A stretch of 64,000 nucleotides of DNA from NCBI GenBank assembly GCA_028279595.1, contig JANQNK010000020.1, forward strand, positions 192,001 to 256,000, given 5' to 3'. The notes under the pieces are model-generated. The model saw nothing but the letters and a program-made list of their open reading frames with translations, had not been told where the DNA came from and did no database searches. Both the position numbers and the translations under genes were made by a program. Positions 1-64,000 of this stretch are shown here, piece by piece (within the stretch, counting starts at the first letter, position 1; each line of letters begins with the position of its first letter). The stretch comes from Thermoplasmatota archaeon. Its GTDB lineage: Archaea; Thermoplasmatota; JAKEGO01.

Positions 1-2
1 AG

Positions 3-3000
3 AATACCGTCTATGCCCAGAACATCAACATCAGCGGGAACACGACGTGGGACGCCTCCAACATAATGATGGACTGTACCTCGGACCTCGAGTACCACAT
101 CTGGGTGCATAACGGGGGCGAACTGAACATAATCAACGACACCATGGTGTCCAGGAACGGCTCTTTCAACTACGAGTTCCAGCTGCAGACCGGCGGTGCC
201 CTGTTCATCAAGGATTCCATCATCGAGTACATCGGTTCCTCATCGGGAACGGGCAACGGTGAATACGGTCTCTATCTCGGAGCTTCCGCTACCATCGTGA
301 ACGGTACCTTCAGGAACTCGTACAACGGGATACTCACCGACGCATCCGGCATCGACATCTCGATGTCGACCTTCGGTTCCAACACGAGGTACGACCTTCG
401 CACCGTCAGCTCCGACGATGTGATGGCGGAGGACAACTACTGGGGATCCGTCGACGAGGTCGATATCAGGACCGGGATCCACGACAGCGTGGAGAACGCC
501 GGACTGGGTACTGTCGACTACTCGCCTTGGTACGACGCGACCTTCATGACCCAGTACAACACAGATACCGACGCCCCCTCGATCACGATCAACATGCCAA
601 TGGACAACTCGACCTACAACGCGATGGTCGAGATCAATGCAACGGTCACGGACCTCAACAGGAACGACACGGATGTCTGGTACAGGTGGGACATGGGCAC
701 GCCAGAACTATTACCTCTCGACTCCGGGGACTGGTTCTCCATCATGAACGATACAACCCTTCTCATGGATGGAACCCACAACCTGACGGTCATCGCCTAC
801 GACGAGATCGGAAACCAGGCTATGGAGACCACGGAGGACATCATCATCGACAATGGCCTTCCAACGATATTCATCGACTCGCCTGGTGAGGGCTTGGTGA
901 TCGGCGGTTCCGTGGAGATCAACTCATCCGTCGTCGACGACAATCGGAACGACACGGATGTCTGGTACTGGTGGGACTCGGATGCTCCGACCATTCTACC
1001 TTACGACACGGGCGATTTCTTCATGACATCGTTCGACACCACGACACTTTCGGACGGCGTCCACAACCTCACGGTCAAGGCGGTCGATGAACTCGGCAAC
1101 GAGAACATGACGACAGTCGAGAACATCGAGGTGGACAACACCGCGCCGACGATAGTGATCCTCGAACCTACGGCGGACGAATACGAATCAAAGCGGGTTA
1201 ACGTAACGGTTAACATCACAGATGCCAACAGGAATGACGCGGACGTCTGGTACTGGTTCACCGACGAGGGACCGGCAGCACTTCCCTTCGACAGCGGCGA
1301 CACGTTCTCCGGCTTCAACAACACCCTGGGCGAGGGCATCACGGAGGGTTACATCAACGTGACCATCAGGGCCATCGACCTCGTGGGGAACTCGGCTGAC
1401 GCCGTCGTCAACTTCACCCTCGACAACACCGCTCCGACCATCGTCATCAACCTCCCTGGGATGGACGACGTGATAGCCGGTGTCGTCGACCTCAACGCCA
1501 CCATAACCGACGACAACCTCGACACGTCGACGATCACATTCAGGTACTTCCTCAATGACCCGACCGATCTGCCCGTCCATTGGGGCGACTTCTACACGGC
1601 CTCGAACGATTCCGTGGCCGAGGGATGGCTCGATGACGACGCCAACGTGACCGTGATGGCATCCGACCTCTCGGGCAACATGGCCCAGGAGACGGTCGAC
1701 ATAATCATCGACAACACAGCTCCGGTGGTCAACCTTGGTCTGATAACCGACACGACCATCGGCTCGACGAGCCTTGTGAAGGACGGAGATGATGTTAGCG
1801 TCTACGCATTGGTAACCGATGACAACATACACAATATCACGGCGAACCTGACCGACCTCGGAGGATCGATGTACGAAACCCCGACGGATGAGAACCTCGC
1901 GACCGGTGAATTCTGGTGGAACCTCACCGGAGTGACCTGCACGCCCTCCGACGGAGAGATCAACGTCTCGGTAGTGACATATGACGAGGCGATGGCATCG
2001 GATTCCGATCACTCCATCACATTGTCCGACAACACCGCACCCATGGTAGCGATCAACATGCCAACGGAATCCGACATAATGGGGGGCAACATCACCATCA
2101 ACGCAACGGTCACCGACCTGAACAGGAATGACACCGATGTATGGTACTGGTCCCAGAACAAGGGACCGACCCTGCTTCCACTCATCACGGGAGACTGGTT
2201 CGAAGCGACGAACGATAGCGCAGCCTATGGATGGAAACAGAACAACAATGTGATCACGGTCAAAGCGGTCGACCTCGCCGGGAACGAGAAGACCTTAGTG
2301 GTCAATATTACGGTGGACAACACCATTCCGTCGGTCGAGATAACGGCACCTTTAAGGAACGACGAGATCGCTGGCGAGGTGACTATAACCGCCACTGTCA
2401 CGGATACGAACAGGAACGACACCGACGTCTGGTTCTGGTACGATGGCATTGCACCGGCTCTCCTGCCCTACGACTCCGACGATGAGTTCACGATCACTGT
2501 GAACAGCTCGGCGGACAATTGGACAGACGGAAGGGCTTACATAAACATCAAGGCCGTCGACCTGGCGGGAAATGAGAATTCAACCGAGACGGTCAGGATC
2601 GATGTGGACAACACTGCGCCCACTATCACATACGTTCATCCCCTGAATGGGACCTACCATGCTGGAACGATCCCGGTCAATGTCACCGTCGCCGACGTCA
2701 ACAGGAACGATGGCAAGGTGAGGTTCTGGATCGACGACATGAGCGAGAAGTGGAGGGTCAATCACTCCACCGAGAACAACTTCTCCGCAGAGCTTGTCAC
2801 CATCAACACGGAAAAAGAGCCTCCGAAGGTTGGCGTGGACGACGGCATTCACACGATGATAATCACCGCGGAGGACACCTACGGCAACAAGGGAAGGGAG
2901 ACGATAGAGTTCTTCGTCGACAACAAAAGACCGCTCGTCAATTTCATCTCACCGCTGGACGGTGAATACTACAATGGGACCTTCGAGCTCAACATCACCG

Positions 3001-6000
3001 TCACTGATACAGTGGGCCGTAACAATTCGGCGGTATGGTACTGGTTCGATGGCGATGAGGCCAATCCGATCCAGCTGCCCTATAACACCGGAGACTGGTT
3101 CACAACGACGATCGACACCGTCGCCCTAGGATGGGAGGACGGTGAACATACCTTGGACATCAACACCACGGACCTTGCCGGAAACTACAAGATCACGAAC
3201 ACCAACGGCTCCTCCCAGACGATAACCTTCACCGTCGACAACACGATCCCAGAGATCAACGTCACATCATTCATGGATGGGGATTATCTTTCCGGCACCG
3301 TCGATATCAGGATCCTGATCAACGAGACCAACCTCGATGAGGATGACGTCTGGTACTGGTGGAACGAAGAGGCCATGGATAATCTCCCGCTCATCTCCGG
3401 TAACGAGTTCGGCACGACATTCGATACCGAGACCGTAAGCGATGGTCTCAACAACATATCCTTCATGGTGGTCGATCTGGCGGGTAACTCGAACATGACG
3501 TCCATTGTCAACTTGATCTTTGACAATACCGTTCCCGAGATATTCATACAAACTCCTCTTGACGACGCTGTCGTCGACGGATGGATCGAGGTCAATGTCA
3601 GCGTTATCGATCTAAACATCGGGAACGAGAACGAATCCGTCTATTACTCCTGGCAGGGGGATGAACACTCACTCAACGCGACCGGTGATACATATTACAA
3701 CACCACGATCAATACCTCACGACTGACCGAGGGATCTTCAACGTTCACCATCTACACGTACGATAATGCATCGAACTACAACTCCGCACAAATAACGATA
3801 ATCATCGACAGGACGGACCCGGTCCTGTTCTCGGACACACTCACTGATGGGTCGTTCGCCCTAGGGACGTACGACCTCGAGGTCGAGGTCACCGAGACCA
3901 ACATCAACCAATCCATGGTGTTCTACACGTTCAACGGGACGGACTACCCGATGACGCATCTCGTGGGTATCACGTACAATGCGACCTTCAACACCAGCCA
4001 CTTCGCCGACGGGCTCTACCAGATAGAGTACAAGGCGTATGACCTGGCGGGGCACTTCGGAAACACCACCCATATCAACATAACAATAGACAACACCCTG
4101 CCGGAGCTGGAGCTCCTCTCACCGATGGACAACAGTCTGCTCAGCGGCGATGTGACCATCAGCGTCAACGTCAACGACACCAACATTGACAATTCCAGCG
4201 TCAGCTTCCTTGTCACTGGCAACCTCGAGCAGTTCCTCAGCAACGATACGACCCCGGACGATTGGCATTTCGAGAGCGTGAACGATACCGTGGATGAGGA
4301 CTGGGAGGAAGGCAACCTGACCATCACCATTCGCGCCATCGACCTCGCTGGCAACATGAACGAGACCTCCATCGATGTCGTGCTCGACAACACGGATCCG
4401 GGATTCAGTGACGTAATGCCTGAAGAGAACGAATTCCTCAACGGAACCTTCACGATCTCCGTCACGATCGACGAGGACCACCTCGACCCCGCGAACGTCA
4501 CTTGGCACAGGAGCGGCGAGGACTTCGAACCGATGGACACTGACGACAACATCACCTTCTACAAGGTCATCGACACGATCACTGACGGCTGGGACGATGG
4601 TGTCGAGACCATCACGATCCGGGCTATCGATAATGCGACGAACAGGAATACCCAGGATATCCTCATCGTCATCGACAACACCTTCCCGACGATCGAGATC
4701 ATCGATCCCGAGGAGGGCGCCATTGTCCTTCAGACCCATACCTTCGTTGCCGAGGTCGATGACGACACCACGACGACATCTCTCCTTACAGTCGAGATCG
4801 ACCTCGACGGTGACGGGGATTACGACGATGAGATGGACCATCAGAGTACAGACGGCACTGTCCTAACCTATTCCCACGAGGAGACGAACATGGACATCGG
4901 CCCCTACCGGCTGGACGTTCGAGTGACGGACCGTGCGGGGAATTCCGCCAATATGTCCGTGAACTATACGGTGCGTTCGGCGGACATTGTGGACCCGCAG
5001 GTCGAGATCGTCTATCCTGACATCTGCATCGAGGACGTCTACTACGTCGACGACACCGACTTCACTTTCTCGGTAAGGATGATCGACGAGAGCTTCAACG
5101 AGACGGGCATCGAGTACGAGCTCCCGGACTCGGAGGAGCGCTTCCCGATGGACTATGACTCCTTCGACGATGTCTTCGAGGCCGACCTTCAGCTGCTCGA
5201 GGATGAATACATGATCACGATACATGCCACCGACGCATCGGAGAACTACAGGAAGTACGAATTCGATGTGGTCGTCGACGCCACCGCCCCGAACGTGACG
5301 ATAACATCGGTCGCGACCGATGGGGCCGTGGGAGCCAACTTCTCCCTGAAGGCCACGGTAAAGGACAAGAACGACGACCGGTCCGCTGTGATGTGGAACT
5401 CGGACATCAACACGACATTCGCACCGATGGAATGGAAGTCCGGCAACGCATATTCGGTCAAGGTCAACACCACCGAGTGGGACTATGGCACCTTTTCGAT
5501 GACCGTCGAGGCCTACGACCTCGCCGGGAACAAGGGTAGTGCCACGGTCGTCAATGTGGAGTATGAGGAGACAGTTCCCATTGTCGACATCCTCACTCCC
5601 GAAGCGGATGAGGAGATATTGGAGGAGTTCAACTTCACCGTGGAGATCACGGATGACTACGTCGATCCGATGAACGTCTGGTTGGTACTCGACGACGAGC
5701 CCGAGGTCCAGATGTGGATCAACAACGACACCGAGGACGAGTTCTGGCGGTACATCGAGGACATTGACGTCGGATATCACTGGGTCGAGGTCTACACCGA
5801 GGACCTGGCAGGGAACTGGGCGAACGCGAGCCTTAAGTTCCGCGTTGTCAAGACCGAGGAGCAGACGATCAGGGTCGGTGGAGGCATCGAGGTCATCGTC
5901 ACCTATCAGGGGAATGGCGTAACGGCCGAGGTGCCCGATACGATTCCGACTGGAGAACCGGCGAACCGGATTTCTCTCGACATGTATGTGGAGATCAGCC

Positions 6001-6818
6001 TCGAACCGGACACGACACTTCTATCGGCCACCATCGAGTTCTCGTACGCCGCCGCCACTGGGATCAAGAAGATCGACAAGACGGCCATCGAGGTATATGT
6101 GTGGGGCTCATGGATACTCGTCGGGGATTATACGAACGAGCCGGGCCAGAGCGTGATAACCGCGAACGTCGACGAGGTAGGTATATACGCAGTGTTCGGT
6201 GGTGAAAAGGAGGACAGCACTGGACCATCAGATCCCAGCGGAGACGGCGGAGGCGGAGACGACGCCGGGCTCCCGATGGAGTTGATCCTGATCATCGTCG
6301 TGGTGGTCGTGGTCGTCCTCGTCCTCGTGATGAGGAAGAAGAAGAAGGGCGAGGAGGTGGACACGAAGGAGCCGGCGAAGCCCGACGCACAGTTCGCCGA
6401 CGGTCAACCTACGGGTGTCGTGACCGGTCCAGGCATCGGTCCGCTGGCACCGCTAACGCCCCCTGAACCGAAACCAGCACCTGCGCTTGCCGAGTGCTCG
6501 AACTGTGGAGCGATCATCAGGATGGACGCCAAGGAGTGTCCGAAGTGCGGCGCTGTATTCGACGAGGACCCGTTCGGATTCGACGATGAGGAGTTCGACG
6601 ACGAGGAGGACGAGGGCGGAGCAGAGGGCGAACCGGAGACACCGGCGGAGGGTGAGGCACCGGCCGAACCCACCGAGGAGGGGGCCGAGACACCCCCGCC
6701 CGCAGCTGAACCAGCACCCCCGCAGGAGGGCGAGATCCCGCCGCAGCCGCTCCAACCGGTCGACCCGTTGCTGGTGGACCAGCAGCAGCAGCCACCAGCC
6801 CCTCCTCCGCAGCAGTGA
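3..6818 (+). CDS. Large cell-surface protein (5'-partial): beta-helix region, ~18 bacterial Ig-like repeats, C-terminal TM, cytoplasmic Zn-ribbon and acidic/Pro-rich tail
   Basis: Frame is open from nt 3, so the start lies outside the window. N-terminal beta-helix-like segment ends in AEDNYWG...VDYSPW. About 18 repeats of D-N-T-x-P-x-I...DG-x-H-x-L-T-V-x-A-x-D-L-A-G-N with many N-x-S/T sequons. TM LILIIVVVVVVVLVLV followed by RKKKK; CSNC..CPKC. Confidence 0.85.
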   Translation, partial: NTVYAQNINISGNTTWDASNIMMDCTSDLEYHIWVHNGGELNIINDTMVSRNGSFNYEFQLQTGGALFIKDSIIEYIGSSSGTGNGEYGLYLGASATIVNGTFRNSYNGILTDASGIDISMSTFGSNTRYDLRTVSSDDVMAEDNYWGSVDEVDIRTGIHDSVENAGLGTVDYSPWYDATFMTQYNTDTDAPSITINMPMDNSTYNAMVEINATVTDLNRNDTDVWYRWDMGTPELLPLDSGDWFSIMNDTTLLMDGTHNLTVIAYDEIGNQAMETTEDIIIDNGLPTIFIDSPGEGLVIGGSVEINSSVVDDNRNDTDVWYWWDSDAPTILPYDTGDFFMTSFDTTTLSDGVHNLTVKAVDELGNENMTTVENIEVDNTAPTIVILEPTADEYESKRVNVTVNITDANRNDADVWYWFTDEGPAALPFDSGDTFSGFNNTLGEGITEGYINVTIRAIDLVGNSADAVVNFTLDNTAPTIVINLPGMDDVIAGVVDLNATITDDNLDTSTITFRYFLNDPTDLPVHWGDFYTASNDSVAEGWLDDDANVTVMASDLSGNMAQETVDIIIDNTAPVVNLGLITDTTIGSTSLVKDGDDVSVYALVTDDNIHNITANLTDLGGSMYETPTDENLATGEFWWNLTGVTCTPSDGEINVSVVTYDEAMASDSDHSITLSDNTAPMVAINMPTESDIMGGNITINATVTDLNRNDTDVWYWSQNKGPTLLPLITGDWFEATNDSAAYGWKQNNNVITVKAVDLAGNEKTLVVNITVDNTIPSVEITAPLRNDEIAGEVTITATVTDTNRNDTDVWFWYDGIAPALLPYDSDDEFTITVNSSADNWTDGRAYINIKAVDLAGNENSTETVRIDVDNTAPTITYVHPLNGTYHAGTIPVNVTVADVNRNDGKVRFWIDDMSEKWRVNHSTENNFSAELVTINTEKEPPKVGVDDGIHTMIITAEDTYGNKGRETIEFFVDNKRPLVNFISPLDGEYYNGTFELNITVTDTVGRNNSAVWYWFDGDEANPIQLPYNTGDWFTTTIDTVALGWEDGEHTLDINTTDLAGNYKITNTNGSSQTITFTVDNTIPEINVTSFMDGDYLSGTVDIRILINETNLDEDDVWYWWNEEAMDNLPLISGNEFGTTFDTETVSDGLNNISFMVVDLAGNSNMTSIVNLIFDNTVPEIFIQTPLDDAVVDGWIEVNVSVIDLNIGNENESVYYSWQGDEHSLNATGDTYYNTTINTSRLTEGSSTFTIYTYDNASNYNSAQITIIIDRTDPVLFSDTLTDGSFALGTYDLEVEVTETNINQSMVFYTFNGTDYPMTHLVGITYNATFNTSHFADGLYQIEYKAYDLAGHFGNTTHINITIDNTLPELELLSPMDNSLLSGDVTISVNVNDTNIDNSSVSFLVTGNLEQFLSNDTTPDDWHFESVNDTVDEDWEEGNLTITIRAIDLAGNMNETSIDVVLDNTDPGFSDVMPEENEFLNGTFTISVTIDEDHLDPANVTWHRSGEDFEPMDTDDNITFYKVIDTITDGWDDGVETITIRAIDNATNRNTQDILIVIDNTFPTIEIIDPEEGAIVLQTHTFVAEVDDDTTTTSLLTVEIDLDGDGDYDDEMDHQSTDGTVLTYSHEETNMDIGPYRLDVRVTDRAGNSANMSVNYTVRSADIVDPQVEIVYPDICIEDVYYVDDTDFTFSVRMIDESFNETGIEYELPDSEERFPMDYDSFDDVFEADLQLLEDEYMITIHATDASENYRKYEFDVVVDATAPNVTITSVATDGAVGANFSLKATVKDKNDDRSAVMWNSDINTTFAPMEWKSGNAYSVKVNTTEWDYGTFSMTVEAYDLAGNKGSATVVNVEYEETVPIVDILTPEADEEILEEFNFTVEITDDYVDPMNVWLVLDDEPEVQMWINNDTEDEFWRYIEDIDVGYHWVEVYTEDLAGNWANASLKFRVVKTEEQTIRVGGGIEVIVTYQGNGVTAEVPDTIPTGEPANRISLDMYVEISLEPDTTLLSATIEFSYAAATGIKKIDKTAIEVYVWGSWILVGDYTNEPGQSVITANVDEVGIYAVFGGEKEDSTGPSDPSGDGGGGDDAGLPMELILIIVVVVVVVLVLVMRKKKKGEEVDTKEPAKPDAQFADGQPTGVVTGPGIGPLAPLTPPEPKPAPALAECSNCGAIIRMDAKECPKCGAVFDEDPFGFDDEEFDDEEDEGGAEGEPETPAEGEAPAEPTEEGAETPPPAAEPAPPQEGEIPPQPLQPVDPLLVDQQQQPPAPPPQQ

Positions 6819-6872
6819 CACGGAAGAGAATTCGTCATAGCTCATCTGGTAATCGTTAATATAGCCTGAATT

Positions 6873-6888
6873 GGGAATAATTATTCCC
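6873..6888. promoter_or_regulatory. Perfect 16-bp palindrome GGGAATAATTATTCCC, candidate transcription-factor operator
   Basis: Self-complementary 16-mer in the AT-rich intergenic region upstream of the poly-Hcp gene; function inferred. Confidence 0.45.
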
Positions 6889-6995
6889 TCTTGATTTAAT
6901 AAATTAAGAGTTTGTTGATAATTAGGCGATGGGTATTTCATAGATGCGCGTCCTGTATCAACAAGGTGGGGGAGAGGACTGCTAGGTTTTCCGAA

Positions 6996-7045
6996 TTTAA
7001 ATCTGTAGCAGACCTGCACCTTCCGACTCTTGAACGTAGAGGTGA
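6996..7045 (+). promoter_or_regulatory. Candidate TATA box (TTTAAAT) and Shine-Dalgarno (GAGGTGA) of the poly-Hcp gene
   Basis: TTTAAAT at ~6996-7002; GAGGTGA at 7039-7045, 5 nt before ATG 7051. Confidence 0.55.
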
Positions 7046-7050
7046 AACAG

Positions 7051-10000
7051 ATGAACCCCAACATGTTGATGGGTCTCGTCGCTGTTCTGGCCGTAGCTAA
7101 TTTAGGCCTAGTTGCGACGACGACGATGGTCGTGAACGACGTAGCGAGCGACGAGGACAGCAGCGACACGATGGCTCCGGAAGTGCAACCGGATCCCATC
7201 GGGAACGCTGCGGCAATTTACGTCAAATTCGACGGTATAGACGGTGAAAGTACGGACGAGAACCACGACAAATGGATCGAGGTCCTCTCGTGGAGTCACG
7301 ACCGTGGGGCCGTAGACAGGTCAGACAACATCGGTTCCAGCGGAATGGACGGTGTGGCCTCGACCTCAATCGTCCTGACCAAGGAGCTCGACAAGGCTTC
7401 CCCGAAACTGGCGGAGATGCTCTCAACGGGCGGGACGACCGACGTCGAGTTCGAGATCTTCAGCCTCGTCGAGTACAATGACAACAACGACCTCGTCCTG
7501 AGAAAGCGGCCCGGCAGGATGGTCCAGTCCGGTATGCTCACTAATGCCTCGATAATGCACCAGACGACCATGCCCGTCGTCCTCCTTCCTGAGAGCGGGG
7601 GGACCGACCAGTCGCACATGACCACTCCCGGCCATAAGTACATTGACACCCTACGCGTAATGGGCGAGGAGATATCTCTCTCCTACGAGAAGATAACCTG
7701 GACCTACGATACGGGCGGAAAGGAGCACGAGGACGACTGGGTATCCCCGCGGGTCCTCGCCGCGAATGACATAGAGAACCCGTACTTCATTCCAGACACT
7801 CCGGGCGAATACGGCTTCGAGACTCAGTTCAACACAACCCTCACCTTCGATACCCCTGGCCGCGGTCCCGGAGACATCCCGCACAAGACCGAGATCGATC
7901 AGATCGGCCTTAGGCTAGCGATCCACCAGCCGGGAGGCGGCGCGACCGGTCAGTCCCGCAGGCGAGGCGTCCACCAGCCCGGCGGTAGTGCCACCGGCGC
8001 CACGCGAAGGAGGGGTGACGTGATCATGGAGGATATCACCTTGGTCAAGGAGCTCGACAAGGCTTCCCCGAAGCTCGCCGAGGCGCTTGCCAACGGAGAA
8101 CCTCTCGAGAACGCTACGATCATCCTGACCGAGCGTGGCTCGGGCGGCGGAGGAGGAACGGTCTACCTCAAGATAGAGCTCGAGGAGGCTATCGTCAGTT
8201 CTTATTCATCCGGCACCGGCTCGACGAGGGCGCCCGACTGGCGCGTGGAGATAGAGTTCCCGGATCGGGATGTCTCTTCAAGCAGTGGCGGGTTCGACAC
8301 CGAGATGGTCTCACTCTCGTTCCACATGGCCAATATCACATATCCGGGCGCGGGCCCCAACGGCACCGACATGGTACTGTCGGCCGATCCCATGCTTCCC
8401 CGCGACGGGCGCGTGTTCACCTCGACCTTCCTTCACATCCACGGCTTCGAAGGAGATGTTGAGATCGAGGGCCGCGAGGGCACAGTCCTCCTGCACGAGC
8501 TCGGCCACGCGATGGGCGACCCCCACACGAGGTGGGACCCACTCATGCTCGATCTGAGCCGTAGTTCGGTCTCCTTCACGAAATACATCGACAAGGCCTC
8601 TCCGTTGCTGATGCGGCGCATGAACGACGGCGGGACCCTTAACGCGACGATCTTCGTCGACGAGTACCGAACACATTCGAACGGGTCCATCGAGCGGGTC
8701 GAGTACATGAAGTACGAGCTGAAGAACGTCATGGTGACGTCCGTCTCGACCGGCGGGTCCGGCGGCGAGGACAAGCTCACCGAGAACGTCTCGCTCAACT
8801 TCGAGGAGGTCAAGACGACCTATGTGGAGATGAAGGAGTCCGCGACTTACATAGCAGGTGATCCACGCGAGGACCAGTACAGCATGGACATGTTCCTGGA
8901 CATCGAGGGCGAGGGATTCGAGGGCGAATCGACCGCTCGCGGCCACAAGGACGAGATCGACGTCCTTGCCTGGAGCTGGGGCGTATCTCAGTCCGGCTCG
9001 TTCCATGTTGGAGGCGGCGGCGGTGCTGGCAAGGCGAACTTCCAGGACATAACGATCGTCAAGCCCATCGACAAGTCATCACCGATGCTCATGCAGGCAT
9101 GGGCGAACGGCGACAGCCTTGGGAACGGAACATTGAGCCTTGTGAGGCGGGGAGAGACCAGCCCAATGGTCGAGGTCGAGATGATCAGCATGCAGCTGAC
9201 GTCCATCAGGACCGTCAGCTTCGTTCCGGAGATACCCACAGCTAGTGACGAGTCCGGGGAGTTCTGGTTCGAGGGCCTGCAGCCAGGGAGGTACGTCTTC
9301 CCCGCATTCAGTGCATCGGGGACTGGGAACCTCTACGAGGAGATAACCCTCAAACCGATCAGGCTGGAGCTTGCCTACGCAGATCCCGGCGACGGAAGCG
9401 GTGAGATCAAGGTCGTTCTCAAACACGACAACTCGGGGATCGCTCCTCCCCAGACCGAGATAACCGTCCAATATGAGGGCCTTAGGGGATTCGATCCCAA
9501 TCCTGACGACCTCTGTTACCCATGGCGCTATGAAACAGGGCTCCATGTCTCGACAGACAGACAAAGCGGAAAGATAATTGGTACCCGGATGCATTCACCG
9601 TTCTCCATCGAGACATTCTACGATCCGGCATCGCCATTCTTGAGGCAGGCACTCACCACTGGTGACGAATTCAACGTGACCGTCAGTGTTAATCGCGTCG
9701 CAGCGGACGGGTCCAAGGAGAACTTCTACCGTTACAAGCTCGTGGATGCGATAGTGTCTTCTTACTCCGTGAGTGGAAGCACAGGCGGAGATCTCCCAAC
9801 CGAACAGATATCCTTCCTATACGAGACGATGACCACTGAATACGTCCTTGACGGCATCAAGGAGGACGATCCGGGAGTGTTCGGAGGCCGTGGTGGAGGC
9901 GCCATCTATCTGCACGTGAACGGGATCGAGGGCGAGTCCACGGATTCCGGCCACGAGGGCTGGATCGACGTACTCTCGATCGACTGGGGCCTTTCATCCA

Positions 10001-11367
10001 CGACCAGGGATGCAGCATCTGGGCTTCCCACCGGCAAAAGACAGCACGAACCGGTGGAGTTGACCATCGAGTACGAGAAGGCCTCCCCGAAGTTACAGGA
10101 AGCCCTCACTAGCGGTACACCCCTCGACGCAACGGTGGAGATCTTCGAGATCGACGAGAACGGAACGATGGTCCACACCGTGACTCTGAACATGACCGAG
10201 GCCGAGATAATTTCCATCGATAGCTTCAACGGCCACGTGACCCCGCTGAAGGGTCATAATGACGCAAGCACAGGTCAATGGGCATACGTCGACAGTGGAT
10301 CGACGGTGAGAGGATTCGACACCGAGATGATCTCCATGCAGTTGACCTCATTCCGGTACTCGGAGCTCTCCGTCTACTATGAGCAGACGGGAGACCACTT
10401 CTTCGACATCTGGGTCGACCCCGAGCCCAGGGCAGGGTTCATCAAGCTCGGCGACATCAAGGGCGAGGCTACCGACGCTGACCATAACGAATGGATCGAG
10501 GTGACCGGCTACCAGCACAGCGTCACCCGCGAATTCGCCGGCTACGATCTACGCGACAACGAGACGGAAGGAAGGCTCCTTCACACGCCGTTCATCTTCA
10601 CGAAGGTGTTCGATTCGTCCAGTCCATCGATCATGGACACATACCTGAACGGGTCCCTCATTGGTGTGACCATGGACGTCACAAGGCCTATGGCCGCTGG
10701 GGCCAGTGGGTCCACGAGAACGGCCGTTACGGTGACCCTCGAGAACGCCTCCATCGAGTCGTACGAGCTCAATTACCTCGATGATGACGACGATGGCGAT
10801 GGGATCCCAGTGGAGACGGTCTCCCTGAGATATTCCCATGTCGAGTGGAAGGTCGAGGAGGGCGAGAGCCTGAGGTCGGAATGGTACGATCCCTCGATGG
10901 CTCCCAAGACGAGAGCGTCCTTCATCAAGTTCGACGGCATCGACGGCGAATCGAAGGACATCGACCATGACGGCTGGTCCGACCTGGTGGCTGTCCGCTA
11001 CAGCGTCAGCGAGGAGATCGAGGGTGCCACTGGCCTACCGACCGGCAAGACCGAGGTAAGCAGCGTCGTCGTCGTGAAGCCTGTGGACGCATCGTCGCCG
11101 TTCCTCCTGATGTCCGTGGCCAGGGGCGACGTCTACGATGTGACCATCGAGAGGTACCAGCCCGATCTCACCGCAGCTGACGGACGGGTACACTACCTGA
11201 CGATCGAGCTGGAGAACGCATCCGTGGAGCGCGCTGAGTCCATCGACGACGACTGCGACAGCGACTGTGACGACACCTGGGACGACATGGAAGAGATATC
11301 CCTGAGGTTCGAGTCCATGAAGTGGACGTGGGAACTGCTCGGTATCGAGCACGAGGACATCGGCTGA
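7051..11367 (+). CDS. Secreted or membrane-anchored protein with eight tandem Hcp1-like (type VI secretion tube) domains
   Basis: Start moved to ATG 7051 (SD). Hydrophobic N-terminus LMGLVAVLAVANLGLVA. Eight copies of the Hcp core D-x-x-S-P-x-L motif: DKASPKL x2, DKASPLL, DKSSPML, DPASPFL, EKASPKL, DSSSPSI, DASSPFL. Hcp starts such as YVKFDGIDGES, FIKLGDIKGEA and FIKFDGIDGES; Hcp ends such as EEISLSYEKITWTY and TENVSLNFEEV. Confidence 0.88.
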   Translation: MNPNMLMGLVAVLAVANLGLVATTTMVVNDVASDEDSSDTMAPEVQPDPIGNAAAIYVKFDGIDGESTDENHDKWIEVLSWSHDRGAVDRSDNIGSSGMDGVASTSIVLTKELDKASPKLAEMLSTGGTTDVEFEIFSLVEYNDNNDLVLRKRPGRMVQSGMLTNASIMHQTTMPVVLLPESGGTDQSHMTTPGHKYIDTLRVMGEEISLSYEKITWTYDTGGKEHEDDWVSPRVLAANDIENPYFIPDTPGEYGFETQFNTTLTFDTPGRGPGDIPHKTEIDQIGLRLAIHQPGGGATGQSRRRGVHQPGGSATGATRRRGDVIMEDITLVKELDKASPKLAEALANGEPLENATIILTERGSGGGGGTVYLKIELEEAIVSSYSSGTGSTRAPDWRVEIEFPDRDVSSSSGGFDTEMVSLSFHMANITYPGAGPNGTDMVLSADPMLPRDGRVFTSTFLHIHGFEGDVEIEGREGTVLLHELGHAMGDPHTRWDPLMLDLSRSSVSFTKYIDKASPLLMRRMNDGGTLNATIFVDEYRTHSNGSIERVEYMKYELKNVMVTSVSTGGSGGEDKLTENVSLNFEEVKTTYVEMKESATYIAGDPREDQYSMDMFLDIEGEGFEGESTARGHKDEIDVLAWSWGVSQSGSFHVGGGGGAGKANFQDITIVKPIDKSSPMLMQAWANGDSLGNGTLSLVRRGETSPMVEVEMISMQLTSIRTVSFVPEIPTASDESGEFWFEGLQPGRYVFPAFSASGTGNLYEEITLKPIRLELAYADPGDGSGEIKVVLKHDNSGIAPPQTEITVQYEGLRGFDPNPDDLCYPWRYETGLHVSTDRQSGKIIGTRMHSPFSIETFYDPASPFLRQALTTGDEFNVTVSVNRVAADGSKENFYRYKLVDAIVSSYSVSGSTGGDLPTEQISFLYETMTTEYVLDGIKEDDPGVFGGRGGGAIYLHVNGIEGESTDSGHEGWIDVLSIDWGLSSTTRDAASGLPTGKRQHEPVELTIEYEKASPKLQEALTSGTPLDATVEIFEIDENGTMVHTVTLNMTEAEIISIDSFNGHVTPLKGHNDASTGQWAYVDSGSTVRGFDTEMISMQLTSFRYSELSVYYEQTGDHFFDIWVDPEPRAGFIKLGDIKGEATDADHNEWIEVTGYQHSVTREFAGYDLRDNETEGRLLHTPFIFTKVFDSSSPSIMDTYLNGSLIGVTMDVTRPMAAGASGSTRTAVTVTLENASIESYELNYLDDDDDGDGIPVETVSLRYSHVEWKVEEGESLRSEWYDPSMAPKTRASFIKFDGIDGESKDIDHDGWSDLVAVRYSVSEEIEGATGLPTGKTEVSSVVVVKPVDASSPFLLMSVARGDVYDVTIERYQPDLTAADGRVHYLTIELENASVERAESIDDDCDSDCDDTWDDMEEISLRFESMKWTWELLGIEHEDIG
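7921..8016 (+). repeat. Degenerate 48-bp tandem duplication within Hcp domain 2
   Basis: IHQPGGGATGQSRRRG (7921-7968) followed by VHQPGGSATGATRRRG (7969-8016). Confidence 0.85.
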
Positions 11368-11390
11368 ACGAGAAGGATAACCAACGAACG

Positions 11391-11439
11391 AAGCGGGGGG
11401 CGATATCCCCTCCTCCAGTCCCCCGCTTTACCCTTTTTT
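11391..11439 (+). terminator. Hairpin plus T-tract after the poly-Hcp gene
   Basis: AAGCGGGGG (11391-11399) pairs with CCCCCGCTT (11420-11428), followed by CCCTTTTTT. Confidence 0.6.
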
Positions 11440-11464
11440 CCGTTGAAAACGGTGTTTTCGGGCG

Positions 11465-11479
11465 ATAAAAAGGTTTAAG
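11465..11479 (+). promoter_or_regulatory. Archaeal BRE-TATA promoter
   Basis: ATAAAAAGG-TTTAAG about 35 nt upstream of ATG 11514; the same AAAAAGGTTTA occurs on the minus strand at 16982-16997. Confidence 0.55.
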
Positions 11480-11513
11480 TCGTTTAAATGGCCTTGTCGG
11501 AACGGGTAGGGAG

Positions 11514-12428
11514 ATGAGAAGGGGTGTGTTGATAGCCGGGGTCTCGCTTATCGCCTTCGGATTGGTCATGATGGCATTCTATATGCTCAATACGGAGTTG
11601 AACAACGAGAAGGGCACCAAACGGCTATACCCGAACGGGGAGGACGGCATCATTCTAACCGATCTCGAGAGCGGAGACGTCATCTATCTCGATTTCGAAT
11701 CAGATACCAGCGTTCACGTATGGATCTCCCCTACCGATAACCATCTCCTTGACGGAGAGCTCATGGCCACGAATTCTACGGGGGGGTCCTACTCCCAGAA
11801 GGTCGGTCAGTCGGGTTCTTGGTACATCACGTTCCAGAACCTCGACAGCGAGAACGACAATCACGTCGAGTACGACATCCAGGTCCAGAACTGGATAGGT
11901 CAGATCACTCTCATACTGGCACCTGTCTTCATCATCTTCGGCGCCGTCGTGGCTGTGGCCGGATATCGTTTAGAGAAGATCGACAAGTCCGAGATGGAGG
12001 TCAAGCTCCTGGACAAGTCCAAGAAGGGCAAGCCCGGGGCGAAGGGGAAGACGAAGGTCGTCAAGGGAAAGCCCGTCAAGAAGACCCAGAAGAAGAGGCC
12101 CAAGGCCACGGTCTTCGAGACGGAGGATGACACCTTCGAGCCGGAGCCCAAGGAGGACCTGCCCGCATGGGACGCCGTCGACAGGGTCGAACGCGAACGG
12201 CGACCCGAACGGAAGGAGGACACCGGATGGGCGGACGGGCCCAAGTCCGAGCCAGAACCACCTTCTGAAGGTTTCTCCGGGTGGGCAGAGGAGGAGAAGC
12301 CCGAGGAGCCCGAGGAAGAGGAGGAGGAGGAAGAGGAGAAGAGCCTCCCCTGCGTCATGTGCGGCGGCCGTATGTTCAGGGACGCAAGCACGGAATGGGT
12401 CTGCGACCGGTGCGGAAACCGGATCTGA
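11514..12428 (+). CDS. Hypothetical two-TM membrane protein with an external beta-sandwich, Lys-rich and acidic cytoplasmic region and C-terminal Zn-ribbon
   Basis: TM1 at the N-terminus, TM2 ITLILAPVFIIFGAVVAVAG, K-rich stretch, poly-E, CVMC...CDRC. Confidence 0.75.
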   Translation: MRRGVLIAGVSLIAFGLVMMAFYMLNTELNNEKGTKRLYPNGEDGIILTDLESGDVIYLDFESDTSVHVWISPTDNHLLDGELMATNSTGGSYSQKVGQSGSWYITFQNLDSENDNHVEYDIQVQNWIGQITLILAPVFIIFGAVVAVAGYRLEKIDKSEMEVKLLDKSKKGKPGAKGKTKVVKGKPVKKTQKKRPKATVFETEDDTFEPEPKEDLPAWDAVDRVERERRPERKEDTGWADGPKSEPEPPSEGFSGWAEEEKPEEPEEEEEEEEEKSLPCVMCGGRMFRDASTEWVCDRCGNRI

Positions 12429-12515
12429 GGACCTTCATCGACATAATCATCACTTCCAGTGTGGACTCTTCCCATCGTAAATGATAAGAACCCTCACAGA
12501 CGTAGCGGGACCGAC

Positions 12516-12587
12516 AGTCCCGTGGTGTAGCGGTCAACATCCCGGCCTTTGGAGCCGGGGCCGGCAGTTCGAATCTGCCCGGGACTA
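12516..12587 (+). tRNA. tRNA-Gln (anticodon TTG), no intron, CCA not encoded
   Basis: Acceptor stem AGTCCCG/CGGGACT, D arm GTGT..ACAT, anticodon arm CCGGC-CT TTG GA-GCCGG, T arm GGCAG-TTCGAAT-CTGCC; T-tract downstream. Confidence 0.95.
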
Positions 12588-12787
12588 TTCCTTTTTCATA
12601 AAAGAGGGAAAAAGAGCTCACTCTCCTGATCACTTCTTTTTCTCCCCCGAATGAGCTGTGCTTACCGTCAATTCCAGGTTTCTCGCACAGAGGAAGAACG
12701 CTTCCAGTTCAGAACAATGGCTTTCCCGTCAATTCTTTCTCCAATTCCTGATCGTATACATATCGTAATTCTAACGAACGCGGTCTT

Positions 12788-13159
12788 CTACAGTCTGTCG
12801 TACTTGACGGCCCGACCCTTGACCACGTCCGCAGGGTATTTGTCTGAATTCGCGGCTACCTTGCGCTCTACCGCGTCCTTCAGATCGATATCGTACGTAG
12901 AGGCCAGCGACAGCAGGTAGATCAGGATGTCCGCCATCTCCTCCTCCACCGCCCTCATGGAGGACGGGTCCGACATGATCCCGTCGGCCTCCTCCCTCGC
13001 CTTCCACAGGAACTCCTCCTGGAGCTCCGACGCCTCGATGGAGATCGCGGTGGCCAGGTCCTTCGCGTTGTGGAACTGGCTCCAGTCCCGTTCGTCGATG
13101 AAACGGCGCACCAGCTCCATCATCTCATCAAGGTCTCCCATGTCCGGCAATCCCTCCAT
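12788..13159 (-). CDS. MazG-like nucleotide pyrophosphohydrolase (DCTPP1-like)
   Basis: FIDERDWSQFHNAKDLA..ISIEASELQEEFLW and EEMADILIYLL motifs, C-terminal N..KYP. Exact start uncertain. Confidence 0.88.
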   Translation of the reverse strand: MEGLPDMGDLDEMMELVRRFIDERDWSQFHNAKDLATAISIEASELQEEFLWKAREEADGIMSDPSSMRAVEEEMADILIYLLSLASTYDIDLKDAVERKVAANSDKYPADVVKGRAVKYDRL

Positions 13160-13217
13160 CGATATTTAAGGCCGACTGCGGCCAACCTTTATCTACCCGG
13201 AGTCTCGTGCAAGTCGC

Positions 13218-13487
13218 ATGAATTGGACCATACTCAGGGTCAAGGACCAGGAGCTCATCAACGGGCTCCTGAAGGACGATGTGGTCAGCCGGCAGAGTGT
13301 TACTACGAAGGACGATCCCGACGGTGGCAAGATCATACTCATCGAGGGTTCGGACGAGGCCCTGGACAGGGTCGCCGAGATGGCGCCAGAAACCGCATTG
13401 GACGAGGACGAAGCCCAGGAATGGTTCGATAGGATAAAGAGCGAGGAGAGTGCCGTGGCCTCTGGCGTCGGCATGATCTTCGACTGA
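13218..13487 (+). CDS. Small hypothetical protein
   Basis: 89-aa ORF with typical codon usage and a TTTAT box about 25 nt upstream; resembles small proteins recalled from Thermoplasmata (KDDVVSRQS...LIEGS). Confidence 0.7.
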   Translation: MNWTILRVKDQELINGLLKDDVVSRQSVTTKDDPDGGKIILIEGSDEALDRVAEMAPETALDEDEAQEWFDRIKSEESAVASGVGMIFD

Positions 13488-13525
13488 TTGACCGCCAGTG
13501 ATGCGGTCGGTCCGGTGAAGTTGAA

Positions 13526-14752
13526 ATGGAGCCAACCCTCGAAGACTACCTTCTTGCCATCATCCTCCTAATACTGTTAAGCAGGATCCTAGGACTGATC
13601 CTGAAGCGGTTCGGTATTGCGGAGCTGGTGGGATACGTCGCAGCTGGCCTGATCCTCGGACCATTCGCCATTGCCGTATCCGAACCATTCGGTCTCACAT
13701 GGGGCATTCGGCCAGATATCCCAATAGAGGTGTTCGCGGACTTCGGGATACTCGTCCTGATGCTCTACACAGGCCTTTCAACGGACTTCCATACGTTCCG
13801 GCAGGTCAAGAGAGCGAGTTTTGTCGTCGGGATCGCGGGTGTGGCGGTAACGTTCACGATGATCTTCGTGGTACTGATGGCCATCGGTGTCGGTGTCAAC
13901 GCGTCCTTGTTCATCGCAGCCCTTCTCTCGAACACCGCGATCGAGGTCAGCGCGGGGATCCTGATGAAGTTCCCCGAATCGAAGCTCAAGTCGGTGGTGA
14001 TCGGAGCCTCGTTCGTCGACGACATAGTTGGTGTAGTCCTCCTGGGTATCGTCTCCTCTCTGATATTCGTGGGACACCCTGATGTCCTGGCAATCTCATT
14101 CATCGGTGTCAAGGTAGTAGCGTTCCTGCTCATATCGCTCTTCATGTTCTCGTGGCTCCTCAACAGGACCTTCGATCGGTTCACAAGGAGCGAGGAGAAG
14201 GTGCTACTCACTGCCACTATCCTGACAGGTCTCTTCTTCGCCGTCCTGGCGAGGGAGCTCGGCCTCCATCCCGTCATAGGCGCGTACGTGGCGGGCTTCG
14301 TGATCGGAAGGTGGGGCTCCATCCCGGACCCCATGCTGGAGCACAGCGTCTCGAGGAACAAGCTCATACACGAACTGGAAGCGCCTATCACAGCCTTCTT
14401 CGCCCCCATATTCTTCGCTTACATTGGATTGCTATTCGTCACTGCCGGACAGCCGGACTACTACAGCCTCGCGATCCTGGTCACTGTCCTCTCGATCCTC
14501 GGGATAGCTGGGAAACTCGTCGGCTGCGGGTTCGGAGCACGCCTGTCCGGATTCCCTGCTAAAGAGAGCGCGGTCATTGGATTCGCCATGGGTGGAAGGG
14601 GAGGCCTGGAACTGGTCCTGCTCAGGTTCGGACTCAATTCAGAGGTGATCTCCTCCACGGAGTTCACTGCAGTTGTCACTATGATCCTGATAACCGTGTT
14701 CGTCGCCCCGATCCTCTTCGGCCAGTCTGCTAAACGGCTGTCGGACGATTGA
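13526..14752 (+). CDS. Cation:proton antiporter (CPA2, Kef/NapA type)
   Basis: About 12 TM segments; GLILGP, SFVDDIVG, FAPIFFAYIG and GRGGLEL motifs. Confidence 0.9.
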   Translation: MEPTLEDYLLAIILLILLSRILGLILKRFGIAELVGYVAAGLILGPFAIAVSEPFGLTWGIRPDIPIEVFADFGILVLMLYTGLSTDFHTFRQVKRASFVVGIAGVAVTFTMIFVVLMAIGVGVNASLFIAALLSNTAIEVSAGILMKFPESKLKSVVIGASFVDDIVGVVLLGIVSSLIFVGHPDVLAISFIGVKVVAFLLISLFMFSWLLNRTFDRFTRSEEKVLLTATILTGLFFAVLARELGLHPVIGAYVAGFVIGRWGSIPDPMLEHSVSRNKLIHELEAPITAFFAPIFFAYIGLLFVTAGQPDYYSLAILVTVLSILGIAGKLVGCGFGARLSGFPAKESAVIGFAMGGRGGLELVLLRFGLNSEVISSTEFTAVVTMILITVFVAPILFGQSAKRLSDD

Positions 14753-14756
14753 CCGA

Positions 14757-16028
14757 TCAGTGCTGCCACATGGGAAGGACCCTTTCGTAACCCATGAGCT
14801 TCACTCCGGCCACTGTCGCTGCCTCGTATGTCATTCCCCTGACATCGTCAAGGCCGACCTCGGTGATGGAATGGTGCCCTGTGAGGGCTATGAGCATCCT
14901 CAGCTCCTGGTCGAGCGCCTTGATGTAGTTGTCGACGCCCCTGGCAGCCCCCTTCGGCAGCTTACCTGGCTCGCCCGTGATGCCTACCCTGCAGTCGCCC
15001 TTGACGCAGTTCTCGTAGCACCCGGTGCAGCCCATCGCCACAAGGAAGGGAAGGTCGAGACCGACGGCATCCGCGCCCATGGCCAGGGCCTTGAAGATGT
15101 CGGCCGACGTCATCATGCCGCCGTTCACGATCAGCTTGATGCTCGAGTCCTTCATCCCGGCCAGCTTGAAGCCGCGCTGGACCCCGCCGAATATCCCCAG
15201 GATGGGTGTGCCCACCTCGTTCCCGACGATCGACGGCACTGCCGTCCCGATGGCTTCGGATGCGTCCACCACGATGGCGTCCACGCCTGCCTCCACGGCG
15301 ATCTTGACGTCGTCGATGAGGTTCCCGGCGCCGAACTTCAGCAATATCGGTATCTTCCGGTCCGTGGTCTCCCGGACCATCTCGACGATGTACTTGATGT
15401 CCTCGGGGGTGTCCATGTCCAGGTGCTTGGACGGGCTGAGCGCGTCGGCCCCCTTCGGGAGGGCCCGTATCTCGCTCATCTCGTCTGTGATCTTCTCGGC
15501 GAATAGGATCCCACCCATACCGGGCTTCGATCCATGCCCAAGGGATATCTCCACGGCGTCCGCGGACCTAAGACCGTCTAAGTCCACAGAGAACCTTCCG
15601 GATGCCATCTGGGCGATGACCTTGCCGCCGTTGGCCAGGGTCTTCGCCTCCTCCGGGGACAGGCCGCCCTCGGCGGCATTGAACGTGATGTCGTGCTCGG
15701 CCGCGGCCTTCACGAGGACCCGCCTCGCATCTGTCGAAAGGGCACCCAGCGATAGGGGAGCCATCATGTACGGCCTTTCCAGCGTGAGCGGCCTCTCCAG
15801 GCCCGATCCGATGACCACCTTCGTCTCGACGAGCGTCCGCATGGAATCGTTCGGGAGCCTTGCGGCCTGCGCGGGAGTGATCACGATGCTGTCGAGGTCG
15901 GGGTGCTTGCGCACCATCCCGAACCCGCGCATCGGGGCCCGTCCAAGCTCCGACGACAGGCGGACATGCTGGACCGACCTGTTGAACCAGGTGTCCTCGT
16001 CGATGACCGGCGTCTCCTTCTTCGGCAT
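14757..16028 (-). CDS. FMN-binding glutamate synthase family protein (GltB domain 2-like)
   Basis: SLGALS, QMASGRF, EISLGHGSKPGMGGIL, SPSKHLD, DIFKALAMGADAVG and Cys cluster CTGCYENCVKGDC. Confidence 0.88.
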   Translation of the reverse strand: MPKKETPVIDEDTWFNRSVQHVRLSSELGRAPMRGFGMVRKHPDLDSIVITPAQAARLPNDSMRTLVETKVVIGSGLERPLTLERPYMMAPLSLGALSTDARRVLVKAAAEHDITFNAAEGGLSPEEAKTLANGGKVIAQMASGRFSVDLDGLRSADAVEISLGHGSKPGMGGILFAEKITDEMSEIRALPKGADALSPSKHLDMDTPEDIKYIVEMVRETTDRKIPILLKFGAGNLIDDVKIAVEAGVDAIVVDASEAIGTAVPSIVGNEVGTPILGIFGGVQRGFKLAGMKDSSIKLIVNGGMMTSADIFKALAMGADAVGLDLPFLVAMGCTGCYENCVKGDCRVGITGEPGKLPKGAARGVDNYIKALDQELRMLIALTGHHSITEVGLDDVRGMTYEAATVAGVKLMGYERVLPMWQH

Positions 16029-16945
16029 CAGTTCCCCTCCTTCGATTTCTTGAGGTCGTCCATCAGTTTCTCGCGCTTGGACCTGATCTGGGCCAATTTA
16101 CGTTCGAGGTCCTCGGTCCGGCTGACCTGGTCGTCCTCGTCGTCCTCCTCGGCCTTGACTATCGGGCCCGTCGGCGCAGCCGGCTCCTCGACGGCTCCAA
16201 TATCGACGATCTCCGGGACCGTCTCCTCGACGGCCTCGACCTGGATGACCTCCTCATGGGCCTCCTCGTCCTCCAGGTCCGGCGCCGCGAACTCCTCCTC
16301 GGCCTCGAAGAACGGTCTCGTCTTCTCGGCAGTGATCTTCCTGAGGGTCGTGACCCCCTTGACGTCGTAGGCCTCGAGGTACTTCACCACGGCGGCGACC
16401 TCCTCCTCCGTCGCCTGGGTCTCCACGGTGTTCTTCCCCCGCTCGGTGATCGTCCCGCCGACGTATATCTCACCGCCGATCATCCACTGGCCCAGATGGG
16501 CTCCGGCGTTCCCCGTGATGACGAGGGTTCCGCCCTGCATGTACTCGCCGACGTAGGAGCCCGCGTAGCCATCGATAACGAGTATTCCGCCCTGCATGTT
16601 CAGGCCCACCCTGTCGCCAGCGTTGCCCTGGACGATGAGGTTCCCTCCACGCATGTAAACACCGGACCCGGTCGCGACGTGTCCCTGGATAATTACCTCG
16701 CCTCCGGACATGTTGTCGCAGACGTAGCGTCCCGCGGGACCCTGGAGGGTCAGTCTGCCACCTCCGTTGAATGCGCCGAAATAGTCGCCGCCAACACCGG
16801 ATATCCGGGTCTTTCCCTTCTGGATGCCCACCGCTATGCAGTGCTGGCCGGTCAGACCCTCGATCTTCACGACCTTGCCCATCTCGATGAGCTTCTTGAT
16901 CTGCTCGTTGATCGTCCTGGAATCGTATACGACCTCTCCGGCCAT
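16028..16945 (-). CDS. GXGXG beta-helix protein (glutamate synthase domain 3-like) with acidic C-terminal extension
   Basis: Repeated G-x-A-G-x-x-x-G-x-x-M-x-G-G units; stop overlaps the next start codon. Confidence 0.85.
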   Translation of the reverse strand: MAGEVVYDSRTINEQIKKLIEMGKVVKIEGLTGQHCIAVGIQKGKTRISGVGGDYFGAFNGGGRLTLQGPAGRYVCDNMSGGEVIIQGHVATGSGVYMRGGNLIVQGNAGDRVGLNMQGGILVIDGYAGSYVGEYMQGGTLVITGNAGAHLGQWMIGGEIYVGGTITERGKNTVETQATEEEVAAVVKYLEAYDVKGVTTLRKITAEKTRPFFEAEEEFAAPDLEDEEAHEEVIQVEAVEETVPEIVDIGAVEEPAAPTGPIVKAEEDDEDDQVSRTEDLERKLAQIRSKREKLMDDLKKSKEGN

Positions 16946-16981
16946 AGCTAACCCCTCACGTCTTCCATGATTGGTGCGCCG

Positions 16982-16997
16982 ATAATAAACCTTTTTG
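16982..16997 (-). promoter_or_regulatory. BRE-TATA promoter of the glutamate-synthase-domain operon
   Basis: Minus strand CAAAAAGG-TTTATTAT about 40 nt upstream of ATG 16945. Confidence 0.55.
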
Positions 16998-17014
16998 TAA
17001 GGTTCGTACGGTCC

Positions 17015-18030
17015 TCAGTCCCAGAACCTGTGCGTCCTGGCGAAGGTGACCTCCGCCTGCAGGATCCCCCTCAGAAGCTCCAGCTCGTCGTAGCCATACA
17101 GGCGCAGGAGCCTCGCTGCCGTCTTGGGGCCGACGCCCCTCGCGGCGAGGGCCATCAGGGCCCTGTCGCCGTGCTCGCGGACCAGGTTAGCCGAGAGCTG
17201 CAGCGGCCGCGCCTTCTCCTTCGACGAAAATGAATCCTTAAGGTCCTTCCTCTCCGCCTTCCAGGGCCGCATGGCGGCGACCATGGTCGAGCCGCACCTC
17301 GTGCATTCGTAGGTCCTGTCCTTCTCGGCCATGCCGTGGAAGACCGTCCTGCAGGACATGCAGACGAGGGCCATTCGCTGAGCCCTCAACCGGTTCTCGA
17401 GCGCCCGGAGGATCGCGCTGTCCGACCTGAACGGCCTCATGAGGTCCCCGTAGCGGTCCATCCCGCTCCGTCCAATGGGTGAGAGGGCCGTCATCTCGAC
17501 ATCTATGTCCGACGCCTGCATCGCTCCCAGGACCTCCGCCGCACGCTCTATGTCCATCCTGTCCCAGAGATAGCTCTCCATGGCCTCCTCGAACAGGACC
17601 GTTCCCTTGTACCTCTGGACGACGGTAGTGCCGAAACGTGAGATGTCCGCCTCCCTGCGGACCGCCCCGAACTTGCGGGCGACCTGGAAGAGGTGCCACC
17701 TGACCTCGTTCGAGTTGAGCAGTGATTTCCTGATGATGGTCTCCAGGGTATCCGGGTCGGTCTCCGTGAGGAGTCTCTGGACCTCGTATGCCGCACGCGG
17801 CATGTTCGTCCTGATGAGCACCCTCGAGGGATCTACCTGCTTCGACACCGAGGCGCCGCTCTTCGCAGCGATCATCGTCGACAGGAAGTGGCCAAGGGCC
17901 ATGTTCGTCCTCGACCCGAACGGCGAATTGACGACCACCAACCCTCCAGCGTCCTCGATGGTCACAAGGTCGTCTGAGGGCATCGGTCTCGGATGCCTTT
18001 GAAGGAATCGGACAAGCCTCTCCCGGCCCT
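17015..18030 (-). pseudogene. lhr: C-terminal fragment of an archaeal Lhr-type helicase (RecA helicase core absent)
   Basis: Motifs P-SDDLVTIE..VVVNSPFGSRTNMALG, WHLFQVARKFG, Zn-finger CMSC..CTRCGS, ALAARGVGPKTAARLL..RFWD. No Walker A or DEAH motif. The frame runs into AT-rich, non-coding-like DNA at ~18030; ORF-track start 18127 looks spurious. Confidence 0.7.
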
Positions 18031-18242
18031 CGATAATTATATCTGCTTCCACGGGACTCCCCTTATCACTGATGATATTTAACGGTTGTAGTCTGTGTGA
18101 CTCGGTCGAGCTCCTTGGACCATACATGTTAGGGTCATTTCATAAATCTGAGGCGATTTCAACCCATTTCTTATCAATAAATGATTGTTTGGTGGGGTAC
18201 ACTATTATAACACAAATCTCCCTATAAATAAATTGGGGCTGT

Positions 18243-18351
18243 TTTAAATATATATGAACCTGCATTCTACATTTCCTTGAAAAGTGCCCTCCAAACGTAG
18301 GCGCATGAAAACCCATATATACGAGGTTTTCAGTCGTTTCGTTGGAGGTGA
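18243..18351 (+). promoter_or_regulatory. Promoter region and SD of the giant gene
   Basis: TTTAAATATATA at ~18243-18254; inverted repeat TGAAAACC-N11-GGTTTTCA (18306-18332) enclosing ATATATA; GGAGGTGA at 18344-18351. Confidence 0.55.
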
Positions 18352-18357
18352 ACACTG

Positions 18358-21300
18358 ATGAGAAAATCAGTAGCTACAGCGCTAGTAATGGCTTTGTTAG
18401 TACAGATGATAAGCGCGGGTGTGCTTATCACGATGAACGAGAGGACCCCCGGAGTGCTCCAAGATGAGTCCCGGGTCCATGGCGACGAAATGTCCGCCAA
18501 CGGTATTAAAACGGGTCTATCCGTTGAAATATCCGGTCCGCCGACCGCTGAGGTCGGCGAGATAGTTGAGTATACGATCACGGTGACGAATACGGGAAGT
18601 GTAGACCTTTACATCCCGTTGATGACCGATACGCTGCTAGGGGACCTTACAGGTAGGATAAGCGGCGGTGTCATCACGGAGGATGAGGGTTTCGAGACAT
18701 TTACCGTTACCCACTACGTACTTGCGACCGACTCCGATCCGTTGTACAACAATATTACAGTGGACGGTGAGGACAAGAACGGAGGGGACCAGGTCCAAGA
18801 CTCCGACGACCACACCATCGATATCCTGTCCACTGGTGTCTCGATAGAGCTCACCGGTCCGGAATCGGCGGAGGTCGGAGACCCCGTCACCTACACCGTC
18901 GAGGTCGTCAACACCGGAGAGGTCGACCTCTACATCACATCCCTCATGGACACGCTGGCCGGAGACCTGAGCGGTCTCATCAGCGGTGGCGTCATCACCA
19001 CAGAGGAGGGATCCGAGCAGTTCATTTATCCATACATAGTGAAGAAGACGGTCTCGGACCCGCTGGTGAACCACATATCCGTCAGGGGACAGAACATCAA
19101 TTCTGCAGATGTCGTTTCAGATTCGGACAGACATTCTGTCGACATCGTTGAGACCGTGATACCAGAGACCCCAGGACCCCTTGCCGATACAGGGGACGAG
19201 ACCGGCGTGACCATCGAGAAGTCCGGTCCCACATCGGCAGAGGTGGGCGAGACGATCACCTACGACATCACAGTTACCAACACGGGGAGTGTCGATCTTT
19301 ACATCACCTCCCTTTCGGACCCCCTTGTTGGTGATCTGAGCGATGAGATCAGTGGCGACGTGATAACGACGACCGAGGGTTCAGAGACCTTCTCGTATAC
19401 GTATACGGTGCAGGCCACGGACTCCGATCCGCTCGTCAACACGATATCGGTCGAAGCCGACAACGAGGCAGGCGACGACCCTGTGGATGATTCCGACACA
19501 CATTCTGTGAACCTCCTGTACACCGGGATCACCATAACCAAGAGCGGCCCCACGACCGCGGAGGTCGGCGAGGAGATCACTTACACCGTAGAGGTAGAGA
19601 ACACCGGCGAGGTTGACCTGACGATCACCTCCCTGACGGACACCGTCGGTGGCGACCTCAGCGGAGAGATCTCCGACGGCGTCATCACAACGACCGAAGG
19701 GTCGGAGACCATCACCTACACCTACACGGTGCAGGATTCAGACTCCGATCCTTTCGGCAATACTGTAACCGTGACCGCCACGAACGGCAACTCGGGCGAC
19801 AGCGTCACTGACTCCGACACCCATTCGGTCGACATCCAGAACACCGGTGTGACCGTTACCAAGACGGCACCGGCGACCGCCGAGATCTGGCAGATCATAA
19901 CCTACACCATCACGGTGACGAACACCGGGGACACGGACCTCTACATAACGGCCCTTAGCGATACCCTGCTGGGCGATCTCAAGACGAAGATCAGCGGCGG
20001 GAAGATCACCACCTCCGAGGGCTTCGAGACGTTCACGTACACCTACATCGTGACATCGAACGAGGACCCCCTCGACAACTCGATTACCGTCATAGGTGAG
20101 AACGAGTACGGAGAGGACCAGGTCACCGACACGGCCTCGCACACTGTGGATATCCTGTTCACCGATTTCACAGTCGAGAAGACCGGCCCTGCAAAGGCAT
20201 TTGTTGGTGAGGAGATAACATACACCGTCACCATCACGAACACCGGAGAGGTCGACCTTTATATAGGTTCGATCACCGACACGTTCGTTGGCGACCTTAC
20301 CGACGAGGTACCCGGCGGAGTCATAGACGTAGGCGACTATGCGGAGTTCAGCTACACGTGGACCGTGCTTTCCACCTCCCACGATCCACTGGCGAACGCC
20401 GTGAACGTCAATGCGGAGAACCAGTACGGAAGCGACTGGATCAGCGACTCGGACGGCCATTCCCTCGACGTGCTGTGGACCGGCGTCTCCATCGAGAAGA
20501 CCGGACCAACGACCGCTGAGGTCGGAGAGACGATAACGTACACGATAACCGTCACGAACGAGGGCGATGTCGATCTCTTCATCACATCCCTCCTGGACGA
20601 CCAGTACGGCGACCTCAGCGATTACATCACTGGGGACAAGATCACCACGAAGGAAGGCTCGGAGACCTTCACCTACGATTACACGGTCCAGGCCGGAGAT
20701 GACAACCCGCTCGTCAACACGATCACCGTCGTCGGCGAGAACAAGTTCGGCGACAACGAGGTAACAGACTCGGACAGCTGGACCGTCGAACTCGTCGGGA
20801 CCGACGTCGAGATAACCAAGAGCGGTCCGGAGACCGCCATGGTCGGCGAGACGATCACCTACACGTTCACGGTCACCAACACCGGTGTCGTGGACCTCTA
20901 CATAGACTCGATCACCGACACCGTTCTGGGAGACCTAACCAGCTACGTCACGAGCCCGATCGCGAACGGCGGCTCGGACACATTCACTGTCGATTACGTC
21001 GTTCCGTCGACTGCTTCTGACCCGCTCGAGAACACCGTCACCATCGAGGCGTCCAACGAGCACGGCGAGAACGACGTGACCGACACTGCTAGCCACTCCT
21101 GCGACCTGCTCAGGACCGGCGTGTCGATCACCAAGAGCGGTCCAACGAGCGGTGAGATCGGAGAGGAGGTCACCTACACGATCGTCGTCACGAACGAGGG
21201 CGACGTTGACCTCTACATCACCTCTCTGATAGACGACGAGCTCGGCACCCTCACGGACGATATCACCGACGGCGTCATCACGACGACCGAGGGATCCGAG

Positions 21301-24300
21301 ACGGTCTACGTGACACACACCCTGACCGTGAACGACGACGACCCGCTCATCAACACGGTCACAGTCATCGGCACCAACAGCGCAGAGGGCGATGAGGTAA
21401 CGGACTCCGACACACACACCTTGGACATCCTGCGTACGGGCGTGGACGTGACCAAATCCGGTGCGGATGACGCCGAGGTCGGCGAGAGCATCGATTACAC
21501 GATAACCGTGGAGAACACCGGCGCGGTGGACCTGACGATAACCTCCCTTAGCGATACCCTGCTCGGAAGCCTGATGTCCTACCTGACAGACGAGGACACC
21601 GGTAATGCCGGGATCCAGATACTTGTAGGTAGTACACAGACGATCACCTACACCTACACTGTCACCGATGAGACCGACGTTCTCGAGAACACGGTGACCG
21701 TCATTGGCGAGAACGGCAATAGCGATGACGAGGTCACCGATTCAGCCTCCTGGAGCCTCGATGTGCTCAGGACCGGGATCGAGGTCACGAAGGATGGACC
21801 TGCGTCCGCTGAGGTCGGAGAGGAGATAACTTACACCATCAGGATAACCAACATCGGAGATGTTGAAGTCGAGATCACCACGATCAATGACAACCTGTTA
21901 GGAGACCTCATCGGCGAACTGACTACGACGACCATAGCGGTCGGGGAATATATCGAGTTCACAGTCACTTACACGGTCCCCGCGGTCATCGGAAGCCTCT
22001 ACAATATCGTGACGGTCCTTGCCGAGAACCAGTACGGGGACGACAGCACTTCGGATTCTGACGACCACACTTGCCGGGTACTGCGTACCGGTGTGACCAT
22101 ATCGAAGGACGGCCCGTCGGATGCTCAGATCGGTGAGACGATCACATACACGATCAGGGTCACGAACACTGGTGCTGTGGACCTCACGATCACATCATTG
22201 ACCGACACACTCCTCGGAAACCTGCTCACGGAGATAAGCGGCGGTGTGATCACCACCACCGAGGGTTTTGAGGAGTTCACCTACGATTACACCGTACTCG
22301 CGGGGGACGACGATCCCCTCGACAACTCGATAACCGTCACCGGACAGAACAGCAACAGCGCGGATCCAGTAACGGATTCGGACGCCCACATCGTGGACCT
22401 CGAGTACACTGGACTGACCGTGATCAAGGAGGGTCCCTCCTCAGCCGAGGTCGGCGAGGAGATCACCTACGAGTTCACCATCAAGAACCCCGGTGAGGTC
22501 GATCTCTACATCACGACGTTCTTTGACACCCTTCTGGGCGACATCCTCGCAGCGGAGGGCTACGGAGCAAGCAATCCGCTCGTCGTAGAGCCGAACATCG
22601 ACTCCTTCTTCGACATCACCTACGAGATCGAGTTCGAGGACGACGACCCCCTTCCGAACACCGTGACCGTCACAGGTGAGAACGAGTTCGGTGAGGACGA
22701 GGTAACGGATACCGACGACCATTCCGTTGACATCAAGTTCGCCGGAATGGAGATCACCAAGGAAGGACCCGCAAGCGCCGAGGTGGGCCAGACAGTGACC
22801 TACACGATCACAGTGAAGAACACCGGAGAGGTCGATCTGGTCGTCACGAAGCTCGATGACGACGTCCTCGGGGACATCCTGGCAATGAACGATTATGATG
22901 AACTGAACCCGCTCGTGGTCGATCCGTTCACCGACTCGTTCTTCGACATCGAATACGAGATCGAGTTCGACGACCCAGACCCACTGATCAACACGGTCGT
23001 GGGAGAGGGCGAGAACCAGTACGGGGCCGACCCGCAGTCCGACGAGGCGAGCCATTCACTCGACATACTCCGCTCCGGTCTCACCATAGAGAAGACCGGA
23101 CCCGAGACCGCCCAGGTGGGAGAGACCATCACCTATACCATCAAGATAACTAACACCGGACAGGTGGACCTCGACGTCACCTACCTGTACGACACACTGC
23201 TGGGCGACCTGCTCAGCGACCTTGCCACGGGTACGATCGCCGCTGGCACAACCGAGACGTTGACATACACATATACGATCGGCGAGGACGACCTCGACCC
23301 ACTACCCAACGCGGTCACCATCAGGGCCGAGAACCAGTACGGTCAGGACCAGGTCTCGGATACCGACGACCACGAGGTCGACATCAAGTACGCTAACATC
23401 TCCGTGGACAAGGAGGGACCCGCGACGGCACAGATCGGTGAGACGATCACGTACACGATCACCGTGTCGAACCCGGGCGAGGTCGATGTGACGATAACAT
23501 CACTGGACGATACCCTTCTGAACGACCTGCTCTCGTACCTGACGGACGAGGACGCCTCGGAGCCAGGAGTACAGATCCTCGCTGGCAGCAGCCAGTCCTT
23601 CACATACGATTACACGATACCCCTCCAGCCCGAGGACCCGACCCCCAACTCGATAGCCGTAGTGGCAGAGAACTACTTCGGCGAGGACGAGGTCAGGGAC
23701 TCGGCCAGCCACTCCGTGGACATTCTCCGCTCCTCGATCACGATCTCGAAGGCGGCACAGGACGAGGCGGAGGTCGGCGAGTCGATCGAGTACACGATAA
23801 CCATCGTGAACGACGGCGAGGTCGATCTCACGATCACCTACCTGTATGACTCCCTCGGAGGCGACCTGAGCGGTCAGATAAGCGGCGGTGTCATCACCGT
23901 CAGCGAGTATTTCGAGACCGTCACCTACACGTACACTGCTCCCTACTCGCCGGACCCGCTCGAGAACACGGTATGGGTCAATGGCGAGAACAGCAATGGA
24001 GAGGACGTCGCATCCGATTCTGCGAGCCATTCGGTCGACATACTCCACGTCGACATCAGCATCGACAAGGAGGGACCGATCTCGGCCCAGGTGGGCCAGA
24101 CGATCACCTACACGATAACCATAACGAACGAGGGAGAGGTCGACGTATACGTCACATCCCTTACCGACACACTGCTCGGCGATCTCATCGGAGAGCTCAC
24201 GGACACAGAGATCCCCGAGGGAACCTCCGTTTCCTTCGACTACGAATACACCGTACTATCGACCGACCCGGACCCGCTCGACAACGAGATATCAGTGGCA

Positions 24301-27300
24301 GTGGTCAACGGTCATGAAGCGGACCCGGATTCAGATACTGACGGACACCGGGTGGACCTGCTCTTCCCTGGTGTCGAGATCACGAAGGAGGGACCGTCCT
24401 CCGCCATGGTCGGCGAGACCATAACCTACACCATCACGGTGACCAACACCGGCGCCACCGATCTCGTTCTTACCAAGTTGGAAGACTCGATCGAGGGCGA
24501 CCTCCTCAGCTACATATCCGACAACGAGATAACACTGTCCGAGGGCTTCGAGAGCTTCACCTACACCTACACCATTCTATCGACCGACACAGATCCTCTC
24601 GCCAACACGATCACCGTGGAGGGTGAGAACGAATACGGCGCGTCGGACGTCAGCGACACGGCGAGCCATTCGGTGGACATCCTTTACACTGACGCGACAA
24701 TCGAGAAGACCGGCGATGCGAGCGCAGAGGTCGGTCAGACGATCGAATACACCGTCACCATCGAGAACACTGGCGACGTCGACCTTTACGTTTACTCGCT
24801 CTACGACACGCTCGTCGGCGATCTGACAAGCCAGATAACCGATGGCGTCATCGAGGTCGACGAGATAGAGGTCATCACATACTCACACACCGTCACCATG
24901 ACGGATCCCGACCCGCTCACGAACACGGTCTCCCTGACCGCATACAACAGATACCAGACCGACACCCTGTTCATCTTCGACGACCACGAGGTCGACATCA
25001 AGTACACGGGCATGACCGTGACCAAGACCGGTCCTGTGTCCGGCGAGGTCGGCGAGGAGATCATGTACACGATATCCATCGAGAACACTGGCGAGGTCGA
25101 TCTATACATAACCGAGTTCGACGACAGCCTCCTCGATGACCTTCTGGTCTACTTCGGTTACGACGAACTCGACCCATTGGTCATAGGGGCAGGGGTGGAA
25201 TCCTTCTTCGACGTCTACTACACCATCGAGTTCGACGATACCGATCCGCTGCTTAACACTGTTACAGTAGAGGGCGAGAACCAGTACGGAGGCAATCCGC
25301 AGTCGGGCGAGGACAGCCACTCCGTGGACATCAAGTACACCAGGATGGAGGTCACCAAGACGGCCCAGCAGACGGCGGAGGTGGGCGAGGAGGTCAAATG
25401 GACCATCACCATCAAGAACACAGGCGAGGTCGATCTGGTCATCACCAAGGTCGACGACTCCCTGCTCGGGGACATCCTTGCGGATGCAGGTTACGGTCCT
25501 CTCAATCCGCTCATCATCGAGCCCACGTTCGATTCGTTCTTCGACGTCTTCACCGAGATCGAGGTCGACGGCGCCGATCCCCTCATCAACCGCGTGACCG
25601 TCGAGGGAGAGAACCAGTACGGAGAGGACGGACAGGAGGACGAGGACAGCCATTCCATCAACATCCTCCGCTCCGGCATCGAGATCGAGAAGACCGGGCC
25701 GACCGACGCTGTGCTTGGCGACGAGATCACCTACACGATCACCATCAGGAACATCGGCGAGGTCGACCTCTACATCACCTCGCTCCAGGACACACTTCTG
25801 GGCGACCTGATCGGAGAGATAACCAATCCGATCGCTGCGGGTACGACAGTCACCTTCGACTACACGTACATAGTGTCCGGCAGGGACGACGACCCGCTAC
25901 CGAACACGATCACGGTCAATGCGTGGAACCAGTACGATGCCGATCCCGTCAGTGACTCCGATGGTCACTCCGTGGACCTCCACTACACCGGAGTCACCAT
26001 CGAGAAGACCGGACCCGTTGACGCAGAGGTGTTCGAGGAGATCACATACTGGATCACCGTTACGAACACCGGGGACACTGACCTGCACATCGATACACTG
26101 ACCGACTCCGTCATAGGCGACCTCAGCACCTATATCTCCGATGGGGTGATCACGGTCGCCGAGGGCTCCGAGACGTTCTCGTATGAATACACCGTGACCG
26201 ACACACCCGATCCGCTGGTCAATACCGTGACCGTCGTCGGTACCAACTCCAACGAGATCGACTCGGTCACTGCGACCGACTCCCACTCTGTTGACGTCCT
26301 CTACACGGGCGTCGACATCAGGAAGACCGGACCGTCCACCGCGACGGTAGGCGAGACGATCACCTACACCGTGGAGATCGAGAACACCGGAGAGGTCGAC
26401 CTCTACGTGACATCCCTGGTCGACACCCTCGTTGGCAACGTCATCGGACTCCTGGACGACACCGTCATCGGTGTCGGAGAGACCGACACGATCACCTACC
26501 AGCACACAGTGACATCGACCTACGATCCGCTCCCGAACGGAATCAACATCAACGTCGAGAACCAGTTCCAGAGCGACTGGAAGAGCGACAACGACGACCA
26601 CTCGGTCGATATCCTGCGCACCGGGGTCGAGATCACCAAGACCGGACCCGAGAGCGCTATACCGGGCCAGACGATAACCTACACCGTAGAGATATACAAC
26701 TACGGCGAGGTGGACCTCTGGATATTCTACCTCTGGGACTCCCTCGTGGGCGACATCAGCGGTCTCGTCTCCAACCCGATCGCTGCTGGCACGACACAGA
26801 CGATCACTTACACCTATACCGTCCAGGAGGACGATACCGATCCCCTGCCGAACAACGTCTACGGTCGCGGATGGAACCGCTTCCAGACCGATGTAGTGGA
26901 TGACGAGGACGGTCATTCCGTGGACCTCAAGTACACGGGCGTCGAGATAACGAAGGATGGACCTGATGACGCGAAGTCCGGCGAGACAATAACCTACACG
27001 ATATCCATCAAGAACACGGGCGAGGTGGACCTCTACGTCACCGACCTCGACGATACGATCCTGGGAGACCTGACGACCGAGGTCACCAACCCGATCGCTC
27101 CCGGGGACACATTCACCTTCACGTACGACTACACCGTCCAGAGCACCGACTCCGATCCGCTGTTGAACGAGATCACGGTAACCGCCAGTAACGAGGCAGG
27201 TGGAGACGAGGTAACTGACACAGCAAGCCACTCGGTCGACCTCATGCTCATCGACGTCACGATCGAGAAGACCGGACCGGAGACCGCTGAAGTGTGGGAG

Positions 27301-30300
27301 CCGATCACATATACGGTCACGATCACGAACACTGGAGACGTGGACCTGTATATCACGTACCTCGACGACGATGTCATCGGCGACCTGAGCGGCAACGTCG
27401 ATCCGAACCCGATCCCCGCCGGGGATTCGGTCGAATTCTCGTACCAGTACACCGTTACGGCGGCACCGGACCCGCTCGTGAACGAGATAACCCTGATCGG
27501 CGAGAACGAGCTCGGCGAGGACACCATCACCGCCTCGGACACACACTCCGTCGACATCCTCTATACAGGTATAGAGATAGTGAAGACCGGTCCCGACACA
27601 GCCTTCGTAGGTGAAGAGATCACTTACGACGTCACCGTGACCAACACCGGAGAGGTCGACTACTACGTCACCTATCTCGACGACACCCTTGTGGGCGACA
27701 TGACGTCCTACATCACCGACGATGTCATCACCCTGTCGGAGGGCTCCGAGAGCTTCTCTTACACGTGGACCGTCACGAACGAGTACGATCCGCTACCGAA
27801 CGCGATAAACATCAACGGCCAGAACCAGTACGGAAGCGACTGGGTCAGCGACTCGGACGGGCACTCCTGCGACATCCTCCTGACGGGCATCGAGGTCACC
27901 AAGGACGGACCGAGCGAGGCCCTTGTGGGCGAGGAGATCACCTACGAGTTCACCGTGAAGAACACCGGCGAGATGGACCTCTACATATCCACACTCTATG
28001 ACGACGTCCTGGGAGACCTGAGCAGCTACATCAGCAACCCGATCGGCGCCGGCGACACCGAGTCATTCACCGTCGATTACGTCGTGACCGGCGAGGAGGG
28101 CGATCCCCTCGTGAACACGATCACAGCAACAGGCGCCAACATCTTCGGCGGTGGCGAGGTGACCGATACTGCCACCCACCAGTGCGACATCCTGTTCACC
28201 GGAGTGACGGTCGAGAAGGATGGACCGACCACAGCACTGGTCGGCGAGGAGATAACCTATACGATCACCGTGACGAACACCGGTGATGTGGACCTTTACA
28301 TCAAGGACCTCTACGATACGTTCATAGGAAATGTCACTGGCGATATCACCGACGGCGTGATCACGGTAGCCGAGGGCTATCAGACCTTGACCTACACGCA
28401 TACGGTCGGCGAGACACCCGACCCGATCATCAACACCGTCACCGTGACCGGCAAGAACGAGGTCGGCGGCGGCAAGGTTACCGATACCGACACCCATGAG
28501 TGCGACGTACACCACACTGGCGTCAGGATCGAGAAGACCGGACCTGCCACCGCACAGGTGGGCCAGGAGATCACCTACACGATAACCGTGTGGAACACCG
28601 GTGACACCGACCTTTACATCAGCTCGCTCTACGACAGCCTGCTGGGAGAGCTCAAGACCTACATCACTGCCGGTGTCATAACCACCGGTGAGGGCTTCGA
28701 GTCGTTCACGTACACCTACACGATAACCGGCGATGAGGACGATCCACTCATCAACGAGATAACTGTCTACGGCGACAACGAGATCCAGGGCGATCCCGTG
28801 TCCGACACCACGAGCCACGAGTGCGACATCCTCAGGACCGGTATCCGCGTCGAGAAGATCGGACCGGACACGGCAGAGGTCGGTGAGACGATAACCTATG
28901 AGCTATGGGTCCACAACACAGGCGAAGTGCCAATCACCTTCGACACCATCGAGGACACCCTGACAGGCCCACACTCCTTGGGCAGTGGAGTCACTCTAGG
29001 CGTCGGACAATCCGGTTACCTGGAAGTGGACTACGTCGTGACCGAATTATACGACCCGATCGAGAACACCATGACCGTCACTGGCTACAACGCATATGAT
29101 TCGGATCCTGTGACCGCTTCCGACACCCACGAGGTTGACGTCCTGAGAACGGGTGTCAGTATCTTGAAGTGGGCTCAAGCGACCGCAGAGGTGGGCGAGA
29201 CGGTCCTGTACACGATAGAGATCTACAACGAGGGCGAGGTCGATCTGTACATCACGTCACTGTGGGACTCATATCTGGGCGAGATATCCCACTGGCTGGA
29301 CGACCTGGTCATCACGACCGAGGAGGGCTACGTGACGCTCTACTATAACATCATCGTGTCCGATCAATTCGATCCGCTGACCAACCTTGTCGAAGTCTAT
29401 TGCGAGAACTACTACGAGAGCGACCAGGTGATGGAGTGGGATGACCACGAGCTCGACATCCTCCGCACGGGTATGGAGGTCACCAAGACCGGACCGCAGA
29501 CAGCGATGATCGGCGAGGAGATCGAGTATACAATCGGCATTGAGAACACCGGCGAGGTGGACCTCTACATCACCTCCATGGACGATACACTGCTCGGAGA
29601 CCTTCTCGACTATCTCGGATACGGACCATCCAATCCTCTCATCATCGAGCCTTACGTAGAATCGTTCTTCGACGTCTTCTTCGACATCACAGTGGACCTG
29701 GAGGATCCGCTCCCGAATACGGTCACCGTCACTGGTACCAACAGCAACGGCGAGGACACTGTCCAGGACAGCGACAGCCACGAGGTCGACATACTCAGGA
29801 CCGGCGTCAGGATCGAGAAATCCGGACCGGCGTCCGCTGAGGTCGGCGAGACCATCACATATACGGTCAAGATCACGAACACCGGTGAGGTTGACCTCTA
29901 TATCTGGTACCTTGAGGACTTCCTTGTTGGCAGCCTGATCGGTATGATAACCAACCCGATCGCACCTGGCGTCACCGTGACCATCACCTATCAATACACT
30001 GTCCAGGAGAATGACCCCGATCCTCTCTATAACTGGGTATATGTCGAGGCTCTCAACGAGTACGATTCCGACTACGTCTGGGATTTCGATGAAGTTAATG
30101 TCGACGTACTCTACGCCGGACTGACAATCGAGAAGACCGGACCGGAGTCCGCATGCCTTGGTGAGATCATCACCTACACGATAACCATCAGGAACACCGG
30201 CGAGGTGGACCTCTATCCGACCTATCTGCAGGATACGCTCGGAGGCAACCTTATCAGCCAAATCACCGACGGCGTGATTGAGGTCGGAGAGACCGAGACC

Positions 30301-33300
30301 TTGACATATCAGTGGACCGTCTCCGGCAGGGACGACGACCCACTAGAGAACGATGTCACCATCATAGCAGTGAACCAGTTCGAGGCAGACGAGGTCACTG
30401 GCACCGACGATCATTCAGTCGACATCCTCTACACCGGGATCATCGTCGAGAAGACCGGACCACCGACAGCAGTGATCGGAGAGACCATCACCTACGAGGT
30501 GACGATATACAACGATGGAGAGATCCCTCTGTACATCACCTCGGCGATCGACTCGATCGTGGGCGACGTCACCGACCTGGTTGACAGCCCGATCCCGGTT
30601 GGCAGTTCCGACACCTTCACCTATACGTGGACAGTTGAGGCGACACCCGATCCGCTGGACAACACCATCACCGTCATAGGCGTGAATAAGTACGGGATCG
30701 ATACCCAGACCGATACTGCCACCCATCGGGTGGACGTCCTCAGGACCGGAGTGACCATCGAGAAGACCGGACCGGCGACCGCCCAGGTGGGCCAGACCAT
30801 CGAATACGTGATAACCATAACGAATACCGGGGAAACAGACCTCTACATCTACTCACTCTACGACACCCTGCTGGGCAACCTACTGGGCGAGATCAGCGAC
30901 GGTGTCATCACGACCGACGAGGGATACGAGGTGATCTACTACGACTACCTTGTCACTGACGAATATGATCCGATCCTTAACAGCGTCACGATCTGGGCCT
31001 CCAATTACTACGGCTATGACATTGTGACCGGTACCGCTGGCCACGAGGTCGATCTGCTCCGTACTGGCCTCGAGGTGACGAAGACCGGGCCGGAGACCGC
31101 CGTAATTGGCGACCTTATCGAATACACCATCACCGTGAAGAACACCGGTGAGGTGGACCTTTACATTACCACTCTATACGACACTCTGCTGGGCGACCTG
31201 AGCGCATACATCACGAACCCGATCCCTGCAGGCACGACCGAGACTATCATCTATCAATACGGTGTCAGTTATCAGCTCGACCCGATCGAGAACGAAGTCA
31301 CCGTGACAGGATGGAACGTACACCAGAACGACGAGGTGACCGAGACCGCCAGCCACGAGGTGGACCTCCTCAGGACCGGTGTCGATATCCGAAAGACCGG
31401 TCCTCTGACCGCCGAGATCGGTGAGACGATCACCTACACGGTCACCGTCTACAACACAGGAGAATGTGACCTGTACATCGGCGAGATCTATGACTCGATG
31501 GTCGACATCGACCTCTACGGTTACATCAGCGATGGGGTCATCACCGTCGCCGAGGGTTCCGAGACCTTCACATATCAATACACGGTACAACCTGGCGACC
31601 CGAATCCACTCGAGAATGAGGTGTTCGTGAACGCCGGCAACCGGCATTACAACGATTACGTCGAGGCTTGGGCGTACTGGTGGGTAGAGCTCCTCTACAC
31701 CGGAGTGGAGATCGAGAAGGACGGTCCCTCGACCGCCGAGGTCGGCGAGGAGATAACCTACTACATATTCGTGGACAACACGGGGGACGTACCCCTCTAC
31801 ATCACCATCTTCGAAGACACGCTACATGGCGATCTGCTAGGCGATATCACCAACCCGATCCCTGTCGGAGGTTCCGAGACCCTCACGTACACGTGGATCG
31901 TCGGAGAGACCCCTGACCCGCTTAACAATGAAGTTGGTATCCAGGGCCAGAACTCGCATGGATACGACGTGGTGCAGGCCTTTGACAGCCACCAGGTGGA
32001 CGTCCTCAGGACCGGCATCAGGATCCTCAAGGAAGGACCCGGGACGGCCCTGGTAGGCGAGACCATCACATACACAGTGACGATCTGGAACACCGGCGAG
32101 GTACCCCTCTACATAACGAAGGCATACGACGGCCTACTTCAGGAGGATATGGTCACGCTCGTCTCACCAAATCCGATCCCGGTCGGCGGATCGACGTCGT
32201 TCACCTATACGTGGACCGTCTCGCACGACGACAATGACCCGCTCATCAACGAGATCCGCATCTGGAGCGAGAACTCCAACGGCGGCGACGAGCGCTATGT
32301 GACCTACTGGATATCTACCGACATCAAGTACACCGGTGTCGAGATCACGAAGACCGGCCCGACCGATGCGGTCGTCGGCGAGGAGATCGCCTACACCATC
32401 GTGGTGACCAACACCGGCGAGGTGGACCTGACGATAACCTACCTCTGGGACAGCCTGCTGGGAGACCTCAGCGGATACATCACCGACGGTGAGATCACCG
32501 TGGGAGAGGAGTTCGAGACCATAATCTACGACTACACGATCACGACCGACGACACCGATCCGCTCTACAACGAGGTCACCGTGATCGGCGAGAACGATGT
32601 CGGCGGCGACGAGGTCACCGACAGCGCCGACCACACCGTGGACATCCATTACACCGGCGTGTTGATCGAGAAGACCGGACCCGCGACCGCGGAGGTATGG
32701 GAGACCATCACCTACGAGGTCACCGTTACGAACATCGGAGACACTGACCTGTACATAGACGAACTCGAGGATACCATCATCGGCGATCTCAGCGGATACA
32801 TATCCGATCAGGTCATAACCGTCGAGGAAGGGTCCGAGACCTTCACCTACACATACAAGGTCACCGACGAGTACGATCCGCTCATCAACGAGATCACTGT
32901 CGAGGGCAGCAACTACGAAGGTGGAGAGACCGTGACCGCCACGGACGACCACTCTGTCGACCTGCTGCGCACAGGTGTCGAGATAACCAAGACCGGACCT
33001 TCGACCGCGATCGTCGGCGAGACGATCACCTACACCGTGACGATCGAGAACACCGGTGAGGTGGACCTCCACGTCACCTCGCTCATGGACACCCTCCTGG
33101 GCGACGTGAGCGGTTACCTCGACGACCTCGTTATCGCCTACGGAGAGACCGATACGATCACCTACCAGCATACTGTGACATCGACCTTCGATCCGCTCCC
33201 GAACGGCATCAACATCAATGTGGAGAACCAGTACGAGAGCGACTGGATAAGCGACAACGACGACCACTCGGTCGACATCCTCAGGACCGGCATCGAGGTC

Positions 33301-36300
33301 ACGAAGACAGGACCGCAGACCGGAGAGGTGGGCGAGACGATCACCTACACCATCACCATCGACAACACTGGAGAAGTCGACCTGTACATCACTCAGTTCG
33401 ACGACTCGCTCCTGGGCGACCTACTCGACATCCTCGGCTACGGACCGTCCAATCCGCTCGTTGTCGAACCATTGATCGATTCATTCTTCGACATAACCTA
33501 CGAGATCGATATCGAGGACCCGGACCCACTCCCGAACACTGTCACCGTGACCGGTGTGAACGAGAAGGACGATGACCAGGTCACCGGCGGAGACGATCAT
33601 TCCGTCGACATCCTCAGAACGGGCATCGAAATCACGAAGGACGGCCCATCCTCTGCCGAGATGGGCGAGGTGATCGAGTACACGATAACCATCAAGAACA
33701 CGGGCCAGGTGGACCTGTACATCTACACGCTCTACGACAGCCTCCTGAACGACCTCACCAGCTACATCACCAACCCGATCGCGGCCGGCGCCACTGTCAC
33801 CTTCAACTACTACTATACGGTCACACACTCGGACGACGATCCCCTCGAGAACGGCATCTATGTCTCCGCATACAACTACTACGGAGCCGATGGAGTGGTG
33901 GACTACGACTCGCACACCTGCGACCTCAAGTACGCCCGCATGAGCATAGAGAAGACCGGACCGGCCACTGCCGAGGTGGGCGAGGAGATCATGTACACCA
34001 TCACCATCTACAACGACGGTGAGGTGGACCTGTACGTCTCCTACCTCTGGGACAGCTACGAGGGCGACCTGAGCGGCCTGATCACCGGCGGCGTGATCAC
34101 CGTGGCGGAAGGCTTCGAGACGATCACATACACAAGGATAGTATCCGGAGCCTACGACCCGATCTACAACGAGGTCGAGGTCATCGCTGACAACTACTAC
34201 GAGGGCGACGAGGTCACGGATACCGATTCGCACTCGGTGGACGTCCTCAGGACCGGTGTCGAGATCACCAAGACCGGACCGGCCACTGCAGAGGTCGGCG
34301 AGGAGATAACCTACACAGTGACCATAGAGAATACCGGCGAGGTAGACCTCTACATCTACGCGCTCTACGATTCACTCGTGGGCAGCCTGATGAGCCATAT
34401 TACGAACCCGCTCGCCCCTGGAGAGATAGTGACCATCACCTACACCTATACGGTGCAACAGGGCGACAGCGATCCTCTCGAGAACACGGTCACCGTCAGG
34501 AGCTACAACTGGTACCAGTCCGACGGAAGGATCGAGTCCGCGACCCACTCGGTAGACATCAAGTATACAGACGTCAGCATAACGAAGACGGGACCGACGG
34601 ACGCAGAACCCGGGGATACGATAACCTACACCATTACAGTATACAATGATGGTGAAGTGGACCTGTACATCGACTCCCTCATGGACTCGCTCCTCGGAGA
34701 CCTGATCCTCGAGATCAGCGACGGCAAGATAACCGTCGCCGAGGGCTACGAGACATTCACCTACGACTATCTGGTACTGTCCTCCGACCCGGACCCGTTG
34801 ATCAACACGATCACTGTCGTGGGATCGAACAGCAATGACGACGATACCGTAACCGACACCGCAAGCCACGAGGTCGACCTTCAGAAGGTCGACTTCACGA
34901 TCGAGAAGACCGGACCGGAGACCGCGGAGGTGTGGGAGCAGATCACCTACACGGTCAGGATCACGAATACTGGAGACACGGACCTTTACGTCACCTACCT
35001 GGACGACGACATCATTGGCGACCTCAGTGGCAGCGTCGATCCCAACCCGATACCTGTTGGCGAGTATGCAGAATTCACGTATCTGTACACCGTCACCGCA
35101 GAATGGGATCCGCTGATCAACGAGATCACCATGACCGGCGAGAACGAACTGGGCGAGGATGAGATCACGAAATCAGATACACACTCGGTCGACCTCCTGC
35201 GCACCGGCGTCGAGATATACAAGGAAGGCCCCGACATCGCCATGGTGGGACAGGAGATCACGTACACCGTTACGGTCGTGAACACAGGCGAGGTCGACTA
35301 CTACGTGACCTACCTCGATGACACGCTGATCGGGGATGTCAGCGGTTACATCACCGACGATGTCATCACCCTCAGCGAGGGTTCCGAGACATTCTCATAC
35401 ACGCATACTGTAACGGCCCAGTACGATCCACTACCGAACGCCGTGAACGTGAACGGGCAGAACCAGTTCGGAAGCGACTGGGTCAGCGACTCCGATGGAC
35501 ACTCCTGCGACATCCTGCATCCAGGCGTCGAGATAACGAAGACCGGACCCGAGGAGGCCCTCGTCGGCGAGGAGATCACCTACACGATACGGGTGACCAA
35601 CACCGGTGAGACCGATCTGTACATCACGAGCCTGTATGACTCGATCCTCGGTGACATCAGCAGCTACGTCGACGGCGGCGTTGTGACGCTGGCCGAGGAA
35701 TATGACGAGTTCGACGTGACCTACGTGGTTCCGCAGAGCACACCCGATCCGCTCGTGAACGAGGTCACAGTTGTTGGGACCACGATCCACGGCGGCGAAT
35801 CGGTGACTGCTTCGGCCTCTCACGAGGTCGACATACTCTACACTGGAGTCCGGATCATCAAGACCGGACCCTTGGATGCAGAGGTCGGTGAGACGATCAC
35901 ATACGAGGTCACCGTCTACAACACTGGCGAGGTCACACTGTACATCACATCGCTGACGGACACCCTCGTGGGCAACCTGAGGGATGAGATCAGCGGCTAC
36001 ATGATAACCGTGGCCGAGGGTTCCGAGACGTTCACCTACACATACACCGTGACCGACACCTGGGACCCGCTCGTCAACACCATCACCGTAAACGGCGAGA
36101 ACATGTACGATGCGAACCCGGTTACCGATTCATCCACGGTCTCCGTGGACGTCCTGAGGACCGGCGTCGAGATATACAAGACCGGACCCTTGGAGGCCGA
36201 GATAGGCGAGACGATCACCTACGAGATAACCGTGATCAATACCGGTGATGTGACCCTATACATCACATCCCTCGAGGACACCCTCGGTGGAGACCTGACC

Positions 36301-39300
36301 GGTTACCTCGCAAGCTTGGAGCTGGCGGCCGGCGCCTACGACATCTTCACGTACACCTACACCGTCCTGGCCACGGACCCAGACCCGCTGGGCAACACCG
36401 TCACGATAGAGGGATGGAACCAGTACGACAGCGACCCGGTCAGCGATACCGACGGACATTCGGTGGACATCCTCCGCACTGGAGTAAGGATAGAGAAGAC
36501 CGGTCCGACGACCGCGGAGGTCGGACAGACGATAATGTACACCATCGTCGTGACCAACACCGGCGAGGTGGACCTGCATCTGACCAGCCTGAGCGACACG
36601 CTGGGCGGCGATCTGTTAGGTCAGATCAGCGGCAGTGTCATCACGACTGGAGAGGTCTCCGAGACGGTCTATTACTACCACACGGTCGGGTCCACACCGG
36701 ACCCACTCCCGAACACGGTGACAGTCACCGGTTGGAACTCCCATGACATGGACCAGGTATCTGCCGAGGACAGCCACTCCGTTGACGTCCTTCACGCAGG
36801 CATCAGTATCGAGAAGAGCGGTCCGGAGACAGCCGAGGTCGGCGAGACCATAACGTACACAGTAACAATGACGAACACTGGCGAGGTCGACCTGTACATC
36901 GATTACCTCTGGGACCTGCTGGTGGGAGACCAGCTCTGGCAGATAACCAATCCGTTGGAGCCAGGCGATTCGGTCACCTTCACATACCAGTACACGGTAC
37001 AGCAGAACGACGAGGACAATCTGTACAATTGGATATACGTCGAGGCTTACAACCAGTACCAGTCGGACTTCGTGTACGATTACGAGGAGGTCTGGGTGGA
37101 CATCCTCTACACCGGCGTGACCATCGAGAAGACCGGACCTGAGACCGCAGAGGTCGGAGAGACGATAGAGTACGAGGTGACCATCACCAACACCGGCGAG
37201 GTCGACCTTTACATAACCTATCTCTGGGACTCGCTCGTGGGCGATGTGAGCGGACTCATAACCAATCCGATCGCCTCTGGAACCTCCGTGACCATCTACT
37301 ACTACTACACCGTCCAGCAGGACGACCCCGATCCGCTCGTGAACGAGATATGGCTCAGGGCCTGGAACCAGTACCAGAGCGACCCGCAGGGCGGACACGA
37401 CACGCACTCCGTCGACATCCTCTACACCGCCATATCCATAGAGAAGACCGGACCCACGGACGCCGAGATCGGCGAGGAGATAACCTACACCATTACGATA
37501 TACAACGACGGCGAGGTCGATCTGAAGATAACGTACCTCTACGACACGCTCCTGGGCAACCTCCTGAGCGAGATCCCCAGCGGCGTCGTGACCTATGCCG
37601 ATGGAAGCTATTCCTTCGACTACACCTACACTGTCCTGTTGAGCGACGACGACCCACTGCCGAACGTGATCACCGTCACAGCGACCAACCTGTACGACAG
37701 CGATCCCGTCGGCGACGAGGACGACCATTCCGTCAACCTCAAGTACACCGGCGTCGAGATCACGAAGACCGGACCCGCCATCGGCGAGGTCGACGAGACG
37801 ATCACCTACACCATAACCATCGAGAACACCGGCGAGGTGGACCTCTACATAACCGACCTGGACGACACCCTCCTGGGTGACCTGATCGGAGAGATAACCA
37901 ATCCGATCGCACCGGGCGACACCTTCTCCTTCGACTACGACTACACCATCGTCCTGGGCGACGAGGACCCACTCCCGAACGTCGTAACGGTCATCGCGAC
38001 GAACGAGTTCGGCGGGAACGAGGTCACGGACCTGGCCCGCTGGTTCGTGGACATCCCGTACACCGGGATCGAGATCACGAAGACCGGACCATCGACCGGG
38101 GAGGTAGGCGAGACCATCACCTACACGATCAAGGTGGACAACACCGGAGAGGTGGACCTGTACGTCACCTCACTCGACGACACCCTCCTGGGTGATCTCC
38201 TCGACGAGATCAGCGACGGCATCATAACCACGACCGAGGACTACGAGGAGTTCACCTACGAGTACACGATCAAGGACACGGACGCGAATCCGCTTCCGAA
38301 CGTGATAACCGGTGAGGGCGAGAACCAGTACGGCGGCGACTACGTCATCGATTCCGCGGCCCATCAGGTCGAGATCCTGTACACGGGCATGGAGGTCTGG
38401 AAGGAAGGGCCGTACAACGCCGAGATCGGAGAGACCATCACCTACACCATATACATCAAGAACACCGGAGATGTCGATCTGGAGATCACAGACATCGACG
38501 ACACCCTCCTGGGCGACCTGACGAGCGAGGTCACCGGTGCGATCGCACCGGGAGCGACCTTCTCCTTCGATTACGACTACACCGTCCTCGAGACCGATCC
38601 CAACCCGATCTGGAACACCGTTACCGTCAAGGCCACCAACCAATACGACGAGGACCCGGTCCAGGACTCGGACTACTGGGGCGTCCAGCTCCTCTATACC
38701 GGCGTAGAGATCGAGAAGTCCGGACCGCTCACAGCTGAGATAGGCGAGACCATCACATACACCATTACGGTGACCAACACCGGTGGTGTGGACCTGCACC
38801 TGACCGAACTCGATGACACGGTCCTTGGAGACCTCCTCTACAAGATCAGTGACGCCAAGATCACGGTCGCAGAGGGCTCCGAGACCTTCACCTACGACTA
38901 CACCATACCCGACCCGACCTCTGAACCATTGGACAACACGATCACCGTCACCGCCACGAACCAGTACGGCGGCGACGAGGTGACGGACACGGCGAGCCAT
39001 AGCGTCGACCTGATGTACACCGGCGTCGAGATCGAGAAATCCGGTCCGACGACGGCCGAGGTGGGCGAGACCATAACCTACCAGATAGTCGTGAGGAACA
39101 CCGGAGAGGTCGACCTTCACATCAGCTCGCTGACCGATGACATCCTTGGCAACCTTATCGGATACCTTGCCAGCACCACCATCGCGGCCGGCGACTACGA
39201 CTACTTCGACGTCGACCACGTCGTCGAGGCCACACCGGACCATCTGATCAACACCGTGACTGTCGTCGGCGACAACCAGTACGACGCCGACGAGGTGACG

Positions 39301-42300
39301 GACGATGCGTCCCACGAGTGCGACGTGCTGAGGACCGGAGTGACCATCGAGAAGACCGGACCTGCGACCGCCGAGATCGGCGAGGTGATCAAGTACACGA
39401 TAACCGTGACGAACACCGGCGAGGTGGACCTCTACGTGACCATCGACGACACCCTCCTGGGAGACATCACCGCTGGTATAACCGGCGGCGTGGTCACGAC
39501 CCTCGAGGGTTCTGAGTCCTTCGACTACTACTATGTCGTCCAGTGGGACGATCCCGACTTCCTGGAGAACGAGGTCACAGTGACCGGCAAGAACGTCGAG
39601 GGCGAAGATAAGGTCACTGATACCGACGACCACGAAGTGGACCTGCTCTACACCGGTGTGACCATCGAGAAGACCGGACCGACGACCGCGGAGATAGGCG
39701 AGACCATCACCTACTACGTGACGATAACCAACACCGGCGAGGTACCGCTGTACATCGACTATCTCGACGACTCGCTTGTCGGCGACGTCAGCGGACTGGT
39801 CAGCCAGCCGATCGCTGTCGGGACATCCCAGACCATATCCTACGAATACACCGTCCTGGAGAACGACCCCGACTGGCTCGAGAACACGATCCGCCTGAGG
39901 GTGTTCAACAGGAACCAGATGGACGCGAAGGTCGTCTCCGACAGCCACTCAGTCGACCTGCTGTACACGGGCGTCGAGATAACGAAGACCGGACCCGACT
40001 ACGCTGAGGTGGGCCAGACCATCACCTACACCATAACCATCAAGAACACCGGCGAGGTCGATCTGTACGTCTACTGGCTCTACGACTCCCTCCTGGGAAG
40101 CCTGCTTGGCGAGATCACGAACCCGATCGCACCCGGCGCAACCGTCAGCTTCGACTACGACTACACCGTCCTCTGGACCGATCCGACGAGCCTGTACAAC
40201 AGCATCACCCTCTACGCATACAACTATTACGAGGCCAACGTGCGCATGGATTCAGATGACCACACAGTGACACTGCTGTACGCGGACGTCGAGATAACGA
40301 AGACCGGACCGACGGACGCGGAGATCGGCGAGACGATAACCTACACGATCCGCGTGACAAACACCGGCAACGTCGACCTGACCATCACGACGCTCTACGA
40401 CACCCTCCTGGGCGACCTCAGCGGTGAGATCACCGACGGCGTGATCACGACCACCGAGGGCTACGAGGAGTTCACCTACGATTACACTGTCAAGCAGACC
40501 GACACCGATCCTCTCCCGAACGAGATCGAGGTCGTGGCGACCAACCAGTACGGCACTGACACGGTCAGCGATGAGGCCAGCCATTCGGTGAACCTCAAGT
40601 ACACCGGAATGGAGGTCACCAAGACCGGACCTGCGACCGCCGAGATCATGGAGTACATCACGTGGACCATATCCATCGAGAACACCGGCGAGGTGGACCT
40701 CTACATAACATCCCTCGACGACACGATGTTCGGTGATATCCTGGACACGCTCGGATACGACGAGCTGAACCCGCTGGTCATCGCTCCGGGCGACACCTGG
40801 ACGGTCACCATCTCGAAGAACATATTCTCCTCGACGGACGATCCCATCGAGAACACCGTGACCGTCACAGCGACGAACCAGTACGACTCCGATCCGCAGG
40901 AAGGTGCAGACAGCCACGAGGTCGACGTCCTCTGGGCGAGCATCAAGATCGACAAGTCCGCGGTCGGAACCGCGCAGATCGGTCAGACGATCACCTACAC
41001 CATCGTGATAACTAACGACGGCGAGGTTGACCTAGACATAACATATCTCTGGGACACACTCCTGGGCGACCTGAGCACATATCTCAGCACCGGATCGATC
41101 GCTGCGGGCACCTCGGAGACCATCACGGTGACCTACCTGGTGACAGACGAGTACGACCCGATCGAGAACACCGTGACGGTCAAGGCATGGAACCAGTTCG
41201 AGGCCGACCAGGTGGAGGCGTCCGACGACCACTCCTGCGACCTTCTGAGGACCGGAATGACGATGGAGAAGACCGGCCCAGCGACCGTCGAGATCGGCGA
41301 GACCGTCTACTGGGACTACCTTGTGACCAACACCGGCGAGGTACCGATCTACCTGACCCACGTCGATGAGGTACTGATCGAGGATTGGTACTGGCCCACG
41401 CCATTCTACATCGGTGTCGGCGGTTCCCAGTCGTTCTACTGGGGCAGTGGATACACCGTGACCACAGCTGATGACGATCCGCTCGTCAACAGCGCTACGT
41501 TCTATGCAGATAACTACTACGGCGAGGACGAGGTCCAAAGCACTGACGACCATGAATCGGACATCCTCCGCACCGGCATCGAGGTCACGAAGACCGGACC
41601 GGAGGAGGCAGAGGTCGGAGAGACGATCACGTACACCATCACCGTGAAGAACACGGGAGAGGTGAACCTGTACGTGACCCTGATCGACTCGTACTACGGA
41701 GACCTGACAAGCTACCTCACCAACCCGCTCGCACCGGGCGAGACGCAGACCTTCGACTACGACCACACGATACTCTCGACCGACGACGACCCGCTCGTGA
41801 ACACCATCACCGCAAGCGGCGTGAACCAGTACCAGGCGGACCCGGTCTCAGACGAGGCCAGCCATACCGTCGAGATCCTCGGAACCGGGGTCGAGATCAC
41901 CAAGACCGGACCGACCACCGCCGAGGTGTGGGAGGAGATAGTCTACACCTACACCGTAACCAACACTGGCGAGGTGGACCTTTACATCAGTTCCATCGAC
42001 GACTCGCTCCACGGCGAACTGAAGAACTACATCAGCGGTGGCGTCATAACCCTGCTCGAGGGCTCCGAGACGTTCACCATCACCCACCAGGTGACACAGA
42101 CGCCCGATCCGCTGGTCGACGAGGTCACCGTATACGGTGAGAACTCGAACGGCGGTTCACAGGTCCAGTACTACGACGACCACACCGTCGATATCCTCTA
42201 CACCGGAGTCGAGATCACGAAGACCGGACCGGCCGAGGCAGAGGTGGGCGAGGAGATCACCTACACTGTGACCATCAAGAACACTGGCGAGGTGGACCTG

Positions 42301-45300
42301 TACGTCACATCGCTCATGGACACCCTCCTGGGCGACGTCAGCGGATACCTCGACGACCTGGTCATACCTGTCGGTGTGACCGATACGATCCAGTACACCC
42401 ACACCGTGACCTCGGTCTACGATCCGCTCCCGAACGGCATCAACATCAACGTGGAGAACCAGTACGAGAGTGACTGGAAGAGCGACAACGATGATCACTC
42501 CGTGGATATCCTCCGCACCTACCTGACTGTCGAGAAGACCGGACCGGCCGACGCGGAGATCGGTGAGACGATAACATACACCGTGACCCTGACCAACGAC
42601 GGCGAGGTCGAGCTGACGATAACGGGCATGGAGGACGACCTCGTCGATGACGTGTTCGACCTCCTGACCGACACCACCCTGGACGTCGGCGAGTCCGTAT
42701 CCATCTCGTACACGCACACCGTGGCCTACCTGGGCCCCGACCCACTGCTGAACACCGTTACAGTGACCGCCGAGAACCAGTACGGCGAGGACGAGGTCGA
42801 GGAGTCCGACGACCACTCGGTCGACATCCTGAGAACAGGCGTGGACATCCTGAAGGAAGGCCCCGACTTCGCAATGATCGGCGAGGTGATCACGTACACC
42901 ATTACAGTATACAATACTGGCGAGGTGGACCTCTACATCACCAAGCTCGAGGACAGCAACGTGGGCGACCTGAGCGGAGAGATCAGCGGCGGTGTCATCA
43001 CCGTGGAAGAGGGCTTCGAGGTCATCACCTACGAGTGGACCGTCACACTGGACGACGCGAACCCGCTCAAGAACCAGGTTGTCGTGATAGGCGTGAACCA
43101 GTACGGCAACGACCCGGTCGCTGACTCGTACTGCCACGGACTCTGGCTCCTCTACACTGGCGTCGAGATCGAGAAGGACGGACCCGAGGAGGCCGAGGTC
43201 GGCGAGGAGATAACCTACACCGTGACCATCGAGAACACCGGCGACGTCGACCTGTACATCACGTACCTCTACGACTCGCTCGTGGGCAGCCTGCTCGGCG
43301 AGATCACCAACCCGCTCGAGGAGGGCGACTCGGTGACCATCACCTACACCTACATCGTGACCGAGGACTACGATCCGCTCGTGAACACCATCACCGTGCG
43401 GGGAGTGAACTTCTACGAGGCCGACGAGCAGGAGGAGACCGCCACCCATAGCGTCGATGTGCTCAGGACCGATATCGACATCTGGAAGCAGAGTCCCGCC
43501 GACGCAAAGATCGGTGACAAGATAATCTACACCATAACGGTGTGGAACCTTGGCGAGGTGGACCTGTACATCACAGAACTCGAGGACTCGCTCCTGGGTG
43601 ACCTTAGCATCTACATCACTGGAGGCGTGGTCTCCGTCGCCGAGGGCAAGGAGGTCATCACCTACGAATACACTGTGACCGACGAGTACGAACCACTGAT
43701 CAACACGATCGAAGTGACCGCATGGAACCAGTACGACTCCGACGAGGTATCGGATGCGGCAAGGTCCGAGGTCGAGATACTCCGCACGGACGTCGAGATC
43801 GTGAAGACCGGCCCCGAGACCGCCGAGCTAGGTGAGACGATCGAATACGAGGTCACCATAACCAACACCGGAGACGTCGACCTCTACATCACGTACCTCT
43901 ACGACTCGCTCGTGGGCGACCTGCTCGACGAGATCACAAATCCGCTCGAGCCGGGCGACTCGGTGACCTTCACGTACGAATACACGGTCAAGACGACCGA
44001 CCAGACCCCGCTCGAGAACACCATCGAGGTCAGGGGCTGGAACTGCCACGAGCTTGACCCGACATCCGACGAGGACAGCCACTCGGTCGACCTGCTCAGG
44101 ACCGGCGTGAGGATCACGAAGGACGGACCGGACGACGCTGAGATCGGCGAGACGATAATCTATACCATCGTGGTCTACAACACGGGTAACGTCGATCTGC
44201 ACATCACCTACCTCTGGGACAGCCTCCTGGGAGACCTCAGCGGCGAGATCAGCGGCGGTGTGATAACCGTTGCCGAGGGTTCCGAGACGATAACATACGA
44301 GTATACGGTCACTGACGAAGATCCGGACGAACTCGATAACACAGTGACCGTCAGAGGCACGAACGAGTTCGGCGAGGACGAGGTCGAGGACGATGCCAGC
44401 CACACCGTCGACCTGCTCTACACATCCATGGAGATATGGAAGGAAGGTCCGGAGACCGCTGAGATCGGCGAGACCATCTACTACAAGGTATATATCCAGA
44501 ACATTGGTGAGGTCGATCTCTACGTGACGCTGATCGACGATGACCCATGGGGAGATCTGCTGGCTGCGATCGGCCAATCGCCGACCGATCCGTGGATAGT
44601 ACCGGTCGGTCAGACCTCTTGGATAACCTACACTCACATCGTGACAACGAGCGATCCTGATCCGCTCATAAACACCGTGACCGTCGAGGCAGAGAACCAG
44701 TACGGTGCCGACCCGCAGGACGGAGAGGACAGCCATTCAACCGACATCCTTCGCACCGGAATGGAGGTCACCAAGACCGGACCGGACAACGCCGAGATCA
44801 TGGAGTACATAACCTACACCATCACCATCGAGAACACCGGCCAGGTGGACCTGTACATCACCGAGCTCGACGACTCGATGTTCGGCGACCTCCTGGACAG
44901 CTGGGGATACGATGAACTGAACCCGCTGATCATTGAACCGGGAGACACCTGGACCGTCTACATCTCGTTCAATGTGTTCACGTCGCACTCCGATCCGATC
45001 CTGAACACCGTGACCGTCACTGGTACGAACCAGTACGGTGCGGACCCACAGGAGGATTCCGACAGTCATGAGACCGATATCCTCCGGGCGAGCATTGATA
45101 TCGACAAGTCCGCCGTCGAGACCGCGCAGATCGGTCAGACGATCACCTACACCATAGTCATAACGAACGACGGCGAGGTCGATCTCGACATCACCTATCT
45201 GTGGGACACCCTCCTGGGGGACCTGAGCAGCTACCTGAGCACAGGCTCGATCGCAGCTGGAACGTCCGAGACGATCTACGTCACCTACCTGGTGACCGAC

Positions 45301-48300
45301 GAGTACGACCCGATCGAGAACACCGTGACCGTCAGGGCATGGAACCAGTATGATGCAGATCAGGTCGAGGCATCCGACGACCATTCCTGTGACCTGCTCA
45401 GGACTGGAATGACGATGGAGAAGACCGGACCGGCGACCGTCGAGATCGGTGAGACCGTCTACTGGAACTACCATGTGACCAACACGGGCGAGGTCCCGAT
45501 CTACCTCACGCACGTCGATGAGGTACTGATCGAGGACTGGTACTGGCCTACGCCCTACTACATAGGTGTCGGCGGTTCCCAGACCTTCTACTGGATCGGC
45601 GGATACACCGTGACCACGGCTGACGACGATCCGCTCGTCAACAGCGCTACCTTCTACGCAGATAACTACTACGGCGAGGACGAGGTCCAAAGCACTGACA
45701 GCCATAGTTCGGACGTCCTCCGCTCCGACATCACCATCGAGAAGACAGGACCCGCGACGGCCGAGGTCGGCGAGGAGATAACCTACGAAGTGACCATCAC
45801 CAACGACGGCGAGGTCGACCTCGAGATAACATACCTCTACGATTCGCTCGTGGGCAGCCTGCTCGGTGAACTGACGACGGGTTGGATATCCGCCGGTTCC
45901 TCCGAGACCATCACATACACCTACACCGTGCTCTCCACGGATGACACGCCACTCGAGAACACCATCACCGTGACCGGTCAGAACCAGTACGGCGAGGACG
46001 AGGTCTCCGCCGAGGACGACCACTCCGTCGCACTGCTCAAGACCGGCGTGAGGATCGAGAAGTACGGACCGACGACCGCTGAGCTGGGCCAGACCATCAC
46101 CTACACGATACGCGTGACCAACACAGGGAATGTGGATCTGACCATCACCGACCTTGACGACACCCTCCTGGGCGACCTTTACAGTGAGATCAGCGGCGGT
46201 GTGATAACTACCACGGAGGGCTTCGAGCAGTTCACCTATGACTACACCGTCACATCCGCTGATACCGATCCGCTCGGTAACACGATAACAGTCGACGCCA
46301 CCAACCAGTTTGGCGGCGACCCCGTAAGCGCTTCCGACAGCCACTCCGTCGACATCCTTTACGCCGATCTGAGCATCGAGAAATCGGCCCTGACCACCGC
46401 GCAGGTGGGTCAGACCCTCACATACACCTTCGTGATAACGAACGACGGCGAGGTCGATCTCGATGTGACGTACTTCTTCGATAGCCTCCTGGGCAACCTG
46501 ATCGGATACCTGGACACTGGAACGATCGCCGCAGGAACATCGGAGACGATAACCGTCGATCATCTGGTGACCGATGTCTACGACCCGATCTACAACTATG
46601 TCACCATCACGGCATGGAACCAGTACGACAGTGATGCTCAGAGCGATAGTGACTCCCATACGTGTGATCTGCTGCGTACAGGCATCGATGTCGCGAAGAC
46701 CGGACCCGCGACCGCGGAGGTCGGCGAGCAATACTACTACACATACACAGTATACAACACAGGGGAGGTCACCCTGTACTTCGATACGATCCAGGACACC
46801 CTCAAGGGTGACTTCACCTGGACGACCCCGTTCGCGGTCCCGGTCGGTGGAAATCAAGTGATCCTGTGGACCTACACCGCCACCGATGAGTTCGACCCGA
46901 TAGAGAACACCGCTACATTCACCGGATGGAACGAGTACGATGAGGACGAGGTCACGGACTCGGACGACCATGAAGTCGACCTTCTCCGGACGAACATCGA
47001 GATCACGAAGACCGGACCATCCTCCGCAGTGGTCGGTGAGACCATAGAATACGAGATCACCATCGAGAACACTGGCGAGGTTAGCCTCGACATCACATAC
47101 CTCGACGACACGCTCCTCGGCGACCTGCTTGGTGAGCTGACATCGACAACGATAGCCTCTGGCGCCACAGTGACGATATATGTGGACTATCTCGTTACCG
47201 ACGAGTACGACCCGATCGAGAACACCGTCACCGTAAAGGCATGGAACCAGTACGACAGCGACCCGGTCGAGGACTCGGATGACCATTCGTGCAACCTACT
47301 CCGGACCGGAGTGAGCATAACCAAGGCCGGCGGACCGGACGAGGCATCGGTCGGCGAGGACATCACCTACACCATCACGGTGACCAACACCGGAGAGGTG
47401 GACCTCCACATCACGTACCTCTGGGACAGCCTCCTGGGGGATCTGAGCGGCTACATCACCGGAGATGTGATCACGGTCGGCGAGGGCTATGAGACCATCA
47501 CATACGATTACACCGTACAGAGCGGCGACCCCGACCCCCTCATCAATGAGGTGACCGTCATCGGCGAGAACTCGGAGGGCGGCGACGAAGTGACGGACTC
47601 CGCGGAACACTCCGTGGACCTGCTCCTGATCGGCGTCATCATCGAGAAGACCGGACCCGCTACAGCCGAGGTCTGGGAGTGGATCACGTACACCATTACA
47701 GTATACAACACTGGTGACGTGGACCTCTACATCGATGAGCTAGACGACGACATCATCGGCGACCTCAGCGGCAAGATCAGCGACGGCGTGATCACCGTCG
47801 CAGAGGGCTCGGAGACCTTCAGCTACCTTTACAAGACGACTGATGTGTATGATCCTATCTTGAATACGGTGACCGTGGTTGGAACGAACGAGTACGACGA
47901 TGATGAAGTGACGGAATCGGACAGTCACTCCGTCGACCTGCTCAGGACGGGAATCGAGATCGAGAAGACCGGACCGGAGACCGCAATGGTGGGTGAGGAG
48001 ATCACCTACACCATAACCATCAGGAACACCGGAGAGGTCGATTACTACGTCACGAACCTCGTGGACGCCATCTATGGAAATATGATCAGCGAGGTCGATA
48101 GCCCGATCGTTGTGGGCGACACTGTGTCCTTCACCTACGATCACACCGTGACCGATGCTTACGATCCGCTCCCGAACGCGATCAACATCAACGGACAGAA
48201 CCAGTTCGGTTCTGACTGGATCAGCGACTCCGACGGACACTCGGTGGACATCTACCGCACCGGCGTCTCGATAACCAAGACCGGACCGACGGAGGCACAG

Positions 48301-51300
48301 GTCGGCGACACCATCACGTACACCATCAAGGTGACGAACGAGGGCGAGGTCGATCTGTACATCTACGAGCTCGAGGACACCATACTGGGCGACCTGAGCG
48401 GAGAGATCAGCGGCGGCGTGATAACGACGACCGAGGGCTACGAGGAGTTCACGTACGACCACGTGGTCAGCGTGGACGACGACGACCCGCTGCTGAACGA
48501 GATCACCGTCAAGGGATGGAACATCCACGACGGGGACATCGTGACCGATTCCGCCGAGCACAGCGTGAACATCGTATATGTGAAGGGAACGCTGTACGTC
48601 GAGAAGACCGGGCCCGCTACCGCTTACCATGGCGATGAGGTAACCTACACGATATACGTGACCTACGACAGCTCCGACGACTCGCCCGCCCAGAACGTGG
48701 AGGTTGTGGACGATCTCTACGGCACAGCGACATACGTGAGCGGCGACACCGACGGCGACGGATACCTCGATACCGACGAGACCTGGGAGTACGAGGTCAC
48801 TGGAACCATCCCAGACCACTCCGAACCCGAGACCGATCCGATCGTGAACACCGCGACGGCGACCGGTGAGAACCTCGACGGCGACGACGTCACACCCGGT
48901 GAGGGAAGCCACAGCACCGACATCCTCCACACGGAGGGAGAGTTCACGATCGTGAAGGACGGTCCGGCTACCGCCTACCACGGCGATAGCGTGACCTACA
49001 CCTTCACGGTGACATACTCGAGCGATGACGGCTCCCCGGCCGACGGCGGCTATGTATGGGACGACCACTATGGCTATGCAACGTATGTGAGCGGTGACAC
49101 CGACAGTGATACCGATATGGACGTCGATGAGACCTGGATATTCGAGGTGACGGGAACCATCCATTCGACATACTACGATGGCGAGGAGAACCCGATACAC
49201 AACACGGTCGAGGTCGACGGATACGACCTGGATGGCGACTGGTGTGGCCCTGCATACGACGACCACTACACTACGATCCTCCACGAGGAAGGAACACTGT
49301 ACGTGGACAAGCAGGGGCCGACGGTGGCCTACTTCGGCGATTCGATGACCTTCAATTTCTACGTGACCTACGAGAGCGATGACGACTCCCCGGCAGACAA
49401 CATTGTCGTCTGGGACGATCACTATGGAGCTCCGACCTACGTCTCTGGCGACACCAACGGCGACGGATATCTCGACACCGATGAGACGTGGCTGTACACA
49501 AGGACTGTCTACCTCACGTCGTACTACTACGACTCGCATGAGGACCCGATCATCAACACCGTTGAGGTCACCGGCACGGACCTGGATGGTGACACCGTGA
49601 CACCCGGCGAGGACAGTCACCAGACCGACATCCTGCACCGGGAGGGCGAGTTCACGATCGTGAAGGACGGGCCCGCGACGGCCTATCATGGCGATTCCGT
49701 CACATACACGTTCGAGGTGACATACTCGAGTTCGGACCATTCCCCGGCCCAGTACGTACAGGTCTACGATGACCACTACGGATACGCAACCTACGTGAGC
49801 GGCGACACCGACGGAGACGGGAAGCTGGACTACTCCGAGACCTGGACCTACAAGGTGACCGGTACGATCGGCGCTCACTACGATGGTGAGGAGGACCCGA
49901 TCGTCAACGAGGTCATGGTCTGGGGTTACGACCTCGATGATGACTTCGTGGGATATGCCTACGATGATCACTCCACCGATATCCTGCACACCGCCGGAAC
50001 ACTCTACGTGGAGAAGACCGGACCTGCGACCGCCTACCACGGACAGACCGTGACATACTGGTTCTATGTGACCTACGAGAGTGATGACAATTCACCGGCC
50101 GACGACGTCACTGTCGACGACAACAAGTACGGAACCGCGACATACTACGGCGGCGACACCGACGGCGATGGACTTCTCGACACTGATGAGACCTGGGTGT
50201 TCTACGTTATCGTTACCATCGGCGACCACGAGGACGACGAGGAAGACCCGATCGTCAATACCGGAAAAGCGACCGGCATCGACCTTGACGGCGATGCAGT
50301 GACGCCTGGCGAGGACACTCACGAGACCGACATCCTCCACTACGAGGGCGAGTTCTGCATCTTCAAGACCGGACCCGCGACCGCCTATCATGGCGACGAT
50401 GTGACCTACACGATAACCGTCAAGTACAAGAGCGACGACGACTCCCCGGCCCAGTATGTCGAGGTGGTCGACAGCATCTACGGCGATGCGGACTACGTCA
50501 GCGGCGACACCGACTTCGACGACCTCCTGGACGTCGACGAGACCTGGACCTTCACGGTCTCCGGAACGATACCGGATTACTCCGAACCCGAGACCGACCC
50601 GATCATCAACACGGCCAAGGTGACCGGCAAGGACCTGGACGACGACGTGATCGAGCCGGCCGAGGACACCCACAGCACCGACATCCTCCACAGGGAGGGA
50701 AGGCTGACCGTGGAGAAGGACGGACCCGAGACCGCGTATCACGGCGATGAAGTAACATACACGTTCGAGGTGACATACTCGAGCACTGACGGATCCCCGG
50801 CGGACGATGTCGAGGTGACGGATGATGTATACGGAGATGCGACCTACGTCAGCGGCGACACCGACGGCGATGGCCTGCTGGACGTCGACGAGACCTGGGT
50901 CTTCGAGGTGACGGGATACATCAGCTCCACCCACAGCGATGACGAGGAGAACCCGATCGTGAACACCGGAACCGCCACAGGTATCGACCTGGACGGAGAC
51001 GCGGTCACACCGGGCAAGGACTCCCACGAGACCGAGATCCTCCACCGCGAGGGCGAGCTGACCATCGTGAAGGATGGACCGACCTCGGCATACCACGGCG
51101 ATTACGTCACATTCACGTTCGAGGTAACATACTCGAGCGCGGACGACTCGCCCGCCGACGACGTCAAGGTCTACGACGACATCTTCGGATACGCCGACTA
51201 CGTCAGCGGAGACACCGATGACGACGGATTGCTGGACGTCGACGAGACATGGGAGTTCGAGGTCAGCGGTTACATCGGCCTCCACGATGACGACGAGGAC

Positions 51301-54300
51301 GATCCGATGGTCAACACCGCCGAGGCGACAGGAATCGATCTGGACGGCCAGGACGTTACACCCGGCGAGGACAGCCACGAGACCGACCTCCTCCATCGGG
51401 CGGGCACCCTGTACGTGGACAAGACCGGACCGGCGACCGCCTACCACGGCGATGACGTGACATACCTGATATACGTGACATATGACAGCAGCGATGACTC
51501 GCCCGCAACGGAAGTGGAGGTCACGGACGACGTCTACGGAACCGCTACCTACGTTTCCGGCGACACTGATGACGACGACCGACTTGACGAGGGAGAGACC
51601 TGGGTGTTCAAGGTCACCGGTACGATACCTGACTACTCCGAACCCGAGACCGACCCGATCGTGAACACCGCGACGGCCACTGGCGAGGACCTTGACGGGG
51701 ATGATGTCACACCGGGCGATGATACCCATAGAACGGACATCCTCCACACGGAAGGTACACTCTATGTCGAGAAGACCGGACCGGCTCAGGTTTACCACGG
51801 AGATACCGTGGCCTACTGGTTCTACGTGACCTACTCCAGCACCGACGGCTCACCAGCTGACGATGTCGCAGTGGACGACGACAAGTACGGCTCAGCGACA
51901 TACTACGGCGGCGACACCGACGGCGACGGTCTGCTCGACACGGACGAGACATGGTTGTTCTACATCACCGTGACCATCGGCGATTACGAGGATGACGAGG
52001 AGGACCCGATCATCAATATCGGCATGGCGACCGGCGTGGACCTCGACGGCGACGCGGTCGAACCCGGCTACGGCCGTCACTCCACCGACATACTGCACCG
52101 CGAGGGCACGCTGTATGTCGAGAAGTGCGGACCGGCGACGGCCTACCACGGCGACGACGTCAGGTACACGATCAAGGTGACCTACGAGAGCGACGACAAC
52201 TCACCGGCGGACAATGTTGAGGTCATAGACAGCATCTATGGTGACGCGACCTACGTGAGCGGCGACACGGACAGCGACGGACTGCTGGACGTCGATGAGA
52301 CCTGGACCTACTACGTCGATGGCACGATCGGCGCACACGACGACGATGAGGATGACCCGATCATCAACACCGCCAAGGCGACCGGTACGGACCTTGACGA
52401 GGATCCGGTGACTCCGGGCACGGACGACCACAGCACCGACATCCTGCACACCGAGGGCACGCTATACGTGGAGAAGACCGGACCAGCCGAGGCATATCAC
52501 GGCCAGACCGTGACCTACTGGTTCTACGTGACCTACTCCAGCGATGACGGCTCTCCGGCAGATGATGTCGCAGTGGACGACGACAAGTACGGCCCCGCGA
52601 CCTACTACTACGGCGACACCGACGGCGATGGCCTGCTCGACCCCGGCGAGACCTGGGTGTTCTACATCATCGTGACCATCGGCCCATACTCCGACACCGC
52701 GGAGGACCCGATCACCAACACGGGCAAGGCGACCGGCGTAGACCTGGACGGCGATGAGGTCGAGCCTGGCTACGGCCGTCACACCACCGATATCCTCCAT
52801 TGGGATGGAATCCTATCGGTCGAGAAGTACGGCACAGAAGAGGCCTACCACGGCGACACCGTGACATACTACTTCGATGTGACCTACGAGAGCGACGACG
52901 ACTCACCTGCTCAGTCCATAAGTGTCGTGGACGACCTCTACGGATCGGCAACATACGTCAGCGGCGACACCGACAGCGACAGCCGGTTGGACGTCGGCGA
53001 GACCTGGAAATACACTGTCTCCGGGACCATCGGAGCCCACGATGACGACGAGGAGGACCCATTGGTCAACACCGTCACCGTGACGGGCGAGGACCTTGAC
53101 GGCGACACCGTGACACCTGGCGAGGACTCTCACGAGACCGACATCCTGCACAGGGAGGGAGAGCTCTCGGTCAGGAAGGACGGACCTGCTTCCGTGTACC
53201 ACGGCACGACCGCCACCTACACGATCTACGTGACCTACTCGAGCGATGACAACTCCCCGGCCCAGAACGTTGCGGTCGTGGACGACCTGTACGGAACCGC
53301 TACCTACGTGAGCGGAGACACCGACACCGACGATCTGCTCGATGTGACCGAGACGTGGAGATACACGGTCTCCGGAACCATCGGAGCCCACGACGACGAC
53401 GAGGATAATCCGATCAGGAACACCGCGACGGCCACAGGCGAGGACCTGGACGGCGACGAGGTCACACCGGGCGAAGGATTCCACGACACCACGATCCTCC
53501 ACAGGGAAGGTACCCTCTACGTCGAGAAGAGCGGACCGGCAACGGCTTATCACGGCGACGAGGTGACCTACACCTTCGAGGTGACCTATGAGAGCGCAGA
53601 CGACTCGCCTGCCGTGGACATCACCGTCCTCGATGACGAGTTCGGATACGCCGACTACGTCAGCGGCGACACCGATGGCGACGATCGGCTGGACGTCACC
53701 GAGACGTGGACCTACGAGATCACCACGACGATCGGCATATACGTGGACGGCGAGGAGGACCCGTTGGTCAACCGCGTCGAAGTGAACGGATACGACCTCG
53801 ATGGCGACGAGGTGACCCCGGGCGAGGACGAGCACGAGACGGACTTACTGTACTACGTCGGCAAGTTCTGCATCGACAAGGACGGACCGGACGAGGCCTA
53901 TCACGGGGACACAGTGACCTACACCATCACCGTCAAGTACAAGAGCGACGACGACTCACCGGCGAAGAACGTCGAGGTCGTCGACGACATCTACGGAACA
54001 GCTACATACATCAGCGGTGACACCGATGGCGACGGCCTGCTGGACGTGACCGAGACCTGGAAGTTCGAGGTCGAGGGAGAGATAGGCGATTACGAGGAAC
54101 CCGAGGACGACCCGATCGTAAACACCGCAACTGTGACCGGCCAGGACCTGGACGACGATGACATCCCATCCAGTTCGGACTCGCACAGCACCGACATCCT
54201 GCATCGCGCAGGAGTACTGACCGTTGTGAAGAGCGGTCCCGCGACGGCATACCACGGCGATGACGTGACCTACTACTTCGAGGTGACCTACTCCAGCGAT

Positions 54301-57300
54301 GACGACTCACCCGCTCAGAACGTACAGGTCACCGACGACCTCTACGGGAGCGCTTCCTACGTGAGCGGCGACACTGACGGCGATAATCTGCTGGATGTCG
54401 ACGAGACGTGGGTGTTCAAGGTCGAGGGAACGATCGGCGATTACGTCGATGGAGCGGATGATCCCATCGTGAACACCGGAACAGCAACAGGCGATGACCT
54501 GGACGGCGATACCGTCACGCCTGGCTCCGACGATCACGAGACCGACATCCTCCATCGGGAGGGCAAGCTCACGATCGTGAAGGACGGTCCGGATACCGCC
54601 TACCACGGCGACGATGTGACCTACACCTTCGAGGTGACCTACACCAGCGACGACGACTCCCCGGCAAAGGACGTGACGGTCGTGGACGACACCTTCGGTA
54701 CAGCTTCCTACGTGAGCGGCGATACCGACTCCGACGGACTGCTCGACACCGATGAGACCTGGACCTTCGAGGTCGAGGGAACCATCGACGACCATGAGGA
54801 CGACGAGGAGGACCCGCTTGTCAACGAGGCCACCGCATCCGGTCAAGACCTGGATGGCGACGACGTGACACCCGATACCGACGACCACAGCACCGACATA
54901 CTCCACAGGGAGGGAAGGCTGACGGTCGAGAAGTCCGGACCTGCCACCGCCTACCACGGCGATTCCGTGACCTACACGTTCGAGGTGACCTACTACAGCA
55001 CCGACGGCTCACCGGCCGACAACGTTCTGGTAATCGACGACACCTATGGCTCCGCGACCTACGACAGCGGGGATACCGACGGCGACGATCTGCTCGATGT
55101 CGGTGAGACCTGGATATTCAAGGTCACAGGGACCATCGGCGCACACGTCGACGGCGAGGAAGACCCGATCGTGAACACGGTCACCGTGACCGGCGAGGAC
55201 CTGGACGGCGACGCCGCCACATCCGACACCGACACCCATTCGACCGACATCCTCCACCGTGAGGGCGAGTTGACCGTCGTGAAGTCCGGCCCAGAGGAGG
55301 CCTACCACGGCGACGACGTCGAGTACACGATCGAGGTGACATACTCGAGCGATGACGACTCGCCCGCCGACAACGTGGAGGTCACCGACGACGTCTACGG
55401 CGACGGCACATACGTGAGCGGCGACACCGACGGCGACGGATTGCTCGACGTCGATGAGACCTGGAAGTTCACCGTCAGCGGTACTATACCGGACCACGAG
55501 GACGACGATGACGAAGAGATCGTGAACACGGCAACGGCGACAGGCGAGGACCTCGACGGCGACACCGTCACCCCGGGCAGCGACGAACACACCACCGAGA
55601 TCCTCCACACCGCCGGCGAGCTGACGGTGACCAAGACCGGACCATCGAGCGCGTACCACGGCGATGATGTCGAGTACACCATCAAGGTGAGCTACTTCAG
55701 CTCCGATGGATCGCCAGCCCAGAACGTGTTCGTCGAGGACGACAAGTACGGCGTGGCGACCTACGTCAGTGGTGACACCGACGGCGACGGCTACCTAGAC
55801 ACCGACGAGATCTGGACCTATACGGTCAGCGGCACCATCGGCGATTACGAAGATGATGAGGAAGACCCGATCATCAACACCGTCGAGGCCACCGGATACG
55901 ACTTAGACGGCGACGAGGTCGATCCAGGAACCGCGACCCACAGTACCGACATACTCCACTACGCTGGCGAATTGACCGTGGTAAAGAGCGGTCCGGCCGA
56001 GGCACACGATGGCGACCAGGTGACATACACGATAGAGGTGACCTACTCGAGCGACGACAACTCCCCCGCCCAGAGCATACTGGTAGTTGACGACATCTAC
56101 GGATCCGCTTCATACGTGAGCGGTGACACCGACGGCGACTATCTGCTCGACACGGATGAGACATGGACCTACTCGATCACCGAGTACATCGATGAGGCGG
56201 AGGACGATCCGATCGTGAACACGGCTACCGCCACGGGTTACGACCTGGATGGCGACTCGGTCACACCAGGCGAGGGCGAGCACTCGACGGACATACTGCA
56301 TCCGGATATCACCGTGACCAAGAGCGGTCCCGAGGAGGCCCACGAGGGCGACACGGTAACCTACACGATCAGCGTGGAGAACACGGGCGATTGCACGCTC
56401 TACGATGTGACGGTGACCGATGACGTCCTCGGCGATCTGACCTCCTACCTGACCGACACGACGCTCGACGTCGGCGAGACCGACACCTTCACGGTGACGT
56501 ACACGGTACCCACATCCAGCTGGACCACTGACGAACTGATCACCAACGGCGGATTCGAGACCCCTGTCGGGACGGACTCGGCGGGCTGGGACATCTTCCC
56601 GGACGGCACGACCGGTCTCGGCTGGTCGGTCGATTGGTACTCCACAGATACCACCTACGGCGGCGGTACCAGGCCCGAGACGGCCAACCTCGAACTCCAG
56701 TGGGGAGTGACCGGTTGGGATCCCGCCGAGGGAGACCAGTACGCCGAGCTCGACGCCGATTGGGACGGACCGGACGGAAGCCTGTCCGGGGAACCCGCAT
56801 CTGTGAGCATATACCAGGATGTCGACACCGACGACGGAGAGACCTACAGGTTGACCTTCGCCTTCTCCCCGAGGCCGGGACAGGACGAGACCCAGAATGT
56901 CCTTCTCATCCACTGGGGAGACACACTGGTCGACACGATCGAACTGGACGGCTCCTCGAACTCGGATTGTGAGTGGTACTACTACTCCTACGATCTCGTC
57001 GCAAGCGATGATACCATGGAGATAAGATTCTCCGACGGCGGCGATTCCGATTCCCTCGGAACGTTCCTCGACGACGTGAGCCTGCGCACCATGGACTACC
57101 TCACGAACACCGTTACAGTGACCGGAGAGGACAACCTCGACGAGGAGGTCACTGACAGCGACTCCCACGATCTCGACGTACTCCACCCGGAGATAGATGT
57201 AGTGAAGGTCGGACCGTCGGAGGCCCATGAGGGTGACACAATAACATACACCTTCACCGTCTCGAACCTCGGCGACTGCCCGCTCTACGACGTGACCGTC

Positions 57301-59610: not shown

Positions 59611-59622
59611 GCAACAAGCAAT

Positions 59623-59670
59623 GGAGGGGGGCGACCCCCTCCACCCCCCTCTTTTTTTTACTTTTTCTCT
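59623..59670 (+). terminator. GC hairpin plus long T-tracts after the giant gene
   Basis: GGAGGGGG-GCGA-CCCCCTCC followed by TTTTTTTT and TTTTT. Confidence 0.7.
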
Positions 59671-59738
59671 TCAGCTTGAGCTGGGCCTCTTTCGTCTTAC
59701 CCTGGACTACAATAACCTTCAATATCGATCTCTCGTCA

Positions 59739-60644
59739 TCATAGGAAAAGGAACAGTGGGAAGTAGAGTATCAGAAGAATTATCCCCATCCACCGGGCCA
59801 TCTTGATCCTCGTCATTCCCATGAGGAGCACGGAGACCCCGATGACGATGGCGCCCTGGTACATCATGAAGCTGTTCGAGACCGCTATCGGACCGATCGC
59901 TCCCGCCACACCGAGGACGAGCAGGGTGTTGATGATGTTGCTGCCGATGATGTTTCCCACAGCGATCCCCTTGCTCCCCTTGAGCGTAGCAGCGATCGAT
60001 GCCGCGATCTCCGGCAACGAGGTCCCGATCGCTACGATCGTCAATCCGATGAGGAGCTTCGATACCCCGAATTCGGTCGCGATGCTCACGGCGCCCTCGA
60101 CCAGCAACCAGGAACCTCCGACAAGCGCTGCCGAGCCGGCCACCACCAGGACGAAGGCCACCACGAGGGAGTGCTTCGTCTCCTGACAGCCGCAGTCCCT
60201 GTGGCTGCGGTACAGATGAAAGAAATAACCACCGTAGAGGGCGAGAAATATGACGGCGTCGTACGTCGCGAACTCACCGTCCAGGGCCAATCCGAAGAAA
60301 AGGGCGATAGAACCGACCATAACGAACGAGTCCCGTTTCGCTTCCCTCTCCGGTACGAGCGATCTGATGAGCAACACTCCTCCGAGTGCAAGGCATATGT
60401 TCGCCATGTTCGAGCCCACGACATTCCCGAGAACCAGCTGCTGATGCCCTCCGAACGAGGCGATTATCGATGTAACGAGCTCCGGGGCCGACGTCGCGAA
60501 GGCGACCAACGTGAGTCCGATGAGATGTTCGCTCACGCCGAGGCGCTTCGCCACGGACACCGCTCCGTCAATGAAGACATCGCTGCCCTTGACTATCAGG
60601 GCCAGCCCGGCGATGACGATCGGAACGGCGTAGACCGGGTCCAT
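59739..60644 (-). CDS. Calcium/sodium antiporter (YrbG/CaCA family)
   Basis: Two alpha-repeats: GLTLVAFATSAPEL..GNVVGSN and GLTIVAIGTSLPEI..GNIIGSN. Confidence 0.92.
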   Translation of the reverse strand: MDPVYAVPIVIAGLALIVKGSDVFIDGAVSVAKRLGVSEHLIGLTLVAFATSAPELVTSIIASFGGHQQLVLGNVVGSNMANICLALGGVLLIRSLVPEREAKRDSFVMVGSIALFFGLALDGEFATYDAVIFLALYGGYFFHLYRSHRDCGCQETKHSLVVAFVLVVAGSAALVGGSWLLVEGAVSIATEFGVSKLLIGLTIVAIGTSLPEIAASIAATLKGSKGIAVGNIIGSNIINTLLVLGVAGAIGPIAVSNSFMMYQGAIVIGVSVLLMGMTRIKMARWMGIILLILYFPLFLFL

Positions 60645-60699
60645 CGGGTCGAGATGGAGTGGTGACTATTTAATGGGTTGTCATGTGCGGATCGAAATA

Positions 60700-61533
60700 T
60701 CACAAATGAATGTCGATTCCGAAGACCTTGGACGGATTCTCGACATGAATGAGATGTGCCTGGTCCTCGGTCAGGTTCCCGTTCTCGAGCATCTTCCTTG
60801 TGACCTTCGGGATGGTCTTCGGACCGAGCACCGCACCCGGTCTCTTGAGATCGTCGATGTAGTCCGTTTCGAGCATGAAGTCGTTACCGCCGGCGAACGC
60901 CGTGAGGATGTTGTCCTCCTTCGCCAGGATCGACAGGAACATACCGAGGTCTCCCGCGATCGCCGTTGCCGGTGGAGCGTAATGTTTGACAAGCTTCTGG
61001 GTGTCGAGCCCTGCTGTCGATGCCATCTCAGCAAGTTCAGCGTAGATGCCGTCCGATGTCTCGGAATGGACGATAACGGGACAACCTATCTCGGCTGCAA
61101 GCTCCATTGCATGGAGCAGCTGAGCCTTCGAGTCCTCACGTACCCAGGGCTCGACCGGGAAATGGGGCATTCCCACCTCGCCGATCCCCACGGCGTCGCC
61201 CTCGCGGACCATGTCGGCGGCGATCTCCATCGCTTCCATCATCAGCGGATGCGCGACGTCCCTCTCGACCTTCTCTAGGAGATGGGTATAATGGACCGGG
61301 TGCGGTCCCTGTATAGTGTTGACAACGGCTCCCTCTTCCCTTGCCAAATCGCGGAGTCGCTGCGTGGTGCCGAATTCCTCGCGGAAGCCTTCTGCGTCCC
61401 TGATGTCGATGCCGTAGGGCTTGTTCGCCAGGATGATGTGCGTTCCGCCCGTCTTCACGAAGTCCTTGACAGCCTCGCCACCGCGTCCATCCGGGCTCAG
61501 GTGCATGTGCGAGTCCGTGATCGGCATTTCCAT
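60700..61533 (-). CDS. TatD-family metal-dependent hydrolase
   Basis: DSHMH, GPHP, IGEVGMPHF, VIVHSE, KHY and LETDYIDD..RPGAVLGP motifs. Start reassigned to ~61533, with a TATATA box ~25 nt upstream. Confidence 0.88.
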   Translation of the reverse strand: MEMPITDSHMHLSPDGRGGEAVKDFVKTGGTHIILANKPYGIDIRDAEGFREEFGTTQRLRDLAREEGAVVNTIQGPHPVHYTHLLEKVERDVAHPLMMEAMEIAADMVREGDAVGIGEVGMPHFPVEPWVREDSKAQLLHAMELAAEIGCPVIVHSETSDGIYAELAEMASTAGLDTQKLVKHYAPPATAIAGDLGMFLSILAKEDNILTAFAGGNDFMLETDYIDDLKRPGAVLGPKTIPKVTRKMLENGNLTEDQAHLIHVENPSKVFGIDIHL

Positions 61534-61713
61534 GGGCCGATGAGCGAATTCGCGATATATATCTTCATCGATGGAAGGAAGACGCGCTCGTCGTCGTCCC
61601 CGTGGGACGACAACGCGTATCACCCGCTCTGGAATGGTCATTCCAAAGTTGGATCCTAGATGGGAACGATAATAAGATTTATCTGTGGGTATTTTCATGG
61701 TATCCCAGGTGAG

Positions 61714-62532
61714 ATGTTGCGACAACCTGCCGTAGCGGGACGGTTCTACGAGGGCTCAGCGGAGGGCCTTAAAAAGCAGATTGAAGCCTGTTACATGCAC
61801 GAGTTGGGTCCTGGCCGTTTGCCGTCCCTGAGCGATGGGAACGACGTTACGGGACTGGTATCCCCCCATGCGGGCTATACCTTCTCAGGTCCGGTGGCCG
61901 CACACGGCTTCCTCGAACTCGGATCGAAGGGATTGGAGGGGAAGACAGCGGTGATCATCGGTCCGAACCATACGGGGATCGGGCCGCCGGTATCCGTCAT
62001 GATGGACGATTACAGCACCCCTCTGGGTGTGGCACAGGTGGACCGCGAGATCGCTCAACGGATAATCGACGCCGGCTTCCAGGAGGACTCGATGGCCCAT
62101 CTCCACGAGCACTCCGTCGAGGTACAGGTCCCCTTCCTTCAACATCTAACGGAGGATTTCAGGATCGTCCCGATAGTCATGATGGCCCAGAACCCCGACA
62201 CCGCCCGGTCCCTTGGCAAGGCGCTTTCGGAACTCCCGCAGGATGAGGTTGTCTATATCGCATCGACCGACTTCTCCCATTACATCTCACGAGAGAGGTG
62301 CCAGACCACGGACGCGATGGCCATCGACAGGATCCTGGAAATGGACGCACCGGGCCTCTACAGGACCGTCATGGAGAAGAGGATATCGATGTGCGGCTTC
62401 GGTCCCGTCATGACGGTCGTCGAGGCCATCGGGCGCGGGGAGGCCACCCTATTGAAGCAGACGAACTCGGGCGACGTGATGACGATGGATGACGTCGTCG
62501 GTTATGCCTCGATAAAGATGGTACGGAATTGA
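61714..62532 (+). CDS. MEMO1 family protein (AmmeMemoRadiSam protein B)
   Basis: RQPAVAGRFY, PHAGY.FSG, GPNHTG, EHSVEVQVPFLQ, ASTDFSHY and SMCG.GP motifs. Start reassigned to MLRQP. Confidence 0.92.
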   Translation: MLRQPAVAGRFYEGSAEGLKKQIEACYMHELGPGRLPSLSDGNDVTGLVSPHAGYTFSGPVAAHGFLELGSKGLEGKTAVIIGPNHTGIGPPVSVMMDDYSTPLGVAQVDREIAQRIIDAGFQEDSMAHLHEHSVEVQVPFLQHLTEDFRIVPIVMMAQNPDTARSLGKALSELPQDEVVYIASTDFSHYISRERCQTTDAMAIDRILEMDAPGLYRTVMEKRISMCGFGPVMTVVEAIGRGEATLLKQTNSGDVMTMDDVVGYASIKMVRN

Positions 62533-62661
62533 CGGTGAACTCGCTCGATGACGCTGAAGCGGTCATCAACGCGCTTACAATTAATCGGTAGAACAGGTCT
62601 TCAGTGCGAAAGATTATTAACGACGACCCGTCTTTCCGAACGTCCCACCCGAGGTGATGGT

Positions 62662-63045
62662 ATGGACATGGAGAGGCTGAAGTTCACGGAGAGCCACGAA
62701 TGGGTTTCGATCGAGGACGGAGAGGCGGTGATCGGCATCACCGATTTCGCCCAGTCCGAGCTCAACGACATCATATACGTGGAGTTCCCCGAGGTTGGGG
62801 CCACGCTCAACAAGGGCGAGGTCCTGGCAGTGCTCGAATCCGTCAAGGCGGCCGAGGAGGTCTATTCACCTCTGACCGGCGAGGTCCTCGCGATCAACGA
62901 TTCGCTGGACCCGGAGCCAGAGCGGATCAACCAGGACCCCTTCGGCAACGGATGGATCGTCAAGATAAGGCTTGCAGACCTGGCGGAGACCGAGGCCCTC
63001 TTAGCGCATACCGATTACACCAGGGTCCTGGAGGACGCGAAATGA
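62662..63045 (+). CDS. gcvH: Glycine cleavage system H protein
   Basis: F.ESHEW, GITDFAQ..L.DI.YVE, lipoyl motif ESVKAA, IN.DPFG.GW; SD GAGGTGA upstream. Confidence 0.93.
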   Translation: MDMERLKFTESHEWVSIEDGEAVIGITDFAQSELNDIIYVEFPEVGATLNKGEVLAVLESVKAAEEVYSPLTGEVLAINDSLDPEPERINQDPFGNGWIVKIRLADLAETEALLAHTDYTRVLEDAK

Positions 63046-63230
63046 GGCGTTCGCTACTGGAGATCCTGGCATGTCCGGACTGCAGGGCTCCCGTCGAGCT
63101 GGCTGGGGTCGAGAGCGAGGACGACGCTGGTGTCGTGGCCGGCAACCTGAAGTGCACCAAGTGCTCCAGGGAGTTCCCGATAATCGATGGGATCCCCCAC
63201 ATGCTTCCGGCCGGCTCTGGGGACGATTGA
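63042..63230 (+). CDS. trm112: Trm112 family methyltransferase activator
   Basis: LLEILACP.C...G.L.C..C.REFPI.DGIP.ML; ATGA overlap with gcvH. Confidence 0.88.
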   Translation: MRRSLLEILACPDCRAPVELAGVESEDDAGVVAGNLKCTKCSREFPIIDGIPHMLPAGSGDD

Positions 63231-63241
63231 AGGTGATGGAA

Positions 63242-63472
63242 ATGAACGGATACAAGGTCAGCGGAAGGTTCAAGATGGGCGACAACTGGATGCCCTTCGA
63301 GATCGAGCTGGTGGCGGAGTCCGAAGAGGGTGCCCATGAGAAGGGCCTCTCGGTGATCGGCTCGAGGCACCGGACGAAGCGCAAGGACATCGAGATCGGT
63401 ACTATCTCCTCCATAACTGCCGAGGAGGCCACCTCACCGGTGGTCCAGTACCACCTGGAGGCCTCCAAGTGA
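63242..63472 (+). CDS. rpl18a: 50S ribosomal protein eL20 (L18a/LX)
   Basis: YKVSG.F..G....PF..E......A.EK..S.IGSRH..KR..I.I; SD AGGTGA; synteny with pfdA-ftsY. Confidence 0.9.
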   Translation: MNGYKVSGRFKMGDNWMPFEIELVAESEEGAHEKGLSVIGSRHRTKRKDIEIGTISSITAEEATSPVVQYHLEASK

Positions 63473-63897
63473 CCGAGATGGAGAAGGAGATAGTCCAACT
63501 CAGGATGATCGAGAGGGAGCTCCAGGCCTACCAGGGCCAGATGGAACTCCTGACCGCGTCCATCCAGACCCACAAGAAGGCCGTCGAGACCCTCGACGCC
63601 ATACCCGGTCTTGGGGCGAACGACGAGATCCTCGTACCGATCGGAGGCGGCGTGATACTGAAGACCAAATGGAACGAGGGCTCCGGTGTCATGGTCGACA
63701 TCGGTTCAGGGATAGTGGTCGAGGAGGACGCTCAGCCGATCCGTGACAACGTGAACGGCCGTCTGCACCAGATCGAGGCCTCGTTGACCAAATTGGACGC
63801 ACACGTGAGGGAGCTGCAGGCCCAGTACGCGATGCTCTCGCAGAAGATCCAGCAGGCCTACCAGGGGGCCGGAGATGTTCAAGAACCTGCGGGATAG
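63469..63897 (+). CDS. pfdA: Prefoldin subunit alpha
   Basis: Coiled coil - EILVPIGGG..V.VDIGSG..VE hairpins - coiled coil; GTG start. Confidence 0.92.
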   Translation: MTEMEKEIVQLRMIERELQAYQGQMELLTASIQTHKKAVETLDAIPGLGANDEILVPIGGGVILKTKWNEGSGVMVDIGSGIVVEEDAQPIRDNVNGRLHQIEASLTKLDAHVRELQAQYAMLSQKIQQAYQGAGDVQEPAG

Positions 63898-64000
63898 GAT
63901 ATCAAAGGCCAGCGAGGACGCCGCGGTCGAGATCGAGAAGGACGTCAAGCACGGCAAGCGCATGAACGAGAAGCGCCTCGACCAGATCCTGTGGGAGCTG
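63875..64000 (+). CDS. ftsY: SRP receptor FtsY (N-terminus, 3'-partial)
   Basis: MFKNLRDRIS...EKRLDQILWEL, open to the window end; conserved position after pfdA. Confidence 0.7.
   Translation, partial: MFKNLRDRISKASEDAAVEIEKDVKHGKRMNEKRLDQILWEL

What the first reader, a model, noticed from the sequence alone, without database searches (positions are those of the whole stretch)
7051..11367. Archaeal secreted poly-Hcp protein: eight T6SS-tube domains in one chain, with no T6SS nearby
Seen: an N-terminal hydrophobic signal/anchor, many N-x-S/T sequons, and eight Hcp-like domains (approx. 7213-7740, 7830-8340, 8420-8830, 8884-9420, 9450-9850, 9901-10410, 10432-10890, 10915-11364). Established: Hcp/TssD is a ~160-aa protein without signal peptide that forms hexameric rings stacked into the T6SS tube and depends on VgrG, TssB/C and a baseplate, none of which is encoded here. 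Inference: the fold has been domesticated as a Sec-exported, probably glycosylated surface structure such as a single-chain ring, pore or tube. Eight domains do not match C6 symmetry, so alternatives are an 8-membered ring, 6+2 domains linking rings, or six chains forming an eight-ring tube of fixed length. It could also act as a decoy.
Basis: partly seen in the sequence, partly recalled or inferred. Interest (0 to 1): 0.92.

Follow-up and report, generated by a model that had tools for sequence, protein, structure and literature searches.

The report
Membrane-anchored eight-domain archaeal Hcp chain
An uncultured archaeal class exports one long, membrane-anchored protein made of 7-9 complete copies of the tube subunit of bacterial type VI injection machines, with no such machine found in its genomes; it probably builds a short hollow stalk on the cell surface, an undescribed use of this fold.

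Summary
Observation confirmed. Window 7051-11367 encodes 1438 aa with an N-terminal hydrophobic helix, eight full-length Hcp domains (PF05638, TIGR03344) and 16 sequons (7 expected). The host matches a Thermoplasmatota class EX4484-6 MAG from coral skeleton. All three held genomes of the class carry the gene, with 7, 8 and 9 domains; no VgrG, sheath, TssB/C, gp25, baseplate or PAAR was found (73-86% complete). No sign of a chimera. An internal control emerged: 20 bacterial clusters with exactly six Hcp domains, long junctions and a confident ring-like model (pTM 0.80). The archaeal chains differ: never six domains, junctions about 23 residues shorter, a K-D-E triad kept that six-domain chains lose, and an extremely conserved anchor. 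Best reading (0.45): several, probably six, anchored chains stack their domains into a glycosylated 7-9-ring stalk about 30-39 nm long. A single-chain ring plus spare domains remains (0.25); AlphaFold did place two domains side by side. Assembly and function are inferred, not shown. No paper found. The scan had noted exported Hcp-fold proteins in other genomes, but not this architecture.

The parts
7039..7045 (+). Shine-Dalgarno-like site 5 nt before the ATG
   Evidence: sequence
7051..11367 (+). Poly-Hcp gene, 1438 aa, eight Hcp domains
7066..7134 (+). N-terminal hydrophobic helix (aa 6-28) with conserved mid-helix Asn17; probable uncleaved membrane anchor
   Evidence: (aa 1-30 identical in P0008, pN 0, pS 0.36)
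7204..7746 (+). Hcp domain 1 (type a), followed by a longer Pro-containing linker
7825..8385 (+). Hcp domain 2 (type b); first strand region degenerate, long variable loop
8416..8850 (+). Hcp domain 3 (type c)
8881..9420 (+). Hcp domain 4 (type d), closest to canonical Hcp1; long variable loop
9448..9864 (+). Hcp domain 5 (type e)
9895..10410 (+). Hcp domain 6 (type f); long variable loop
10426..10884 (+). Hcp domain 7 (extra domain x, absent from the 7- and 9-domain orthologs, present in P0024); acidic DxDxDG-like loop
10909..11364 (+). Hcp domain 8 (type g, terminal); best structural match to solved Hcp (Z 18.8, rmsd 2.0 A); acidic loop with Cys pair
11391..11439 (+). GC-rich inverted repeat followed by a T run, possible terminator (read by eye, low confidence)
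   Evidence: sequence

Best explanation
A membrane-anchored surface stalk. The chain is inserted N-in/C-out, keeps its N-terminal helix as anchor, and is N-glycosylated by AglB. The anchors cluster several chains, most simply six. Like-numbered domains from different chains then form Hcp-type rings, and the short linkers hold ring on ring head to tail. This gives a non-contractile tube of 7-9 rings whose length is set by the gene (about 30-39 nm at ~4.3 nm per ring). Glycans coat the outside; variable loops (up to ~35 extra residues in domains 2, 4, 6; acidic loops at the distal end) line or partly plug the lumen. Most likely job: a binding conduit or strut that reaches through the thick coat of giant surface proteins and captures solutes or peptides. 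Shown: domains, conservation, no injection genes found, anchor conservation, sequon excess. Inferred: topology, oligomer, tube. Speculative: cargo.
For: (1) Domain number is 7, 8, 9, with one domain added here and a two-domain block duplicated mid-chain in G001. Twenty bacterial multi-Hcp clusters have exactly six, apparently from several separate expansions. (2) Junctions are 27-36 residues (median 31) against median 54 in six-domain chains, and shorter than a direct fusion of natural Hcps (39). (3) In solved Hcp the C-terminus of one ring abuts the L4,5 loop of the next in head-to-tail stacks (PMC3925092), and the N-terminus shares a face with residues 96-98 (PMC4469607), so a short linker suits axial joining. 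(4) The last strand, which packs on the neighbour's helix inside a ring (PMC4469607), is kept at the junctions and in the terminal domain. (5) The K60-D63-E123 triad is kept in 21/24 archaeal domains and 26/31 plain Hcps but only 10/111 six-domain-chain domains. Ring-interface Pro 23/24, aromatic 22/24. (6) The anchor is the most conserved part and has a mid-helix Asn, which suggests oligomerisation. (7) AlphaFold: six-domain control pLDDT 82, pTM 0.80; six archaeal domains pLDDT 65, pTM 0.53.
Against: AlphaFold set domains 3-4 side by side, matching the two-domain phage tubes (8ED0 Z 14.0, 5NGJ Z 12.0), although it left the last strand unformed and the alignment held 19 six-domain chains. One bacterial six-domain chain (P0028) has 27-residue junctions, so short joins may be lateral. 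G002 can be read as 1+6. Archaeal three-domain relatives occur as a 3+3 gene pair. Six copies of long loops per ring would crowd the lumen or the stacking face. The role of the triad is inferred, and kin are not independent. The lower pTM partly reflects disordered loops and a shallow alignment.
Confidence: 0.45

Rival explanations
1. Single-chain ring with spares: six consecutive domains close a pseudo-hexameric ring, as T5 pb6 does with pairs and the bacterial six-domain chains appear to do. The membrane-proximal domain and any extra domains dangle or link to other chains. The ring displays variable loops as a binding crown.
For: Lateral domain 3-4 pair in the model; G002 = 1+6 with a longer first linker; long and short loops alternate; a two-domain repeat unit; 3+3 archaeal pairs; short junctions in P0028.
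Against: Two of three orthologs have 7 or 8 domains after the first; the inserts lie mid-chain; junction length and triad differ from six-domain chains; the atlas alignments hint at a non-sequential arrangement in the model.
Confidence: 0.25
2. Cross-linked meshwork or flexible string: domains form rings with varying partner chains, giving a surface lattice or glycocalyx scaffold, or act as monomeric spacer repeats like the Ig repeats of neighbouring giant surface proteins.
For: Free domain number; the gene sits among giant repeat surface proteins; degenerate first strands in domains 2 and 5.
Against: Fixed domain order across a class; ring-interface residues kept; short rigid linkers.
Confidence: 0.2
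3. Tail mimic or decoy that binds incoming phage or injection-system parts, or a tube serving an unassembled or unrecognised contractile system.
For: Fold identity with tail tubes; genomes are only 73-86% complete.
Against: Seven marker families with working controls were not found in three genomes; the gene is conserved and stable rather than patchy like defence genes; an anchored glycoprotein cannot be a cytoplasmic tube. No positive evidence for a decoy role.
Confidence: 0.08
4. Assembly or binning artefact.
For: Only MAGs; no reads or RNA were examined.
Against: Domains are 18-31% identical to each other, so not a collapsed repeat; a separate Logan assembly agrees; orthologs in two other genomes and two other metagenomes.
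Confidence: 0.02

Closest known systems
T6SS tube protein Hcp/TssD (PF05638, TIGR03344; PDB 1Y12, 4HKH, 4W64)
   Same: Sequence family and fold of every domain (E 1e-35 to 1Y12; Z 18.8 to 4HKH); ring-interface residues kept.
   Different: 7-9 domains in one chain, N-terminal anchor, sequons, shortened last hairpin, long variable loops, archaeal host, no T6SS genes found.
Tandem-fused tube proteins: T5 pb6 (5NGJ; PMC5717097), P74-26 tube (8ED0), VgrG/gp27 hubs
   Same: Several tube-fold domains in one chain; the modelled domain 3-4 pair overlays on pb6 and 8ED0.
   Different: Those have two side-by-side domains and form trimers in virions or spikes; here 7-9 true Hcp domains in a cellular anchored glycoprotein.
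Engineered covalent Hcp nanotubes (G96C/S158C, PMC3925092)
   Same: Covalent head-to-tail joining stabilises ring stacks that wild-type Hcp does not form alone.
   Different: Here the link would be a natural peptide bond and the length fixed by the gene; not shown.
Bacterial six-domain Hcp chains
   Same: Multi-Hcp chain, mostly with export-type N-termini, no T6SS in the two contigs inspected.
   Different: Always six domains, long junctions, triad mostly lost, no membrane anchor of this kind, confident ring-like model.
Archaeal extracellular tubes such as Pyrodictium cannulae (from memory, not tested)
   Same: Hollow glycoprotein surface tube as a working analogy.
   Different: Unrelated fold as I recall; no sequence or structure match appeared.

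Membership tests
T6SS Hcp/TssD | Sequence and fold of Hcp | tested here: met
T6SS Hcp/TssD | Single ~160-aa domain without signal or anchor | tested here: not met
   eight domains behind a hydrophobic helix
T6SS Hcp/TssD | Genome encodes TssB, TssC, VgrG, TssE, PAAR | tested here: not met
   0 of 3 genomes, controls rang; genomes 73-86% complete
T6SS Hcp/TssD | Forms hexameric rings that stack head to tail | tested here: inconclusive
   interface residues kept; model ambiguous
T6SS Hcp/TssD | Ejected by sheath contraction, carries effectors | not testable with these tools
   needs experiment
eCIS / tailocin tube | Cluster with sheath, baseplate J, gp25, spike | tested here: not met
   neighbours are surface and housekeeping genes
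eCIS / tailocin tube | gp19-type tube gene (PF06841) | tested here: inconclusive
   no hit, but no control rang either
pb6-type fused tail tube | Consecutive domains are lateral ring neighbours | tested here: inconclusive
   seen for domains 3-4 in a biased, pLDDT-65 model
pb6-type fused tail tube | Two domains per chain, viral tail context | tested here: not met
   7-9 domains, cellular gene neighbourhood
Bacterial six-domain Hcp chain (defined here) | Exactly six domains | tested here: not met
   7, 8, 9
Bacterial six-domain Hcp chain (defined here) | Long junctions (about 50 or more residues) and loss of the K-D-E triad | tested here: not met
   exceptions P0028 (short junctions) and P0010 (triad kept)

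The most novel reading that the evidence does not exclude
A class-wide archaeal surface organelle: a non-contractile, membrane-anchored, glycosylated Hcp tube whose length is programmed by the number of domains in one gene (no tape measure), acting as a conduit or filter through the cell coat. It would be one branch of a large, undescribed superfamily of exported Hcp proteins with 1, 3, 6 or 7-9 domains.
Probability: 0.35. Interest if true: 0.9.

Novelty: new variant of a known kind. Interest (0 to 1): 0.74.

Why it matters
Hcp is treated as the hallmark of type VI secretion, and pipelines name these proteins TssD. This family shows the fold working outside the cell with no injection machine found, so Hcp hits cannot be read as T6SS evidence in such genomes. 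If the tube model holds, it is a natural, genetically length-defined protein nanotube and a new archaeal envelope structure. If the ring model holds, it and the six-domain bacterial chains are natural single-chain asymmetric Hcp rings, useful as scaffolds in which each subunit can be changed separately. Either outcome is testable with one expression construct and EM.

Tried and rejected
Complex prediction on domains 5-6 x3: no answer (ipSAE 0.01), not used as evidence. No RNA holder listed; expression untested. The search for related loci with the full protein returned only single bacterial Hcp loci. The word-indexed homolog searches found only 3-4 proteins; the full HMMER scan found the multi-domain families. 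The loop peptides have no significant donor elsewhere in this genome, so current intragenomic shuffling is not supported. Correlating loss of the GES motif with the helix-cap motif to tell same-domain from neighbour-domain contacts gave no clear pattern. Junction length alone was rejected as decisive, because a lateral join is geometrically marginal but possible and P0028 is an exception. The one-clade test for the archaeal domains did not finish. The gp19 search had no working control. Atlas and viral fold searches gave no model with more than two matched domains. Nine literature searches returned no description of exported or multi-domain Hcp in archaea in the titles and abstracts listed; the library lacks most subscription papers. 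SignalP and DeepTMHMM were not available.
Full report
Observation. The ORF at 7051-11367 gives 1438 aa. Pfam PF05638 matches eight stretches (E 5e-183), each above the curated cut-off, and TIGR03344 agrees. With a profile built here all eight are full-length domains, not fragments. They are only 18-31% identical to each other, so this is an old expansion and not a collapsed repeat. An AlphaFold model of domains 3-8 shows the Hcp strand-helix pattern, and its last domain overlays on solved Hcp at Z 18.8, rmsd 2.0 A. Residues 6-28 are hydrophobic. There are 16 sequons against 7.1 +/- 2.4 by shuffling.

Host and distribution. All three held genomes of the class carry the gene, with 8, 9 and 7 domains. 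Fragments from two other metagenomes show the same N-terminal half and the same domain 7-8 junction. A Logan contig covers the gene unchanged (probably the same sample). Among 401 phylum genomes sampled, nine others have only one or two Hcp matches; the eight ORFs with a full domain that I read are single-domain and most begin with a signal-like stretch. VgrG, sheath, TssB, TssC, gp25, baseplate J and PAAR were not found in any of the three genomes while controls rang; completeness is 73-86%. The gene lies between a giant Ig-repeat surface protein and a small two-helix membrane protein, whose weak homolog also follows it in G001.

Architecture. The domains are positional orthologs a-b-c-d-e-f-g. 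This genome adds one domain between f and g; G001 duplicated b-c (70% and 52% identity). A quick tree places a, c, e, f, g and x with archaeal three-domain proteins and most b/d domains with mainstream Hcp1-like sequences; this is tentative, as the clade test did not finish.

Export. The first 30 residues are identical in P0008 (pN 0, pS 0.36) while its domains are 36-79% identical. There is no basic n-region and no conserved signal-peptidase motif, a mid-helix Asn is invariant in the three orthologs, and an acidic stretch follows. I infer an uncleaved N-in/C-out anchor that also oligomerises. Sequons take 36% of Asn against 17% in bacterial Hcps, recur at the same few profile columns in all orthologs (outer sheet and rim by my knowledge of Hcp topology), and AglB/STT3 is present in all three genomes.

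An internal control. The full HMMER scan returned 20 clusters at under 50% identity with exactly six full Hcp domains, many with Planctomycetota-type export N-termini (recognised from memory). No complete non-archaeal chain with 7 or more appeared among the 150 best hits. Domains often group by protein, which suggests several separate expansions stopping at six. One of them folds at pLDDT 82, pTM 0.80, with consecutive domains side by side like T5 pb6 (Z 13-15): a probable single-chain ring. The archaeal chains differ in four ways: 7-9 domains; junctions of median 31 against 54 residues; the K60-D63-E123 triad kept in 21/24 domains against 10/111, like unfused Hcps (26/31); and loop 6-7 reaching 55 residues against at most 24.

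Mechanism. In solved Hcp, head-to-tail stacking brings the C-terminus next to loop L4,5 of the next ring (PMC3925092). The N-terminus lies on the face of residues 96-98, and the last strand packs on the neighbour's helix inside the ring (PMC4469607). The archaeal junctions keep that last strand and then run 7-12 residues to the next first strand. That suits axial joining, and free addition of one or two domains is natural if each domain makes its own ring with the same domain of other chains. Three rings per 128.8 A cell (PMC4469607) gives about 4.3 nm per ring, so 30-39 nm for 7-9 rings. Wild-type rings stack weakly (350 A2 per monomer, PMC3925092), so a covalent link would supply what the T6SS normally provides. 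I put this at 0.45.

Against it. The archaeal model placed domains 3-4 side by side (8ED0 Z 14.0 over 256 residues). It did so without forming the last strand, with 19 six-domain chains in its alignment, and at pTM 0.53, so it is weak evidence either way. A lateral join with 7-12 extended residues is marginal but not impossible, P0028 has 27-residue junctions, G002 reads as 1+6, and three-domain archaeal genes come as a 3+3 pair. The single-chain ring with spares keeps 0.25 and a meshwork or string 0.20. Function is the least secure step. The genome has many 2,000-14,000-residue surface proteins, so a strut or binding conduit through this coat is my best guess; nothing here shows a cargo.

Comparison and verdict. 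It works like an Hcp or tail-tube polymer but is not a T6SS or eCIS member: two defining features failed. Fused tube domains are known only as pairs (pb6, PMC5717097; VgrG hubs) in the papers I found. No paper on exported multi-domain Hcp turned up. Earlier scan notes report exported Hcp-fold proteins in other genomes, and 70 of 112 single-domain hits here have signal-like starts. Verdict: real, conserved, an undescribed variant of a known fold; interest 0.74.

Noticed in passing
proteins P0007, P0009-P0013, P0015, P0017, P0018, P0021, P0022, P0025, P0028, P0029, P0039, P0049, P0055, P0056, P0101, P0137 (L048:2212-5412 is P0012): Twenty bacterial clusters with exactly six Hcp domains, long junctions and mostly export-type N-termini; P0012 folds at pTM 0.80 as a probable single-chain Hcp ring. 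No paper found; deserves its own study.
   Followed up: partly
L046:3188-6713; L032:340-1956: Archaeal three-domain anchored Hcp proteins; in L046 two such genes are adjacent (3+3), next to mevalonate-pathway genes.
   Followed up: partly
window 7450-11300 (loops of domains 1, 2, 4, 6, 7, 8) and homologs P0003, P0005, P0024, P0144, L045: Short peptide words recur in the loops, tandemly and at different structural positions in different homologs; several resemble motifs of unrelated families from memory (HExxH, DxDxDG, tail-tube and PKD-like pieces). No donor found in this genome. Unexplained.
   Followed up: partly
window 18358-59610: 13,750-aa DUF7507/DUF11-repeat surface protein with C-terminal membrane anchor; only 8 sequons against 97 +/- 9 expected, so it avoids N-glycosylation, unlike most other giant surface proteins of this genome.
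   Followed up: partly
L037-L044: Single-domain Hcp proteins, most with signal-like N-termini, scattered in other Thermoplasmatota; in L039 two are adjacent and one is fused to a further domain.
   Followed up: partly
P0004, P0107, P0145 and 67 further hits: 70 of 112 single-domain Hcp hits carry signal-like N-termini, several fused to TSP3, Ig-like or other extracellular domains: a large exported Hcp superfamily.
   Followed up: partly
window 66-6818 and 11514-12428: Both neighbours are membrane proteins whose cytoplasmic tails end in acidic Pro-rich stretches with a zinc ribbon, a tail type seen in several giant proteins of this genome.
   Followed up: no
window 14757-16945: Adjacent glutamate-synthase-like FMN domain and GXGXG domain genes (split archaeal-type GltB).
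   Followed up: no
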